Shown one piece after another: positions 1 to 64,000 of a stretch of 64,000 nucleotides of DNA (position 1 is the stretch's first letter; every line of letters begins with the position of its first letter). The notes under the pieces are model-generated. The model was not told where the DNA came from. It did not search any database and saw nothing but the letters and a program-made list of their open reading frames with translations. The translations under genes and the position numbers were made by a program. The DNA is from a virus. The stretch covers positions 46,968 to 110,967 of the IMG/VR virus record IMGVR_UViG_3300011113_000784; one strand, given 5' to 3'.

Positions 1-48
1 TCAACCGACTTCTGCTAAAAAGCAAATGAAAAAACTATTTAAGATTTA

Positions 49-636
49 ATGCTTCTCTTTCCAAAACAAAATTATCAAAAGTTTAATTTGGGTATTATTG
101 TACCTCCTCGTAAGCCCCACGATATTCTTTCGTTTCTTTGTTGGTTCTCATTTTTTAAGTTTTTGCCAAAAGTAAAACCAATTATTATTGTTGCAGGTAA
201 TCCACCTGTTGACTTTGCATCTTGGGCTAGAAAACTTAATTTTCCTGTTTTTTATGCACACGAATGCTTTCATCCAAATCAAATAGTAGATCTCGATATA
301 TGGGATGAATCATATGCAATAGTTATTTCTAATGTTTTTTGCATGAGGAAGTTCCAATTAAATAAAAATTTTGATAGTGATTTTATGGTTCTTAGATCAA
401 AAACTCCAAATAATAAGGATTTTTTGATAGAAGATATAAAAAATAACAATTATTGTCATGCTGTTTTCTGGGATATCAAAAATAATTTTGAAGAAGTTAG
501 AGATAGTCTAATAAATAATATCGGCATATTCCCTAAAGATAAAAGTTTAAATCAAATTAAACTGGAATCTATATGGGAAGATGCGAAAAACATAAGAACT
601 CTTTTAAATCAGGAGGTTCGCCATGAAGAGATTTGA
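49..636 (+). CDS. hypothetical protein
   Basis: 195-aa ORF, ACTATTT element just upstream, overlaps next gene; no recognisable motif. Confidence 0.6.
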   Translation: MLLFPKQNYQKFNLGIIVPPRKPHDILSFLCWFSFFKFLPKVKPIIIVAGNPPVDFASWARKLNFPVFYAHECFHPNQIVDLDIWDESYAIVISNVFCMRKFQLNKNFDSDFMVLRSKTPNNKDFLIEDIKNNNYCHAVFWDIKNNFEEVRDSLINNIGIFPKDKSLNQIKLESIWEDAKNIRTLLNQEVRHEEI

Positions 637-895
637 GTTTACTTATGGCGATGGCGAGTTCGATGATGAGGACGAAGATCAAGAAGATCAAGAAGGAAAC
701 TTTATTGATTCTCAAATGCTTGCCATGCAGATGGAACAAAATGTTCTTATAGAACAAGAAATACAAGCAAAGCTTTTAGAAGAAGCTTATAAAATTTGTA
801 AAGGATCTTGGATGTGGTCGTTTATGTCGATACCTTCCAGAATGAAAAAAGTAAAAATTGTATACGAGGAAATAAAAAAAATTATTAACGAATAA
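623..895 (+). CDS. acidic hypothetical protein
   Basis: AGGAGG RBS upstream; D/E-rich N-terminus. Confidence 0.7.
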   Translation: MKRFEFTYGDGEFDDEDEDQEDQEGNFIDSQMLAMQMEQNVLIEQEIQAKLLEEAYKICKGSWMWSFMSIPSRMKKVKIVYEEIKKIINE

Positions 896-941
896 ATTTT
901 TTAGACTATATTAATTTAATTATGGTCTAAGGGTTATAATC

Positions 942-1268
942 TTGCCTACATATAATTTCGAATGCAAGAACTGCAATAAAATCTATGAGACACTAGCATC
1001 ATTCGACCAAACAGGCAAGTATGCTAGTGTCTCTTGTCCTCATTGCAATTCTAAGAAAAAGAAAAAATTGCTTAATGACGCTAATATCAAATTTGCTCAA
1101 CCAAAAGATACGAGCAAGTTTGATAATTTCAACTATCGTGCAGGCTATAACTTAGAACAAGCACAGAATCTTCGTAGGGATGCACAAGCTGCATCGCACA
1201 TGGGCACAGATCCATATAGAGCGATTGATGATATTAACAGTGGTGAAAATTTTGGCGAAGTGAAATAA
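942..1268 (+). CDS. FmdB-family zinc-ribbon protein
   Basis: MPTYNFECKNC...CPHCNS signature, TTG start. Confidence 0.8.
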   Translation: MPTYNFECKNCNKIYETLASFDQTGKYASVSCPHCNSKKKKKLLNDANIKFAQPKDTSKFDNFNYRAGYNLEQAQNLRRDAQAASHMGTDPYRAIDDINSGENFGEVK

Positions 1269-1296
1269 TTGACACTAATTTATGGTGCATTATATT
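1269..1296 (+). promoter_or_regulatory. sigma70-type promoter for prkA operon
   Basis: TTGACA-16nt-TATATT. Confidence 0.6.
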
Positions 1297-1337
1297 AAGT
1301 TTAAGTATTCTTGAATTACACGGAGAGGTAAATCGAC

Positions 1338-3413
1338 ATGGTTACTTTGAGCCAATTTGTAGATAAGAGCAAGTTAGAACAATTTAATAAATTAAATGAA
1401 GTGATTGGTTTTGAGGAGTACCTTAACAGGTGCTATGCTAATCCAAAACTTGTCAGAAATTCACATCAAAGAATTTATGACATGATTGTCTCGCAAGGCA
1501 CATCTGAAATTGAAAAATATCGCAAGAAGGTGACAGTTTATAACTTCTTTGAAAAGCATGAACAAATTAAAGTGTTCGGCATCGAAGAGCAACTTGAATC
1601 ACTTGTTGCTCACTATAAGGGCGCTGCTGGTAGCTATGGACCAGAAAAGCGCATTCTTCTTCTCTGCGGTCCTGTAGGATCTGCAAAGTCTACAATCGTT
1701 CGTCTCATCAAGCGCAGCATGGAAGATTATTCTCAAACTGATGCTGGCACATGGTTTACCTATCGCTGGATTAATCTTCCTACTGGTGGCGATGGTATTT
1801 ACACATCTGACACTTGTGAATGCCCAATGAATGAAGAGCCTTTAAAGCTTCTTCCATTTGATGTTCGCAAGAAGATTCTTGATGAACTTAATGCTATTCA
1901 CAAAGAGCAAGCTGACGCATCCCAGCGCACAACGCTCTACTCACTTGATGTTAAAGGCGAAATTAATCCTAAGTGCAAGTTCTTCTACGACAAGCTTCTT
2001 GAAAAGTATAACGGTGATTGGTCACAAGTTATTTCTAATCACATTGAAGTAGTTCGTAAAACTTACAATGAAGCCAAGCGTGTCGGTATTGCTTCTTTCC
2101 AACCAAAAGATGAGAAGAATCAAGATAGCACTGAATTGACTGGCGATATTAACTTTGCGTTGCTTCCAACATTTGGTAGCGATTCTGATCCAAGGTGTTT
2201 TAACTTTGATGGTGAGTTTGAAGTTGCCAATCGTGGCATCATTGAATTCATCGAAATGTTAAAGCTTGAAGTTGCATTCCTTTACGATCTCTTGGGTGCT
2301 TCACAAGAGCAATCTATTAAGCCCAAAAAGTATTCTCAAATTTCAATCGATGAGTCGATCATCGGGCATACAAACATGCCTGAATATGAAAAGTTAAAGA
2401 ATAACCAGTTCATGGAAGCTCTCAAGGACCGTACTGTTCGTATTGAGATTCCTTATCTCCTTGAATGGAGCAAAGAACTCAAAGTTCTTGAGCAAGATTA
2501 TAACTCCGATAAGATTAAGCAGCATATTGCTCCTCATACTCTTGAAATTGCTGCTTTGTTTGCTGTCCTTACCAGACTTGAGGACGATAAGGACAACAAG
2601 ATCACTATTACGGAGAAGGCTGATCTTTATGATGGCAAGATGCTTCCCGGTTGGACTGTAGATAGAGTTAAGGAACTACGAGACAAGAACCCAGCCGAAG
2701 GCATGGTCGGGCTTTCTGCTCGTTATGTTCAAGACAAGGTTTCTTCTACTTTGTCTAGCCGACATGATTATATTAATCCATTCATGGTCCTTAATGCTCT
2801 TAAGAGCGGTCTTGATAACCACTCGTTGATTACAAACAAGGATCTTGTTCGCAAGTATCAGAACTGCATTACTTTGGCTACAAAGAAGCTAGATGATATT
2901 CTCAAGAATGAGGTTCAAAAAGCCTTGGTTGGTGACGAAGAAGCTATCGTGAGGTTGTGTGCTAACTATATCGATAACCTCATGGCTTATATCAACAAGG
3001 CAAAGATCCTTAATAAGATTACTGGCAGGGAAGAAACTGCTGATGAAAAGTTGATGCGATCAATTGAATCTAAGATTGATGTGCCAGAATCAACCTGTGA
3101 TGACTTCCGTAGAATGATTGCAGCTTTCATCGGTGACCTTGCGGTTAAGGGCAAGACTTTTCGATGGGATAGCAATCCCCTTCTTAAGAGAGCTTTGGAA
3201 TCCAAGTTGTTTGAAGATACAAAGGATCATATTAAGCTAAGTGCTTTTTCTTCTGGCGCAAGTACAGTTGATCCTGATGTTCAGAAGAAAATTGATGCTG
3301 TAAAGCAGCGTTTGGTTGATAAATACGGTTATAACGATCAGTCTGCCACAGATGTTCTAGATTATGTTTCTAGCATCTTTGCCAGAGGCGATCTTGCAGA
3401 CGATAACGACTAA
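1338..3413 (+). CDS. prkA: PrkA/YeaG-family AAA+ serine protein kinase
   Basis: Walker A GPVGSAKS, FQPKDEKNQDSTELTG, ANRGIIEFIEMLKL, HIAPHTLE motifs. Confidence 0.95.
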   Translation: MVTLSQFVDKSKLEQFNKLNEVIGFEEYLNRCYANPKLVRNSHQRIYDMIVSQGTSEIEKYRKKVTVYNFFEKHEQIKVFGIEEQLESLVAHYKGAAGSYGPEKRILLLCGPVGSAKSTIVRLIKRSMEDYSQTDAGTWFTYRWINLPTGGDGIYTSDTCECPMNEEPLKLLPFDVRKKILDELNAIHKEQADASQRTTLYSLDVKGEINPKCKFFYDKLLEKYNGDWSQVISNHIEVVRKTYNEAKRVGIASFQPKDEKNQDSTELTGDINFALLPTFGSDSDPRCFNFDGEFEVANRGIIEFIEMLKLEVAFLYDLLGASQEQSIKPKKYSQISIDESIIGHTNMPEYEKLKNNQFMEALKDRTVRIEIPYLLEWSKELKVLEQDYNSDKIKQHIAPHTLEIAALFAVLTRLEDDKDNKITITEKADLYDGKMLPGWTVDRVKELRDKNPAEGMVGLSARYVQDKVSSTLSSRHDYINPFMVLNALKSGLDNHSLITNKDLVRKYQNCITLATKKLDDILKNEVQKALVGDEEAIVRLCANYIDNLMAYINKAKILNKITGREETADEKLMRSIESKIDVPESTCDDFRRMIAAFIGDLAVKGKTFRWDSNPLLKRALESKLFEDTKDHIKLSAFSSGASTVDPDVQKKIDAVKQRLVDKYGYNDQSATDVLDYVSSIFARGDLADDND

Positions 3414-3428
3414 TATGAGGACTAACAA

Positions 3429-4622
3429 ATGCCTCGCCGTATTGATTCTGACCATAAAGACTTCAGAGATGTAGTCAGTGGCAGAATTAGAAAAAATCTA
3501 AAAAAGTTTATCAAGAGTGGCGAAATATTTCGCCACCGTGGTAAAAATGGCAAAGTATCAATAAAGATTCCTGCAATTGATATCCCTCACTTTCTTCACG
3601 GCAAGAACCCTAATGGGGTAGGTCGTGGAGAAGGACAAGAAGGAGATACTGTTGGCAAGGACAAGGGGCAAGGTCAAGGACAAGGAAACGGCGCTGGTCA
3701 GGATGAAAGCGAAGGCGTAATTGTTCAGCTAGATATGGAGGACATCCTTCACTTCATGAAGGATGAATTGATGCTTCCTAATCTCAAACCTAAGCAACAA
3801 GCCAACCTTGAAGATGTAAAAATTAAGTATAATAATATCTCTCTAGTTGGTCCAGAATCACTTAGGCATACTCGTCGCACAATGTTAACTGCGATGAAGC
3901 GCCTTTGCGGTACTGGCGAAATCAATAATTTATATGAAATTCCCGGCATTAAAGATAAAGTCAAAATGATCAATCCGATTAATTCGGATAAGAGATATCG
4001 TCAATATAAAGAGATTAGATTTCCTTCCAGCAATGCTGTTGTTATTTTTGCTCGTGATGCCAGTGGATCAATGGATGATCGTAAAGTGGCAGTTGTTTCT
4101 GATATGGCTTATTGGATTGATGTTTATATTAGGAATTTCTATGAACGAGTTGAGAGGCTTTATGTTTGGCACGATGTAGCTGCCCATGAAGTTGATGCAA
4201 AAGATTTTTATCGAATCAGAAATGGTGGTGGCACTACTTGTTCTACTGCTTTAGAATTAGTTGCCAAACAATTTGAAAACAGATTTCCTCCTAAAAATTG
4301 GAATATTTATTTCTTTTATTTCACTGATGGTGAAAATTACGATAATGACAACGATGTTTTTACGACTTTGTTAAAGAAAGAGTTTCCTCAAAATATTGTT
4401 AATCTTGTTTCTATAACTCAAATTGGTGCTTATTCTTACAAAAACAGTGTTGCTGAGGTAGTTGAAAAAGAAATTGTTGAAGGTGGCTTAGATGATAATG
4501 TAATTGTTACAGAAATTCCATTTGATGCAATTAACAATGAAGAAAAAAGAAATGAAGCTATATTAAAAGCAATAAAAGATATATTGGGCAACCCGTTTAA
4601 AAGCGCCAATGAGGTTTTCTAA
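3429..4622 (+). CDS. yeaH: YeaH/YhbH (DUF444) VWA-type protein
   Basis: Gly-rich linker, LPNLKPK, DASGSM and TDGEN MIDAS motifs, GGT..S; directly after prkA. Confidence 0.92.
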   Translation: MPRRIDSDHKDFRDVVSGRIRKNLKKFIKSGEIFRHRGKNGKVSIKIPAIDIPHFLHGKNPNGVGRGEGQEGDTVGKDKGQGQGQGNGAGQDESEGVIVQLDMEDILHFMKDELMLPNLKPKQQANLEDVKIKYNNISLVGPESLRHTRRTMLTAMKRLCGTGEINNLYEIPGIKDKVKMINPINSDKRYRQYKEIRFPSSNAVVIFARDASGSMDDRKVAVVSDMAYWIDVYIRNFYERVERLYVWHDVAAHEVDAKDFYRIRNGGGTTCSTALELVAKQFENRFPPKNWNIYFFYFTDGENYDNDNDVFTTLLKKEFPQNIVNLVSITQIGAYSYKNSVAEVVEKEIVEGGLDDNVIVTEIPFDAINNEEKRNEAILKAIKDILGNPFKSANEVF

Positions 4623-6217
4623 TGTCAGACAAATTCTTATTTGGTTCGCCTGTTCTTTTCGGATCTGCTACTACTCCCGGCGTACCTATTCCTGAAGAAC
4701 TCAACAAACATATTCCAACTATTTTTCAAGCTTGTAAAGATTTTGGACTAGATTTTTATCCAACAATTGTCCAGATGCTTTCTCATGACGAAATGAGTGA
4801 AGTTGCAAGTTATGGTGGATTTGCATCGAGATATCCACATTGGAAGTTTGGTGCTGAATATGAAGAGATGCAAAGAGGTTATCTTCACGGAAATCATAGA
4901 ATATATGAAATGGTGGTAAATTGTAATCCGGCTTATCTATATTGCCTGAATTCGAATACATTGCTTGACAATATTACAGTAATTGCTCATGCGCTTGGTC
5001 ATGTTCATTTCTTTAAGAATAATATTCATTTTTCTAGAACAAATACAAATGCACATAACGAACTGGCAAATAACGGTTCTAATGTAAGAAAGTATATGTC
5101 TCGTTATGGTAGAGAAACTGTAACAGAATTTATGGATCATTTGTTCCGAATTGAAACTCTTGTTGATCCAATGAATATCTGGAAAGAAAGAAAAGCTAAA
5201 GAAGTTGTCATTAGGGACAAAAAAGACTATGTATTTCCTAAAAGGATTAAGACAAATCAAGATTATATGGAAAACTGGATTAATACTCCAGAGTTTATAG
5301 AAGCTCAAAATAAGAAAATTGAAGAACAAGAGATCATGAGAGATCTCAATGCATTCGCTTCTCCTGAATCAGATATATTTGGATATATCAAAGACAATGC
5401 GCCATTCAAACCTTGGCAGCGTGATATTGCTGAGATTTTGTACAATGAAGCTATTTATTTTAGTCCACAAGGCAAAACCAAGGTAACTAATGAAGGTTTT
5501 GCTAGTTATTGCGATTATCATCTTATCGCTAAACAAGGATACGCTTCTTTAGGACAAGATAATGAGGATGGGGGTATTGTTGAGTACTCTATTCATAAAG
5601 CTGGTGTATTGGGCGGCAAATATAGCATGAATCCATACAAGCTTGGATTTATGTTATTAATGGATATCGAAGAAAGATGGAACAAGGGTAGATTTGGATC
5701 AGATTATGCCAATTGCACTAATCCAATTGAAAGGGAAAATTGGGATCTTAATCTTGGACTTGGTAAGGAAAAAGTTTTTGAGGTTTGCAAGAACTACGAT
5801 GATTATCAATTCATAAATGAATTTTTTACCAAGGAGTTCTGTGAAAAGAATGAGTTCTTTGAGTACAAGCGTTATCCGACTGGTGAAATAAAGTTGGAAA
5901 GCAGAGATTACAAAAAGATCAAAAGAGAGTTGTTGCGTAAGCATATTAATCGTGGTTTGCCAAATATTAAGCTTGTTGAGCCTAGATTTAAAGGCAACAT
6001 GTTTTTCATGGAGCATAAGTGGCAAGGTGTAGAACTTTATAAACCTTATGCTTACGAAGTGATGAAGTCTATTTGTTATCTTGTGAGACAACCTGTTGTA
6101 TTGCAAACCAAGAATCATAATGGGGATGAAGCATTTTATTATTGCCAAGATTTGAACGGGGATTATGCTGCGGCTGATCCTAAATCTTTAACAAGAGATC
6201 AATTGAATAAACTATGA
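4622..6217 (+). CDS. spoVR: SpoVR/YcgB-family protein
   Basis: RYPHWKFG, IYEMVVN, AHALGHVHFFKNN, YFSPQ..TK..NEGFASY, NPYKLG. Confidence 0.93.
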   Translation: MSDKFLFGSPVLFGSATTPGVPIPEELNKHIPTIFQACKDFGLDFYPTIVQMLSHDEMSEVASYGGFASRYPHWKFGAEYEEMQRGYLHGNHRIYEMVVNCNPAYLYCLNSNTLLDNITVIAHALGHVHFFKNNIHFSRTNTNAHNELANNGSNVRKYMSRYGRETVTEFMDHLFRIETLVDPMNIWKERKAKEVVIRDKKDYVFPKRIKTNQDYMENWINTPEFIEAQNKKIEEQEIMRDLNAFASPESDIFGYIKDNAPFKPWQRDIAEILYNEAIYFSPQGKTKVTNEGFASYCDYHLIAKQGYASLGQDNEDGGIVEYSIHKAGVLGGKYSMNPYKLGFMLLMDIEERWNKGRFGSDYANCTNPIERENWDLNLGLGKEKVFEVCKNYDDYQFINEFFTKEFCEKNEFFEYKRYPTGEIKLESRDYKKIKRELLRKHINRGLPNIKLVEPRFKGNMFFMEHKWQGVELYKPYAYEVMKSICYLVRQPVVLQTKNHNGDEAFYYCQDLNGDYAAADPKSLTRDQLNKL

Positions 6218-6960
6218 ACCACCCCTCTTTTAGGTTTGTTTTTCAAAATGCTCCCGGTTTGCCATTTACTAAGTGGTACAAACAATTTGATGAAAGTTTA
6301 AGTGATAGAAATTCTAAAACATTTTTATTTGCTGACAGGTCAATTGCAAATTCTTGTTTTGTCAAAAGTATTCTTAGCCACAAAATATTTTTGAATATTT
6401 TTTGTTCAGAAAATATATTTGAAGAATTATCTTTAATACAAGAAAATATTAAGAAGCATTGCGAATCAATGCTTTTGAGAGGTATGTTTTCTGAATGTAA
6501 AATTGATTTCAATAGTGAAAAACATAAAGATTTTGTTTTAAGAGATTATAATCAAATTAATATAGGTGATATGTTTGGAGAAGAGTGGCAATTTTACTCT
6601 CAAAACAAAGCTAGATTGTTTTACAAACTAAGTGATTATTATTCAAATCTTTCTTTTGGATATATTTGGTCTTTCTTTTTTACAGAAAGTGATACAGAAG
6701 CACTTGTAGCAGACGAGTATGTAAAAAAGAATTTACATATTTTCAGTCGTCATATGAAATTAAACTATGAACCAGAAAACAATAAAAAATATAAAATAAT
6801 TTATTTGGATACAATGGGTAAGAGAATAAATATCAATACATTTATGGAAAAATTGGAGCAAAATGGTTTGTTGTTATTAAAAAACCTTGATGTTGAAGGA
6901 CCAAACATGGTAGGATGGCGTGATCTGAAAAATAAAATGATTGGACTGGTGAAGATTTAA
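6214..6960 (+). CDS. hypothetical protein
   Basis: 248-aa ORF coupled to spoVR stop (ATGA overlap). Confidence 0.65.
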   Translation: MNHPSFRFVFQNAPGLPFTKWYKQFDESLSDRNSKTFLFADRSIANSCFVKSILSHKIFLNIFCSENIFEELSLIQENIKKHCESMLLRGMFSECKIDFNSEKHKDFVLRDYNQINIGDMFGEEWQFYSQNKARLFYKLSDYYSNLSFGYIWSFFFTESDTEALVADEYVKKNLHIFSRHMKLNYEPENNKKYKIIYLDTMGKRININTFMEKLEQNGLLLLKNLDVEGPNMVGWRDLKNKMIGLVKI

Positions 6961-6961
6961 A

Positions 6962-7072
6962 ATGGCACAACTTATGTTAGAATATGTTTTATTTTTAATT
7001 TTAGTTTCTGCAATGTTAGGTTTTATTGCGTATTTTTCCTATCAAGATAGAAGGAGAGATTTAGATGAATAA
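6962..7072 (+). CDS. small single-TM membrane protein (36 aa, not in ORF track)
   Basis: MAQLMLEYVLFLILVSAMLGFIAYFSYQDRRRDLDE; fills the gap between genes; hydrophobic helix followed by RRR. Confidence 0.55.
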   Translation: MAQLMLEYVLFLILVSAMLGFIAYFSYQDRRRDLDE

Positions 7073-7406
7073 TAAAAAAGAAATTAGTTATCAAGATCTC
7101 GATGAAATGGAAGAAATTATCGAAGCGTCTACGGATGGACCGTGGGAGATTTCTTCTCCAGAAGGAGAAGAATGGAGGCAACAAGCTAAAGATTTTGCTT
7201 TTATTGCAATGGCTAGAAATGAAATGCCTCGTTTAATCAAACAGTTGCGCTTGTATATGAAATGCAATGAAGAATTGCAATCATTAGATGGAATGCAACA
7301 GATGGCAATCGAAAGACTCAATAAGGAAGTTTCTCTTCTTCGTGAATCTTTGCGTGTACTTGAACAGCAACATAAATTGATGCTTGTGCAACAAGCAGGC
7401 TTGTAG
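7065..7406 (+). CDS. phage Ead/Ea22-like protein with coiled coil
   Basis: ASTDGPW...AFIAMARNEMPRL motif; AGGAG RBS. Confidence 0.55.
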   Translation: MNNKKEISYQDLDEMEEIIEASTDGPWEISSPEGEEWRQQAKDFAFIAMARNEMPRLIKQLRLYMKCNEELQSLDGMQQMAIERLNKEVSLLRESLRVLEQQHKLMLVQQAGL

Positions 7407-7412
7407 TATAAT
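7384..7412 (+). promoter_or_regulatory. sigma70-type promoter for dnaE N-half
   Basis: TTGTGC-17nt-TATAAT. Confidence 0.45.
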
Positions 7413-7487
7413 TATCGAATACTAACCCTCTTTCTAACGGTGACGATCATGGAAGAATTGAACAAGGAAGGAGGGCAGCACAAGCAG

Positions 7488-8833
7488 ATGAAGATTGTTG
7501 GTTATGAACATCTTCATCTGCACTAGGTCAAACAGAATACTCTGTCCTCGACGGTTTTGGTAGCGTTCAGGATTATATTGATAGGTGGTCACCGCATGGC
7601 GATTATCTCTGTGTAACAGATCATGGATTAATGGGTGCTATACCAAGCTTAATCACAAAAACAGAACAAGCAGAAAAGAAATTAAAAAGTTTGTACGGGT
7701 GCGAATTGTATGTGAACCCAATTCACAATGAACCAACTGAGACTGAAGAAGCTAGAGACAAATTTATAAAAAACTTGTCACCACAAGAATTTGAAGATTT
7801 CAAAGTCTCTAGCCACATATTAGCAATTGCCGTAACCAATAAAGGTTATGAAAACCTAACAAAATTGTGTAGTCTTGGCTGGAGCCAAGGATTTTATCGT
7901 AAGCCTAGAGTCAATCACAAAGTTCTTCAACAATATAAAGAAGGCATTGTTTTCACTTCTTGTTGTTGTGCTTCTGAAGCAGCAAGAGCTTTGCGTGTAC
8001 ATGGCAAAGAAGTTGCTGAAGCGACTATTCTTAAATACAAGCAAATGTTTGGAGATAACTTCTATCTTGAAATGATGCTTCTCGATTTTGAGTATCAACA
8101 TGAGTATGATCAATTTTTAGTTGAGATGCACATCAAACATCAAATTCCAATGATCATTACCAATGATGTTCATTACGCATATCAAGAGGATAGCAAGTAT
8201 CAAACATTAATGATGTTGGTTAATACCAAAAGGACATTGGCTGAGATTGAGAAGTTAAAAGCTGAGAATGCTGATGTGTTTGAATTGCAAGATAGAAATT
8301 TGTGGATGAAAACAGAGGAAGAATTGAATCAAAAGTGGGCTGAAAAGTATTCCGATGTAATTCCTTTAGAAATTTATGAACAAGCTAAAATGAATACTGT
8401 TAAGATATGCAGAATGGCATCTGGCTTAAAATTAGATAGAAGTGTAAAACTACCAAGGCTCAATGATGATGAAGGCGTTTTAAAAGATTTGGTTTTAAGA
8501 GGAATGACATATAGGGGAATATCAAAATCTAATCGTATTTACACAAAGCGTATTGCAGAAGAATTAGATCTTATTTTTAGGAAACAGTTTGCTAGTTACT
8601 TTCTCATAGTTAAGAGTTTTACAGATGAAGCTAGAAGAAAGTGTCAAGAGATTACTGGGTTGGATGGCGTTTATGCGGTTGGACCCGGTAGAGGGTCTGG
8701 TGCTGGTTCTCTTGTGTTATATCTTCTTGGCGTTACTGATGTAGACCCAATAAAGCATGAACTTCTGTTCTCACGATTCTTATCGGAGAACAGAGGTTCA
8801 CAAGCAGTATTAAAATTTAGTCAAGGTGACTGA
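7488..8833 (+). CDS. dnaE: DNA polymerase III alpha, N-terminal half (PHP domain to RGS/FxRFL), interrupted by 8 nt at 7524-7531
   Basis: ATG 7488 MKIVGYEHLHLH-TAG, then in the -1 frame TEYSVLDG...TDHG...GCELY...TNDVHY...GPGRGSGAGSLV..LLGVT.VDP..H.LLFSRFL; the ORF track start at 7631 misses the first PHP motifs. Confidence 0.9.
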
Positions 8834-9110
8834 CTTCATAGTCATCAAAGTTACTTCCTTTAGAGAAGTCAACATTTGGTGTTCCAAGATCGCCAAAAGG
8901 TTTGTCAGTATTATAACCTTTTGCACGATATGCTTGGCTCTTTTTGCCTTGTAGTGGGAAGCTATAATGCTTTCCTTTAACGCCAGTATCTTCAGGGGCT
9001 TCTGGTTGGGGGAAAGCATAAGATTTCATGATATCTTGAAGTTTTTTCTGAGAATCGCTAATTTCTAGATCTTTTTTATATTGCTCTAAAGTCTTAATTT
9101 TCTTTGCCAT
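8817..9110 (-). CDS. small hypothetical protein between the dnaE halves; possible internal head protein
   Basis: GAGGTG RBS and TAAATA upstream; N-terminus KTLEQYKKDLE. Confidence 0.65.
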   Translation of the reverse strand: MAKKIKTLEQYKKDLEISDSQKKLQDIMKSYAFPQPEAPEDTGVKGKHYSFPLQGKKSQAYRAKGYNTDKPFGDLGTPNVDFSKGSNFDDYEVSHLD

Positions 9111-9141
9111 GATTCACCTCTACTTTATTTAGATTTTCACA

Positions 9142-9169
9142 TTGATTTTTACCGCTAAATGCTTAAAAT
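9142..9169 (+). promoter_or_regulatory. sigma70-type promoter for dnaE C-half (probably leaderless)
   Basis: TTGATT-16nt-TAAAAT with ATG 7 nt downstream and no RBS. Confidence 0.4.
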
Positions 9170-9175
9170 CATGGT

Positions 9176-11647
9176 ATGAATACCATATCTGTCGAAGATT
9201 TTAATAAAATTATCAACAATCAATTCAAGAAATTTCCTTTTCATGATGATCCACGATATCAATTCAGGCTTAGATATGAGCTTTTAGAAATAGAAACACA
9301 AAATTGTTGTGATTATTTTATAGATTTGGTCAAACAAAAGAAAAAATTTCTTAATGAAAACAATTTACTTGTCCCAGTGTTACTGGGAATTTGCAATGAA
9401 TTCAATATTGATGAAATGCCCAAAACTAAAACAAATGAATTCCCCGATGTTGATATCGATTTCTTGGCAGATGTTCGTGATTATCTAAAAAACGAATATG
9501 CTCCCAATCAATATAAAGCTGAAAATACATGCTCTATTGGTACTTACGGCAGATATGCTTTAAAGAGCGCCATGATTGATATGGCAAGAATCTATGGATA
9601 TGACCGACAAGAAGTTTTAAATATTACAACAAATTTGAGAATGAAAGACGAAGATGGAGATGAATTGACATATGAAGAAGCTTTAGAAATGTATCCTGAG
9701 TTGAAATCTTATATGGACAAGTATCCAGAATTAGCATTAGCTGTTCAAAAGCTTATTCACAGAGTACGCAATACCGGCAAACATGCTGGCGGTGTAATTG
9801 TTGCCAAGGACGAGATTAATAAGTTTGTTCCATTGATGAAAACCACAGGTGGTGACCAGCTTGTATCACAGTTTGTAGAAGGTTTGGCTACACAAGAATT
9901 AGGACCAATAGGTCTGGTAAAATTCGACTTGCTTGTTGTGTCTGCGTTAGAGCAGACGGGTCACGCAGTAAAAATGATAAAGGATAGGCATAATATCAAA
10001 TTAATTTCAGGTGACAATCACGATTGGGACAACACAGATTATTTGAATGACCCCAAGGCTATTGCGAATGCCAACGAAGCAGATTTGATTGGCATATTCC
10101 AATATGATAGCAATGGGATTAGAGAAGTTGTAAAAGCTTCTGGTATTGATAGTTTTGATGACTTGGTTGCGATTGTCAGTTTGTATCGTCCCGGTCCATT
10201 GAATGCAGAAATGGATCAAGTGTTCATCAGAAGAAAAACAGGACAAGAAGAATATACAATCAATCCCGTGCTTGAACCTGTTCTTAAATCAACTTATGGA
10301 ATTATTATCTACCAAGAACAAGTAATGAGGATTCTGAATGTTGTTGGCAAAATCCCTCTGAAAGATTGCGAAACAATCAGAAAGGCTATTTCTAAAAAGA
10401 AGATATCAAGTTTCATCAAGTATAAAGAACAATTCATTGAAAACGGTGTTAATGTTCTTGGAATTTCCAGAGAAGAAGTCGCTGATATATTTCAGAATAT
10501 TGAATTCTTCTCAGCTTATGGTTTTAACTTAAGTCATGCCACCGCTTATACTTACATCAGCAGCCGACAATTATATTTGAAAACTTATTATCCATTAGAA
10601 TTCTTTACTGCTTTGTTGATGTTGGAAGGTAGTGAAGAGAAGAAGCGCATTTATATTACAGATGCTCAAAATCATGGAATTGAAGTTCGGGCAGTTGACC
10701 TAAACACAAGCAAAGCCAATTTCTCGATACAAGATAATGCCATTTACATTGGTTTTGGCAATATTAAAGGTATCGGAATGGATACTGCCAATAAGATTGT
10801 AGCCTTGCAACCGTTTAAAGACATAGATGATTTTCTTCGTCGGTTTGGCACAGACTCTAGTGTTTTGAAAGCACTGATTCCGTTGAAGGTCTTTGGAGAA
10901 GACACAAAGAGAGCTTACAACTATTGGCAAGCTTTTATGGCTAAGAACAAAAAGGTTGTTGACAAAAATAAGAGATCTAATAAGTCTTATCTCGATCTGA
11001 AGAAGACAGTGTTATATCTGTTGCCTGAAAAGTATAGGAATTTGGAATTGTCTGAAGAATTGTTTTCAATTCTTAAATCAATTAATGATTCTGCTGATGT
11101 GAACAAGCTGCATAAGAAATGGGTGAGGATGAATTCTAAAGAAGAAGCAAAGATTGAAATTTCTTATGAAGACTTTGATGATGATGACATTGTCATCGAA
11201 GATAAAGAGTTGCTGCTTGAATTAAATGATATTTGTGTGGCTGAGAGAAAGTATTATGGGTTTCAGTTTACTTGCAGACTAAGAATGCTAAAGATGTACA
11301 GTGAGAACTGTACATTTGACCGTGTTATTAATTCTCATGCCTTGGGTGCGACTAAGCACATGGTTCAAATTGAAATATTGGATGTCAATAAAAGATATTC
11401 AAAATCTGGTAAGCCCTATTGCCAGTTAGTTGCTATGGATAGTAATTTCAGAATTGAGAGGATTAATGTGTGGGAAGATGATTACGCTATATTCAAACAT
11501 TTGCTTGAGGTTAACAAATGTTTGTCAATGCAGGTCAAACCACCTTCTAATGGATTTTCTACTTATAGCCTAAATTCTCCTCCTAAAAACAGGAGATATT
11601 TACTTCCATCATCAGAGATGGATTTCAGAATTGTTTTAATGGACTAG
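9176..11647 (+). CDS. dnaE: DNA polymerase III alpha, C-terminal half (catalytic palm, fingers, HhH, OB-like)
   Basis: FPDVDIDF, GKHAGG, GLVKFDLL, IFQY, LYRPGP, YQEQVM, YGFNLSHA..Y, IKGIG motifs; no intein. Confidence 0.95.
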   Translation: MNTISVEDFNKIINNQFKKFPFHDDPRYQFRLRYELLEIETQNCCDYFIDLVKQKKKFLNENNLLVPVLLGICNEFNIDEMPKTKTNEFPDVDIDFLADVRDYLKNEYAPNQYKAENTCSIGTYGRYALKSAMIDMARIYGYDRQEVLNITTNLRMKDEDGDELTYEEALEMYPELKSYMDKYPELALAVQKLIHRVRNTGKHAGGVIVAKDEINKFVPLMKTTGGDQLVSQFVEGLATQELGPIGLVKFDLLVVSALEQTGHAVKMIKDRHNIKLISGDNHDWDNTDYLNDPKAIANANEADLIGIFQYDSNGIREVVKASGIDSFDDLVAIVSLYRPGPLNAEMDQVFIRRKTGQEEYTINPVLEPVLKSTYGIIIYQEQVMRILNVVGKIPLKDCETIRKAISKKKISSFIKYKEQFIENGVNVLGISREEVADIFQNIEFFSAYGFNLSHATAYTYISSRQLYLKTYYPLEFFTALLMLEGSEEKKRIYITDAQNHGIEVRAVDLNTSKANFSIQDNAIYIGFGNIKGIGMDTANKIVALQPFKDIDDFLRRFGTDSSVLKALIPLKVFGEDTKRAYNYWQAFMAKNKKVVDKNKRSNKSYLDLKKTVLYLLPEKYRNLELSEELFSILKSINDSADVNKLHKKWVRMNSKEEAKIEISYEDFDDDDIVIEDKELLLELNDICVAERKYYGFQFTCRLRMLKMYSENCTFDRVINSHALGATKHMVQIEILDVNKRYSKSGKPYCQLVAMDSNFRIERINVWEDDYAIFKHLLEVNKCLSMQVKPPSNGFSTYSLNSPPKNRRYLLPSSEMDFRIVLMD

Positions 11648-11655
11648 TTTAATTC

Positions 11656-12093
11656 ATGGAAGATGACATTATAATTGATGATAGCAATTTTCATAAGTAT
11701 TTTCGTAATACCAGAAATAGCAAAAAGCAAAAAAATGACATCGTTGTTATGTTCTATACTTCAGCTGTTTTTGCAACTGGGAAATTAAAGGAAGAAATTG
11801 TTGATTTGTTGGCAACAGAATTTAGCAGTGTGAACAAATGCTTAGGCAAGTTGTTTAAATTTGCTTATGCGCCACATGTAGAAGGCATGAAAATTTGTAA
11901 AAGTATAATAAAAGATTATATCGATGGCATGTCTAAGGATGATATAATAAATAAAGAATATCCTTTTGTATTGCAGATGTTTTTTTACACGAAGGAGAAA
12001 TATATTCCTAGGAATGATAGGCGTTGGTTGGTGGTTCCAGATGAATTCAGAAAAAATAATACGAATTTTGCTGCCCTACAAAGAAAAGACTAA
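11656..12093 (+). CDS. hypothetical protein
   Basis: 145-aa ORF following dnaE. Confidence 0.65.
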   Translation: MEDDIIIDDSNFHKYFRNTRNSKKQKNDIVVMFYTSAVFATGKLKEEIVDLLATEFSSVNKCLGKLFKFAYAPHVEGMKICKSIIKDYIDGMSKDDIINKEYPFVLQMFFYTKEKYIPRNDRRWLVVPDEFRKNNTNFAALQRKD

Positions 12094-12583
12094 TGCTTTC
12101 AGCGTAGCGCTTTCTAAAAGAAATGATTTTTTTGTTGTAGAGCAATTCTACAATTGTAGGGAAATATTTCATGAAGACTTTCCTACAACTAAAAATTTGC
12201 TTATTTGTGTGCCATCTTATAAAAAAAATAGAATTATAAAATTGTTTGAATATTTAGAAAACAAATTAAATGTTTTGAAAAAATCAAAAGTATTCATTAC
12301 ACAAAGAAAGAACATATTCTTTGTAAAACTAAGTGTTTTTTGGCAATCAAGAATGAAGTTCAGTTTATTAACACTTTTGATAAGGGCAGGATTAAGGATT
12401 TCTGATGGCTTGTCATTGGATAAAATTATGAACAAGTCATCTTATTTAAAGAAAACTTCCAATGCTTTTTATGTTTTCTTTTCAGGAAATACTAAATATT
12501 CTGGAAAAAAAAATTCTTGGTTTAAAGAATTTAGAAATAAAAGCATGGAAGAATGTGAAAAATTGTTAAAAAAGAGGCGATAA
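12041..12583 (+). CDS. hypothetical basic protein
   Basis: probable ATG start at 12041 (MNSEKII). Confidence 0.55.
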   Translation: MNSEKIIRILLPYKEKTNAFSVALSKRNDFFVVEQFYNCREIFHEDFPTTKNLLICVPSYKKNRIIKLFEYLENKLNVLKKSKVFITQRKNIFFVKLSVFWQSRMKFSLLTLLIRAGLRISDGLSLDKIMNKSSYLKKTSNAFYVFFSGNTKYSGKKNSWFKEFRNKSMEECEKLLKKRR

Positions 12584-12598
12584 ATAATATATAAATGG

Positions 12599-13342
12599 AT
12601 GGAGGGCGATATGTCTGAAATTACTGAATGGGAAAAGCAAAAGAATTTCATCAAAGATCTTTGTGACACTTGGGAAAAGTCTAAGCAAGAGAAAACCGTT
12701 GATACAGATAAAATCGTTGAAAACAAAGCATATTGCACACTCAAAGAATCATTTGATTACACCAGTGCAAATTACATGAGTGATTGGGACAGGATTTTCA
12801 ATCATCAGTCAAAATTTATTTCAGAAGATGGCGATGGCAGCATTCTTAATGAAGCAACCAAGAAATCCGCTAAAAAAAAAGTAAGTAAAAAGAAAGCTCC
12901 TTCAGCTAAGAAAGCTATCATGAAGGAGAATAAGCCAAATAAGAAACCTTATGATTTACTAAATCCAGATGCTTTCAAGTATGTGGATTTGAAATCAAGC
13001 ATCGAAGAACCTTATTCCGATGACACTGCTCTTACCCCCAAGGTTAAGAAGTTGGCTAATCTTCCTAACAAGGTTGATTCTTACACTTATGGCAGAGATG
13101 GTTCTGACAAGAGTGGCAAGACCAAAGTTGCTGCTGGTTGGACCGAAGATCCTAATATGCGTAAGTTAGAAGATCTCAAAAAGAAGCTTTATGATCTTGA
13201 GTGCAAGATGAGTAAACCAGATGGTCTTGATGAAGTAAAAGCAAAAAAAATGCAAAAGCAGTTTACTAAGTTAAATAATGACATCGCTGATTTAAGCGAT
13301 AAGTTTGCTGGTGATTATAAGACCAATCATTATTATGGATGA
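12599..13342 (+). CDS. hypothetical protein, Lys-rich linker and C-terminal coiled coil
   Basis: TAAATA upstream; GGAGGG RBS suits ATG 12611. Confidence 0.7.
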   Translation: MEGDMSEITEWEKQKNFIKDLCDTWEKSKQEKTVDTDKIVENKAYCTLKESFDYTSANYMSDWDRIFNHQSKFISEDGDGSILNEATKKSAKKKVSKKKAPSAKKAIMKENKPNKKPYDLLNPDAFKYVDLKSSIEEPYSDDTALTPKVKKLANLPNKVDSYTYGRDGSDKSGKTKVAAGWTEDPNMRKLEDLKKKLYDLECKMSKPDGLDEVKAKKMQKQFTKLNNDIADLSDKFAGDYKTNHYYG

Positions 13343-13535
13343 TTTAGAAAAAAAATTCATGATTCGTTGTTTGAAATGCCGGTGGGCTGAAACCTCCACC
13401 GGCATTTCTGCTGATTTGACTCATTTAACAGAGATACCTCGTACATGCATGAATTGCGGTACTCCTCGTCAATTTAAATGTCCCAAATGCGGTCGTCCTG
13501 CCAAGATGATGCGGATCAAGAAAAGTGCCCCTTAA
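13335..13535 (+). CDS. small Zn-ribbon protein
   Basis: CLKC, CMNC, CPKC; probable ATG 13335. Confidence 0.65.
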   Translation: MDDLEKKFMIRCLKCRWAETSTGISADLTHLTEIPRTCMNCGTPRQFKCPKCGRPAKMMRIKKSAP

Positions 13536-14664
13536 ATTCATTAAAAAAGAAACAAATAGAAAAATATTATTTAACGAGTTATCGTTTAATAAACATATTT
13601 TCAATGAGGAAAAAGATTTCCAAAAAAAGCTATTTTATCTTTCATTTGGTGAATTCGGTTGTGAAACATTATTGCCATCATTTTTGATTCCAAGAGTTAA
13701 TAATAATTTCCCTGAATACAGAAAGATAATTGTCGGATGGAGCAATAGGGAGTATTTTTATCGTGAGTTGTGTGATGAATATTGGGAATTAGACTCTAAG
13801 TACATGTCTTTGAAAGATTATTCATATGCTTTTGAAAGCACTGCTGTTGAAATTTTAAGTATTTATAAAAGACTTAGTCCTCTTGGCGTTGTAATCGATG
13901 GCACAAAGATTGGTAAATTGTGTGTTAGGGCTAAATGTAAAAAATGTGCTTTTGAATTTGAAGTTGATCGTGGAGATATTTATTGTCCAAAATGTTATTC
14001 AGATAATATTGAAAAGTCTTTGTTTCAAGGATCAAAAATTTATAGAAAGTACGCTGTTCCTTTACCACATATTAGCAAAAAATATGAAGATTTTGCCAAT
14101 AATTATGTTCCAGAAAATACTGTTGCATTGTTTGCTAGAAATAGAAAAACATATAAAAGGAATTTGACTGTTAATCATTATGAAAAACTGATAAACATGA
14201 TAACATCTTTAGGTTATAATATTGTTTTGCTTGGGGAAAATGTTTCTTCTTATAATTTGAAAAATGATAAAATAATTAATTTTATGGATCATCAATTAGC
14301 TGGCAATTTGGAAGCTGCTTTTGCAATTGTTAATCGTTGTGTTTTTTCTTTGCAATTTTTTACAGCTTCAAGTCGAATTAGTAGTATGTTAGGAAAACCT
14401 TTTATTTTATTCGAATCAATTGATCAAATATATGGAAGAGGTCAAGAGGGAATGAGATTATCTTTGATGACAAAAAACTATAATAATAAGAAGATAGTAT
14501 TAGCTAATTTTTTAGATGTTTTTGAAAATACAGACGAATCAATTGAATTAGCTAGAAAGGCTATACATGAATTGATCGTAGAGAACAATGCTAATGATTT
14601 GTTTTTGCGACCAAGTGCGTATGCCTCTTCAATACAAGAAAGCAGCATGAAAAGATTATGGTAA
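13525..14664 (+). CDS. putative glycosyltransferase-like (GT-B/GT9-like) protein with inserted Zn ribbon
   Basis: FGEFG...GW...DEYWEL N-lobe, CKKC/CPKC insert, ALFARNR..KRNL, IVLLG; weak fold inference. Confidence 0.4.
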   Translation: MPLKFIKKETNRKILFNELSFNKHIFNEEKDFQKKLFYLSFGEFGCETLLPSFLIPRVNNNFPEYRKIIVGWSNREYFYRELCDEYWELDSKYMSLKDYSYAFESTAVEILSIYKRLSPLGVVIDGTKIGKLCVRAKCKKCAFEFEVDRGDIYCPKCYSDNIEKSLFQGSKIYRKYAVPLPHISKKYEDFANNYVPENTVALFARNRKTYKRNLTVNHYEKLINMITSLGYNIVLLGENVSSYNLKNDKIINFMDHQLAGNLEAAFAIVNRCVFSLQFFTASSRISSMLGKPFILFESIDQIYGRGQEGMRLSLMTKNYNNKKIVLANFLDVFENTDESIELARKAIHELIVENNANDLFLRPSAYASSIQESSMKRLW

Positions 14665-15803
14665 CACAAATTGATATCAAAGAAATTATTGAATCTGCCG
14701 CAGTTAGAGGTGATTTCAATAGAGAAAAGTTTGATTCTAAAAACATACCTGACAATATGCAAAAAATTATTGTTATGCCAATATTTGGTGACATTAATCA
14801 TGTGATTGTATTTGCCAATTTTATTTTTCCAACTATTAGGAATGACATTAATCTAAAAGATAAATACATTATCATTGTTACTTGGAAGGGATTCTCAAAG
14901 TTCTTTGCTGATGCTGATGAAGTATGGTCTATTAAAAGCAATGAAAACATTGACAGGTTCTATGAGAAAAGCGAAGGATTTTTTAATAAATCTGAAATGT
15001 TAAATGTGGTATACAGAAGTCTCAACGAATTTTTTAGAAATGTAATTGATCCAGCAAAATTCTCCAATCAATTTCATTTTGGATTCAAAAAAGATAACAT
15101 TAAGAATAAAAATGTTGAAATAATTAAAAATAAACTGCCAAATCTTAATTATTTGAATCAAGCAATTCTCAATCAAATCAATAGTCTCGGTGATAAAAAA
15201 GTTTTTATAACTCCATTTAAATTCTTACGACAATGGAACTTAGGAAAAGTTAATAATTATAAATTGTCTTCAACATTTTATATTAATGTAATTGATTCTT
15301 TAATAAAAAGAGATTATAAGTGTGTAGTAATTAAGAATTATTTAACTTTTGATGTATCAAATAATTATTTGAATAATCCTAATGTTGTTTTTGTGCAAGA
15401 AGATGATTGGTTCATGGTGATGGCATACATGCTTGCAACTAAAATGTATGTTGATTTGTTTTGTGGTTTGAATTCTCTAGCTATTTATTGTGGTTGTCCC
15501 AGTGTAACAGTGACTGAGAGGAATATGTATATTTCATCTAATCATAAAGAGATAGAAATGTGCATGAGTAATAAAATATTTGATCATAAAGTCTTTTCAT
15601 TTTTTGAGTTAAATTACAATTTACTTGATAAAAAATTGTTTTTCATAGATAAATTAATTTGTCAAATTGAGGAAGCTAGTTCGAATAAGATTGATTTTGT
15701 TGAATCAAGATACAATATTGATCTTAATGCTGCTGTTGTTGAAAAAACAAAAAAGTTGCAGCCTAGATTTATTGGTTTGAATAAAAAGGTAATTGAGGAT
15801 TAA
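14658..15803 (+). CDS. paralog of preceding GT-like protein
   Basis: FGDI...TWKG...ADEVWSI parallels the previous ORF. Confidence 0.4.
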   Translation: MVTQIDIKEIIESAAVRGDFNREKFDSKNIPDNMQKIIVMPIFGDINHVIVFANFIFPTIRNDINLKDKYIIIVTWKGFSKFFADADEVWSIKSNENIDRFYEKSEGFFNKSEMLNVVYRSLNEFFRNVIDPAKFSNQFHFGFKKDNIKNKNVEIIKNKLPNLNYLNQAILNQINSLGDKKVFITPFKFLRQWNLGKVNNYKLSSTFYINVIDSLIKRDYKCVVIKNYLTFDVSNNYLNNPNVVFVQEDDWFMVMAYMLATKMYVDLFCGLNSLAIYCGCPSVTVTERNMYISSNHKEIEMCMSNKIFDHKVFSFFELNYNLLDKKLFFIDKLICQIEEASSNKIDFVESRYNIDLNAAVVEKTKKLQPRFIGLNKKVIED

Positions 15804-15806
15804 AAT

Positions 15807-16082
15807 ATGTCACGCAAGGCTAATGTTAGGGTTGTTTCAAAAGATAACGGTTATGATGATAACAGAGAGAAATCATTTAAATCTCTTCTTAGTGCATTTC
15901 GTCAAGCTGTAAACAAGGCTGGCATTTTGAGAGAGTATAGGCTTCGTGAATCTTATGAAAGTCCTGCTCAAAGAAGAAGGCGTAAGGAAAGAGAAAAAGA
16001 AGCTACTATTCTTAAAAATCAAATGCGTGAGAGTTTTCCTGTTAAAAAGAAAGAAAAGCCATGTCCGAAAAACAAAAAGTAA
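15807..16082 (+). CDS. rpsU: ribosomal protein bS21
   Basis: LLSAFRQAVNKAGILREYRLRESYESPAQRRRRK matches the bS21 pattern. Confidence 0.85.
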   Translation: MSRKANVRVVSKDNGYDDNREKSFKSLLSAFRQAVNKAGILREYRLRESYESPAQRRRRKEREKEATILKNQMRESFPVKKKEKPCPKNKK

Positions 16083-16372
16083 TTACTTTTGGCGTACCTG
16101 AATCCTTTTACCAAAAGGTAAATGATGCAGCCCTTTCAAGGGGTCAAAAAATTTCTGACTACATGAAGAAATTTGTTAATGATTATTTCAATGACGACAT
16201 GACAGTTTCAAGAATTGTTTTGGATGTTCCTAGGGACAAGCGTGGTGACAAAGCTTATTTGAAAGCTTGGTTCAAACAAAAATCTGATTATTTAGTTGAG
16301 CATTTTTATCAACAATATCAAAACGAACAAAGTCCAAATAATACTCCAACGGCACATGAGGATGTGGGCTAA
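16061..16372 (+). CDS. ribbon-helix-helix DNA-binding protein
   Basis: VITFGVPESFYQKV..AA..RGQKISDYM CopG-like pattern. Confidence 0.5.
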   Translation: MSEKQKVITFGVPESFYQKVNDAALSRGQKISDYMKKFVNDYFNDDMTVSRIVLDVPRDKRGDKAYLKAWFKQKSDYLVEHFYQQYQNEQSPNNTPTAHEDVG

Positions 16373-16626
16373 TGCCTCTTAGTTTAGCTCAAGTTTATGA
16401 TATTTGTTTGGCAACAGATCCAGATGGCAAATGTTGTCGTTATCTGTCTCAAGATGGTCAAGGTTCTGATTATCATTGTTTAAAAAAATCAAAATTTAAA
16501 AAAGAAATAGATGAAGAGACAAGTAGCGGTGTTTTTAAAGGATTGAAAATTCCACAAGGTGATAATTGCGAAGGTTATCCTATTTTTTCTCATTTAGTTG
16601 TAGGATATGACATAAAAAATCCTTGA
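16372..16626 (+). CDS. Cys-rich hypothetical protein
   Basis: CL..CCRYL..CLK..GDNCEG. Confidence 0.6.
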   Translation: MPLSLAQVYDICLATDPDGKCCRYLSQDGQGSDYHCLKKSKFKKEIDEETSSGVFKGLKIPQGDNCEGYPIFSHLVVGYDIKNP

Positions 16627-16650
16627 CTTCGAAAATTTTCTTGTTAAACT
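16623..16650 (+). promoter_or_regulatory. sigma70-type promoter
   Basis: TTGACT-16nt-(TG)-TAAACT. Confidence 0.5.
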
Positions 16651-16690
16651 TCGGCAGTTATGAAGCGAATGGATTTGCGAGGGCTTTAGC

Positions 16691-17104
16691 ATGATGCACA
16701 GTCTCAAAAATGTGATGGTTATTGATTGCCAAGATGATGTGGAATTCTATGCCGAAGGCAATTATTTAGAAGAAATGTTTGACAAAGTTTTTTTAAATTT
16801 AAACGATAGCGATGGAATTCCATTAAAAGGAAGAGCAAAATATAAAAATAATTTCAATGATATTCTTGAAAAGTGTAATATAGAAAATTCTATAGATTTG
16901 GTTTACAAACTTTTAAACAAACATGTTTCCAAGCAAGATGATGGATATTATGTGGATAATGATGAATCGGTTCCTTCTCCTGATGTATTAAAAGTTCTTG
17001 AATTTTTAAGTCATTTGCATGACAAGAAGATTCCTAAAAGATTTGTGGGTGGTTTTTTGATTCTTATGGTCAAATTTGTTTATTTTCCTTTAATTAATGT
17101 GTAA
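16691..17104 (+). CDS. hypothetical protein
   Basis: GAGGG RBS; 137 aa. Confidence 0.6.
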   Translation: MMHSLKNVMVIDCQDDVEFYAEGNYLEEMFDKVFLNLNDSDGIPLKGRAKYKNNFNDILEKCNIENSIDLVYKLLNKHVSKQDDGYYVDNDESVPSPDVLKVLEFLSHLHDKKIPKRFVGGFLILMVKFVYFPLINV

Positions 17105-17113
17105 ATAATTAAT

Positions 17114-17455
17114 ATGGCATGTTTTGAAGAATATAATCTTTTGTGGTTGAATTCTGATTTTGCCAGCAAAAAACCTGCAAAAGAACATTCATTTCTTTAC
17201 AAGTATTTCAAAAATAAAATTCAAAAATTAGCAATGGAGTATTTTTATGTGATGGGGGAAGAAAATATATACCATTTTCAAGATCATACAGGATACAAAG
17301 TTTCCCCATCTTTTTTATGCAAGCAATATTTTAAATTTAAAAGTTTAATGGGCATATATAATAAAGCAAAGAAAAACTTTGACTTTGAAGTTCTGCGTGA
17401 TTTAGATCAAGGCAGAATCAAAATTAAAGATTTAGGAGAAAAAAATGCTAATTAA
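17114..17455 (+). CDS. hypothetical protein
   Basis: TAAATA 6 nt upstream. Confidence 0.6.
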   Translation: MACFEEYNLLWLNSDFASKKPAKEHSFLYKYFKNKIQKLAMEYFYVMGEENIYHFQDHTGYKVSPSFLCKQYFKFKSLMGIYNKAKKNFDFEVLRDLDQGRIKIKDLGEKNAN

Positions 17456-17666
17456 GTATACTGATTGGCGAAAAATGCACGAATCATCACCAATGACCCG
17501 ACAAAGGCTTGGCTGGGGCAGGATGGGTACTTATCCGCTTAGAGCCGATTTCATGTCTCATAGCACTCCACCACCAGACATTATGAATAAATTAATAGAT
17601 ACTTTTGGGACTACAGACGGTAAAATTAAACCAAAGCACAAGAAACATAGGAAGAAACATGGTTAA
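17445..17666 (+). CDS. small basic protein with CTS-like N-terminus
   Basis: AGGAG RBS; MLIKYTDWRKMHE; KKHRKKH tail. Confidence 0.6.
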   Translation: MLIKYTDWRKMHESSPMTRQRLGWGRMGTYPLRADFMSHSTPPPDIMNKLIDTFGTTDGKIKPKHKKHRKKHG

Positions 17667-18429
17667 TTGCAGGTATTTATCCAATTCGTTGACATCAACA
17701 AGCTGTGGTTGCAACACCGCAATCGCAGAAATGCCTATTTATGTTGTAAAACAACATAGCACATACCCTCCATTTAAAGTTGATGTTACAGATTGCAACG
17801 GTGAACCTTATGATTTGAAAGATTTAGTCGTTGAAGCTGCTATGTGGACAAATGCTAAATTAAAGACGGCATTAACAATTACAGATAATTTAATCAGATT
17901 TGCTGACAATATTGGTTATGATAGTGTTGGTCCTAATTCGATTCTTCATGTTTCAAATGGTAGAGATTTTGAAAGAATGTCAATTGTTGGATTTGACGAT
18001 GTTAATAAAGTCATTCAGGTAAACAGAGGCGCTTGCTCAACTACTGTTCGTCCTTGGGCAAAAGGATCTTCTGTAAGAATATTAAGATTTTTCAATTCTC
18101 CAGCTTCTTCTGAGCTTACTTACTACGATAGAGAAAATATTGACGGAACAACAACGCAAAATGTTTTACAAAGAAGCACACTCATTTATGAATGGCAACC
18201 TGAAGATGTTTGTTTCATTGGCAAATATTACTTTGAGTTTAAAGTTTTGAAAATGAATTTGTTGGTTAATTTGAACGCTTATGATCCTGCGACTGTCAGT
18301 ATCACACCAGTTAGCCAAATTGATTATCATTGTGATCTGGGTCTTGGTGTTGAATGGGCAAGAAGATTCCCAAATGATAAAGAAGGCTTTGTAATTGAAG
18401 TTACCAGTAGTCCAACAGCGGAGTGTTAA
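17659..18429 (+). CDS. virion structural protein, BppU-N-like domain with insertion
   Basis: VKQ..T.P......D.NG.PYDL and YEWQPED...G.YYFEF.V...FP motifs; inserted E....V.RG..T....W..G..V module. Confidence 0.55.
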   Translation: MVNCRYLSNSLTSTSCGCNTAIAEMPIYVVKQHSTYPPFKVDVTDCNGEPYDLKDLVVEAAMWTNAKLKTALTITDNLIRFADNIGYDSVGPNSILHVSNGRDFERMSIVGFDDVNKVIQVNRGACSTTVRPWAKGSSVRILRFFNSPASSELTYYDRENIDGTTTQNVLQRSTLIYEWQPEDVCFIGKYYFEFKVLKMNLLVNLNAYDPATVSITPVSQIDYHCDLGLGVEWARRFPNDKEGFVIEVTSSPTAEC

Positions 18430-18966
18430 ATTTTGGTAGATATCAATCGTTTGCGTGTTAATTTTCATATTCGCATCCCACAAGTGAGAGTAATGCAAAA
18501 TGGAGATCAGCTAGGCATTATGCCTACAGAAAAAGCTAGAAATTTAGCTTTTGATCAAGGATTAGATTTGGTTGAAATGGTGCCAAATGCTCATCCTCCA
18601 GTTTGTCATATTCTTGACTATTCCAAGTACAAATATGAACAAAAGGTAAAGCATAAAGAGCATATGAAAAAACAGCGTGAGATGGTTCAAGCTGTTAAAG
18701 AAATAAGACTTTCTCCAGCAATTGGTCAACATGATCTTGATATTAAAATCAAACATATTGTTGAATTTTTGCATGATGATAAAAAAGTGCAAATTTTTAT
18801 GAAGTTTAGATCTAGGGAAATGCAACACAAGGATGTTGGATTTGAAAAAATTAATCAGATCTTAGAAAAATGCAAAGAAGTGGCATCAATAGAACTTCAT
18901 CCTAAATTTGAAGGATCAAAATTAATTTGTCGATTAGCTCCTCAAAAAACAAAAGTTTCAAACTAA
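18430..18966 (+). CDS. infC: translation initiation factor IF-3
   Basis: RVN..IR...VRV, GLDLVE..PNA.PPVC.ILDY.KYKYE, VKEIRLSP.I..HDL..K; start ATT (18430) or TTG (18433). Confidence 0.95.
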   Translation: MLVDINRLRVNFHIRIPQVRVMQNGDQLGIMPTEKARNLAFDQGLDLVEMVPNAHPPVCHILDYSKYKYEQKVKHKEHMKKQREMVQAVKEIRLSPAIGQHDLDIKIKHIVEFLHDDKKVQIFMKFRSREMQHKDVGFEKINQILEKCKEVASIELHPKFEGSKLICRLAPQKTKVSN

Positions 18967-19019
18967 TTTAAATTACATTGTGTTTCTAAGGGCAATGTAA
19001 TAAACAGAGGATTATAAAA

Positions 19020-19334
19020 ATGAGTGAATTCGGTAAGGTAGTTGACTGTAAGCCTTGTGGTAATCAGGTTTTGATTGAGCTTTTAACTACTCAAGAAATG
19101 GCAAACACCAAGCTTATTCTTAACAATACGAATAAGAAGCTTGGCGCAGAATTTCAAGCGATTGTGCTAGCAGTTGGTCCACAAGTAAATTTTGAATCTT
19201 TTGGTTTCAAGGTTGGTGATCGTGTTGTCATTTCTGGCAACGCTGTTCCTGCACCAGAATATGGACCAGATTCAGATCGTGAGAAGGTTCTTATCGATCC
19301 ATATGCTATTAAAGCTGTAGTGGTTTGTAAGTAA
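19020..19334 (+). CDS. groES: co-chaperonin GroES-like
   Basis: KP.GNQVLIE...AIVLAVGP...KVGDRV...I.AVV. Confidence 0.75.
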   Translation: MSEFGKVVDCKPCGNQVLIELLTTQEMANTKLILNNTNKKLGAEFQAIVLAVGPQVNFESFGFKVGDRVVISGNAVPAPEYGPDSDREKVLIDPYAIKAVVVCK

Positions 19335-19773
19335 CTTTTTTGATTTTGTACATAGGGCGTAGGTAATCTGGACCTATAAATGACGATTCTATATCAATTA
19401 TATTTGACGCACTCAAGCTGAAGTCTTTTCCTAAACGCTGGAAAACGACCTTCAGCTTGGTGAATTTAGGGACCAAGGGTGTTTCACCTTTTATTGTACG
19501 ATATTGTGTTGGGCTAAAAAACAATTTGGTCCCATCTTCTAATTCAACTTCAATGATTTTCGTTTTGTCAGATAATCTTTTTACTATGCCTTCTCTTGAA
19601 ACAGTTGGTATATCGAATATTCCATTATTAATTGCCATGTCAATATCTGGAAGATGATTTGGATGACCAGTATAACCTAAAGTAGAAATAGCTTGTGATC
19701 CGGTGTCGCTACTTGTAACCATAGCACCGGGAAATATCGACATGCTTTCTATAAATTTTTTAAAACCAATCAT
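19309..19773 (-). CDS. hypothetical protein with CTS-like N-terminus
   Basis: MIGFKKFIES. Confidence 0.6.
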   Translation of the reverse strand: MIGFKKFIESMSIFPGAMVTSSDTGSQAISTLGYTGHPNHLPDIDMAINNGIFDIPTVSREGIVKRLSDKTKIIEVELEDGTKLFFSPTQYRTIKGETPLVPKFTKLKVVFQRLGKDFSLSASNIIDIESSFIGPDYLRPMYKIKKVTYKPLQL

Positions 19774-19818
19774 TTTTCACCCTATATTAATATGTATGTA
19801 AAATTATAAGGATTTTAT

Positions 19819-20211
19819 ATGGGAATTGAAAACAACAAAGTGGATTTGCAAGCAAAACCAAAAAAATCAATGATGTCTGATAGAAATTATCTCATTAGAA
19901 ATCAACCGAAACCTAAATATTTAACACATGATATTGTGGCAAAATTTGTAAAAGATAATATTGTTGAAGAAGATATTAAACAAAAATTGCTTGAAAAATT
20001 GAAAAAATGCCCTGATGGCGCTTTACAAAACTTTATTGATAATATTGATAAAAAGATCGAAATTATTTTACAACAAATGGCTCCTAAAAATGATAAACAA
20101 AACTTGCAGAATAATTCGCAAGAGATTACAATTGAAGACATGATTTCTATGAGGAACAGGCTTTCAGAAGAGTCTATCAAGGAGTTTGAAAATGAACAGC
20201 CTCAAGGTTGA
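19819..20211 (+). CDS. hypothetical protein
   Basis: AAGGA RBS; 130 aa. Confidence 0.6.
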   Translation: MGIENNKVDLQAKPKKSMMSDRNYLIRNQPKPKYLTHDIVAKFVKDNIVEEDIKQKLLEKLKKCPDGALQNFIDNIDKKIEIILQQMAPKNDKQNLQNNSQEITIEDMISMRNRLSEESIKEFENEQPQG

Positions 20212-20635
20212 AATAGTTTGCGAAGATAATGAATTCATGCCAGTAAGATCAACCGCAGGGGCTCTTGGTCTTGATTTAAAAGCAAAGCTTGATTCGGATG
20301 AAATTCTTTTAAATCCATTAGAAACCACTAAAATCAAAGCTGGTTTTTCAATTGGCATTCCAGATGGTTATCATGCCAAAATTGTTTCCAGAAGCGGCAT
20401 GTCAAGCAAAGGAATTATCGTTACCAATGCACCGGGGATTATTGACTCCGACTACTCTGGTGAAATTTGCATACTTTTAACAAATATTGGCAAGCAACCT
20501 TTTAAATTAGAAAACAAGACAAGAGTAGCGCAAATGTTTGTAGAAAAAAATATTGATATTGAATTTGTGCATGTAAACAAGTTAAAAGAAACAGAGCGGG
20601 GCGCAGGAGGATTTGGTTCTACCGGAATGAAATAA
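20192..20635 (+). CDS. dut: dUTPase (trimeric)
   Basis: GLDL, SRSG, GIIDSDYSGE, RVAQ, ERGAGGFGSTG motifs. Confidence 0.95.
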   Translation: MNSLKVEIVCEDNEFMPVRSTAGALGLDLKAKLDSDEILLNPLETTKIKAGFSIGIPDGYHAKIVSRSGMSSKGIIVTNAPGIIDSDYSGEICILLTNIGKQPFKLENKTRVAQMFVEKNIDIEFVHVNKLKETERGAGGFGSTGMK

Positions 20636-20731
20636 TTTATAGTCTTATAGAAAAAAACAATGTTAATTATACTAATGTAAATTAGAAAGAAACATGTCCT
20701 CAGATGACATGGATCAACCGGGGTTAGATAA

Positions 20732-20941
20732 TTGAAAGCTTATATTGTTGTTAGTGTGGCAATGGAAATTGAAGGCAGGCTTACTGCCGTAAAACTTGAA
20801 AAAGGTTTCACAACTTCTGAAGCAGCACAAAAGTATATGGATAGTGTCCCTAAGACTTTCCCCGACCAAATTAAAACAGGCACTTCTACAATTAGTTGTT
20901 GGTGCGAACGGAATGTTCAAGAATTAGAAATCGAGGGATAA
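20732..20941 (+). CDS. hypothetical protein (start uncertain)
   Basis: TTG start; out-of-frame upstream mini-ORF at 20694-20735. Confidence 0.55.
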   Translation: MKAYIVVSVAMEIEGRLTAVKLEKGFTTSEAAQKYMDSVPKTFPDQIKTGTSTISCWCERNVQELEIEG

Positions 20942-20942
20942 T

Positions 20943-21671
20943 ATGCAAGCGAATGTTGCTGAAGTCAAGAATGAGATTAAGATTGATTTAGCTAAAGCAA
21001 ATGTTCAAGACTCTGTGTCGGTTGTAATCGTTCACAAAGACAAACCAGAATATTTGAATATTGCTTTGCAATCAATTGCAGTTAATTCTATCAACAATAA
21101 TTATGAAATTATTGTTGTTGATAATGCAAGTGGATCTGATACACAAGCATTTCTAGATGATCTTGAAAAGGACATCAAGATAGTTCGATCAGACAAGAAT
21201 CTTTATTTTAGCGCAGCAGCTAATCTTGGGTTTCGTCATGCTGACAAGAATAGCAAGTATATTCTTTTCTTGCATCATGATATTGTTGTACTTAATCCAG
21301 CTTGGATTGATTTGATTATCAATGTTGCTGAAGCAAATAAGAGCGGATTTGTTGGTGTTGAAGCTGGATCATATTTTATCGGAAATCAAAAAGCAGAATT
21401 TGTGCAAGAATGGTGTGTTTTATTATCAAGGCAATGTTTTGAAAAGATTCATGGTTTCCCAGAGCAGCTGCCTTTGGTTGGTAATGCTTTTATTGCAACT
21501 CTTAAAGCGCAGCAAGAAGGATTTAAGCCACAAGTGATGAAGAACAATATTATTCACCATTACAAGAACTTCGCAATTGATGTTAATACATTTGAAAAGC
21601 TTTCAGAGGAAGCAATGGCTCTATTGCCAAAGATTGTGAGTCAAACACAAAGCAGATCAGTTACCAATTAG
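20943..21671 (+). CDS. glycosyltransferase family 2-like
   Basis: VSVVIV, YEIIVVDNAS, AANLG, YILFLHHD. Confidence 0.85.
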   Translation: MQANVAEVKNEIKIDLAKANVQDSVSVVIVHKDKPEYLNIALQSIAVNSINNNYEIIVVDNASGSDTQAFLDDLEKDIKIVRSDKNLYFSAAANLGFRHADKNSKYILFLHHDIVVLNPAWIDLIINVAEANKSGFVGVEAGSYFIGNQKAEFVQEWCVLLSRQCFEKIHGFPEQLPLVGNAFIATLKAQQEGFKPQVMKNNIIHHYKNFAIDVNTFEKLSEEAMALLPKIVSQTQSRSVTN

Positions 21672-21679
21672 GAGATATC

Positions 21680-22135
21680 ATGAAAGTTAGTGAATTTTTT
21701 AAGTCACTTGATTCTATTTCAGATGATTGTAATATCTTGTTTAAGTCTCCAGATTGCAAGTTACTTCCGTTTCATTTTCATATAACTGAAGCAGCTACTG
21801 TCAACAAGAAGTTTGTTGATTGTGGAGGAACTGAGCGAGAAGAAAATTACGCATCAATTCAGTTGTGGACTGCAAATGATTATAACCACAGAATCACAAC
21901 AGGAAAACTTAGGAAAATTATTCTCAATCATTTATTAGAAAACAATCAAGATATGGAAATTTTTCTTGAATGCGATGAAACAAGTCTGACTACTTATACA
22001 ATTGAAAGCTCTGAAGTAATTGGAACTACGATTATTTATGCTTTGGGCAAAAAAACCACACAGTGTCTTGCACCAGATCAATGCGGGGTTAAAGAAACGC
22101 CTAAAAAATCTTGTTGTAAAGGTAAATGTTGTTAA
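21680..22135 (+). CDS. DUF6428-like protein
   Basis: HFHITE.....K.FVDCGG..R......QLW.A.DY.HR; Cys-rich tail CLAPDQCG..CC..CC. Confidence 0.7.
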   Translation: MKVSEFFKSLDSISDDCNILFKSPDCKLLPFHFHITEAATVNKKFVDCGGTEREENYASIQLWTANDYNHRITTGKLRKIILNHLLENNQDMEIFLECDETSLTTYTIESSEVIGTTIIYALGKKTTQCLAPDQCGVKETPKKSCCKGKCC

Positions 22136-22566
22136 GCAAGATTCTTAATAAAAGCGGTTAATTTTGGCTGACTGTATGTTTTTACATGATGGTTTGCATA
22201 AACAGACGCAAAAAACATACAAAATAACTCTTCTTCATTCATTTTGGGCTTGTTCTTGTATAAAGGAGCAAGCCTTTTCCATTCTTTTTTTTGGTCCTCT
22301 GTAATTAGTTTTTCCCAAATAAGATGAGCTACTTCGTGCAAAAATGTAAATTCTCTTCCATAGTTCCAAGGTGCTGCCACTTCAATATCAAATTTGTGTA
22401 TAACTCCGATATGGTCTTTATCGCCATTTAATGTGTTTTTACAAGTTAATTTTATATTGAAATTCTTTAATAATTTTTGATATTTTTCGGGCAATTTTGC
22501 AATTGTTTTTTGGAGGTTTTTTTCCTCCTCACTTTTTTGTTCTACGAACTGAATAAAACTTCTCAT
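22132..22566 (-). CDS. zincin-like (HExxH) protein with CTS-like N-terminus
   Basis: TFLHEVAH...EE.F; N-terminus MRSFIQFVE. Confidence 0.65.
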   Translation of the reverse strand: MRSFIQFVEQKSEEEKNLQKTIAKLPEKYQKLLKNFNIKLTCKNTLNGDKDHIGVIHKFDIEVAAPWNYGREFTFLHEVAHLIWEKLITEDQKKEWKRLAPLYKNKPKMNEEELFCMFFASVYANHHVKTYSQPKLTAFIKNLA

Positions 22567-22581
22567 GCCCTATATATGGTT

Positions 22582-23268
22582 ATGAAAAGAAGAAAAAAAA
22601 CCAAGGCTGAAGAAATTCAGAAACCAGTTCATGCCTCTCAGAAGGCAAAATCCGTTTTTCATATTGAGTTTTTAAATCCCGTACAGAAAAAATGTTGGGA
22701 AACCATAGAAAACAATGATATTGTTTTTCTTCTTGGCAGTGCTGGTAGCGGCAAGACATTTTTATCCACGGCATACGCTGTTTTTAGTTTGTTGAAAAAA
22801 CAAGTTCAAAAAATTATGATTACTCGTCCAACTGTTGAAGCTGGCGCAAGTATTGGTTTTTTACCCGGTGGCGCAGACGAAAAACTTCATCCTTACATGC
22901 TACCAATTTATGACACTTTGGATGATTTGATTGGCAGAGATGGTACACAGCGTAATTTTGTTAGTAAATCTTTAGAAGTTGCTCCTATAGGTTATTTAAG
23001 GGGTCGCACGGTAAAAAATGCAGTATTTTTGCTAGATGAAGCACAAAACTGTACTTACACACAAATTAAATTGTTTTTGACTAGAATTGGTCAAAACGGC
23101 AAGTTGATTATCACGGGCGACCCCAAGCAATCTGATTTGCCCGGAAGAATTGCTTTACTTGAAATTGTGGATAAACTCAAAGATGTAAAAGGAATAGGCA
23201 TTGTTGATTTGCCAGATTCTTCAATTGTAAGGCATCCTTTGATAGCTTCAATAGTTGAAAGAATATGA
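22582..23268 (+). CDS. phoH: PhoH-family ATPase
   Basis: GSAGSGKT, ITRP.VE..GFLPG, LRGRT, LDEAQN, ITGD..QSD. Confidence 0.95.
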   Translation: MKRRKKTKAEEIQKPVHASQKAKSVFHIEFLNPVQKKCWETIENNDIVFLLGSAGSGKTFLSTAYAVFSLLKKQVQKIMITRPTVEAGASIGFLPGGADEKLHPYMLPIYDTLDDLIGRDGTQRNFVSKSLEVAPIGYLRGRTVKNAVFLLDEAQNCTYTQIKLFLTRIGQNGKLIITGDPKQSDLPGRIALLEIVDKLKDVKGIGIVDLPDSSIVRHPLIASIVERI

Positions 23269-23269
23269 A

Positions 23270-25903
23270 ATGGCTCTTACTTATAAATATTCTACTTCTG
23301 GAGGTTTAAAACTATCAGGATCGGCTGATAATTTGTCAAGTATTTTACATTATTATCAATTTGAAAACAATAATTTAGATAGTTTTGGTTTTTTTGATCT
23401 AGTTGGCAATAATCAATATCAAGCCGGTGTTGTAAATGAAGCTGCTTTAACTTCTAAATTTTCTACAATACAAGGAAATGCAAATAAAAACGGCGCATTT
23501 TATAATGGCAATTCTTTCACATTTTCTATGTGGTTCAAAATAGGCACAACTACTAAAGACCAAAATATATTTTATCTTGATAGCCCAGATGAAGATTTTG
23601 TAATTAAATACGATGCAGCAAGCAAGAAGATATATTTTAATTCATTAAGCAATCCTATTTCTTCTGCAATATTATCTGGAACAACATGGTATTTTGTTTG
23701 TATAAGAAAAAATGGTTCTAATGTTTATGTTCAGTTAAACAATCAACCAGCGGTAAGTTATTCTTATAGTTATTTGCCAATTAGGTTTAATTCTGTTGTT
23801 GCAACAAATTTAGATGTTGTTGCTCCTTCAAAATATTCTGCTTTATTTTGGGACGATGTAAGATTTTATAAAAATTATTTAAGATCAGAAGAAGTAAGTT
23901 ATGTTTACAATAATGGTAGTTCCAAGCCAATATCTGGTGGGGATCAAGCAAACTTATGGAATAAACAAAATCATTATTATGCTTTTGATGATTCTGCGAA
24001 TGATAGTTCTGGATCTGCAAATTTAGTATTAACTCAATACAGTATTTCAGGCGGAACTAGTCCAATACTTGCTGGAAAATTTAATAACGCACTACAAATT
24101 GGAAACACTTATAGTTTAAACAGCTATCTTGGTTATGATTATTATGGATACACATCTTATAATGGAAATATTTTAGGCACTGCTGGAGAAAGTTATTCTT
24201 TATCTTTTTGGGTTAAAAGATTTGCCGACCCTCTTGAAGAAATAGTTAATCAAATTTCTATTCTTTCTATTTTGACATCTGCAAACAATAATATAATTCA
24301 ATTTGGCTATGGTGGAAAAAATTTATTTAAAGTTGATGACGGAACAGTATCTGGTGCCACCATTGAAGTTCCAGCTACTTTAACTAATTGGAATCATTTT
24401 GGTGTTGTCTACAACGCAGATCAAGGTAGATATGCATTTTATTTAAATGGAAATATTTTTGGAGAAATTAAAGCAACAAGAAGTTTGATAAATGCGGGAA
24501 GATTTTATCTTGGATGGGATGGAACAACATATGAATCTGGCAATCCATATTTATGCCAAGATGCTTTAATAGACGATTTAAGAATTTATAATTTTGCAAT
24601 TACAGGGTGGGACTTTGTTGCTCTTTATGCATTAGGATCGTTTAACACTTTAGAAAAAAGTTTGAATATTAATTTTGCAATGGGAACTTTGCCGCTTAAA
24701 ACATTTCAAGTTGAATCATATGATTTTTATGAAGATAGTTCCACAACTCAAATTGTCATACCTAATGCACAACATAAATTAAGAACAATAATTCAACAAA
24801 TATCAGCAACTGATATCAATGAAGTTTGTAAAAAAATAAAAGATATTAATTTTTTCATGAACATAAAATCAATTGCTGAATGGTCAAATAATTTGTTTGG
24901 TCCTTATGGTGGAGGAAAAGCAGGAAGAGATCAATACGGATCTTATGTTGATATACCAAATTTTTGTGAAAATGCAGAATGTGTTGATTTTTGTCTTGGA
25001 GTAAATGCCATAGTTTCTATAGCAGGAGTTGCCTATGCCTCCAGTGAATACAATGCTGTCGTTGGTTCCGGTGGTGCTAATTTATATGGAACGGCTTCAG
25101 CCTTATTGAACAAATATCAGTATGCTACTTCTGGTTATTTTGAATTGGCTGGTAGCGCCATTGCTTCTCAAGTAGGTGGCGCTACTGGTAATCCTTATTC
25201 TGGAGGCGGAAGTTTTGAATTGGGAGGATCGGCTGGTCAACGGTCTTCAGATCAAGGCAATATAGTTGTAGAAACAGAACTGAGCATGTCTGTTACACAA
25301 ATTACTGCTTTATTGAAAACAGATCCCGGTTCTGCTTTGACAGGCACGGCTGTTTCCTCAAGACAAAGTATATGTGATTGTAAAAATGTCCCCCAACAAA
25401 TTTCATTGCGTCATAATTTAAACAAATCAAGCGAATTGACTAGATTTTTGACAAGAAACAATTTGACCATACCGTCAATTGTTACAATGCTTTATAATAA
25501 AAAGATAGACAAGTATTCTGCAAATATAAACTTAGAAGGTTTTTCTTCATTCGTAAATGCAAAAGAATATTGGAATATAATTTTTACCATGTATTGCACA
25601 GGAGAGTACAACTCATTTGCAGGAAGATATAATTGGATTTTAAACATGAATATAAGAAGAAGCACAGTTGGGTTTGGAGATAAAGAAACAAATGTAATAA
25701 CTTATCTTTTAAGCAGTTATATTTGCCCTCAATTTGATGCAAGCAAATTTAATTTTAAGGTTAATATCAATTTGAACACATTGATCGTTCAGGTTAATAA
25801 TTCGTCTTTCATTAACTCTGTTAATATCAATGATGGAATTGGCTTATTTTTATCTGATGCGTGGAAAGCTGATCCAAATATTACGATGGCGGTTGGAGCT
25901 TAG
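23270..25903 (+). CDS. virion protein with two LamG/ConA-like domains
   Basis: two YY.F.....D..G / FS.W.K / W.H / DD.R.Y repeats. Confidence 0.7.
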   Translation: MALTYKYSTSGGLKLSGSADNLSSILHYYQFENNNLDSFGFFDLVGNNQYQAGVVNEAALTSKFSTIQGNANKNGAFYNGNSFTFSMWFKIGTTTKDQNIFYLDSPDEDFVIKYDAASKKIYFNSLSNPISSAILSGTTWYFVCIRKNGSNVYVQLNNQPAVSYSYSYLPIRFNSVVATNLDVVAPSKYSALFWDDVRFYKNYLRSEEVSYVYNNGSSKPISGGDQANLWNKQNHYYAFDDSANDSSGSANLVLTQYSISGGTSPILAGKFNNALQIGNTYSLNSYLGYDYYGYTSYNGNILGTAGESYSLSFWVKRFADPLEEIVNQISILSILTSANNNIIQFGYGGKNLFKVDDGTVSGATIEVPATLTNWNHFGVVYNADQGRYAFYLNGNIFGEIKATRSLINAGRFYLGWDGTTYESGNPYLCQDALIDDLRIYNFAITGWDFVALYALGSFNTLEKSLNINFAMGTLPLKTFQVESYDFYEDSSTTQIVIPNAQHKLRTIIQQISATDINEVCKKIKDINFFMNIKSIAEWSNNLFGPYGGGKAGRDQYGSYVDIPNFCENAECVDFCLGVNAIVSIAGVAYASSEYNAVVGSGGANLYGTASALLNKYQYATSGYFELAGSAIASQVGGATGNPYSGGGSFELGGSAGQRSSDQGNIVVETELSMSVTQITALLKTDPGSALTGTAVSSRQSICDCKNVPQQISLRHNLNKSSELTRFLTRNNLTIPSIVTMLYNKKIDKYSANINLEGFSSFVNAKEYWNIIFTMYCTGEYNSFAGRYNWILNMNIRRSTVGFGDKETNVITYLLSSYICPQFDASKFNFKVNINLNTLIVQVNNSSFINSVNINDGIGLFLSDAWKADPNITMAVGA

Positions 25904-25905
25904 TT

Positions 25906-26238
25906 GTGCTTATTGAATTGCTTCTAATTATCAACTTGGTTTTTTTACTTATTTTCTTTTTCTCTGTAGTATATTTTTTAAGATATTTGTATCTTGTGCT
26001 TCAAGATACAGCCAATGCATTTCAAATGCTTACTGAATTCATTAAGAAAAATTTTGAGAAGAATTTAGAAGATCATGAAAATATTATTAAAATAATTGGT
26101 GATAATGATGAAAAAGTTGTTTTAAATTTGACTGAAAATGATCAGAAAATTGTAGATATGATTTCTGAAAATCAAAAAAACCTTATAAACTTGGCTATGT
26201 TTTTGGGCTATAGACCAAGAAATTTAGAAGATCTTTAA
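25906..26238 (+). CDS. membrane-anchored coiled-coil protein
   Basis: N-terminal TM; ENDxKIV repeats. Confidence 0.6.
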   Translation: MLIELLLIINLVFLLIFFFSVVYFLRYLYLVLQDTANAFQMLTEFIKKNFEKNLEDHENIIKIIGDNDEKVVLNLTENDQKIVDMISENQKNLINLAMFLGYRPRNLEDL

Positions 26239-26280
26239 ATTAAACAATGCTCTATTAAATTGAACTAGTGGGGCTTTGAT

Positions 26281-27246
26281 ATGCGTGTGCAATATAAAAA
26301 ATTCAGTTCAACACGCAATTTTGGAGTTGAGCTTGAAGTGGGGAATGAATATCCAAGGAGTTTTATATCTAGTTTGATAAAAAACTCCACTAATATGAAA
26401 GTTAATATTTCAAACTACACACAATCTGTTAATAATGCTCACTGGGTTGTGAAAACAGATGCTTCTTGTGGAAGAAGAGTTAGAAGCAATGGTATAAATG
26501 AAGGTGGATACGAAATTGCTTCATATGTTGCTTCAGGCATAGACGATATAAACAAAATTTCTAAAGTTGCTTATGACCTTAAAAGAGGCGGCATAAGAAC
26601 AAATAATAATTGTGGTTATCATATTCATATTAATGTTTCAGATTTTAATGAAGAAGAGATGGGAAGACTTATTAGCTATTGGCTATTAATTGAAGATGTA
26701 TTTTTCAACATGGTCCCATTTAGAAGAACTGTTAATCGTTATTGCAAAAAAATAAAAATTAAAAATAATGTTTATGAAAAAGCATTGAAAGTTATTAAAA
26801 ATAGTTTGAAAATTTGGGAAATGTATAAACCCAGAACAATTAATATTAGAAACCCAGCTGAGAAAAGATATTCTCTCAACTTATTGAATTTTTATGCTGC
26901 TTCAAAAACAAAATTCAAGAGAAAAACAATTGAATTTCGCTTTCCTGAAGGAACTCTTTGCCACAAAACAATAAAAAATTTCATATTTATATTTTTGAAT
27001 TTTGTCGAAAATATGAAAGTTACAAAATCGCCAAAGTCTAAAATAATGAATATAGATTATTTTCTTAACATTTGTGGATTTTCTGATAATAATACATTTT
27101 GTATTTTAGATAATGATTTAATCAAAACAAAGATATGGATGTTAAAAAGATTGGTCAGATTTGGCAAGGTTCAAGATTACAAGAACCAAGCTAAAAAGTT
27201 GCTCGTTAGGATTTATAGGGGATATGGTAATGCCAAAAGCTTCTAA
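26281..27246 (+). CDS. putative amidoligase (COOH-NH2 ligase type 2)
   Basis: FGVELEV, W..KTDAS, YEIAS, CGYHIHI, RY.LN, TIEFR. Confidence 0.85.
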   Translation: MRVQYKKFSSTRNFGVELEVGNEYPRSFISSLIKNSTNMKVNISNYTQSVNNAHWVVKTDASCGRRVRSNGINEGGYEIASYVASGIDDINKISKVAYDLKRGGIRTNNNCGYHIHINVSDFNEEEMGRLISYWLLIEDVFFNMVPFRRTVNRYCKKIKIKNNVYEKALKVIKNSLKIWEMYKPRTINIRNPAEKRYSLNLLNFYAASKTKFKRKTIEFRFPEGTLCHKTIKNFIFIFLNFVENMKVTKSPKSKIMNIDYFLNICGFSDNNTFCILDNDLIKTKIWMLKRLVRFGKVQDYKNQAKKLLVRIYRGYGNAKSF

Positions 27247-27433
27247 AACAAACCGTCAAATGTTTGATGCCTTTGCAAGTAAATACGAGGATGTTCCTGC
27301 CGTATTTATTGCTAGAACTTTAGACTATTTAGAAAATTATGGAAATTGTTTTGATGCAATTCTTGATTACAAGCCAATTGCTATTCAGGAATTTAATACT
27401 GAAAGAAACAAATGGCAAAACAAAAAACTATAA
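27224..27433 (+). CDS. hypothetical protein
   Basis: AGGGG RBS before ATG 27224/27230. Confidence 0.5.
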   Translation: MVMPKASKTNRQMFDAFASKYEDVPAVFIARTLDYLENYGNCFDAILDYKPIAIQEFNTERNKWQNKKL

Positions 27434-27816
27434 AAAAAATATTGAAGGATAATAAATATTTATTGGTTCACAATCCCAGCAATCTTGGTAATTTAATAAA
27501 AAAAGGTGATATCATGGCAGAACAAGATGCAAATGTTCCTGTTACGCCTGCAACTAAAATATTATATTATTTATATGGTTTTGTAAATTTTATATTGATG
27601 TTATTCAAAAGTACAGTTGTTTTTTTGTGTGGCATTCTTGTTGGAATGGGAGTTATTATTAAAAACCCTCCTGCCGACAAAACAAACATTGCCATTATTG
27701 AAAAATTAGAATCTGAAAATTCTGCTCTCAAAGATTTAATCAAAAAAAAGAATAGCGAAGAAATAAGACTTGCTTCTCCAGAAGTAGTTCAAAATGGTTT
27801 TGTAATGCCTCGCTGA
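27412..27816 (+). CDS. membrane protein
   Basis: hydrophobic segment(s) followed by a short coiled coil; start may be 27514. Confidence 0.55.
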   Translation: MAKQKTIKKILKDNKYLLVHNPSNLGNLIKKGDIMAEQDANVPVTPATKILYYLYGFVNFILMLFKSTVVFLCGILVGMGVIIKNPPADKTNIAIIEKLESENSALKDLIKKKNSEEIRLASPEVVQNGFVMPR

Positions 27817-27856
27817 AACTTATATTTGATTATTCTATTAGTTTAGGAGATTGGCA

Positions 27857-28096
27857 ATGGATAAAAACTACATAAAAATGATTCAGGGATTTGAACAAGC
27901 TAGCGCCATGATGAAACCATTTGCCAATTTCATTGGTGTTTATTTTAAAAATTTGATTGAAAATGGTTTTACTCGTCAAGAAGCATTAGCTCTTGTTGAA
28001 AATTATCAAATCATGATTTTCAATAGAGCTTTTGAAATGAATAATAACCAAAATATTGATTTTGGCGATATAGAAGAACAAAACAGCGAAGATTGA
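27857..28096 (+). CDS. hypothetical phage protein
   Basis: AGGAG RBS; YF..L...GFTR.EAL.L motif. Confidence 0.65.
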   Translation: MDKNYIKMIQGFEQASAMMKPFANFIGVYFKNLIENGFTRQEALALVENYQIMIFNRAFEMNNNQNIDFGDIEEQNSED

Positions 28097-28365
28097 TTTT
28101 CGAGGGTTTTGACATGAGTTTTCTTAACATTGGTAGTTCCAAGCATCAAATTGGACAATCATCTTGCGATGAATGCTTGAGCGGATACCCACGCAAATGT
28201 CGTTGTGGCGGAATGATTCACGCTGAATTTGGTGGTCAAAACTCACCATCAAAATATCTTTGTGACAAGTGTGGTGACCGATTTATCAGGAACACTTATG
28301 TTCCTAAGAATCGTAAACCATTTTACAAAAATAAGACCAAGATCAGAGCTAAAAATGACAGCTAA
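28093..28365 (+). CDS. small Cys-rich Zn-binding protein
   Basis: CDEC..CRCGG.IH..CDKCG. Confidence 0.6.
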   Translation: MIFEGFDMSFLNIGSSKHQIGQSSCDECLSGYPRKCRCGGMIHAEFGGQNSPSKYLCDKCGDRFIRNTYVPKNRKPFYKNKTKIRAKNDS

Positions 28366-28936
28366 GCTTTATACTGGATACGGTGATAAAGGTTGCACTT
28401 TTACTAAGCGTAATCCTAAAACACCCAAATACGACAAACTTATTCATCTTATTGGAGAAATAGATGATTTAAATAGTCATATTGGCTATTTGGTTTATTT
28501 GCTTGAAAAGAAATTCCATCAAGCAGAATATGCAATTTTTCAAAACAGAATTCAATCCCTTCTTTTTCATATTGGTGCTTTTTTAGGATATAACAGTCCA
28601 ATAAAAAAAGAAGTGCTAGAAAGAGCTATTTCAACAATCGAATATCAAATTGACGATCAAGAAAAGAAGAACGAACCTATTAAGAATTTTATTTTGCCAT
28701 TTGGGACTCAAGCAGCTTCTTTTGCTCACATTTGTCGTTCTAAAGCAAGAACTGTTGAACGATTAGTTTGCGAACATCTGTCTCATCAGGATGAAATATC
28801 CGAAACCAATGGATTGATTCAAGTCTTATTTAATCGTTTAAGCGATTACTATTTTAGCTTAGCTAGAACAATTAATCGCCTAAACGGGAAAAAAGATCTT
28901 GTTTGGAAGGCTGATTCAAGTGAATACGATTTCTAG
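28355..28936 (+). CDS. pduO: PduO-type ATP:cob(I)alamin adenosyltransferase
   Basis: KLYT..GDKG.T, GEIDDLNS.IG, IQ..LF.IGA, FILP.G, H.CR..AR..ER, NRLSDY.F.LAR. Confidence 0.9.
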   Translation: MTAKLYTGYGDKGCTFTKRNPKTPKYDKLIHLIGEIDDLNSHIGYLVYLLEKKFHQAEYAIFQNRIQSLLFHIGAFLGYNSPIKKEVLERAISTIEYQIDDQEKKNEPIKNFILPFGTQAASFAHICRSKARTVERLVCEHLSHQDEISETNGLIQVLFNRLSDYYFSLARTINRLNGKKDLVWKADSSEYDF

Positions 28937-28973
28937 CTCCAAAAGACACGCTTGGTCCATAAATAATAAAGAG

Positions 28974-29600
28974 ATGGACCAAAAGCTGACTAAACCAGTC
29001 CTTGTCTTAAACAAGCATTGGATTGCTGTAGGAACCACGCCGCTTTACAAAGCATTTAACCTCATATTTAACAACACACAAAACAAACATAAAGCAGAAA
29101 TAATTGATATTGATTGCGCTCCTTATACTTGGGAGCAATGGAGTCTATTAAAACCAAATAGCAATGAAGAAACAATTAATACAGTTTCTTGTTCATTTAG
29201 AATTCCTCAAGTAATTAGACTTTATGGTTATGATAAACTTCCACAACAAAGAGTAATATTTTGTCGCCATAATCTTTACAAAAGAGATAATTATCAGTGC
29301 CAATACTGTGGAGTTAAACCCGGAACAGAAGAACTAACAATTGACCATGTTTTGCCAAGATGCAAAGGTGGCATGACCACTTGGGAAAATTGTGTTATTT
29401 GTTGTCCTGATTGCAACAAAATCAAAGGCGGAAGATTGCCAGAAGAAGTTAAACACCGTAAATTTCCCGGCGGTATGAAACTGCTTAAAGAACCAAAAAG
29501 ACCAAAATATAGAGAAATTAGAATGCATACTGTTTATCCAAGTTGGAATCAATGGTTAACAGAAGCTTATTGGAACATAGAGTTAGAAAATGACAACTGA
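28974..29600 (+). CDS. HNH endonuclease
   Basis: VLVLN..W, RD.YQCQYCG, LTIDHV.PR..GG..TWEN.V..C..CN..KG. Confidence 0.9.
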   Translation: MDQKLTKPVLVLNKHWIAVGTTPLYKAFNLIFNNTQNKHKAEIIDIDCAPYTWEQWSLLKPNSNEETINTVSCSFRIPQVIRLYGYDKLPQQRVIFCRHNLYKRDNYQCQYCGVKPGTEELTIDHVLPRCKGGMTTWENCVICCPDCNKIKGGRLPEEVKHRKFPGGMKLLKEPKRPKYREIRMHTVYPSWNQWLTEAYWNIELENDN

Positions 29601-30345
29601 AAGAAAAGGGTTTAACCCAGTAGTTAATATTAAATTTCCGGTTGAAAAATTAATCGACATAATTGTTCCATTTCATGGATGCTATGAATCTGTTTCCAAT
29701 TTGATTAAAAGTGTGTTCATGCATTCGCCACAATTAGTAAATAAATTAATTTTAGTTGATAACGGTTCTGAAAATAAAGAATTTGGCTTAATGTATAGTG
29801 AACACCCTAAAATAAAAATTGTTAGAAGTGAAGAAAATTTAGGATTTGGTGGTGGCATCAATCTGGGAATGAAAAATGCTGAAAAAACAATTGCTATTGT
29901 CATGCACAGTGATTCTTATTTAGCTGATAAAAAATCTTTATCTAATTTGTATAATGATTTTATCTCTATGAGAGATAAAGCTGTTGGCATGATGACAGCT
30001 GTTAGTAACAACCCTCAGACAAATGAAAAGATTTTACAAAGAAGCAGTGTAGTTGACGAAACCCCCCAAATAATTTCAAATAATTTTATACCAATGTATG
30101 GCTGTATTATTGATCTTGCAGCTTGGCTTAGTTGCCAAGGAGTCCCAGAATTTCCACTGGCTTGGTTTGAAGATGAAGCATTTTGTTACAAATTAAACAG
30201 ACTCAAATATAATATTGCTGTTTCTTATAGAAGTTTTATAGGTCATAAGGGATCTGTAACAGTTAAAAGTCTTGTAAATAAAAATAAAAAAAATCTAGAA
30301 ACAATGAAATCTAATATCAATCTTTTAAATAAAATTAGAAAATAA
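29590..30345 (+). CDS. glycosyltransferase family 2-like
   Basis: IIVP, ILVDNGS, NLGFGGG.NLG, MHSD, FED. Confidence 0.85.
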   Translation: MTTERKGFNPVVNIKFPVEKLIDIIVPFHGCYESVSNLIKSVFMHSPQLVNKLILVDNGSENKEFGLMYSEHPKIKIVRSEENLGFGGGINLGMKNAEKTIAIVMHSDSYLADKKSLSNLYNDFISMRDKAVGMMTAVSNNPQTNEKILQRSSVVDETPQIISNNFIPMYGCIIDLAAWLSCQGVPEFPLAWFEDEAFCYKLNRLKYNIAVSYRSFIGHKGSVTVKSLVNKNKKNLETMKSNINLLNKIRK

Positions 30346-30372
30346 TACTAAATATTTTAGGAGGAGAAAAAT

Positions 30373-30552
30373 ATGAATAATGTTTTTACTAATACCTTGG
30401 TTTGTTTAAAATCTGACAATACTACTGTTAATGTTGGCATTAGACAGTTTCCACCTAACTGCCCTAAAATTAATTACAACAATCAGTGCAGCACCCTTTA
30501 CAGCGCATGGCTTCCTGCCATTACTGTTTGCCGTCAAGCTCTTTTTGTTTGA
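30373..30552 (+). CDS. small 59-aa protein (not in ORF track)
   Basis: TAAATA plus strong AGGAGGAG RBS; MNNVFTNTLVC...CRQALFV with four Cys. Confidence 0.65.
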   Translation: MNNVFTNTLVCLKSDNTTVNVGIRQFPPNCPKINYNNQCSTLYSAWLPAITVCRQALFV

Positions 30553-31393
30553 TTTTTAATAATTTTTTCTTGGTTCTTGCAGGAATTTCACGAATCTTGC
30601 AAGAACCATCTTTATTTAAATTCTTCTGCTTTTGTTTTACAAATGTTGTGCTGTCTTTCTTGTCATAATCACTTATATTGTTATTCCCACCACTAGTGAA
30701 TTTTTGAACATTATAATCAATATAAAATCTAGCAGCAGCTTTTGCATCGGGTTCTCCAGAATTAATCATTTTGCTGCTGACATTCCAATCAGATGTAAAG
30801 CTTTGCCTATGAATAGGCACAAGTTGAGCAATTGGAGTCTTATCATCTGGTTTGAATCGTAGTGGCTTAAATTTTTGTGTAAACACAAGATTTATCCAGA
30901 TGTCGTATTGCATCCAATCTGTTTCTAAAATGCCTTCCATGACAAAATATGGTTGTCTTTCAGGAAAATTAATTGGGGACCGTATTTGCATACACCAATT
31001 GGGTGGTGTTTTGAAAATACAACCAGTGTACACCTGAACAACACCAGCTTCCACTAAGCCATAAGTAAACTTCGATCTACCAATTCCAACATGATTCCAT
31101 TTTTCTGATTTTGTTAATTCTGGTGCCCGTAACATGCTATGAACAATTCCGTAATCAGAATCATCATAATCTTCATAATTTTTATATGTAAAATCTTTAC
31201 CTCCATGCCAAGTGATTTCAAAATCTATAGGAGGGTATACCCAAAAACCCATTTGATTCGCAATTTTGTAAGGCATGCACCACTTGATGCCGTTTTTATC
31301 TGCGGTGTCTTTTAGTGTTTTTTCTGCTTTTTCAATCCTGCTGGCTTTTGGATGTGTTTTAAAAACACTAAAATCAAGAATTTCTTCACGCAT
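30521..31393 (-). CDS. DUF6065-like protein
   Basis: CMP...AN.MG.W..PP, G..F.TP..W, P.N, G..ETDW, PIAQLVP. Confidence 0.65.
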   Translation of the reverse strand: MREEILDFSVFKTHPKASRIEKAEKTLKDTADKNGIKWCMPYKIANQMGFWVYPPIDFEITWHGGKDFTYKNYEDYDDSDYGIVHSMLRAPELTKSEKWNHVGIGRSKFTYGLVEAGVVQVYTGCIFKTPPNWCMQIRSPINFPERQPYFVMEGILETDWMQYDIWINLVFTQKFKPLRFKPDDKTPIAQLVPIHRQSFTSDWNVSSKMINSGEPDAKAAARFYIDYNVQKFTSGGNNNISDYDKKDSTTFVKQKQKNLNKDGSCKIREIPARTKKKLLKIKQKELDGKQ

Positions 31394-31434
31394 GTCCTTG
31401 CTCCTTTAATTTAATTGAGTGAGCCAAACAGCAG

Positions 31435-31463
31435 TTGACAATCCAAAATAGTTTTTTTAGCAT
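31435..31463 (+). promoter_or_regulatory. sigma70-type promoter
   Basis: TTGACA-17nt-TAGCAT. Confidence 0.55.
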
Positions 31464-31509
31464 TGGCTTGGATGAGTAGGACTCATCATTAGGCTGAAAG
31501 GAGTTTGCT

Positions 31510-32760
31510 ATGCAGACGATTGATGTACAGACTGGTTTGACTCGCATTTCATTCAATTCTATCAAACCTGCAAAGGAATTTGATGAATTTGAATTTGGTT
31601 TCTTTAACCCTAGAATTCTCGATTCTAAAAATCGTGAAAACTATGGATTCTCTAAAGAAGAAATTGAAAACTTAAAGAATTCCATTAAATCCAAAGGTTT
31701 AATGGAAAACTTTCATGTTAACGCAATTGATGGCGAATATGTTCTGATTGATGGACATCGCAGACACGAAGCTATTTCACAATTGATTGCTGAAGATGCT
31801 CTTTGTTATGACAGGCATACTAATCAGTATGTCAATGCAAAAGAAATATATTCTGAAATTATTGTTGTTCTTCATAGAGGATTGAATCCTTCTCAATGCT
31901 TTAGCCGAGCATTTGAGAGCGATAGCAATAAGATTTCTTTTGGTGAAAATGCCACCATTAGATTTATTGATTATTGCGTCAACTTTAACATGTCAGAAAA
32001 CAAAATTATTGAAATGTGTGGAAGGAGTATTTCTTGGTTTCGTTATGCAACAAAATTGTTGCAAAAAGTAAATGGAGATTCCGATATCAAGGAAGCACTT
32101 CTTGATGGAAGAATTAATGCAACTGCTGCTAATTCTTTGATGGATATTGCAGATGTAGAAGAAAGGCAGCGTGTATTTGAAAACGCTTTGCAAAAAGCAG
32201 AACAAGATTATGTTGAAAAGGTAAAGAAACAAGATTTAGCTATCTCTAACACAAAGAGAAAGCTGAAAAAAGCTGAAAAGAAAAAGGAAGAAGCTGAAAT
32301 CGTTGGTGATATTGAAGATGTCACCGATGCAGATGCTTTGATTGAAAAACATACCGCAACGCTTGAAGATCGCAAGCGTGAACGCAACGAGATCACTCCT
32401 CGCATCAATAGCAAAAATATTGAAGAAGCTATTGATGATATCGATTCCTCAGAAATTGAAAACAGGTCTGAGGAAGAAACTCTTCCAACCAAGAGTAAGC
32501 TGCCCAAACTCACGATGAAATCAATTCGTGATAGCTGGACAAAGGATATTGATGCTGCTATTGCTAGAGGTCACATGACCGATGAGCATGAGGCTATTAC
32601 TCCTATTCTCAACAATTGCTTTGCTGATATGATCAAGGCAATGTTTGAGGAAAAAATTTCTTATCAGGATTTCGTTTATCGCTGGTCAACTCGTTTTGCA
32701 GAAGCTGGTCTTTCAGATAATGCGGGAGCTAATGTTGACACTAACAAAGAAGTAGAGTAA
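31510..32760 (+). CDS. ParB/Srx N-terminal domain protein with coiled coil
   Basis: NPR, L..SI...GL, LIDGHRR..A; AGGAG RBS. Confidence 0.8.
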   Translation: MQTIDVQTGLTRISFNSIKPAKEFDEFEFGFFNPRILDSKNRENYGFSKEEIENLKNSIKSKGLMENFHVNAIDGEYVLIDGHRRHEAISQLIAEDALCYDRHTNQYVNAKEIYSEIIVVLHRGLNPSQCFSRAFESDSNKISFGENATIRFIDYCVNFNMSENKIIEMCGRSISWFRYATKLLQKVNGDSDIKEALLDGRINATAANSLMDIADVEERQRVFENALQKAEQDYVEKVKKQDLAISNTKRKLKKAEKKKEEAEIVGDIEDVTDADALIEKHTATLEDRKRERNEITPRINSKNIEEAIDDIDSSEIENRSEEETLPTKSKLPKLTMKSIRDSWTKDIDAAIARGHMTDEHEAITPILNNCFADMIKAMFEEKISYQDFVYRWSTRFAEAGLSDNAGANVDTNKEVE

Positions 32761-32768
32761 TATCTGAC

Positions 32769-32853
32769 TAACAGGTGGTGGGTAAAAAAAGGTGGGACTA
32801 TCTCTCTGAAGTGCAGTGTCTTGTGACACAGGAGAGATACCCGCCACCTGTTA
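32769..32853 (+). ncRNA. candidate structured RNA (long closing stem, two bulges)
   Basis: TAACAGGTGGTGGGTA pairs with TACCCGCCACCTGTTA (one G-U); inner TATCTCTC/GAGAGATA and GTGTC/GACAC stems. Confidence 0.55.
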
Positions 32854-32855
32854 TT

Positions 32856-32927
32856 GGTTCCTAAGCATAGATAACGATGCAATCGGCTTTTAACCGATTG
32901 AGGATGGTGTAAGTCCATCAGGAACCA
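32856..32927 (+). tRNA. tRNA-Lys(TTT), non-canonical, no encoded CCA
   Basis: acceptor GGTTCCT/AGGAACC, D GCAT/ATGC, anticodon ATCGG-CTTTTAA-CCGAT, T GATGG-TGTAAGT-CCATC. Confidence 0.85.
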
Positions 32928-32950
32928 TTAACTAACAATTAATAAGAAGT

Positions 32951-33283
32951 GTGTCTACAATTGATACAGACACAATAAATACTAATATTATGCCAATCTT
33001 GAATTGTCCATTTTGCGGTGATTATTTACCATATGTTTTAAACGAAGGAATTGTTTTTTGCGACCATTGTGAAAGAATGGTGGATAGTTCTTATAAAAAC
33101 AAAATGCTTAGTGTATTCAGAATACTTAATAAAAATCAAGGCATGAAATATGATCACATCAAGCTTGAATACAAACTTGATGATAAATCATGGGAAATAT
33201 TAACAAAGGCAATAGAAGATTGCCTTACGCATCAAGAATTTGAAGCCTTGTTAAAAAGAATATCATCATCTTCTTCAGAATGA
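32951..33283 (+). CDS. Zn-ribbon hypothetical protein
   Basis: CPFCG...CDHC. Confidence 0.6.
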   Translation: MSTIDTDTINTNIMPILNCPFCGDYLPYVLNEGIVFCDHCERMVDSSYKNKMLSVFRILNKNQGMKYDHIKLEYKLDDKSWEILTKAIEDCLTHQEFEALLKRISSSSSE

Positions 33284-33468
33284 TTCTTATTCTTTTCTGG
33301 AATTAATTCTTCTCTTGCAATTACATAATTTTTGTCTGCATCAATTCCAATCTTGACTCTTCCTGATTTGCCATAACCTTGAATTCCACAAATAGTTAAG
33401 GCAATTTCCTTGCCTTCTGGGGTTGTGATATAAACCTTTTCATAAAGTTTGCGAGTAAGTACTAACAT
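33232..33468 (-). CDS. csrA: carbon storage regulator CsrA-like
   Basis: MLVLTRK..E...I....V.IGIDA....I.REEL; AAGGAGAGG RBS. Confidence 0.85.
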   Translation of the reverse strand: MLVLTRKLYEKVYITTPEGKEIALTICGIQGYGKSGRVKIGIDADKNYVIAREELIPEKNKNHSEEDDDILFNKASNS

Positions 33469-33568
33469 GTGCCTCTCCTTGGTTTTGTGTCTTTTTAAAC
33501 ACTTTCCAAATTAATTGAGTATGTGCGACTCATTTAAATACGATTCTTTTAAAATTTGAGGGACCGTC

Positions 33569-34009
33569 ATGCGTAGCAATAAGAAAGTTCCTGTCTTTGT
33601 TTATGGCACTCTTAAGAAGGGCGAAAGAGCGCATGATAAAATGCAAGGCTCTAAACTGATTGCAACCGCAGAATTACAACCAGAATACAAATTATTGAAT
33701 TGTGGACGATATCCAGCCTTAGTTAAGGCAAAGAATGGTACAAATTATGTCCCCGGTGAAATTTATGAAGTCACAAAAGATGTGTTAAAAAATCTTCATG
33801 AATATGAAGGCGTAAGCAGTGGTTTATTTTATTTTGATTTTCTTGCCTTAGATAATTTCGAAATTGTAAATGAACCACAAAGCAATCTTACACACAAGAT
33901 GCTTAATCGTGGATTGGTGTTTGGTTATTTGTTTGGCAATCAAAGAATTAATTTGCCAGAAATCACTCACTGGTCGATTGATTCTCTCTGTTATGCAGCC
34001 ATTCCGTAA
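33569..34009 (+). CDS. gamma-glutamylcyclotransferase (AIG2-like)
   Basis: VFVYGTLK.G, YPAL, GEIYEV, L..YEG. Confidence 0.9.
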   Translation: MRSNKKVPVFVYGTLKKGERAHDKMQGSKLIATAELQPEYKLLNCGRYPALVKAKNGTNYVPGEIYEVTKDVLKNLHEYEGVSSGLFYFDFLALDNFEIVNEPQSNLTHKMLNRGLVFGYLFGNQRINLPEITHWSIDSLCYAAIP

Positions 34010-34961
34010 ATGTTGGCAAATTTTGTTCTTTTAGCATACCTTTGCGCCATGTGCCGCCATGTTGTTTGTACCACTTACTAGCCCAAGCATTCGCATAAGC
34101 AGAGTTTCCAGTTACGCATGGTTGATCATTAATTTGTGTAATCCATGTACTTAATGGAGTCTGAGGACACCAAACCATCTCGTTACCAGATGGGTGTACT
34201 TCAAAATTAGTCAATAATGGTAAGCCTTCACCAACAAACAATTTGGTATAGGACTCAAATCCCATTGTTTTTTCTAGCATTAAATTGCCATCTTGCTCAA
34301 TTATCCATTTGTGATCGAGGGTAGATGTAGCAAAGTAATGACCATCGCTATATATCTCGTAAACAGGAGCGTTTTCATGGACATGAATTTTTTCTATTTT
34401 GACAAATTTTCTTACTCTTTCTTGCACATCGAATGCCGCAATCTCATCACCTTCTTTTAATTCATTGTAATATTTCCAGCCATCTTTTGTTAAAGCTGGA
34501 TATGAAATGGGTAAGCAAGGATAAACATCAAATTTTTGTTTAGCTGCTGCTTTTGCCCTTGCCCATAGTGATGGGTTATTTGGCTTGTTTTTAGATGCCT
34601 CGTTTAATTCAATCATCTCTTGTTCTGTCATAAAGTCCTCCTTGAGATTTTCGTGACTAACCCAAACAGGCTTTCTGCCTTTGTGGTGGGTTTTCTTTTT
34701 CTCTGCTCTTCTTTTTTGTTCTGTAGCTTTTTTCTTAAGTTCAGGACTCATGGCAGCGGCTTTGGCAGCAGGACGACATTTGGGATAAGATTTCTTTTGA
34801 TCCTTTTTCCGTTTGCCTTTTTTTGCAGAAGCGCCGCATTCAGGATGTTTGCCAGACTTGTCTTTGCGGGAAATATCTACCCACTTTTCAGCAAACCATT
34901 TGCCTAATCCAGAATCGCTATATGTTTCATTAATATCCATAAAACTATATATTTTTCTCAA
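33963..34961 (-). CDS. basic phage protein (GLxKWFxEKWVD and KFxVYPSAYA/DUF5872-like domains) containing an intein
   Basis: KFDVYP|intein|SAYANAW..KWYK..GG.W rejoins a conserved phage motif. Confidence 0.8.
   Translation of the reverse strand: MRKIYSFMDINETYSDSGLGKWFAEKWVDISRKDKSGKHPECGASAKKGKRKKDQKKSYPKCRPAAKAAAMSPELKKKATEQKRRAEKKKTHHKGRKPVWVSHENLKEDFMTEQEMIELNEASKNKPNNPSLWARAKAAAKQKFDVYPCLPISYPALTKDGWKYYNELKEGDEIAAFDVQERVRKFVKIEKIHVHENAPVYEIYSDGHYFATSTLDHKWIIEQDGNLMLEKTMGFESYTKLFVGEGLPLLTNFEVHPSGNEMVWCPQTPLSTWITQINDQPCVTGNSAYANAWASKWYKQHGGTWRKGMLKEQNLPTFTEWLHNRENQSTSE
34104..34517 (-). mobile_element. mini-intein (138 aa, no homing endonuclease)
   Basis: block A CLP....LT..GW, block B TLDHKW, block F VWCPQT, block G VTGN followed by Ser+1. 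Confidence 0.9.
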
Positions 34962-35004
34962 TGAAAATATTTATAAAATTAATATATATTATTGGATTCG
35001 TGTA

Positions 35005-35111
35005 GTGGTGGGCGTTTTTGCTGTTTCCTGCTCCGGTACACGATTAAGGATTGTCCTGAAGATTAACAGCGTCAAGGCATCCCCTTTAAACCGTAGTGCA
35101 AACTACGGTTT
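35005..35111 (+). ncRNA. candidate small structured RNA
   Basis: GC-richer island in an AT-rich intergenic region; GCTGTT/AACAGC and outer G-U-containing stems; ends in a terminator. Confidence 0.35.
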
Positions 35112-35118
35112 TATTTTT
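35088..35118 (+). terminator. intrinsic terminator
   Basis: AAACCGTAGT-GCAA-ACTACGGTTT followed by a T-rich tract. Confidence 0.7.
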
Positions 35119-35283
35119 ATTCAAAAAATGAATCATACCAAACATCAGATGATATCAAATTGTTCTCCCAATTCAAAGACCAAACTTCTTTGCAAAACAT
35201 GCTAACACGCCAAAAACTACTAAATTCACGACTCAAATCAAAACAATTGCTTTTTCTCATTTGGTCAAAACCTTTCAATATTT

Positions 35284-36909
35284 TTAAGGTTTTATCATTT
35301 CTACAAACAAACTAATTTCTGGCAACATATCAAATGTTTCTCTGACAATTTGATCATGTCCTTGTCCAAAATGTCTTTTTTCTACAATAAATCCAACTTT
35401 TTCTCCAATGGTTTTTAACCCTTGATAATCATAAGCAATCTTATGTCCTTCAAATAACAATGACCAAAGTTTTCCACTCTCAAACTCATTATTAGCACAA
35501 TTGTCATTAATCTCATCAAACATGCTTAATTCTTTTGCTTGATAATAAGAGATTAATTTAGCTGCATCAGGCACAGCAATACGCAATACAGCACCTTTTT
35601 TCATACACCGATAACATTCACTAAGGAAATTAATTCCCTCTTGAACAGTCAAATGTTCAATCATGTGACTACTATAAGCCAAATCAATTACTTCATTATT
35701 GAATGGCAAAGGATTTTTTGCATCAATTGGCATAAACTTGTAACGATGCCTTGATGCAAATTCTTGCATATTAATAACATCGGTATTAATCCATCCATGA
35801 TAAAACATGTTGATGAAACTGCCAAAATTGACTTTGATCTTGTTGTCCCCAAATGGGATGTGTAAAGCTACATTCCCTCTTTCCAATTCTTCTTTATCAA
35901 CAACTTGTTGAGTTGCTGGCATTCTTTCTAGCCACCACTCTTTAGTTCTCAGTGTGCAATGCGTTTTATCAAATCCATCATCGTTTTCACCAAAGTCAAT
36001 GCCATGAATGCCTCGCTTAGATACACGATCAAGCTCTGCCAACACTGCTGGCAAATGTTCTTCTGGAATGTGTTCAAAGACAGCAGTAGAGAATGCTAAG
36101 TCAAACTCTTTATCATGGAAGCTCCAAGGAGTTTGACAAATGTCCCATTCAATTACATCGTTTGTAACTCTGGTTAATTGGCAGTGATGACTTATTTCCA
36201 AACCCTTGGCTTTTATGCCTGCATCATTGAAACGCTTGGTCATATAACCCCTAGCGGCACCAATCTCAAGGATCGATGTAGGGTTATGTTCCATAATTTT
36301 ATCGAAAGTCAACCAATGGACGGGATAATCCCAATAACCTTCATAAGCGTAACCGCCTACTTTGCCACCGCCATTAAAATAATGCTTGTCAAATAACTTT
36401 TTACGATCTTCTTTTTCTGGTTTTGTCACTTCGATTATCATGTCTGTCCCCAATGCTCCATGTGGTAAAATTATTACATTTTCAAATCCTGCTTCACGCA
36501 TCAATTTAATTGCGTAAACAGGACAAAGGCTATTTCTGTGAGTGTTTTCATCATAATTTTGATCACCAAATATGATGGATGAACTATCATCATTCCATTC
36601 TTCTTGATTCAAAACCCATTCCATTTGTCTTTTTGTGTTAGCAGTTACAAATACTGCTTTGCCATTTTCACGAAGTATTCTGAACACTTCTGAAATGAAT
36701 AGTTTTACTTTGCGCCATGAAAGATGTTCAATACAATAACAACTAAAAACGCCGTCATATGTGGCGTTAGTGAGTGGCAGAGGTTTGTTAAAATCTGCAA
36801 CAATATCTACAGTAGGACCAGAACGAACATCAACATTGGGTCGAAAATAAGGATTATCTCCACCACCTAGTTCAATAACATTTTTTGTAAATGGAAAAGT
36901 ATAACTCAT
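35284..36909 (-). CDS. triple class-I SAM methyltransferase-domain protein
   Basis: three motif-I/EH pairs: IELGGG..CIEHL, LEIGAARG..VFEHI, VNFGS..MIEHL; probable start 36909. Confidence 0.85.
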   Translation of the reverse strand: MSYTFPFTKNVIELGGGDNPYFRPNVDVRSGPTVDIVADFNKPLPLTNATYDGVFSCYCIEHLSWRKVKLFISEVFRILRENGKAVFVTANTKRQMEWVLNQEEWNDDSSSIIFGDQNYDENTHRNSLCPVYAIKLMREAGFENVIILPHGALGTDMIIEVTKPEKEDRKKLFDKHYFNGGGKVGGYAYEGYWDYPVHWLTFDKIMEHNPTSILEIGAARGYMTKRFNDAGIKAKGLEISHHCQLTRVTNDVIEWDICQTPWSFHDKEFDLAFSTAVFEHIPEEHLPAVLAELDRVSKRGIHGIDFGENDDGFDKTHCTLRTKEWWLERMPATQQVVDKEELERGNVALHIPFGDNKIKVNFGSFINMFYHGWINTDVINMQEFASRHRYKFMPIDAKNPLPFNNEVIDLAYSSHMIEHLTVQEGINFLSECYRCMKKGAVLRIAVPDAAKLISYYQAKELSMFDEINDNCANNEFESGKLWSLLFEGHKIAYDYQGLKTIGEKVGFIVEKRHFGQGHDQIVRETFDMLPEISLFVEMIKP

Positions 36910-37913
36910 GACTCTAACATTCCTCTCCAAGTTTGCACATATGATTCTCTTATATTCTTCCAATTATAAGTTTGGGTATGTCTAATTAGTTCTTCTCTAA
37001 AATCCCATGTATTGGTCTTATACCAATCAATAGCTTTTGCAATACAATCTGGATCTTTCTTCATTACAAGCTTGCAATTATTGTCTAAACAATCAGCAGC
37101 GCCTACACCATAAGACGCAATGACTGGTCTGCCAAATGTCATTGCTTCAAGAATCTCAATACCAAAACCCTCTGTAACACTTGGCTGAACATAAACAGTA
37201 ATAGATTTGAAGAAATCATCTAAATTTTTCACATAACCAAGTATGTTGTAATTTGCTTTACCACCAAATTGGCGAATCATGTTTATAAGATATGGAGATT
37301 GCGCTCCCGCAAATGTCAAAACAGCATCTTTGTAGTTTAATTTTGCCCAAGCTTCAATTAGATACTTTATTCCCTTATCAGGTCCGATTTGACCTAAGTA
37401 TCCAACTGAAAAGGTTTTAGGATAAGAATAGTTAAAACCCTGATAACACCCATGTGGAATAATGGTTGTGTTTTTACAACCAAATTCTTGCATTATTTTG
37501 CTGCTATGTCTACTTGGACAAATCACAAGATCCGCATTTAGATAGCTAGATATATATTGATTCCATAGTGCAGGTTCAGTAATATGTGGAAAATCATAAG
37601 GAATACCAAGAATTTTAAATTCTTCTTGGCTTTCTTTGATGTCGTGTGCTGCTGCCGTGTAAGAAATCTTTACGCCTTTTTCTTTCAACTTTTTGGTTAG
37701 TTGAGGAAATGTTCCAGCATAAAAATGTGCCAATTTATATTTTTCTAAATCTGGAATATCAATTCCAACTTCTGCTTGAAATGGATCTTGCGTAGGTTGA
37801 GGATTGATAATATCAACCGGACCTAATTTGTTTAATGCTTCTAATTCGTTTTTGGTGACTGTTCCACCACCAGTTCCATTTCCAATTCTGTCACAAGTTA
37901 TGTAAAGAAACAT
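36906..37913 (-). CDS. glycosyltransferase family 4
   Basis: YLGQIGPDKG, PSVTEGFGI.ILEAM..G.PVI. Confidence 0.9.
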   Translation of the reverse strand: MFLYITCDRIGNGTGGGTVTKNELEALNKLGPVDIINPQPTQDPFQAEVGIDIPDLEKYKLAHFYAGTFPQLTKKLKEKGVKISYTAAAHDIKESQEEFKILGIPYDFPHITEPALWNQYISSYLNADLVICPSRHSSKIMQEFGCKNTTIIPHGCYQGFNYSYPKTFSVGYLGQIGPDKGIKYLIEAWAKLNYKDAVLTFAGAQSPYLINMIRQFGGKANYNILGYVKNLDDFFKSITVYVQPSVTEGFGIEILEAMTFGRPVIASYGVGAADCLDNNCKLVMKKDPDCIAKAIDWYKTNTWDFREELIRHTQTYNWKNIRESYVQTWRGMLES

Positions 37914-37970
37914 TTGTTTTCCTTTAAGTAAATTCTGCTTAACTAGTTGTGTCTCTTAGTAAAGCTGATT

Positions 37971-39029
37971 TTACCAGCCACCTGTATCAATTGCCTCGTA
38001 GCACAGAGATTCGTATCGGTCCACCATGTTCTCGTATGAAAACTGTCTTGCCCATTCGATACAGTTTTCTGGCTTAATTGTGCTAACCGCATCTGCCCTT
38101 ATTAGATTCTCCATCTCTTCTTGAGTCCTAACTAAGAACCCAGTTTCTCCATGTTTAACTGTTTCACGCATGGCACCATTATCCCATGCAATTACAGGCA
38201 TTCCGCATAGTTGTGATTCTACAGGAGCAAGACCAAATGGTTCCCTATAATGCAAGTTAGGATGCAATAAGGCTTTATTTGAATTAAACCATTCTACACA
38301 TTCACTCCTAGTTTGATGTCCAATATATCTCAAATGAGGAGAAATGACACATGCGTCTTTTATTCTTCTGAGAAGATCTGGTTCGCCAGTAATTCTATCA
38401 TCGCCAACTAGATCAAGACTGACGCTGCAATTATTGGCTACATTAACTGCAATGTGCGGTCCTTTGATTGTACTAATTCTTGCCAAGAACAAATATCTAT
38501 TGTTTCTTGGTTTGTTGCTTCTAGAATAGAAATTGACATCCACGCCATTGTAAGCAGTTCTTGAACTACATTTGAGATGTGTTGTGCATACTTCAGCTTG
38601 ATCATGAGAAATACAAATTAAACATGGGAATGGTACAGGAGGAGCAGTGTGGTACATTGTTTCCACAGGAGCATGTAAGACACCCAAAACAGGTTGAGGA
38701 AGGTTACCTTCCATTTTCAGTATGTAAGACCATTTTTCCCAACTATGATCAATAATTACATCAAATTGATTAAGTTTTTGCCAATAGCCACTATAAGCTT
38801 GTCTTTCAGATTCACCCAAAGTTGTTTCATGTAACTTAGCATTAGTTTTTGATCCTCTTGGAGCAATAAGAGTTACATCATGACCTTTATTGTGCAGTCC
38901 TTCGGCACATTGCCAAGAGATCATTTCTAAACCGGCATAGCCATTTGGAGGACAAGGTAGAACTGTAGTAGAAATAACACAAATTTTAAGCTTATTTGTG
39001 TTCGTAGAAGGTAAGTGTGTCATTTTCAT
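37971..39029 (-). CDS. glycosyltransferase family 4
   Basis: PP.GY.GLE, RIS..KG, EPFGL..VE...CG.PV, GETGF. Confidence 0.9.
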   Translation of the reverse strand: MKMTHLPSTNTNKLKICVISTTVLPCPPNGYAGLEMISWQCAEGLHNKGHDVTLIAPRGSKTNAKLHETTLGESERQAYSGYWQKLNQFDVIIDHSWEKWSYILKMEGNLPQPVLGVLHAPVETMYHTAPPVPFPCLICISHDQAEVCTTHLKCSSRTAYNGVDVNFYSRSNKPRNNRYLFLARISTIKGPHIAVNVANNCSVSLDLVGDDRITGEPDLLRRIKDACVISPHLRYIGHQTRSECVEWFNSNKALLHPNLHYREPFGLAPVESQLCGMPVIAWDNGAMRETVKHGETGFLVRTQEEMENLIRADAVSTIKPENCIEWARQFSYENMVDRYESLCYEAIDTGGW

Positions 39030-39697
39030 GGTTTAATTTCCAAAGGCTTGTATCCTTCTAAAGAAGAACTTGCATAGCCAATATGGCTACATTGTATGCT
39101 TGTATCGACATGAATTTTAAATCCATGATTTCGTGCATGTTTGCAGAATGTGAAGTCTTCACTTGTTTTTTCTAGGTGAGGAAGATCAGTACGGTCGCAT
39201 CGCCATTCAAACCAATGACAACGATTGCTTAATGGAGGCAATGTTTTAAGAACATCTCTGTGTATCAGAAGACATCCAGAACCAACAAAATCTACTTCAA
39301 TCAAGCTGTTTGCTGGGTATTCTGTGATCCATTGTGGTCCATTTGGACTGTCTTTTAACATTACAGGAGCTAAAGGAGGATATCTTCTGTAATAAACACC
39401 GCTAACAATTGGTTTATTATGGTTTATTAATCTAACTACAGTGTCTGGAGGGGCAATAACATCGTCATCAAGGAAGAATAACCATTCCCAACCTAATTCA
39501 ATTGTTTTTAAACATCCTGTATTTCGTGCCATGTCGAATGGCATTCCGCTCAATGCTGTCCAAGCACCATTGGGCAAATACATATTCCTTAGTCCAAATG
39601 CCCAAGCTGTTGTTACTGTTTCTCTAGTTAAAACACATCCAAGAACTCTATTTTGATTAACTGGTTGTGCGTTTATTTGTTCCCATGATCCCGGCAT
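39026..39697 (-). CDS. GT-A (GT2-like) glycosyltransferase
   Basis: ARN, LFFLDDD, IVSGVY, G.GCLLI.R.V, SED..FC. Confidence 0.8.
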   Translation of the reverse strand: MPGSWEQINAQPVNQNRVLGCVLTRETVTTAWAFGLRNMYLPNGAWTALSGMPFDMARNTGCLKTIELGWEWLFFLDDDVIAPPDTVVRLINHNKPIVSGVYYRRYPPLAPVMLKDSPNGPQWITEYPANSLIEVDFVGSGCLLIHRDVLKTLPPLSNRCHWFEWRCDRTDLPHLEKTSEDFTFCKHARNHGFKIHVDTSIQCSHIGYASSSLEGYKPLEIKP

Positions 39698-39771
39698 TTT
39701 TATTACCTGATAAGATTATAATTTAACATAGAACAAATTAATAAATTCTATATTAGGTTAAGGAGAAAATC

Positions 39772-40941
39772 ATGAGCGAACTTGTGCCAATCAATGAAAG
39801 AGTTAATAAAGCAATTGATTTAGTTAAGGAAATGGAAGATGCTTTTCTTGAGATTCAGCAACCAAGAACTGCTTATGTCTTGGAAAAATTTGTCGTAGGA
39901 CAACATGATCATGTCACACAAAGCTACGCACAGTGTGTATTGGAGCTTCAAGTAAAATATGATAATTTGAGGAGAGCAAAACTCAATAGAAGAAAACTTG
40001 AAATTAAGATTAAAGAATATGAAGACAAGGCAACAGAATTGGATTTAATTGAGGCTGATCTTGTCCGTATTGACTTGGAAGAACAAGATCGTGCTGTTTT
40101 AGGTGCTTTGAGAGAGTTTGAAGCTCTTTATAAACTTTGGAAGAATTTTCCTAAGAAATATACAAGGGCAGAGCTTGATGCTGCACAACCAGATTACTGG
40201 AAGGCAAGGCTTGAAAGACAAGCACAACAAGACCTCCAAGCTACTGGAAGAATCGGTGTTGGCAATAATGAAGCATTGCGTCAGATTGGTTTAACTGGAA
40301 CACCACAACTTGATCATATTAGAGAAGTTGAGAAGAAATATCTTGAAGTAGGAGATATCAAGGTTTTAGTTTGCGTACCGACTAGGGAAAAAGCTGAAAA
40401 GCTGCCTGTTCTTGAAAACTTGACAATTCCATCTGGTGTTCAAGTAAAGTTCTTGAATGTTTTCGGAAGGACTACTGCCGATGCCTACAACGAAGCTATT
40501 CAAACAGCTTTGAATGATGGGGCTGATTTTTTCCTCACTGTTGAAGATGATACTTTCCCACCAGATGATGCATTCTTTAAGATTTTGAAGCGTTATCGTG
40601 AATTAGGAGAACCTAAAGCTGTTATTGGTGGCTACTACATTAAAAAATCACCTACTAGAGAAGGTGTTCACATTACTGTTGCAAATGGTAAGCGTCAAGC
40701 TCTTACACTTAGTCAGCAAGATCGTGGACTTTATGAAGTTTATACTATCGCTCAGGGGTTTACTTTGTTCCCAATTCAATGCTTTTTGCAGACTGAATAC
40801 CCTTGGACTGTAACTACTTCACATTTGACACAAGATAGTTTCTTGTCGCAAAAGCTTAGAGACAAGGGATTTAAGTTGTTTGTTGATGGCGATATTCGTT
40901 GTCGTCATTTGGATGTAACTACTGGCGAATATTATGAATAA
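39772..40941 (+). CDS. phage coiled-coil domain fused to GT-A-like domain
   Basis: N-half helical (YW..RL.RQA..D....G.IG.GN); C-half LTVEDD, IGGYY, QDSFL. Confidence 0.65.
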   Translation: MSELVPINERVNKAIDLVKEMEDAFLEIQQPRTAYVLEKFVVGQHDHVTQSYAQCVLELQVKYDNLRRAKLNRRKLEIKIKEYEDKATELDLIEADLVRIDLEEQDRAVLGALREFEALYKLWKNFPKKYTRAELDAAQPDYWKARLERQAQQDLQATGRIGVGNNEALRQIGLTGTPQLDHIREVEKKYLEVGDIKVLVCVPTREKAEKLPVLENLTIPSGVQVKFLNVFGRTTADAYNEAIQTALNDGADFFLTVEDDTFPPDDAFFKILKRYRELGEPKAVIGGYYIKKSPTREGVHITVANGKRQALTLSQQDRGLYEVYTIAQGFTLFPIQCFLQTEYPWTVTTSHLTQDSFLSQKLRDKGFKLFVDGDIRCRHLDVTTGEYYE

Positions 40942-41527
40942 TAAAATTAACTGTGAATTAGTTTTTCCAACCACAATATTCTTCTGTGATCTTCATGATA
41001 GTTATCGTGAAGATCTGATTGATTACACAAGATATTGTCAAGCTGTTGATCCAATTGGTGTGGAAAAAACCAATATGGGTGGCGGTTGGCAAAGTAAGGA
41101 CAATTGGCTTGATAATCCATCGTGCAAACTTTTAAAGGATGACTTAGAAAATGTGGTAAATAATATTTGTGAATCACTAAAAATAAAAGAAAAATTAAAG
41201 ATTTATAATTCTTGGGTGAATGTAAATCCTACTGGTGGATATAATGTTGCCCATATGCATCCAAGGAATTTATTTTCTGGGTGTTATTATTTACAAACTC
41301 CTAAAGATTGTGGAAATATAATTTTTTATTCTCCTTTACATGCTAAGGAAATGATTGATGCTAGTTATAATGAAATGAGTATTATTACTGCAAATCATTT
41401 AATTTATCCAGCTATTGCTGGTCGTGTTTATTTGTTTCCATCTTGGTTGCAGCATAGTGTTCAAACCAATCTATCTTCTGAAGATAGAATTAGCATGAGT
41501 TTTAATGTGTTTTTTGAAAATTTTTAA
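40934..41527 (+). CDS. 2OG-Fe(II) oxygenase (TIGR02466-like)
   Basis: GGWQS, SW.N, H.HP...SG.YY, FPSWL.H.V, RIS.SFN. Confidence 0.85.
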   Translation: MNNKINCELVFPTTIFFCDLHDSYREDLIDYTRYCQAVDPIGVEKTNMGGGWQSKDNWLDNPSCKLLKDDLENVVNNICESLKIKEKLKIYNSWVNVNPTGGYNVAHMHPRNLFSGCYYLQTPKDCGNIIFYSPLHAKEMIDASYNEMSIITANHLIYPAIAGRVYLFPSWLQHSVQTNLSSEDRISMSFNVFFENF

Positions 41528-44500
41528 CGCATATTATATGGCAATGTGCCTTGGAATCCGCTTCTGATCATCATGGGGCTTGGCATTACAAAAAGTCCTC
41601 CACTCATGGCAACACCAATAGATTGTTGCATGTCTCCTGAAAGGAATGGTGCGCCCGAAGCTGCTCCTCCCATGAATCCGCTTCTGTTTACAATAAAACC
41701 ACCTGATCCGACATAAAGTGGTTGTCCTTGAAATCCTGATGCGACTTGACCTGAAACAGTTTGACCAACATATCCATAGTAGAAAACTCTGCCAGTCGTT
41801 CCACTTAGAATTGCACCACTTGTTACACCAATTGCGGGAAGTCTTAATCCGCTTGCTCTTTCTGCTCTACGAATGAGGTTACCAGAACCAATGCATACTG
41901 CTTTTATTCCAGAAATCAGTTCTCCTGCAAGGAAATAATCAAACATTGGTCTGTTTGTGTTTATTTGCGCTGTTTCTGCTAGGTTATAAGGGAATGCTGC
42001 ATTTTGTCCACTAGCAGTTACCAATGTAATAGTACCGGATGCTAATTTGCTGCTAGTAAGATAAGCTAATGAAGTATCACCAAGATGCACATTTCCAATT
42101 TGTCCGCTACCAATACTCACATATTGAATTACATCTCCAAGAAATGCTGGGAAGTTGATGACACCGCTTCCAATATTGCCAGAAAGTATTGTGGCGTTTG
42201 CAAAATGAACTCTTGCAATTTCTCCTGATTGAATGTTTCCACTCGCAATGCCTCGGTTTGAGAAGTTATTTGTGGTTCCATCGCTAAATACAACGCCTGA
42301 AACAATGTTTCCGCTTAATATTGAACCAGATGCTAAGTTAGTAAAACGAATTTTGTCTGCTGTTGTTGTTGTAATTTTTCCAGATATAATAATTGTGTTG
42401 TATGTGTATACAGGAGCAGTTCCTCCATCAACACCATAACCAACATATCTAGATTGGCTTAAATTAGCAGTTGTTTGAGCGGCAGTGGTGTCTGTTGAAT
42501 ATGTTAATTTGTCTGCCAAAGAAACAATTCCAGTAGAAGGAAGTCCGCCAGCAAAATATCCTGCTATTGAAACATTAGAAACTCCAGCAGGTGCCCATCT
42601 TCCTTGGCTGAGATTTGCACTTGTTTGAGCAGCAGTTGTGTCAGTTGAAAATGTTATTTTATCTGCTGTTGCCAAGTAGCTTGTTGAACCATCGCCACCA
42701 GCAAAATAACCTTTTGTTATCCCTTCTGAAACGCCTGTTAAATAAACTCTTGTTTGACTAACATTTGCAGTTGTTTGGACAGCAGTTGTATCAGTTGAAT
42801 ATGTTAATTTGTCTGTCAAATCAGTGACGGCATTATTACTAAATCCGCCAGCAAAATAACCTTTTGTGCCTTCTCCATTACATCCTGCTAAACCATATCT
42901 AGCAAGACTTAAATTTGCCGTTGTTTGAGCCACGGTTGATTCATTAGAATATGTTATCTTATCAGCAATATTGCTAAAATTGTTACTATATCCACCAGCA
43001 AAATATCCTTTTGTTGTTCCTTCTGTAACTCCAGCCAAGCCCCATCTGTTTTGGCTTATGTTCGCACTTGTTTGAGAAAATGTTGTATCTGATAAGTATA
43101 TTATTTTTTCTGTAGCGGCGGTATAATTTACAGCGGTAGTAAGACCGCCAGTAAAATATCCTTTTGTTCCTTCGCCAGAACATCCAGCTAAATAACCTCT
43201 TCCCAACCTTAGATTTGCGGTTGTTTGGGCAGTAGTTGTATCATTTGAATATGTAATTTTATCTGTTGTTGCAAAAAATAAGTTTCCATCTGAACCACCA
43301 GCAAAATAACCAGCTTTATCTGTAGATGAAATATATGAAAAACAGTTTAAATTTATGGAGTTATTGTTAAACATGAATGCGGTTATACCGCCAGATACAT
43401 ATTGTGCTGTTGGAACAGTCCACAATCCGCTTGTTAAATTATCACTTGCTACACAGCCAAAGTTAAAACTTCCAGAAGATAAGGATGTATCTGCAAAATG
43501 ACCGCTGTTTACTGCGGTTAATGCAATGCTAAATTGATATATTTGTCCACTTGCAATAGCTCCACTTTCGACTCCGTTATTTCCTATAGCTGTATTTCCA
43601 ATTATACCGCTTGCTATATCGCCACTTTGTATCGCATTGTTTGCAATCAAGTCATTAGAAATAATACTTGGCTCAAAGTTACCACTTAATACAGAGTTAT
43701 TATCAGCGTATACAACAGAGCCAGATGCAAATTTTCCGCTTGCATTTATTGCACCAGAAGCAATGTCGAAATTATTGATTTCTCCGCTTGCTATATGCGG
43801 AGACACTATTCTACCACTTTGAATATCGCCACTATTAACTGATTGGTTTGCAAAAGCAAAATTAAATAAAGCTCCTGATGACAATGCAGTTACAGATATA
43901 CCACCACTATAAATAAGATCGCTATTAATGCTATTATTAGCAAATGCTGCAACTGATCCGCTTGAAATAGAACCACTTATAACAGATGCTTCTCCTAATT
44001 CAAAACTGGTTACTGTTCCACTTTGAATGCTTCCTGAAACAACTGAATTATCAGCAAACATATCAGATGTAATTATACCAGATCCAAGCGTTCCTGAAAC
44101 TAAATGAAAACGACTTATTTGACCGCTTGCGATACTACCACTTACTACTGAATTGTCACCAAATACATAAGAAAATTCTTGACCTGCTCCTACTAAATTA
44201 TATCTTCCTTGGCTTAAATTAGCCGTTGTTTGTGCTGCAATTGTGTCATCTGAATAAGTTAATTTGTCTGTAGTTGTAGAAACAGTTGTTCCGTTATCCG
44301 TAGTGCCACCAGCAAAATATCCTTTGGTGGCTCCCTCAGTAACTGATCCAAGCACCCACGATCTTGGTTGACTTAAATTAAGAGTCGTTTGAGAAGATGT
44401 AGTATCTGTAGAGTAAATTATTTTATTTCTAAGTGACATAGCAGTGTTGTCAGAGGCTATTAAGTAACCTTTTGTTCCTTCACCAGAACATCCATATGGT

Positions 44501-47500
44501 CTTATTGCTGCCGTGGTCAAATTGGCAGTTGTTTGAGCAGCAGTTATGTCTGTCGAGTATGTCAGCTTGTCCGCTGTTACAACATATCCTGTTGTAGAAT
44601 TTGTATTGCCACCAACAAAATAGCCTTTTGTAAATCCTTCTGAAACTCCTATTAAAAATGATCTTGCTTGACTTAGATTTGCGCTTGTTTGAGCGGATGT
44701 TGTATCATTAGAATATGTTATCTTGTCAGTTGTCGCCAAAAATCCGCTAGTACCGCCTCCAAAAGTTGCACCTCCACCAAAATAGCCTTTTGATGAATAT
44801 TGAGATATAGAAGCTAAATATGACCTTGCCTGACTTAAATTTGCTGTTGTTTGAGCAGCACTTGTGTCTGAAAAATAAATTATTCTTTCTGTTGTAACAA
44901 CTGGATTTCCACCACCAGCAAAATATCCTTTTGTTACTCCATTTCCAGAACATCCAGCTAATCCAGCCTTTGCCTGACTTAAATTTGCTGTTGTTTGAGC
45001 AGTAGTTGTTTCCGTTGAATATACTAATTTATCTGTTCTTGTTGTTACACCAGAGATAGCATCTGTTCTGCCACCAGCAAAATAACCTTTGCTTCCACCT
45101 CTAATTCCACGAAAAATATTAATTTGACCAATTATATCGTTGATAATTATTGGTGCAATTTGTCCAGATCCAATATTTCCACTTGTTACTGCAACATCAC
45201 CAATATTACCACTTTGAACAATTCCTGAAGGTAAATAATTAAAAGCAAAATGATATTGTCCTATTTCGTTACTTGATATATTCCCGCTATTGACGGAATT
45301 ATTGCCAAAGTTACCACTTATAACTTGACCAGATGAAATATCGTTATAACCAATTACTGAATATTGATTAACAGAAGCTAGTCCTCCTCTAGCTTGACTC
45401 AAGTTAGCGGTTGTGGATGCATTGGTTGTATCATTTGAATAATTGATTTTGTCTGCATTAGGAGAAAATATAAATCCTGTAGATAATCCTCCTGCCACAA
45501 ATCCCTTGCTTATGCCTTGAGAAACTCCAGTACTTTGATATTGGTTGGTACTTAGATTTGCAGATGTTTGAGCAGAAACTACTTCTGTTGAATATATGAT
45601 TTTATCTGCTGTTCCTAAAATATTGCCAGCTAAGTATCCACCTATGAAATAACCTTTTGTAGTTTCACCAGTAACACCAGATAAATATCCTCTATTTTGG
45701 CTAAGGTTAGCTACAGTTACACTAGAAGTAGTATCATTAGAATATGTTATTCTATATACATCAGTTAGTTCATTGCCGCCACTATCATAACCACCAGCAT
45801 AAAATCCTTTTGTGCTTCCGTTTGTAACTGCCGCCAATCCAAAAATGCCTATTGGTAAATCAGCGGTTGTTTGAGCCGCTGTTGTGTCATTAGAATATGT
45901 GATCTTATCAGAAGTAGTAAGTGCTGCACCTCCGCCAGTAAAATATCCTTTTGTTCCTTCGCCAGAACATCCGGCTAAATAACCTCTCGCTTGACTTAAA
46001 TTAGATACAGTACTTGCAGAAGAAGTATCAGTTGCAAACAATAATTTATCGGCGTTTACTGTATCCCCACTAACTCCATCATAACCTCCAGCCAGATATC
46101 CTTTAGTTGTATTTTCAGACACACCAGCTAAATTTATTCTTATTTGACTTAGATTTGCTGTTGTTTTTGCTATTGTTGTATCGTTTGAGAAATTTAGTTT
46201 ATCTCCTGTTTGATATATGGCTAATGAATCACCACCTGCAACAAAGTAACCTGCTCCATTGACACTTTGAGCAAAACATGTACTATTAATTTGTCCACTT
46301 GCTATGTTTCCTGAAACAATAGAATTATTACCAAAATTACCACTCTGAACTTGTCCAGAATTTAAAAATGTGCCAGAAGCAAAATGATTAATTCCTAATT
46401 GACCAGAAGAAATGTTACCAGAGCAAATGCTATTTTGATCGAAAACATTTGTAAATTCTTGCCCAGCAGCAGCTAATCTTTCTATTGATCCAATAAGATT
46501 TGCACTTGTTTGAGCAGCAGTTGTGTCTGTTGTATATGTCAATTTGTCTGCTGTTGATGTAGGTGAGCCTGTGTTTCCACCAGCAAAATAACCTTTTGTT
46601 GAACCTTGAGAAATTCCTGCTAAATAATTTCTAGCTTGGCTAAGATTAGCTGATGTTTGAGCAACATTTGTATCTGTTGAATATGTCAATTTGTCTGCCG
46701 TTGCAACAGAGCCACTAGTTTGTCCACCTGCAAAGTAACCTTTTGTTCCTTCGCCAGAGCATCCTGCTAAACTAAATCTCGCTTGGCTTAAATTTGCCGT
46801 TGTTTGAGCAGCAGTTGTGTCTGTTGAATATGTGATTTTATCTGCTGTAGAATATGAACTTGTACCAGTATCTGTAGTTCCTCCAGAGAAATAGCCTTTG
46901 TCTATTTCGTTTGAAATCCCAGCCAATGAGTTTCTAGCAAGACTTAAATTTGCTGTTGTTTGAGCAGCAGTTGTGTCTGTTGAATATGTGATTTTATCTG
47001 CTGTTGCAACAGGAACACTTGCTCCAGTTTTGCCTCCAGCAAAATAACCTTTTGTTTTTTCACCGGAACATCCAGCTAAGTAACTTCTTGCTTGACTAAG
47101 ATTTGCGCTTGTTTGTGCATTAGTTGTTTCTGTCGAATATGTCAATTTATCTGCCGTTGCAACAAGAAGATTTGTGTCGCCGCCAGCAAAATATCCTTTC
47201 ATATAACAATCTGAAACCGCTGCTAAACCAGATCTCGCTTGGCTTAAATTTGCCGTTGTTTGAGCAGCAGTTGTGTCAGAAGAATAAATTATTTTATTGA
47301 CAGCTACTAATAACTGTGAAAATATTTCATTACCACCAGCAAAATAACCTTGATTACCGCCTCTTGTTGTCGTCAATATTCCAACATTAAAGTTATTTAT
47401 GTGATATTGTCCAATTTGTCCAGAAGCTATATTGCCACTTGTTACTGCATTATTGCCAATAAATCCAGATGTTACCGATCCGCTGGTAATAGAAATGACA

Positions 47501-47715
47501 CTGCCACCGCCACCAACACCACTTGCTAAATGAAAATTTCCTACTTGTCCCGATGGTATATTTCCGCTGAATACAACAGGAGTTCCTAATTGACCACTTG
47601 TAACTGCACCAGATGCACGAACAGATGCCCAATATGTTCCATTATAGATCCAACTTTGACTTAAATAGTCATATCGTTGACCGGATGATGGAGGAAATGG
47701 AAAGCTAATAGGCAT
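41524..47715 (-). CDS. giant fibre/adhesin-like virion protein with four 6-bladed Kelch-like propellers and SG-repeat linkers
   Basis: 24 GYFAGG...DK.TYS.DT..AQT.ANLS..R repeats in 4 blocks; MPISFP..P..GQ.Y..W.YNG..W N-terminus. Confidence 0.75.
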   Translation of the reverse strand: MPISFPFPPSSGQRYDYLSQSWIYNGTYWASVRASGAVTSGQLGTPVVFSGNIPSGQVGNFHLASGVGGGGSVISITSGSVTSGFIGNNAVTSGNIASGQIGQYHINNFNVGILTTTRGGNQGYFAGGNEIFSQLLVAVNKIIYSSDTTAAQTTANLSQARSGLAAVSDCYMKGYFAGGDTNLLVATADKLTYSTETTNAQTSANLSQARSYLAGCSGEKTKGYFAGGKTGASVPVATADKITYSTDTTAAQTTANLSLARNSLAGISNEIDKGYFSGGTTDTGTSSYSTADKITYSTDTTAAQTTANLSQARFSLAGCSGEGTKGYFAGGQTSGSVATADKLTYSTDTNVAQTSANLSQARNYLAGISQGSTKGYFAGGNTGSPTSTADKLTYTTDTTAAQTSANLIGSIERLAAAGQEFTNVFDQNSICSGNISSGQLGINHFASGTFLNSGQVQSGNFGNNSIVSGNIASGQINSTCFAQSVNGAGYFVAGGDSLAIYQTGDKLNFSNDTTIAKTTANLSQIRINLAGVSENTTKGYLAGGYDGVSGDTVNADKLLFATDTSSASTVSNLSQARGYLAGCSGEGTKGYFTGGGAALTTSDKITYSNDTTAAQTTADLPIGIFGLAAVTNGSTKGFYAGGYDSGGNELTDVYRITYSNDTTSSVTVANLSQNRGYLSGVTGETTKGYFIGGYLAGNILGTADKIIYSTEVVSAQTSANLSTNQYQSTGVSQGISKGFVAGGLSTGFIFSPNADKINYSNDTTNASTTANLSQARGGLASVNQYSVIGYNDISSGQVISGNFGNNSVNSGNISSNEIGQYHFAFNYLPSGIVQSGNIGDVAVTSGNIGSGQIAPIIINDIIGQINIFRGIRGGSKGYFAGGRTDAISGVTTRTDKLVYSTETTTAQTTANLSQAKAGLAGCSGNGVTKGYFAGGGNPVVTTERIIYFSDTSAAQTTANLSQARSYLASISQYSSKGYFGGGATFGGGTSGFLATTDKITYSNDTTSAQTSANLSQARSFLIGVSEGFTKGYFVGGNTNSTTGYVVTADKLTYSTDITAAQTTANLTTAAIRPYGCSGEGTKGYLIASDNTAMSLRNKIIYSTDTTSSQTTLNLSQPRSWVLGSVTEGATKGYFAGGTTDNGTTVSTTTDKLTYSDDTIAAQTTANLSQGRYNLVGAGQEFSYVFGDNSVVSGSIASGQISRFHLVSGTLGSGIITSDMFADNSVVSGSIQSGTVTSFELGEASVISGSISSGSVAAFANNSINSDLIYSGGISVTALSSGALFNFAFANQSVNSGDIQSGRIVSPHIASGEINNFDIASGAINASGKFASGSVVYADNNSVLSGNFEPSIISNDLIANNAIQSGDIASGIIGNTAIGNNGVESGAIASGQIYQFSIALTAVNSGHFADTSLSSGSFNFGCVASDNLTSGLWTVPTAQYVSGGITAFMFNNNSINLNCFSYISSTDKAGYFAGGSDGNLFFATTDKITYSNDTTTAQTTANLRLGRGYLAGCSGEGTKGYFTGGLTTAVNYTAATEKIIYLSDTTFSQTSANISQNRWGLAGVTEGTTKGYFAGGYSNNFSNIADKITYSNESTVAQTTANLSLARYGLAGCNGEGTKGYFAGGFSNNAVTDLTDKLTYSTDTTAVQTTANVSQTRVYLTGVSEGITKGYFAGGDGSTSYLATADKITFSTDTTAAQTSANLSQGRWAPAGVSNVSIAGYFAGGLPSTGIVSLADKLTYSTDTTAAQTTANLSQSRYVGYGVDGGTAPVYTYNTIIISGKITTTTADKIRFTNLASGSILSGNIVSGVVFSDGTTNNFSNRGIASGNIQSGEIARVHFANATILSGNIGSGVINFPAFLGDVIQYVSIGSGQIGNVHLGDTSLAYLTSSKLASGTITLVTASGQNAAFPYNLAETAQINTNRPMFDYFLAGELISGIKAVCIGSGNLIRRAERASGLRLPAIGVTSGAILSGTTGRVFYYGYVGQTVSGQVASGFQGQPLYVGSGGFIVNRSGFMGGAASGAPFLSGDMQQSIGVAMSGGLFVMPSPMMIRSGFQGTLPYNMR

Positions 47716-47728
47716 AATTTACATCCAA

Positions 47729-50185
47729 TTAAACATCATATGGTAAACTGTTTTGAAAACCACTTCTCATGACATAAAGATTTGGCATTACAAACATTCC
47801 ACCACTTACTGAGACACCAATAATTTGTTGCATGTCTCCAGAAAGGAAAGCAGCTTGTAAAGTGCCACCCTGAGTAAATCCACTCGTACTTACGACAATT
47901 CCACCAGAACCCACATAAAGAGAATTACCCTCAAATCCACTAGCTAACATGCCAGAAGCAGAATTGAATATTCTTCCATAAGAAACAACTGTGCAGGCAG
48001 TGCCGCTCAAAGCACCACTCATAGTTACACCAATTGCGGGCAACCTAAGTCCACTAGCTCTTTCTGCTCGTAAAACAACACCACCAGAACCCATGCAAAC
48101 AGCTTTAATACCAGAAATTAGTTCTCCAGCTAAAAATGATGTTGTTAGCAACCTATAAGCCTGTAATGCTATAGCAGTTGGTGCCAAATGTACCGTGTCA
48201 ATTTGTCCTGATCCAATATTTGCAGCAATTATAGATGAACTTGCCAAATGGAATGTGCCAATTTGACCACTGCCAATTTGACTTGATGCCAAAGCACCAG
48301 ATGATAAATGAATTGCTCCAATTATGCCGCTTGCTATGATTCCACTTACAAAAACTCCTGATGCCAAGTGAACACCAGCAACTTGACCTGATGCTATATT
48401 TCCACTTCTGACAGCGTTATTAGCTAGATGAAATTGTCCAATTTGACCAGAGGCTATGGCACCGCTTGTGACGCTGCCTGAACCTAAATTTGTTGCAAAA
48501 ATAACTCCAGAAGCGATGTTATTGTTAATTATTTGACCTGAAGCAATATTGAAGTTAAATACAGCACTATCACCAACCATGCCAGATTTTATATCACCTG
48601 ACCTAATATTTGGAGTTGTAAATATACCACTTGCTAAATGGCTGCTAGCAATTTGTCCTGATGCAATGTTCCCGCTTACAATTGCACCACTACTAATTTT
48701 ACCGCTTGTTATGCAACCTGATGCTAAATGGAATTGACCGATTATGCCTGATGCTATATTGCCACTTCTAACAGCACCTGATGCCAGATGAAATTGACCT
48801 ACTTGACCCGATCCTATTGCGCTACTTCTGATTCCACCGGCGGCAATATGTACTGTATCAATTTGACCACTTGCAATATTTCCGCTAGTTATTGCAAAAT
48901 TACCTATTTTGCCACTTGTTACTGCACCAGAAAGAATGTGATAATTGGCAATTGCATTTTGATTTATATGATAGTTTTGAATAGATCCAGATGCTATATG
49001 TAATGATCCAATTTGTCCCGATGATATGTGGGCGCTTAAAACAGCGCCTGAGTTTATTTTTCCGCTTGTTATTGTGCCTGATGCTATATGAAATCCACCA
49101 ACCTGACCAGATCCAATATAACCACTCAATATAGATCCAATAGCTATATGGAATGTTCCAACTTGACCACTTGCAATGTTTGAGCTTCTAACTGCGCCTG
49201 AAGACAGATGAAAAGATCCAACTTGTCCACTTGCAATGCTTCCACTTACAACAGCATTGTTTGCAATCATTCCTGAAGTAATTTGTCCTGATCCAATAAA
49301 ACCTGAAGAAAGATGAAATTGTCCAATTGTTCCAGAAGCAATTGCTCCACTAAGAATCGCTCCATCTGCAATCATACCGCTTTGAATTTGACCTGAAGCT
49401 ATTGTTACTGCACCTGACGCAAGATGAATACCACCGATCTGTCCAGAAGCAATATTGCCACTTGTAACTGCGTTGTCTCCTATGTCACCGCTCGTAACTT
49501 GACCAGATAAAAGGGAAATAGCTCCACTAGAAATATGAAACTGTCCAATTTGACCAGAAGCGATATTGCCTGAATTTACCGCATTATCTCCAATCATTCC
49601 GCTTTGGACTTGTCCAGAAGTCAGAGCTGTTGCACCTGATGCAAGATGAAAATTACTTATTTGTCCACTTGCAATATTTCCAGAAAAAATTGCAGCATTT
49701 CCAATATTGCCACTTTGAACTTGACCAGAAGATAAAACAACTATTCCAGATGATAAATGTACAGTTCCAATTTGACCGCTTGCTATATTTCCGCTTAAAA
49801 TAGCATTATTGCCAACATTTCCGCTTTGAACTTGACCAGAAGTTAAAACAATTGCACCGCTAGAAATATGAAATTGTCCTATTTGACCAGAAGCAATATT
49901 CCCAGAAGTTACTGCGTTATTTCCAATATTACCACTTTGAACTTGACCAGAAGTTAAACTTCCACCGCCACCGCCTCCTCCTCCAACACCACTTGCTAAA
50001 TGAAATTGTCCTACTTGCCCGGAAGCAATATTTCCACTAAATACAACAGGAGTTCCTAATTGACCACTAGTTACATTGCCAGAAGCGCCAATTGAAACCC
50101 AAGCAGATCCGTTATATGTCCAACTTTGGGTTAGATAATCATATCTTTGACCGGATGCTGGCAAACTAGGAAAACTAATAGGCAT
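47729..50185 (-). CDS. SG-repeat fibre protein, paralog of 41524-47715 lacking propellers
   Basis: same N- and C-terminal domains; SGxIASGQIGxxHL decapeptide repeats. Confidence 0.75.
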   Translation of the reverse strand: MPISFPSLPASGQRYDYLTQSWTYNGSAWVSIGASGNVTSGQLGTPVVFSGNIASGQVGQFHLASGVGGGGGGGGSLTSGQVQSGNIGNNAVTSGNIASGQIGQFHISSGAIVLTSGQVQSGNVGNNAILSGNIASGQIGTVHLSSGIVVLSSGQVQSGNIGNAAIFSGNIASGQISNFHLASGATALTSGQVQSGMIGDNAVNSGNIASGQIGQFHISSGAISLLSGQVTSGDIGDNAVTSGNIASGQIGGIHLASGAVTIASGQIQSGMIADGAILSGAIASGTIGQFHLSSGFIGSGQITSGMIANNAVVSGSIASGQVGSFHLSSGAVRSSNIASGQVGTFHIAIGSILSGYIGSGQVGGFHIASGTITSGKINSGAVLSAHISSGQIGSLHIASGSIQNYHINQNAIANYHILSGAVTSGKIGNFAITSGNIASGQIDTVHIAAGGIRSSAIGSGQVGQFHLASGAVRSGNIASGIIGQFHLASGCITSGKISSGAIVSGNIASGQIASSHLASGIFTTPNIRSGDIKSGMVGDSAVFNFNIASGQIINNNIASGVIFATNLGSGSVTSGAIASGQIGQFHLANNAVRSGNIASGQVAGVHLASGVFVSGIIASGIIGAIHLSSGALASSQIGSGQIGTFHLASSSIIAANIGSGQIDTVHLAPTAIALQAYRLLTTSFLAGELISGIKAVCMGSGGVVLRAERASGLRLPAIGVTMSGALSGTACTVVSYGRIFNSASGMLASGFEGNSLYVGSGGIVVSTSGFTQGGTLQAAFLSGDMQQIIGVSVSGGMFVMPNLYVMRSGFQNSLPYDV

Positions 50186-50229
50186 ATGACTTTACTTTCT
50201 TATTATAATTTATTAATTATGCATAAATT

Positions 50230-53200
50230 TTACAATTGTACCCATTGTTGCGTTGATCCGTCATCGACATAAGTTAAAAGAATTCCTGTATCAGTATTAA
50301 ACCATCTATCTCCATTAACTGGGTTGGATGGTGTTGCATTTGTAACCGCAAATCTGTTCAATTGACCACTTGCAAAATGAAATTGTCCTATAATTCCACT
50401 AGCAATAGATCCAGATACAATAGCAGCATTACCAATATGCCCACTAGTGACGCTACCAGAAGCATGATGGAATTGACCAACACTTCCACTAGCTATACTT
50501 CCAGATACAACAGCAACATTGCCGATGTGCCCACTAGTGACACTACCAGAAGCATGATGGAACTGACCAACACTTCCACTAGCTATACTTCCAGATACAA
50601 CAGCAGCATTCCCAATATAACCACTTGTTACACTGCCACTTGTTAAACCGGCAGAAAGAACACCAGAAGCAATATGGTTAGCACCAATTTGTCCAGATGC
50701 AATACTTCCTGATACAACTGCATTGTTTCCTATTTGACCACTATTGACTGCACCTGAACTAAGGTGCATCTGACCAACACTACCACTTGCAATACTGCCA
50801 GAAACAATAGCAGCGTTTCCAATATGACCTGATGTCACACTGCCTGAAGCATGATGGAACTGACCAATACTTCCGCTAGCTATACTACCAGATACGACAG
50901 ATGCATTTCCCAATCCGCCACTTTGAACGCTACCACTTGTGACAAATGTACCTGAAAAAACAGTACCTGAAGCTAAATGAACGAGTCCTATTTGTCCAGA
51001 AGCGACAGAACCTGAAACAACACTATTGTTTGCGAGATAACCACTACCAATTGATCCTGAAAGTAAGTTGGTAATAGCAGCACCGGAAGCAAGAGCAATT
51101 GTAACTGCTCCACTTCCGTTATAACTTCCACCAGTTAAACCAGTTCCAATAGTAAGTGCTGCATTTGCGTAACTACCACCAAGAGCAGTAGAAGCACCAT
51201 TAATTGTTATTGAGTTATTAGCAAGTTGAGTGTTAGAAACGCTACCGCTTAGTAAATTACCAGTTGCTGCACCTGATGATAGATGTAAATTACTTATTTG
51301 TCCACTAGCAATATCGCCTGAAAGAATTGATCCATCAGCTAAGTGAACAGAACCAATGGCACCACTTGCGATACTACCAGACACAACTGCTGCATTTCCA
51401 ATAAATCCAGATTGAACTTGTCCACTTTGCAATGTGACAGAGCCACCAGTCATAATATTAGTGCTTACTCCTGCACCACCACTTGTAATCTGTAAGAAAA
51501 ATCCTCTATTTGTTCCACCAGTTTCAAATATCCTAAGTTTGTCTTGATAAATGTCTATTGATACTGATCCGCTAGTAATAGTAGTATTTGTTTGTGCAGT
51601 AGCCAAATTAATTTGACCACCTTCGTCAGCAATTGATTGTGTTGATGCAAACAAACCTGCTGCCAGATCATTTCCATTCCAAGTGAGTCCTGAAAATCCA
51701 TTTAATGATGCGCCATTATTAACCTGAATTTGACCAGAAGAACCACCAGTTAATGTTCCGCTTGCAATTGTTCCAGATGTGACGCTATTTGTTGCTAATT
51801 GACCACTATTAACTGCACCTGAGCTAAGATGCATTTTTCCAATTTGTCCACTAGCGATATCGCCTGAAAGAATTGATCCATCCGCCAAATGAACAGACCC
51901 TATAACCCCACTACCAATACTTCCGCTAAGTAAACCGCCTGAAGCAATATGTATGTCCCTAATGACACCAGCAGTGATATTACCAGAATTAACTGAATTG
52001 TTACCTAGGTATCCGCTTGTTACATTTCCTGACAACAGGAATGTTCCAGAAAACACAGTTCCTGAAGCTAAGTGAACAAGTCCTATTTGTCCAGAGCCAA
52101 TATCCCCAGAAAGGATTGCCCCATCAGCCAAATGAACACTTCCAATAACTCCGCTAGCTATACTTCCAGATACAACCGCTCCATTTCCTAATGCGCCACT
52201 TTGAACGCTGCCAGAGGTAACAAATGTTCCAGAAAACACAGTTCCAGAAGCAAGATGGACAAGTCCTATTTGTCCCGAACCAATGCTTCCAGAAACAACA
52301 GATGCATTTGATAATTTACCACTACCTATACCACCACTAGCAACAATGTTGTTATAAACTGAACCATCGGCTAGTTTACCACTACCTATTCCACCACTAG
52401 CAACAATGTTGTTATAAACTGAACCATCAGCAAGCTTGCCACTACCAACTCCACCAGATGCAATTGTATTATTAAAAACAGCAGCATCACCAATCATACC
52501 AGAAGTAATTGCTCCTGAAGCGATCAAGCCATCAGTGATTGCATTTTGAGCTATATGATAAGTGCCAATTTGACCGCTACTGATACTTCCAGAAGTTACA
52601 TAAAGATTGCGCCAAACACCACCATCGTAAGTCAAAACCTGATTATTAGCAGCAGAAGAAATAGTAACATCTGTCAAATCATCAAGTGTTAAACCTCCTG
52701 TACCACCACCTCCACCAGCACTATTTCTGAAGTTTCCTGCTTGAATGAATACAGCATTAGCTGTTGTGTTTAATGTGGCAGCTGCTCCTCTGACAATTAT
52801 GTAGCCCAAAAATACACATGCGGCAGATGTGAATGGATCTTCATCAAATGCTTCTAAGAATATATTTTGTGAAGCTGTTGCTGAGTTTCCATAAGTTGCT
52901 CTGCCGTAATAAATATAAACATTGTTTGTATCACCGGGAATATAGAATACTCTTTGAATTGTCCATTGATTTGCTCCGACAGCCACAAGAGTTCCGGTGC
53001 CGATGTCATAGCTGCCGGGATCTATATTTGTTACAGGACTTGTTGTGAATGTGAAATCACCAGCAGTAGCGGAACGGTAGATATAATACATATTAACCGT
53101 TGTTTTTGCGTTTTCAGTTGTTGTGCTAGGGTTGTTTATGTTATTTTCATAATTGCTGCCAAAAGCAAAAGCTGTTCCTGCTGCACGATTGACTTGAAGA

Positions 53201-56200
53201 TTGGCTCCATTAGCTGCGATTGATAGTCCTGTGACTTTTACAGGACCAAAAACTCTTGCAAATGAATCCAATTGACTTACACATGCATAGGACACATTTG
53301 GATGTGGTTCAACTGCCTGAATAGTTGTGTTGTTAGGATGTAGAACATAACCCAAAGTAATTTGTTCTAAATATTCCGTTAATGTGAAAGCAGCGTTTTG
53401 AGTTACAAATGTTCCACCTGACTTTACTGAAACATATGTAACATTACCACTACTTATGGGAATCGCCAATCCACTTGTGTATCCCCAACTGACATTAACA
53501 GATTCTGGATTTCCCGAAGCTCCTACTCTTGGAGTGCATATTACACCTTCTCCAGAAGAAATAATAATTGTATTTGCGCCAGACAAGAAACTTATTAATC
53601 CACCATAAAGCAGACCAGTAGTTTGTTGCTCTTCATATCTTTGCCAAGTTGTACCATTTAAAGTCAAGGCATTATTGATAATTGCGCCAGAACTAAAATG
53701 ATTGGTGCTTATTTGACCAGAGGCTATACTTCCAGATATGACAGATGCGTCAGCTAATTTGCCACTAACAACGCCGCCAGATGCAATATTGTTGTTGAAT
53801 ATGGCACCAGACCCAACCATTCCAGAAGTAATTGCACCTGATGCAATCAAACCATCAGTGATTGCATTTTGCGCTATATGGAATGTCCCGATTTGTCCAC
53901 TTGCAATACTTCCAGAAACAACAGAAGCGTTTCCTAACGAACCACTCTGAACACTGCCAGATATAACAAATGTTCCAGAAAATACTGTTCCAGAAGCTAA
54001 ATGAACCAAACCAATTTGTCCACTAGCAATACTTCCAGAAACAACAGAAGCGTTTCCTAATGAACCACTTTGAACACTGCCTGATGTAACAAATATACCA
54101 GAATTAACAACACCAGAAGCAATTTGATAAAGTCCGATTTGTCCAGATGATACTTTCGATGAAGTAATTGCATTGTCTGCAATTAAGTTACTAACAATAC
54201 CACCACTGGAGACACCAAGAGTCATGGCAACAGAACCGTTGTAAATTGTTCCACTGTTTAGACTTAGACCGCTGGCTATTGTCAATGGTTCTACTGCAAC
54301 GCCACCACTTATTGTCGCACTAATCGTATAAACATCATTTGCATCGGCAGTTATTGTGACATTGCTTCCTTGCTGAAGACCTTTTACAACTTGTCCACTA
54401 GCGATATGAATTTTTCCAACTTGACCGCTAGAAATGTTTCCAGAGTTGACTGCACCATTACCTAAATTACCGCTTTGAACAATGCCAGATGTAAGACTAA
54501 AACTTGTAGGAATTACTCCTGATGCAATATGGTTGGCACCAATTTGACCGCTAGCAATACTTCCAGAAACAACAGAAGCGTTTCCTAATGAGCCACTTTG
54601 TACTGTTCCTGATGCAACAAATGTTCCAGAAAATACAGTTCCAGAAGCTAAATGAACTAAACCAATTTGTCCTGAAGCTATATTGCTTGAAGTGACAGCA
54701 CTGTTTCCTATGTTGCCTGATTGAACTGTGCCAGAAGTTAGTGTGAAAGATACACCGCTTGCTAGGTGATATTGTCCTATTTGTCCACTTCCAATACTTC
54801 CAGATACGACAGAAGAGTTTCCTAATGAGCCACTCTGGACACTACCAGAAGTAACAAATATACCAGATTGAATCACGCCAGATGCAATATGATAAATACC
54901 AATTTGTCCACTACTGATATCTCCAGATTTCACAGAACCATCAGCAAGATGAATAGAACCAATTTGTCCGCTACCAATAGAACCAGATAGCAAACCACCT
55001 GAAGCAATATGAATACCATTAATAGTTCCAGCAGTTATGTTGCCAGAATTAACAGAATTGTTTCCTAAATATCCACTTGTTACATTTCCAGATAATAAGA
55101 ATGTGCCAGAAATAATAGTGCCAGAAGCTAAATGAACCAAACCAATTTGACCACTAGAAATATTTCCTGAATTTACTGAGTTGTTACCTAAATTTCCACT
55201 TTGGACAATTCCAGATGTAAGACTGAAACTTGTAGGAATGACACCAGAAGCAATATGATTTGCACCAATTTGTCCAGAAGCAATGTTTCCAGAGGTTACG
55301 GCGTTATTTCCTATGTTGCCTGATTGAACAGCGCCAGAAGTTAAAGTAAAAGATACTCCACTTGCCAAATGGTATTGTCCTATTTGTCCGCTTGCAATGC
55401 TTCCACTTACAACGGAAGCATTTCCTAAAGCTCCACTTTGTACTGTTCCAGAGGCAACAAATACACCTGAATTAATTACACCAGAGGCAATATGATAAAG
55501 TCCGATTTGACCACTAGAAATATCACCAGAAAGAACTGCACCATCAGCAAGATGAACAGAACCGATTGAACCACTTGAGATAGAACCACTGCCCAATCCA
55601 CCTGAAGCGATATGAATGCCATTGATAGTTCCAGCGGTGATATTACCGCTATTAACAGAATTATTTCCTAAATATCCACTTGTTACATTTCCAGATAATA
55701 AGAATGTGCCAGAAAGAACAGCGCCAGAAGCCAAATGAACCAAACCAATTTGTCCACTACCAATATTTCCAGACAAAATTCCTTCATTTGCTACATGTAT
55801 TGTGCCGATTGTACCAGAAGCTATCTTTCCTGAAGTAACAGCATTATTTGCGATATCTGTATTAATAATTGCGCCACTAGCAATATGTTCTGCTGTAATA
55901 CTACCGCTAGCTATGGCAAACTGACCAACACTGCCACTAGCAATTGATCCAGATACAACAGAACCATTTCCCAAATAACCACTTGTTACGCTACCAGAAG
56001 TTAATCCACCAGCCAAAACGCCAGAAGCAATATGACTTGCACCAATCTGTCCGCTTCCAATAGAACCGCTTACAACAGAAGCATTTCCTAATGCGCCACT
56101 CTGAACAGTGCCAGAGGCAACAAATGTTCCTGAAAATATAGTTCCAGAAGCTAGGTGATAAAGACCAATTTGTCCACTAGAAATATCGCCAGATTGGACA

Positions 56201-56694
56201 GCACCATTTGCCAAGTGAACGCTACCAATTTGTCCACTTCCAACAGATCCAGAAAGTAATCCGCCAGAAGCAATATGGATTCCACCAATAACACCTGATG
56301 TGATATTTCCAGAATTAACTGAGTTGTTGCCAATATATCCAGATGTAACAATTCCAGATTGAAGTGTTGTTCCTGATTGAATTACGCCTGATGCAATGTG
56401 AGATAAACCAATTTGCCCACTAGCTATACTTCCAGATACAACTGCTGCATTTGCAATATGACCACTATTAATAATTCCACTAGATAAATCGTATCTGGTT
56501 ATTTGTCCACTTGCAATATTTCTTGATGTAATTGCATCAAGACCAATATGACCGCTGTTAACCGCACCACTTGAAAGTTTAAATTGACTAACTTGTCCAG
56601 AGGCTATATTGCCAGAAAGAACTGCATTGTTGCCAATGCTTCCTGAAACTATTCCACCACTCGTTACTCTATATGCAAAACTTACAACTGGCAT
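50230..56694 (-). CDS. giant SG-repeat tail/head fibre protein (2154 aa)
   Basis: decapeptide repeats, LDDLTDV..QVL.Y..W, LTIGTGL.G.SYNGS, C-terminal P.NGD.WF.TDTG..YVDDG..QWV fibre motifs. Confidence 0.75.
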   Translation of the reverse strand: MPVVSFAYRVTSGGIVSGSIGNNAVLSGNIASGQVSQFKLSSGAVNSGHIGLDAITSRNIASGQITRYDLSSGIINSGHIANAAVVSGSIASGQIGLSHIASGVIQSGTTLQSGIVTSGYIGNNSVNSGNITSGVIGGIHIASGGLLSGSVGSGQIGSVHLANGAVQSGDISSGQIGLYHLASGTIFSGTFVASGTVQSGALGNASVVSGSIGSGQIGASHIASGVLAGGLTSGSVTSGYLGNGSVVSGSIASGSVGQFAIASGSITAEHIASGAIINTDIANNAVTSGKIASGTIGTIHVANEGILSGNIGSGQIGLVHLASGAVLSGTFLLSGNVTSGYLGNNSVNSGNITAGTINGIHIASGGLGSGSISSGSIGSVHLADGAVLSGDISSGQIGLYHIASGVINSGVFVASGTVQSGALGNASVVSGSIASGQIGQYHLASGVSFTLTSGAVQSGNIGNNAVTSGNIASGQIGANHIASGVIPTSFSLTSGIVQSGNLGNNSVNSGNISSGQIGLVHLASGTIISGTFLLSGNVTSGYLGNNSVNSGNITAGTINGIHIASGGLLSGSIGSGQIGSIHLADGSVKSGDISSGQIGIYHIASGVIQSGIFVTSGSVQSGSLGNSSVVSGSIGSGQIGQYHLASGVSFTLTSGTVQSGNIGNSAVTSSNIASGQIGLVHLASGTVFSGTFVASGTVQSGSLGNASVVSGSIASGQIGANHIASGVIPTSFSLTSGIVQSGNLGNGAVNSGNISSGQVGKIHIASGQVVKGLQQGSNVTITADANDVYTISATISGGVAVEPLTIASGLSLNSGTIYNGSVAMTLGVSSGGIVSNLIADNAITSSKVSSGQIGLYQIASGVVNSGIFVTSGSVQSGSLGNASVVSGSIASGQIGLVHLASGTVFSGTFVISGSVQSGSLGNASVVSGSIASGQIGTFHIAQNAITDGLIASGAITSGMVGSGAIFNNNIASGGVVSGKLADASVISGSIASGQISTNHFSSGAIINNALTLNGTTWQRYEEQQTTGLLYGGLISFLSGANTIIISSGEGVICTPRVGASGNPESVNVSWGYTSGLAIPISSGNVTYVSVKSGGTFVTQNAAFTLTEYLEQITLGYVLHPNNTTIQAVEPHPNVSYACVSQLDSFARVFGPVKVTGLSIAANGANLQVNRAAGTAFAFGSNYENNINNPSTTTENAKTTVNMYYIYRSATAGDFTFTTSPVTNIDPGSYDIGTGTLVAVGANQWTIQRVFYIPGDTNNVYIYYGRATYGNSATASQNIFLEAFDEDPFTSAACVFLGYIIVRGAAATLNTTANAVFIQAGNFRNSAGGGGGTGGLTLDDLTDVTISSAANNQVLTYDGGVWRNLYVTSGSISSGQIGTYHIAQNAITDGLIASGAITSGMIGDAAVFNNTIASGGVGSGKLADGSVYNNIVASGGIGSGKLADGSVYNNIVASGGIGSGKLSNASVVSGSIGSGQIGLVHLASGTVFSGTFVTSGSVQSGALGNGAVVSGSIASGVIGSVHLADGAILSGDIGSGQIGLVHLASGTVFSGTFLLSGNVTSGYLGNNSVNSGNITAGVIRDIHIASGGLLSGSIGSGVIGSVHLADGSILSGDIASGQIGKMHLSSGAVNSGQLATNSVTSGTIASGTLTGGSSGQIQVNNGASLNGFSGLTWNGNDLAAGLFASTQSIADEGGQINLATAQTNTTITSGSVSIDIYQDKLRIFETGGTNRGFFLQITSGGAGVSTNIMTGGSVTLQSGQVQSGFIGNAAVVSGSIASGAIGSVHLADGSILSGDIASGQISNLHLSSGAATGNLLSGSVSNTQLANNSITINGASTALGGSYANAALTIGTGLTGGSYNGSGAVTIALASGAAITNLLSGSIGSGYLANNSVVSGSVASGQIGLVHLASGTVFSGTFVTSGSVQSGGLGNASVVSGSIASGSIGQFHHASGSVTSGHIGNAAIVSGSIASGSVGQMHLSSGAVNSGQIGNNAVVSGSIASGQIGANHIASGVLSAGLTSGSVTSGYIGNAAVVSGSIASGSVGQFHHASGSVTSGHIGNVAVVSGSIASGSVGQFHHASGSVTSGHIGNAAIVSGSIASGIIGQFHFASGQLNRFAVTNATPSNPVNGDRWFNTDTGILLTYVDDGSTQQWVQL
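50394..50610. repeat. about 2.4 copies of a 90-bp tandem repeat within the fibre gene
   Basis: near-identical units encoding VVSGSIASGSVGQFHHASGSVTSGHIGNAA. Confidence 0.8.
52318..52456. repeat. 60-bp tandem repeat within the fibre gene
   Basis: ACTACCTAT.CCACCACTAGCAACAATGTTGTTATAAACTGAACCATC repeated. Confidence 0.85.
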
Positions 56695-56706
56695 ATTTTT
56701 TCCTCA

Positions 56707-57198
56707 TTATGCATAGAACAAGTTAACCCAACAATCAGCAGAGCCAATTGTCTTGGTTGGTCCGGTAGAACTGTTGCACCAAGAAATTCCATTTGAAAAA
56801 TACATACCAAATTTACTACCATCCCAGAAAAAATTATCATTTGGGAATACACAAATTATTATTTTGGGTACACTGCCATTAGCAGGAACAGTCGCAGAAT
56901 CATGAATTTGTATAAATTGGATACTTCCACTACTATTAAATCCACTAAAACCATACAAAACACCAGAACTTGCTTTGACTATGCCAGAGTTTTCATAGGC
57001 AGTCGAGTTATATGTCGATGGTGTATAAGTATTTGTGCCATCTGGTTTTTCAGCAACTCCTTGTAAGCCGCTTGGTATATTTCTAACAACCAACGCTTCT
57101 TCTGATCCATTTGGTGTGGAACTTTGCACAACAGCTTTTGAATCGTTATCAACTATGTTCACGGATAACGAAGATTGTAGATAATTCAGATCACCCAT
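56707..57198 (-). CDS. putative virion structural protein
   Basis: beta-rich (G.LYG...N....FIQ.HD..T.P..G.VP); GGAG RBS and TAAATA; heads the fibre operon. Confidence 0.6.
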
Positions 57199-57260
57199 GA
57201 GTCTCCAATTTTTTATTTACATAATATATATTATTGTCAATCAAATTAAGAGGATGTTTT

Positions 57261-57575
57261 ATGCCAATCACAACTAATAATCCTGTTGTTGTTCCAGCCA
57301 CTACTGAAAAAACTTATGATTCATGGTGGATTGAAAAGATGAATATTGATGCAACTTTGCAAAATGAAGGCAAAGTTGTTTTAGTTATTGATTACAAACT
57401 TTGCTATCTTGACGAAAACCAAATGCCTGTTTTTCATCCAACCGAACCAGCTAAACAATTAATTATCAGGGATTTCTTAGCTTACACTTCACAAAGCCAA
57501 GATCTCTACAATACCGTTTGGGGTGCTGTGAATGTCATTGGCAATATCGGTAAAACTGAAGGTATTATTTCCTAA
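57261..57575 (+). CDS. hypothetical protein
   Basis: GAGG RBS before ATG 57261. Confidence 0.65.
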   Translation: MPITTNNPVVVPATTEKTYDSWWIEKMNIDATLQNEGKVVLVIDYKLCYLDENQMPVFHPTEPAKQLIIRDFLAYTSQSQDLYNTVWGAVNVIGNIGKTEGIIS

Positions 57576-58423
57576 GATCTCATAATTCTATTGCTCACCT
57601 TTTTCCAATAAGGATATGAATTATATTCTGAAGAAGGCGAGTGATAAAACATGTACTTTGGATTATTAATGTCAATTTTAAAGCCATTGTTTAAAATTGT
57701 TTGATACATTTTTTGATATACTTGTGGGCAAGAATAGGGTTTTTTTTGTAAATTTATTTCTTTTATTCTTCCAACAACACTATCATCCCATTTGAAATGA
57801 TGTACTTGCGTAAAAAATGAATGTACTGGATATCTCCAAGGATGATCTAATTTTCTTGGTCCTATTCTTAGACCATTTTCTTTAGCATAATGTTGACCTA
57901 TAGTTACTTCAACATGCCCTTTGCATAAAGCGACTTTATTAGGACAAGCTCCACTAGTTAAAAATCCATAAAATCCAGCCATAGGAAATAGTTCCCATAA
58001 ATTTGAATCTATTTTTATTTCTGGAAAAACTCCATCTGCTCCCACTCTATCTAAAAATCCACCAGAAACATATTGCCAATTATTGACTTCACATTCTTCT
58101 ATTATTTCTTCAATATCTTTCCAATAAACATGGAATTCATCATCGTCAGCGATAATCCACCAATCATTAGGATACTTGTACTTTGTTAAGTTGTAAAATC
58201 TAGAAAGCTCTACCCAATCATTTGCTCGATGATTTTTTACTTCATAAATATTTAGACCAAATTCTTTAAGTAATTCTTGCACCTCCTCTACTAAACTTCT
58301 TGGAGAATTGTTGTTTTTATACAAAATTATAAATATATCGCTTACTTTTTCTTTGTAGTGATTTATTTGATGCCTTAATATGTTTGTTCTGCCACTTGTG
58401 ACAGTTAATAATTTCGGTTTCAT
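57572..58423 (-). CDS. GT-A fold glycosyltransferase-like
   Basis: HY, WWIIADDDEF, DR, HHFKW. Confidence 0.7.
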   Translation of the reverse strand: MKPKLLTVTSGRTNILRHQINHYKEKVSDIFIILYKNNNSPRSLVEEVQELLKEFGLNIYEVKNHRANDWVELSRFYNLTKYKYPNDWWIIADDDEFHVYWKDIEEIIEECEVNNWQYVSGGFLDRVGADGVFPEIKIDSNLWELFPMAGFYGFLTSGACPNKVALCKGHVEVTIGQHYAKENGLRIGPRKLDHPWRYPVHSFFTQVHHFKWDDSVVGRIKEINLQKKPYSCPQVYQKMYQTILNNGFKIDINNPKYMFYHSPSSEYNSYPYWKKVSNRIMRS

Positions 58424-58467
58424 TATCTGAATATAGTGAAATTTTTAAAAATTACTATATCAATAGT

Positions 58468-58659
58468 ATGAAACCAGAATTACTTTTGTCCGATGAATTT
58501 GTTGAATTTTCAGCCAAAATTGCTGAATTGCATCAAAAAAAGAAACAACTAACAGCAGAGATCAAATCTCTAATTCAAAAACACCAGAAAGAAATTGCCG
58601 ATATTACTGAAGAAGTTCAAAAATTAACTGCTGAATTTGAAGAAAAAACCAATAAATAA
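58468..58659 (+). CDS. small coiled-coil protein
   Basis: heptad pattern; ACTATAT upstream. Confidence 0.6.
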   Translation: MKPELLLSDEFVEFSAKIAELHQKKKQLTAEIKSLIQKHQKEIADITEEVQKLTAEFEEKTNK

Positions 58660-58662
58660 AAC

Positions 58663-59313
58663 ATGATTAAACTAGGTCCACTATATCCGAAACGAAAAGA
58701 AATAGTTGCAGCATTAAAAACATTGCCAATTCAAACAGGCGATATTGTTTATAATGCTGCTGATGTCCCCGGTCCTTTTAACATACCATTTTCAAAACTT
58801 ATACAAAAATTTACTAAATCTCCATACTCTCATGGCACGGTAATGCTAGTTGAAGATGGAGAAATTTATGCAGTTGATGTATCCGATTGGGGAACAAGAA
58901 AGCTAAGACTGATAGATTGGTTTGACGATTGGTATATGGAGGAATTCTGCATATATCGTTTAAAAAATAAATCGCACGATGATCATTTGTGTTTAACTAA
59001 TCACATTTATGCTTTCCTTGATATGGACCCAAGTTATGATTTCAATTTCAATGACCCAAATAAGTTTTATTGTACAGAATCAGTGAAAACTATTTATAAA
59101 CAATGTGGTTATGATCTTGGTGGCGCATATCTTCTCAAAGATATTGTTCCCGGTTGGTTTTATCCATTAATTTTAATTGGAAATTATTTTACGGAATTTT
59201 TCTCAAAAGCATCATTGCCAACCAATGTTCCCATTAGCATCGTTGGTAATGAAATAAAAGGTATGAGAGCAAGTCCGCTTACTGAGCTAATTTTCAGCTA
59301 TCCCGTAAAATAA
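58663..59313 (+). CDS. permuted papain-like amidase (YiiX/YebB, NlpC/P60 superfamily)
   Basis: GDIV, T.SPYSH, YDF.F...K.YCTE. Confidence 0.8.
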   Translation: MIKLGPLYPKRKEIVAALKTLPIQTGDIVYNAADVPGPFNIPFSKLIQKFTKSPYSHGTVMLVEDGEIYAVDVSDWGTRKLRLIDWFDDWYMEEFCIYRLKNKSHDDHLCLTNHIYAFLDMDPSYDFNFNDPNKFYCTESVKTIYKQCGYDLGGAYLLKDIVPGWFYPLILIGNYFTEFFSKASLPTNVPISIVGNEIKGMRASPLTELIFSYPVK

Positions 59314-59314
59314 T

Positions 59315-59342
59315 TTGACTTTTAATCAAAAAATGATATGAT
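59315..59342 (+). promoter_or_regulatory. sigma70-type promoter
   Basis: TTGACT-16nt-(TG)-TATGAT. Confidence 0.55.
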
Positions 59343-59366
59343 TGTTGCCTCAAGGAGGGCTGATAA

Positions 59367-59657
59367 ATGGTCGTTCGTTGTAAAATTTGCAAAAAATCTT
59401 GTATCAATTGGGAATCTACAATGCAGGAATGCAAGTGTGGAAACATAATGGGTTTTCATATTGATGAAACCAATATTTCCGTACTTTCACCAGATTTAGA
59501 TAATGTTCTTATCTGGCAAAACGAAGCACAACAATGGGTAAATTATGATAAAACGCATAATTACCCATTGATAACTTGGCAGGGCTATGCTGGTCAACCT
59601 TTTGAAATCAATCCAAAAAAGAAATCTAAGAAACTTTCGTCAACTCTGGATACCTAG
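59367..59657 (+). CDS. Zn-ribbon hypothetical protein
   Basis: CKIC...CKCG; AGGAGG RBS. Confidence 0.6.
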   Translation: MVVRCKICKKSCINWESTMQECKCGNIMGFHIDETNISVLSPDLDNVLIWQNEAQQWVNYDKTHNYPLITWQGYAGQPFEINPKKKSKKLSSTLDT

Positions 59658-60414
59658 ATTTTAAATTATTAAGGTTGGAATTGAACCAAGTATTGAACTT
59701 TTTTTCAGCAGCTTCTGGACCAGACTCAGAAGTTTTTCCGGTTTTGCGGCGCTCTTGTTCATGAGTGCTTTCATGCACTATTGTACTGGCAATTTCTCTA
59801 ATAATATTAATTTGCGCTTCTTCAGGAGAAATCTTGCCTTCTTTTTGCAGTCTATTGTAAGTGTCATAAATATTTAAAACATTAATATGAATTGTATCAG
59901 TTGGCTGAATTGCCTGAATGACTTCTTCTGGCACTTTATGTTGCCTAAGAATATCTTCTGGCAATTGTGTCATTTTATCCATTTCTTCTTGCGAAAAAGT
60001 ATATTTTTGTTTGTTATACTGCTTTCCTAAAACAGCTTTATTTTCAGCCGAATTATACAATCCATACACACCAGCTTTGCTAATTGGTGTAATGGTTGTT
60101 ATATCTGTCAAATATTTGTTACCAGTTGCCTTATCATACTCTTGCACAATTTTTACTGCTAATCTTGATTTGTTATAAACCCTTTCCAATTGTGAAACAT
60201 CAACATCCTCAACACCAACATAACTTTGTTCTAAATAATGCCCACCTCTGGCTTTACGCTTGCAATAATTCTTTTGACTGAAACCTTTTGGGTGACTACA
60301 ATCTATACTTTTTTTGTATTTGGTTGACCAACGGCTTTTCATGCCATTGCGTGGTTTGTTGTACTCTTCTAAAGTTTCTCTATTTTCAACCCATTCAGAA
60401 AATTTGATGTACAT
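59626..60414 (-). CDS. CTS-like protein with WSxKYKxSIDC domain and C-terminal HExxH
   Basis: MYIKFSEWVE; WSTKYKKSIDCSHPKGFSQK; TIVHESTH..E. Confidence 0.65.
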   Translation of the reverse strand: MYIKFSEWVENRETLEEYNKPRNGMKSRWSTKYKKSIDCSHPKGFSQKNYCKRKARGGHYLEQSYVGVEDVDVSQLERVYNKSRLAVKIVQEYDKATGNKYLTDITTITPISKAGVYGLYNSAENKAVLGKQYNKQKYTFSQEEMDKMTQLPEDILRQHKVPEEVIQAIQPTDTIHINVLNIYDTYNRLQKEGKISPEEAQINIIREIASTIVHESTHEQERRKTGKTSESGPEAAEKKFNTWFNSNLNNLKSRYPELTKVS

Positions 60415-60448
60415 GATGTGTATTTATTGTTATTGAATATAATTATAA

Positions 60449-61138
60449 TTAATTATCAATTAATTTTTTAAACAACTCTCTGTTATCGACATTTATGATT
60501 TTATCAAAATGTTCACTAGGTGATACTTCTTGGAAAGAACTCATCATTCTGTCTAATACATTTTCTGGTATAGTTTTCGATCCACCTTTTGCTTTTATTT
60601 CTTCCGATCTTTTTTTAGACATTTTTTTAATAATTGATTCTGCACCACTAAAGTTAAACACAACAGCAATTTTGTTGTAATCTTCTTCTTTCCCTTCTAT
60701 TGCTCTTAACGCTTGTTTTCTTGCATTAACAGTCATATTAGTCATATCAACGATTATATCTTTACCAGAATTTATAGCTCCAGCAATTTTTTCTTTTAAT
60801 TTATCGTTTATGATTGAATTTGCTTTTAGAATTTTCGAGTAAGACAGTGGTTGCCAAGTCATGAAAGCTGGAGATTTTACAACAATTCCATATTTTGGAT
60901 TTTCATAACCTATGGATTCATCTGATTGTGGGGCAACAAACATTTCGTCATATGTCATACCCATACTTTCAGCAATTTGTTCAACGATGCTATCTCGATT
61001 AATAATATAAGGATCTTTGCCAGCAAATGTTTTCTCAATCCATGTTGATTTTCCGACTGATGGAGGACCGATCAATACAAATATTGATTTTTTTTCTGCT
61101 TCTGTAGACTCTAGCCATAATGAAAACTGTAGGTTCAT
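60449..61138 (-). CDS. P-loop kinase (AAA_33/PNK-like) with CTS-like N-terminus
   Basis: GPPSVGKST, INRD, IVDMTN...R, K.IP..V. Confidence 0.8.
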   Translation of the reverse strand: MNLQFSLWLESTEAEKKSIFVLIGPPSVGKSTWIEKTFAGKDPYIINRDSIVEQIAESMGMTYDEMFVAPQSDESIGYENPKYGIVVKSPAFMTWQPLSYSKILKANSIINDKLKEKIAGAINSGKDIIVDMTNMTVNARKQALRAIEGKEEDYNKIAVVFNFSGAESIIKKMSKKRSEEIKAKGGSKTIPENVLDRMMSSFQEVSPSEHFDKIINVDNRELFKKLIDN

Positions 61139-61192
61139 AATATTTATTTATTAGTTATTTTCTTTTTTTAAGTTTGTCAAGAAAGTCGTCGG

Positions 61193-62704
61193 CTATGTCA
61201 TCGAAGTAGGACTGCTTTGCTGCAACAAATATGGTTGAATTAGTTTTTCAATTTCTGGTGTTTTATTGGTGTAATATTGATCAATGATTCTTGCTATTTC
61301 TTGCTTGCCAGATGCATAACGAATCAAATTATAAATATGATTATCATTAAGTTTATTTATATTTTCTGAGCCTAAAATTTTTGCCATTTCTTGCTTGTTA
61401 GATGCATGGAAAGATGCATTGAAAAGCGAACGATAAACATCGTTACTAGAAAGTTTATTTATAATTTCTGAACCTAAAATATTTGCTATTTCTTGCTTGT
61501 CAGATGCATAAAGAAGCAACTCAAAAACATTATCACTAGAAAGTTTTGTTTTATATTGAATTATAATTTTTGCCATTTCTTGCTTGTCAGATGCCTTATT
61601 AAGCAAATCATGAACATTATTGCTAGAAAGTTTGTTTATATTTTCTGAACCTAAAATATCTGCTATTTCTTGCGGTTTAGATGCATGGAAAAGCAAACGA
61701 TAAACATCATGATTAGAAAGTTTATTTATATTTTCTGAACCTAAAATATTTGCTATTTCTTGCTTGTTATTTTCTAGACTAAGCAAAAGTAAAATATTAT
61801 TATTAGAAAGTTTGTTTATATTTTCTGAACCTAAAATATCTGCTATTTCTTGCGGTTTAGATGCATAATGAAGTAAATAAAAAACATTATCATTAGAAAT
61901 TTCTTTTTTGTTTTGAATTATAATTTTTGCTATTTTGTCTTGATTTGCAACATGTCCCATTATAGTGCTAATATCGTCATCACTTAGCATTTGTTTTTTA
62001 CTTTTAATAAAAGATTTTGCCCATTCATCTTTATTTTTTATATTTTTAATCAAATCTAAAACGCTTGGTATATATTTTTCTTTATTTTTTTTATTTTCTA
62101 TGACATGTATTACTTTTAGAGCATTAGCAGTGAAAACAACACCTTGTGTTGGTTCAAAGGTGTGAATAGTTCCTGTGCCATGATCAAAGAAACCATCTAT
62201 GCCTAATTTTCTTAAATTAGTATTCCACAATATTGGATTTTCATTGGAAATCAATCGTGTTGCAAGCCAGACAGTTGAATAACTGCTCCTTATATCGAGT
62301 CCTTTAGTTTTTATTCGAGCAATTGCATTTTCTACTTCTGTTTCTGAAAATGTTTTCATAAGCAAATCTATGCCAAGTTGTGGTTCAACTGTTTTTTGCA
62401 TATGAAGAATTTTATTTGGTCTTACAATTTCACACACATTGATATAAGGTTGATCTCCAGCAAATGGCACATTTAGTTCCCAATCAATGACATATTTTAA
62501 TGGATAGAAATAAATTCCAAATGGTGTGTCGAATTTACTTTTTGGATTTATGCCTATTTTGTTAATTGATGTGTAAGAAACAACTAAATTGTCTGGATTA
62601 GGATGGTTAGCGTAAATGTATTTTAATGCATCTAATTTGTCACGGAATTGGACCCCGTTGACTTCTATTTTCTCTGAAAGTAATAGCCATTCTTTGAAAC
62701 GCAT
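61193..62704 (-). CDS. CTS-like protein: N-terminal domain (possible ART-like) plus 30-aa helical repeats
   Basis: MRFKEWLLLSE; GINP....TP.GIY.YP, G.DG..D.G.G.IH..EP.Q; repeats KQEIA.ILGSENINKLS. Confidence 0.65.
   Translation of the reverse strand: MRFKEWLLLSEKIEVNGVQFRDKLDALKYIYANHPNPDNLVVSYTSINKIGINPKSKFDTPFGIYFYPLKYVIDWELNVPFAGDQPYINVCEIVRPNKILHMQKTVEPQLGIDLLMKTFSETEVENAIARIKTKGLDIRSSYSTVWLATRLISNENPILWNTNLRKLGIDGFFDHGTGTIHTFEPTQGVVFTANALKVIHVIENKKNKEKYIPSVLDLIKNIKNKDEWAKSFIKSKKQMLSDDDISTIMGHVANQDKIAKIIIQNKKEISNDNVFYLLHYASKPQEIADILGSENINKLSNNNILLLLSLENNKQEIANILGSENINKLSNHDVYRLLFHASKPQEIADILGSENINKLSSNNVHDLLNKASDKQEMAKIIIQYKTKLSSDNVFELLLYASDKQEIANILGSEIINKLSSNDVYRSLFNASFHASNKQEMAKILGSENINKLNDNHIYNLIRYASGKQEIARIIDQYYTNKTPEIEKLIQPYLLQQSSPTSMT
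61320..61900. repeat. imperfect 90-bp tandem repeats within CDS
   Basis: TTTTCTGAACCTAAAATAT.TGCTATTTCTTGC recurring. Confidence 0.8.
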
Positions 62705-62777
62705 AATGTGTATTTACAATTTTTAGCTAAAAATTTAATTCAATAAAATTGTTCAAAAGCTTAATCGACAAGACCAC

Positions 62778-62805
62778 TTGAAATCCTACCGGCACCTGTT
62801 ATAAT
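62778..62805 (+). promoter_or_regulatory. sigma70-type promoter
   Basis: TTGAAA-16nt-(TG)-TATAAT. Confidence 0.6.
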
Positions 62806-62855
62806 GCCCTTGCCAATCACGGCAAGCAGAACCGCAGTTACATAAGGAGAATATT

Positions 62856-63989
62856 ATGGGTCAGAAGCAATTGTTATTTCACTTTGATTCTATTTTGGCA
62901 CCGAATCCCGGCTTGCCTCCTGCTCCGACTATGCAAGAGTGCGCTGAATTAGTCAATTCAAATAATCCTGACAGTCCATTTCATAAATTCGTAGGACAAG
63001 ATTTTGCCAAGAAAAAGATGGGAAGAGTATTGCTCAACGCTCTTCAGCGTCCCAATCATTGTGCTGCTGATGTATCTTGGTTGCTAACTGGTCCATCTTC
63101 TGTTGGTAAAACGACACTTGCTAGAATCTATGCAAAGATTCTTAATCTTCCATTCATTGAAATTCACCCAAAATCAATCAAGAGTCTCAGTGATATATTT
63201 GATGCAATCAACGAGAAACTCGTTGAAAGAAAACCATATCTCGAAATGGTCGAGCTAACAGAAAATAATTACTGCGCTCCTCCATGTGTAGTTTTTATTG
63301 ATGAGGTCCATACACTCAACCGTTTGTTCCAAAACGGTTTGTTGAAAGCTATTGAACCAAAGGATAGGATGCTCATCACTGAGGACAGGAGATATATCAA
63401 TACTAAAAATGTTTGCTTCATGATTGCAACAACTGATCCTGCTGATCTGTTTGATGCTTTCTTGGGCAGATTTACTGAAATTGCTCTTAACCCATATACG
63501 AAAAAAGAAGTTGCTCAGATTGTGCAACTCAATTTTCCTAATTGGGGTGCAATCGAGTGCGCTCTTGCAGCACACTTTCAACCAAGGTTGCCTCGTAAAG
63601 CAATCGAATTTGCTAAAGAAATGGATATGGAAAAAGCTATCAATCCAGAAAAGACTTGGCATCAAATAGCAGTCCAAGTAGCAGAAGAAAATCAAATTGA
63701 TATGCATGGCATGCCTTATAAGCATCTACAACTACTTAAATTTGTTAGTTGTAGGGCTTATTCTAAGGAACGAGTAGCCATTGCTCTCAACATCCGAGAA
63801 AAAGAATTGAAGGCATCTGTTTTGCCATGTCTTATGAATCCAACACCAGACAGCCCTGCCTTGGTCACTATTTCAACTGGTGGCATTAGGTTAACCTATG
63901 ATGGATATTTGGAACTCAAGAAACGCAACATGGTAAATACTATGCCAAGCTATCTTGAAGAAGAAGCTGCTGCTGAGAAAGTGCGATGA
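62856..63989 (+). CDS. ruvB: RuvB-like AAA+ ATPase
   Basis: FVGQ, GPSSVGKTTLA, FIDEVH.L, ATT...L...F..RF, PR.A, C-terminal wHTH-like segment. Confidence 0.75.
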   Translation: MGQKQLLFHFDSILAPNPGLPPAPTMQECAELVNSNNPDSPFHKFVGQDFAKKKMGRVLLNALQRPNHCAADVSWLLTGPSSVGKTTLARIYAKILNLPFIEIHPKSIKSLSDIFDAINEKLVERKPYLEMVELTENNYCAPPCVVFIDEVHTLNRLFQNGLLKAIEPKDRMLITEDRRYINTKNVCFMIATTDPADLFDAFLGRFTEIALNPYTKKEVAQIVQLNFPNWGAIECALAAHFQPRLPRKAIEFAKEMDMEKAINPEKTWHQIAVQVAEENQIDMHGMPYKHLQLLKFVSCRAYSKERVAIALNIREKELKASVLPCLMNPTPDSPALVTISTGGIRLTYDGYLELKKRNMVNTMPSYLEEEAAAEKVR

Positions 63990-64000
63990 ATAATATCGAA

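Follow-up and report, generated by a model that had tools for sequence, protein, structure and literature searches.

The DNA analysed here (the window, 64,000 nucleotides) comprises bases 46968-110967 of an IMG/VR virus record of 110,967 bases. The record has a CheckV completeness of only 23% and is therefore a fragment of a very large phage. Its nearest GenBank phage by protein is an uncultured huge phage of 595 kb with 48% amino-acid identity, so that no cultured relative is at hand, and a megablast search of the locus against GenBank phages gave no match. The source virus is an uncultured giant freshwater phage.

The dnaE gene of this phage lies in two parts, the first of which is broken near its 5′ end. 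A leader reading frame (frame 0; positions 7449-7523, plus strand) begins at ATG7449, encodes MEELNKEGGQHKQ-MKIVGYEHLHLH and ends on a CAC codon (7521-7523, plus strand), hereafter the take-off codon, which specifies the third histidine of the motif HLHLH, a metal ligand of the PHP domain, and is invariably CAY in all alleles. A second possible start, ATG7488, is in frame with ATG7449 and encodes MKIVGYEHLHLH, the codons being ATG7488 AAG ATT GTT GGT TAT GAA CAT CTT CAT CTG CAC, followed by the stop codon TAG (7524-7526). This TAG, which would stand in the ribosomal A site at take-off, forms together with GTCAA an 8-nt coding gap, TAGGTCAA (7524-7531, plus strand), the last three bases of which (CAA, 7529-7531) are the proposed landing triplet. 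The N part of dnaE (7532-8833, plus strand), which encodes the PHP domain and the beginning of the Pol III alpha palm, then resumes at ACA (Thr) in the +2 frame relative to the leader, with the codons ACA GAA TAC TCT GTC CTC GAC GGT, and stops at TGA 8831-8833. This downstream frame (TEYSVLDGFG...CVTDHGL) runs for 433 codons from 7532 and matched the start of Pfam DNA_pol3_alpha (E 4.1e-27) as well as Pfam PHP from profile position 6 on (E 9.5e-28); only the first five positions of the PHP profile were left uncovered, as would be predicted for an HxH motif encoded in the leader frame. In the split that separates the N and C parts of dnaE lies a 97-aa ORF without a family match or an assigned function (8817-9110, minus strand), also found at the same place in the relatives L002 and L003. 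The C part (9176-11647, plus strand; omega 0.05 against L002) carries the PDVDIDF catalytic motif, the finger domain and an HhH domain; a 'duplicated segment' at its start was considered and found to be unsupported (BLASTP E 0.37).

The original prediction for this DNA held that the PHP motif of dnaE is broken by an 8-nt insert containing TAG, and that skipping 7524-7531 restores the consensus. This is borne out by the sequence and by alignment, omission of the 8 nt giving MKIVGYEHLHLH-TEYSVLDGFG, which aligns without gaps to the uninterrupted relative L003 (MHMNIVGFEHLHLH-SEYSILDGFG). Only from 7508, past TGA 7505-7507, is the downstream frame open, and, as had also been claimed, it offers no start until 7631, none of ATG, GTG or TTG occurring in it before ATG7631. 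A restart of translation 3′ of the gap was therefore rejected, there being no start codon and positions 7532-7630 being conserved as protein. Reading TAG as a sense codon was rejected as well: frame 0 meets TAA 30 codons past the TAG and is not DnaE-like over that distance, so that a change of frame is needed and reassignment alone is insufficient, as had been argued. TAG is an ordinary stop elsewhere in the genome, where it ends 12 of 73 ORFs. No tRNA gene, and hence no phage tRNA able to promote hopping, was found in the 111 kb of the record.

Two pattern scans, of viral contigs and of metagenome contigs, were run with the flanks specified and the insert sequence left free. These recovered about 25 further contigs, from separate metagenome assemblies, with an insert at exactly the same point, directly 3′ of the third His codon. 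Eleven distinct inserts were obtained, eight of 8 nt and three of 7 nt; TAGTTAC and TGACCAT are among the natural variants. The first codon of the insert is TAG in 10 of the 11 and TGA in the remaining one (L023/L034). Skipping the whole insert, and nothing else, restores H-[ST]-[DE]-[FY]-S-x-L-D-G with both lengths, 7 nt (+1) and 8 nt (+2). Among IMG/VR contigs with the same flanks, 11 were interrupted and 17 uninterrupted. Uninterrupted close relatives had been named as evidence that would point to a recent inactivating mutation, and here the picture is divided: the closest relative found, L002 (88% amino-acid identity), has an 8-nt insert of another sequence at the same place (TAGCTGAC versus TAGGTCAA in the window), whereas L003, L004 and L008 (75-80%) are uninterrupted. 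Alleles with and without the insert were interleaved over the whole family when a tree was built from the N part, and the distribution, as judged from these alleles, fits a mobile cassette and not a recent inactivating mutation.

Both frames around the gap are under selection at the protein level. Between the window and L002 the N part of dnaE gave an omega of 0.056 at a dS of 1.77, and pN was far below pS in all eight pairs of insert-bearing alleles that were compared. Synonymous sites are saturated between insert-bearing alleles, and purifying selection is strong (omega ~0.05). The complete downstream ORFs of those insert-bearing alleles with enough sequence are all intact (433-456 aa). The 33 codons that follow the gap, which would be untranslated if ATG7631 were the start, keep TEYSxLDG and GDYxCVTDHGL, and on the other side of the gap the His-Leu-His-Leu codons show four variable sites among 16 distinct alleles, all of them synonymous. 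One PHP metal site takes ligands both from the HxH motif and from the Asp of LDG, so that the two are expected in one chain. Some form of recoding is very probably required at the break in dnaE.

The record is a single metagenome-assembled contig, in which an assembly or sequencing error, or a recent mutation that turned dnaE into a pseudogene, might have produced such a break. We give this reading virtually no credence, as about 25 contigs from other samples are interrupted at the same site by inserts that have diverged, omega is ~0.05, and the 7.5-kb alignment to L002 contains no other frame-breaking indel inside a gene. Recurrence, omega and the alignment to L002 already refute it on comparative grounds; the break is, by the same comparisons, neither an assembly error nor a dead gene, and the original argument against decay is upheld by the recurrence of the insert and by purifying selection on both frames.

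Directly 5′ of the gap we found a conserved hairpin (7484-7521, plus strand) of 15 bp (12 + 3), with a 5′ arm at 7484-7495 and 7497-7499, a loop at 7500-7506 and a 3′ arm at 7507-7509 and 7510-7521, the 3′ arm consisting of the HLHL codons and the first base of the take-off codon. A different structure had been predicted, a small hairpin closed over the gap by TCTG and CAGA; this did not hold up, since TCTG belongs to the 3′ arm of the 7484-7521 hairpin and CAGA is unconserved. The 63-nt segment of the window folds at -20.5 kcal/mol and those of the insert-bearing alleles at -19.6 to -26.5 kcal/mol. When the 38-nt hairpin segment was folded, 17 insert alleles (-17.3 to -21.2 kcal/mol) and 13 uninterrupted ones (-1.0 to -8.6 kcal/mol) did not overlap, and the 15-bp hairpin is present in every insert-bearing allele and in no uninterrupted one. 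In an alignment of 16 distinct sequences, 240 of 240 cells pair (100%), against 35-52% in slid controls, with four compensatory pairs changed on both sides (19 cells; e.g. ATG...CAT to GTG...CAC). Positions 7458-7526 are the best-conserved 68-nt block relative to L002 (66/68; background 81%), owing to the hairpin together with coding constraint. Recent gene conversion is unlikely as the sole cause of this block, which ends exactly at the TAG, the next 5 nt differing at four positions.

In all insert alleles the stop is preceded, at a distance of 20-25 codons, by an in-frame ATG (ATG7449 in the window), and the hairpin may therefore lie inside a translated leader, not over the true start. Insert alleles likewise carry an N-terminal extension of 8-13 aa that is missing from the uninterrupted ones. 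The hairpin could serve other ends, for instance controlling initiation at ATG7488 or providing coupling to an upstream HNH ORF. Several further structures were considered. An outer helix pairing GGAGGGCAG with CTGTCCTC in the minimum free energy fold of the window, a fold that contains the 7484-7521 hairpin as well, is absent in L002 and so is probably due to chance; a split Shine-Dalgarno sequence bridged by the hairpin, of the T4 gene 38 type, was discarded as no conserved start codon lies 3′ of the hairpin; and a search of Rfam gave no match. A true take-off stem-loop, with the take-off codon in its 5′ side, does occur in a second, hairpin-type element of L018, L024, L025 and L028, of which the window contains no copy.

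The insert is linked to an endonuclease gene in several relatives. In L036 an intact 391-aa ORF, at 1528-2700 on the minus strand of that contig, lies directly upstream and ends 4 nt before the dnaE ATG; its product has a DH...N...N motif and matched PHROG 559, 'HNH endonuclease' (E 3e-22), its relatives in GenBank phages are annotated as HNH or homing endonucleases, and a comparison with Pfam gave no match. Homologues occupy the same position in L029, the L012 group and L023/L034, and a remnant remains in L024 (five lineages with L036). The window, L002 and several other insert-bearing alleles are without the gene, and no homologue was found elsewhere in the 111 kb of the record; L036 and L029 nevertheless share homology with the window from 7464 on, a point within the final 20 nt of the HNH ORF in both, and the stretch 7464-7483 (plus strand), which includes a GGAGG tract, is thus a remnant of the 3′ end of the HNH gene. 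No HNH gene was found upstream of the uninterrupted alleles checked (L003-L008). The limits of the cassette are best seen in L036, which has the insert TAGTTAAC and whose downstream dnaE protein is 99.5% identical to that of the uninterrupted L003 (dS 0.065). The first nucleotide difference between the two lies 158 nt past the gap; the 36 nt before the gap contain seven differing sites, and the sequences further upstream are unrelated. As L036 so closely resembles L003 downstream but is unrelated to it upstream, the cassette ends at the gap. The original prediction supposed that recoding gates production of the proofreading half of the replicase; self-protection of a putative HNH homing-endonuclease cassette would account more simply for the origin of the gap.

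We propose, as the probable reading of these alignments and folds, that 7524-7531 is a minimal, hairpin-assisted translational bypass gap that arrived on a homing-endonuclease cassette. An HNH homing endonuclease gene would have inserted just upstream of dnaE, bringing with it a recoded dnaE 5′ end (extension, hairpin and gap) that spoiled its own target site and so may have made the cassette immune to its own nuclease, and the gene would since have been lost from the lineage of the window. Such a cassette might also be no more than a tolerated selfish scar. On that account the insert is decoded inefficiently, the hairpin serves the cassette (for example through control of the translation of dnaE or of the nuclease) and not a hop, and the phage survives on rare spontaneous hops, on a DnaE that is N-truncated or lacks HxH, or on another polymerase. 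The cassette is indeed plainly mobile and patchy, the hairpin covers the possible start ATG7488, the record, at 23% of the genome, leaves room for a second polymerase, and low-level, unprogrammed stop-hopping is known (cited in bioRxiv 10.1101/2022.08.31.505936). The codons of HLHLH and TEYSxLDG, however, have remained under purifying selection in many lineages that lost the nuclease, over distances at which synonymous divergence is saturated, the covariation of the hairpin persists in nuclease-free lineages too, and a truncated product would find no start codon before 7631 although 7532-7630 is conserved as protein. We therefore consider a tolerated scar unlikely.

On the bypass reading, ribosomes would initiate at either ATG7449 or ATG7488, translate the hairpin region as far as the His codon CAC at 7521-7523 and pause there with UAG in the A site. 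The peptidyl-tRNA-His would then unpair, the mRNA would slide 8 nt forward, and the tRNA would re-pair at CAA 7529-7531, where two positions agree with CAY for the first time, decoding being resumed at ACA 7532. The product would be a single polypeptide with an intact PHP motif, HLHLH-TEYSVLDG, and the junction peptide left by the hop would be IVGYEHLHLHTEYSVLDGFGSVQDYIDR. The slide is probably driven by the 15-bp hairpin: at take-off its 3′ arm would be inside the ribosome and its 5′ arm already exposed, so that it could zip up only if mRNA were drawn out of the exit side, that is, in the forward direction. The comparisons show the insert and its recurrence, selection on both frames, covariation of the hairpin, the linkage to HNH genes in relatives and the landing rule; what we infer is the hop itself, its efficiency, the driving role of the hairpin and the immunity of the target site. 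As the same break lies behind a co-varying hairpin in about 25 contigs, often beside a nuclease gene, ribosomes most likely hop. The stop-hop from CAC over UAG to CAA and ACA that the original prediction had put forward is favoured, on comparative evidence, by the recurrence of the insert, by selection on both frames, by the two insert lengths that are each skipped whole and by the match at the landing site.

This match was scored by comparing each triplet 3′ of take-off in turn with the His codon CAY. The first triplet to agree at two or more of the three positions was formed by the final 3 nt of the insert in 13 of 14 variants, the landing triplets across alleles being CAA, GAC, CTT, TAT, AAC, AAT, TAC and CAT. 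The exception is L023, in which a two-of-three match (GAC) at +4 precedes the cognate CAT at +7; this is also the only allele that lands on a cognate codon, most matching at two of three positions, as in the window (CAC, then CAA). By our own calculation the chance of such a landing pattern is roughly 0.08 for one unconstrained 8-mer, and the rule is supportive but not decisive, because the variants are not independent of one another and the score was devised with knowledge of the data. It counts against the reading that in L002 and L037 a CAC, cognate at all three positions but out of frame, follows two bases past the landing triplet (+10); landing must therefore be first-come.

The break might instead be decoded by ordinary programmed frameshifting, +1 at CAY-UAG in the 7-nt alleles and -1 or +2 in the 8-nt alleles, including that of the window. 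The insert would then be partly translated and add two to three residues, giving HLHLH-LGQ-TEYS in the window, with HLHLHLGQTEYS as the peptide of a -1 or +2 product. Occupation of the A site by a stop codon classically stimulates +1 frameshifting, as in prfB, the -1 frame is open across the gap, and L023 read at +1 gives H-D-H-T-D-F-S, in which the HxH motif is kept. Against these points, one cassette with one hairpin would need two different mechanisms, and the added residues (LGQ, LAD, LVL, LGY, LVN, SY and DH) are unconserved although they would lie next to a metal ligand. Re-pairing of tRNA-His is impossible at -1 (GCA) and at +2 (CUA). Neither an X XXY YYZ heptamer nor a downstream structure is there to support a -1 shift, the structure lying upstream, and re-formation of an upstream hairpin pushes forward, not backward; the window does not show the combination typical of prfB-type +1 and dnaX-type -1 frameshifting, a slippery site that permits re-pairing together with a Shine-Dalgarno sequence or downstream structure at the proper distance. 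Frameshifting thus appears quite unlikely to us.

Removal of the insert from the nucleic acid itself, by hairpin-guided micro-excision or editing of the RNA or through a DNA subpopulation without the insert, would also restore the frame, and the hairpin, whose end lies 2 nt from the insert, might conceivably serve for recognition. Micro-excision, which the original prediction had named beside the stop-hop, finds no support, and no enzyme is known that takes 7-8 nt out of bacterial or phage mRNA. The gap sequences, moreover, have little in common beyond the stop codon, the stop codon and the landing rule are meaningful only for a ribosome, and the insert is present in more than 20 independent assemblies; we regard removal as very improbable.

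If the bypass reading is right, this locus would give clearer evolutionary evidence than any so far that bypassing can be driven by mRNA pairing at the exit of the ribosome. With its 8-nt gap, one hairpin and one stop codon, the dnaE element would be a much simpler bypass system, and nature already supplies a series of mutants, with gaps of two lengths and eleven sequences and hairpins of four sequence types, so that the disputed model of exit-side pairing as the driver becomes testable in a small reporter. It would further suggest that invariant codons of an active site are open to invasion by homing endonucleases that carry their own remedy for decoding, and that replicase genes of this type will be mistaken for truncated genes or pseudogenes by standard gene callers.

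Ribosome hopping is a very rare way of reading a gene, and the known natural cases of programmed bypassing are T4 gene 60 with its topoisomerase-gene homologues and those in the mitochondria of one yeast. According to a 2022 survey of gene 60, no bypass of a similar kind had been described in other phages (bioRxiv 10.1101/2022.08.31.505936), and our literature search for bypassing in dnaE found no paper. In gene 60 a stop follows the take-off codon, the bypass has been kept where the nuclease was lost, and exit-side pairing has been considered as the driver (bioRxiv 10.1101/2022.08.31.505936; 10.1101/2024.12.09.627546), while the associated nuclease MobA has its own target site protected (Manning & Atkins, bioRxiv 10.1101/2022.08.31.505936). 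The dnaE element resembles this 50-nt bypass with its HNH element in many respects. In both, a conserved, essential replication-type gene is cut at an invariant metal-site motif and is also split into two ORFs; exact skipping of the gap restores frame and consensus; the take-off codon is followed immediately by a stop, mostly UAG and sometimes UGA; the gap is rich in A and U and contains no landing triplet ahead of the proper one; a 5′ hairpin is present; the cassette brings an added N-terminal extension; and an HNH endonuclease gene, putatively a homing endonuclease in the case of dnaE, lies directly upstream, the spread being patchy and some lineages having the gap without the nuclease.

The two differ in that the dnaE gap measures 7-8 nt instead of about 50, too short for the take-off stem-loop or the internal Shine-Dalgarno sequence that are both important in T4, and in that the target is the PHP motif of dnaE and not a topoisomerase. 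The take-off and landing codons of dnaE are not matched but near-matched (CAY to NAY or CAA), beyond the standard wobble of one tRNA. The dnaE 5′ hairpin is strictly conserved and covarying, whereas the 5′ stem-loop of T4 is unconserved between clades (bioRxiv 10.1101/2022.08.31.505936). The unmatched codons and the shortness of the gap count against the bypass reading, as do the absence of the HNH gene and of any tRNA gene from the 111 kb of the record and the other roles that the hairpin could have. By analogy, the dnaE element would work like gene 60 and MobA, from which it differs in target gene and architecture; as it has neither the matched codons nor the take-off stem-loop inside the gap that define the gene 60 family, we do not file it as a member.

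Two further systems are relevant, stop-hopping and the byp elements, both as cited in bioRxiv 10.1101/2022.08.31.505936 and the former also in 10.1101/2024.12.09.627546. Stop-hopping in Escherichia coli (9 nt yielding one amino acid) likewise takes peptidyl-tRNA a short way forward over a slow stop to re-pair a few nt downstream, with no long-range signals needed inside the gap; it is described there as unprogrammed, inefficient, between matched codons and in frame (+6), whereas the proposed dnaE hop would change frame (+7/+8) and is fixed in an essential gene together with a covarying hairpin and an extension. The byp elements of Magnusiomyces capitatus mitochondria, as summarized in the first of the two papers, are also mobile inserts in essential genes that ribosomes skip and that tolerate imperfect take-off and landing, but unlike the dnaE gap they are 27-55 nt long, GC-cluster-like and numerous per genome, with an unassigned sense codon in place of the stop and, in that summary, no tie to a homing endonuclease. 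Set beside these systems, the dnaE element seems to us, on balance, to represent a second, independent family of phage bypass elements: a 7-8-nt stop-hop, powered by a hairpin, landing on a two-position match and spread by HNH endonucleases in the dnaE genes of huge freshwater phages.

The dnaE gene is divided into two genes in the window, in the insert-bearing relative L002 and in the uninterrupted relative L003, with the break falling after FLSENRG and before PDVDIDF (window 8831–9176; L002:4289–6297; L003:4303–6026), and this split is retained out to the related locus L006 (47% amino acid identity). The split is occupied by opposite-strand ORFs in these three loci; a 97-amino-acid ORF lies within it in three of three, and an ORF of 450–550 amino acids is present there in L002 and L003 but not in the window. 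Family searches with the ORFs between the dnaE halves of the three loci gave no match for any of them. BLASTP (E 0.37) gave no support for the proposal that the C-terminal part opens, over its first ~85 residues, with a decayed duplicate of the last stretch of the N-terminal part. On the 5′ side, the dnaE region of the window is immediately preceded by a SpoVR-like gene (4622–6217; Pfam PF04293, E 1e-96), which is kept in L002 and L003.

The N-terminal part of DnaE of insert-bearing L036 is 99.5% identical to that of uninterrupted L003, and gain or loss was therefore recent. L036 also encodes an HNH endonuclease of 391 amino acids (L036:1528–2700, minus strand) that matches PHROGs 559 and 681, while a Pfam search with the protein gave no match. 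N-terminal to its HNH motif, this protein has a tandem array of Cys-rich modules, three or four in number and ~65 amino acids each (CxCG...GxRCxxC).

The minimum free energy (MFE) fold of window 7440–7560 contained an extra outer helix, in which 7468–7476 (GGAGGGCAG) pairs with 7541–7549 (CTGTCCTC) and which, as predicted, would surround both the hairpin and the gap. The partner sequence was looked for in L002 and was absent, so that this helix is probably a chance pairing. A search of the window against Rfam returned no match, and ARAGORN detected zero tRNA genes in the whole 111-kb record (window 1–64000 and G000:C1:1–47100).

One clade of relatives contains a second element in dnaE, longer than the first gap and starting 18 nt 3′ of it (L018:3038–3150, L024:1862–1980 and L025:6086–6200, all plus strand; L028:1400–1509, minus strand); a copy was searched for in the window and was absent. 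It follows TDFSLL, and its order is a CTC codon, TAA or TGA, and a hairpin, 3′ of which lies a CTT codon in frame with the remainder of dnaE. The hairpin of L025 is a perfect 15-bp stem (CTCTAAGTGCCCCGC/GCGGGGCACTTAGAG) whose 5′ arm contains the stop codon as well as CTC. In total, 46 nt are inserted in L025 compared with 48 nt in L024 and L028, and the frame consequently differs among alleles. With its matched Leu codons and take-off stem-loop, the second element looks like a bypass of the type found in phage T4 gene 60.
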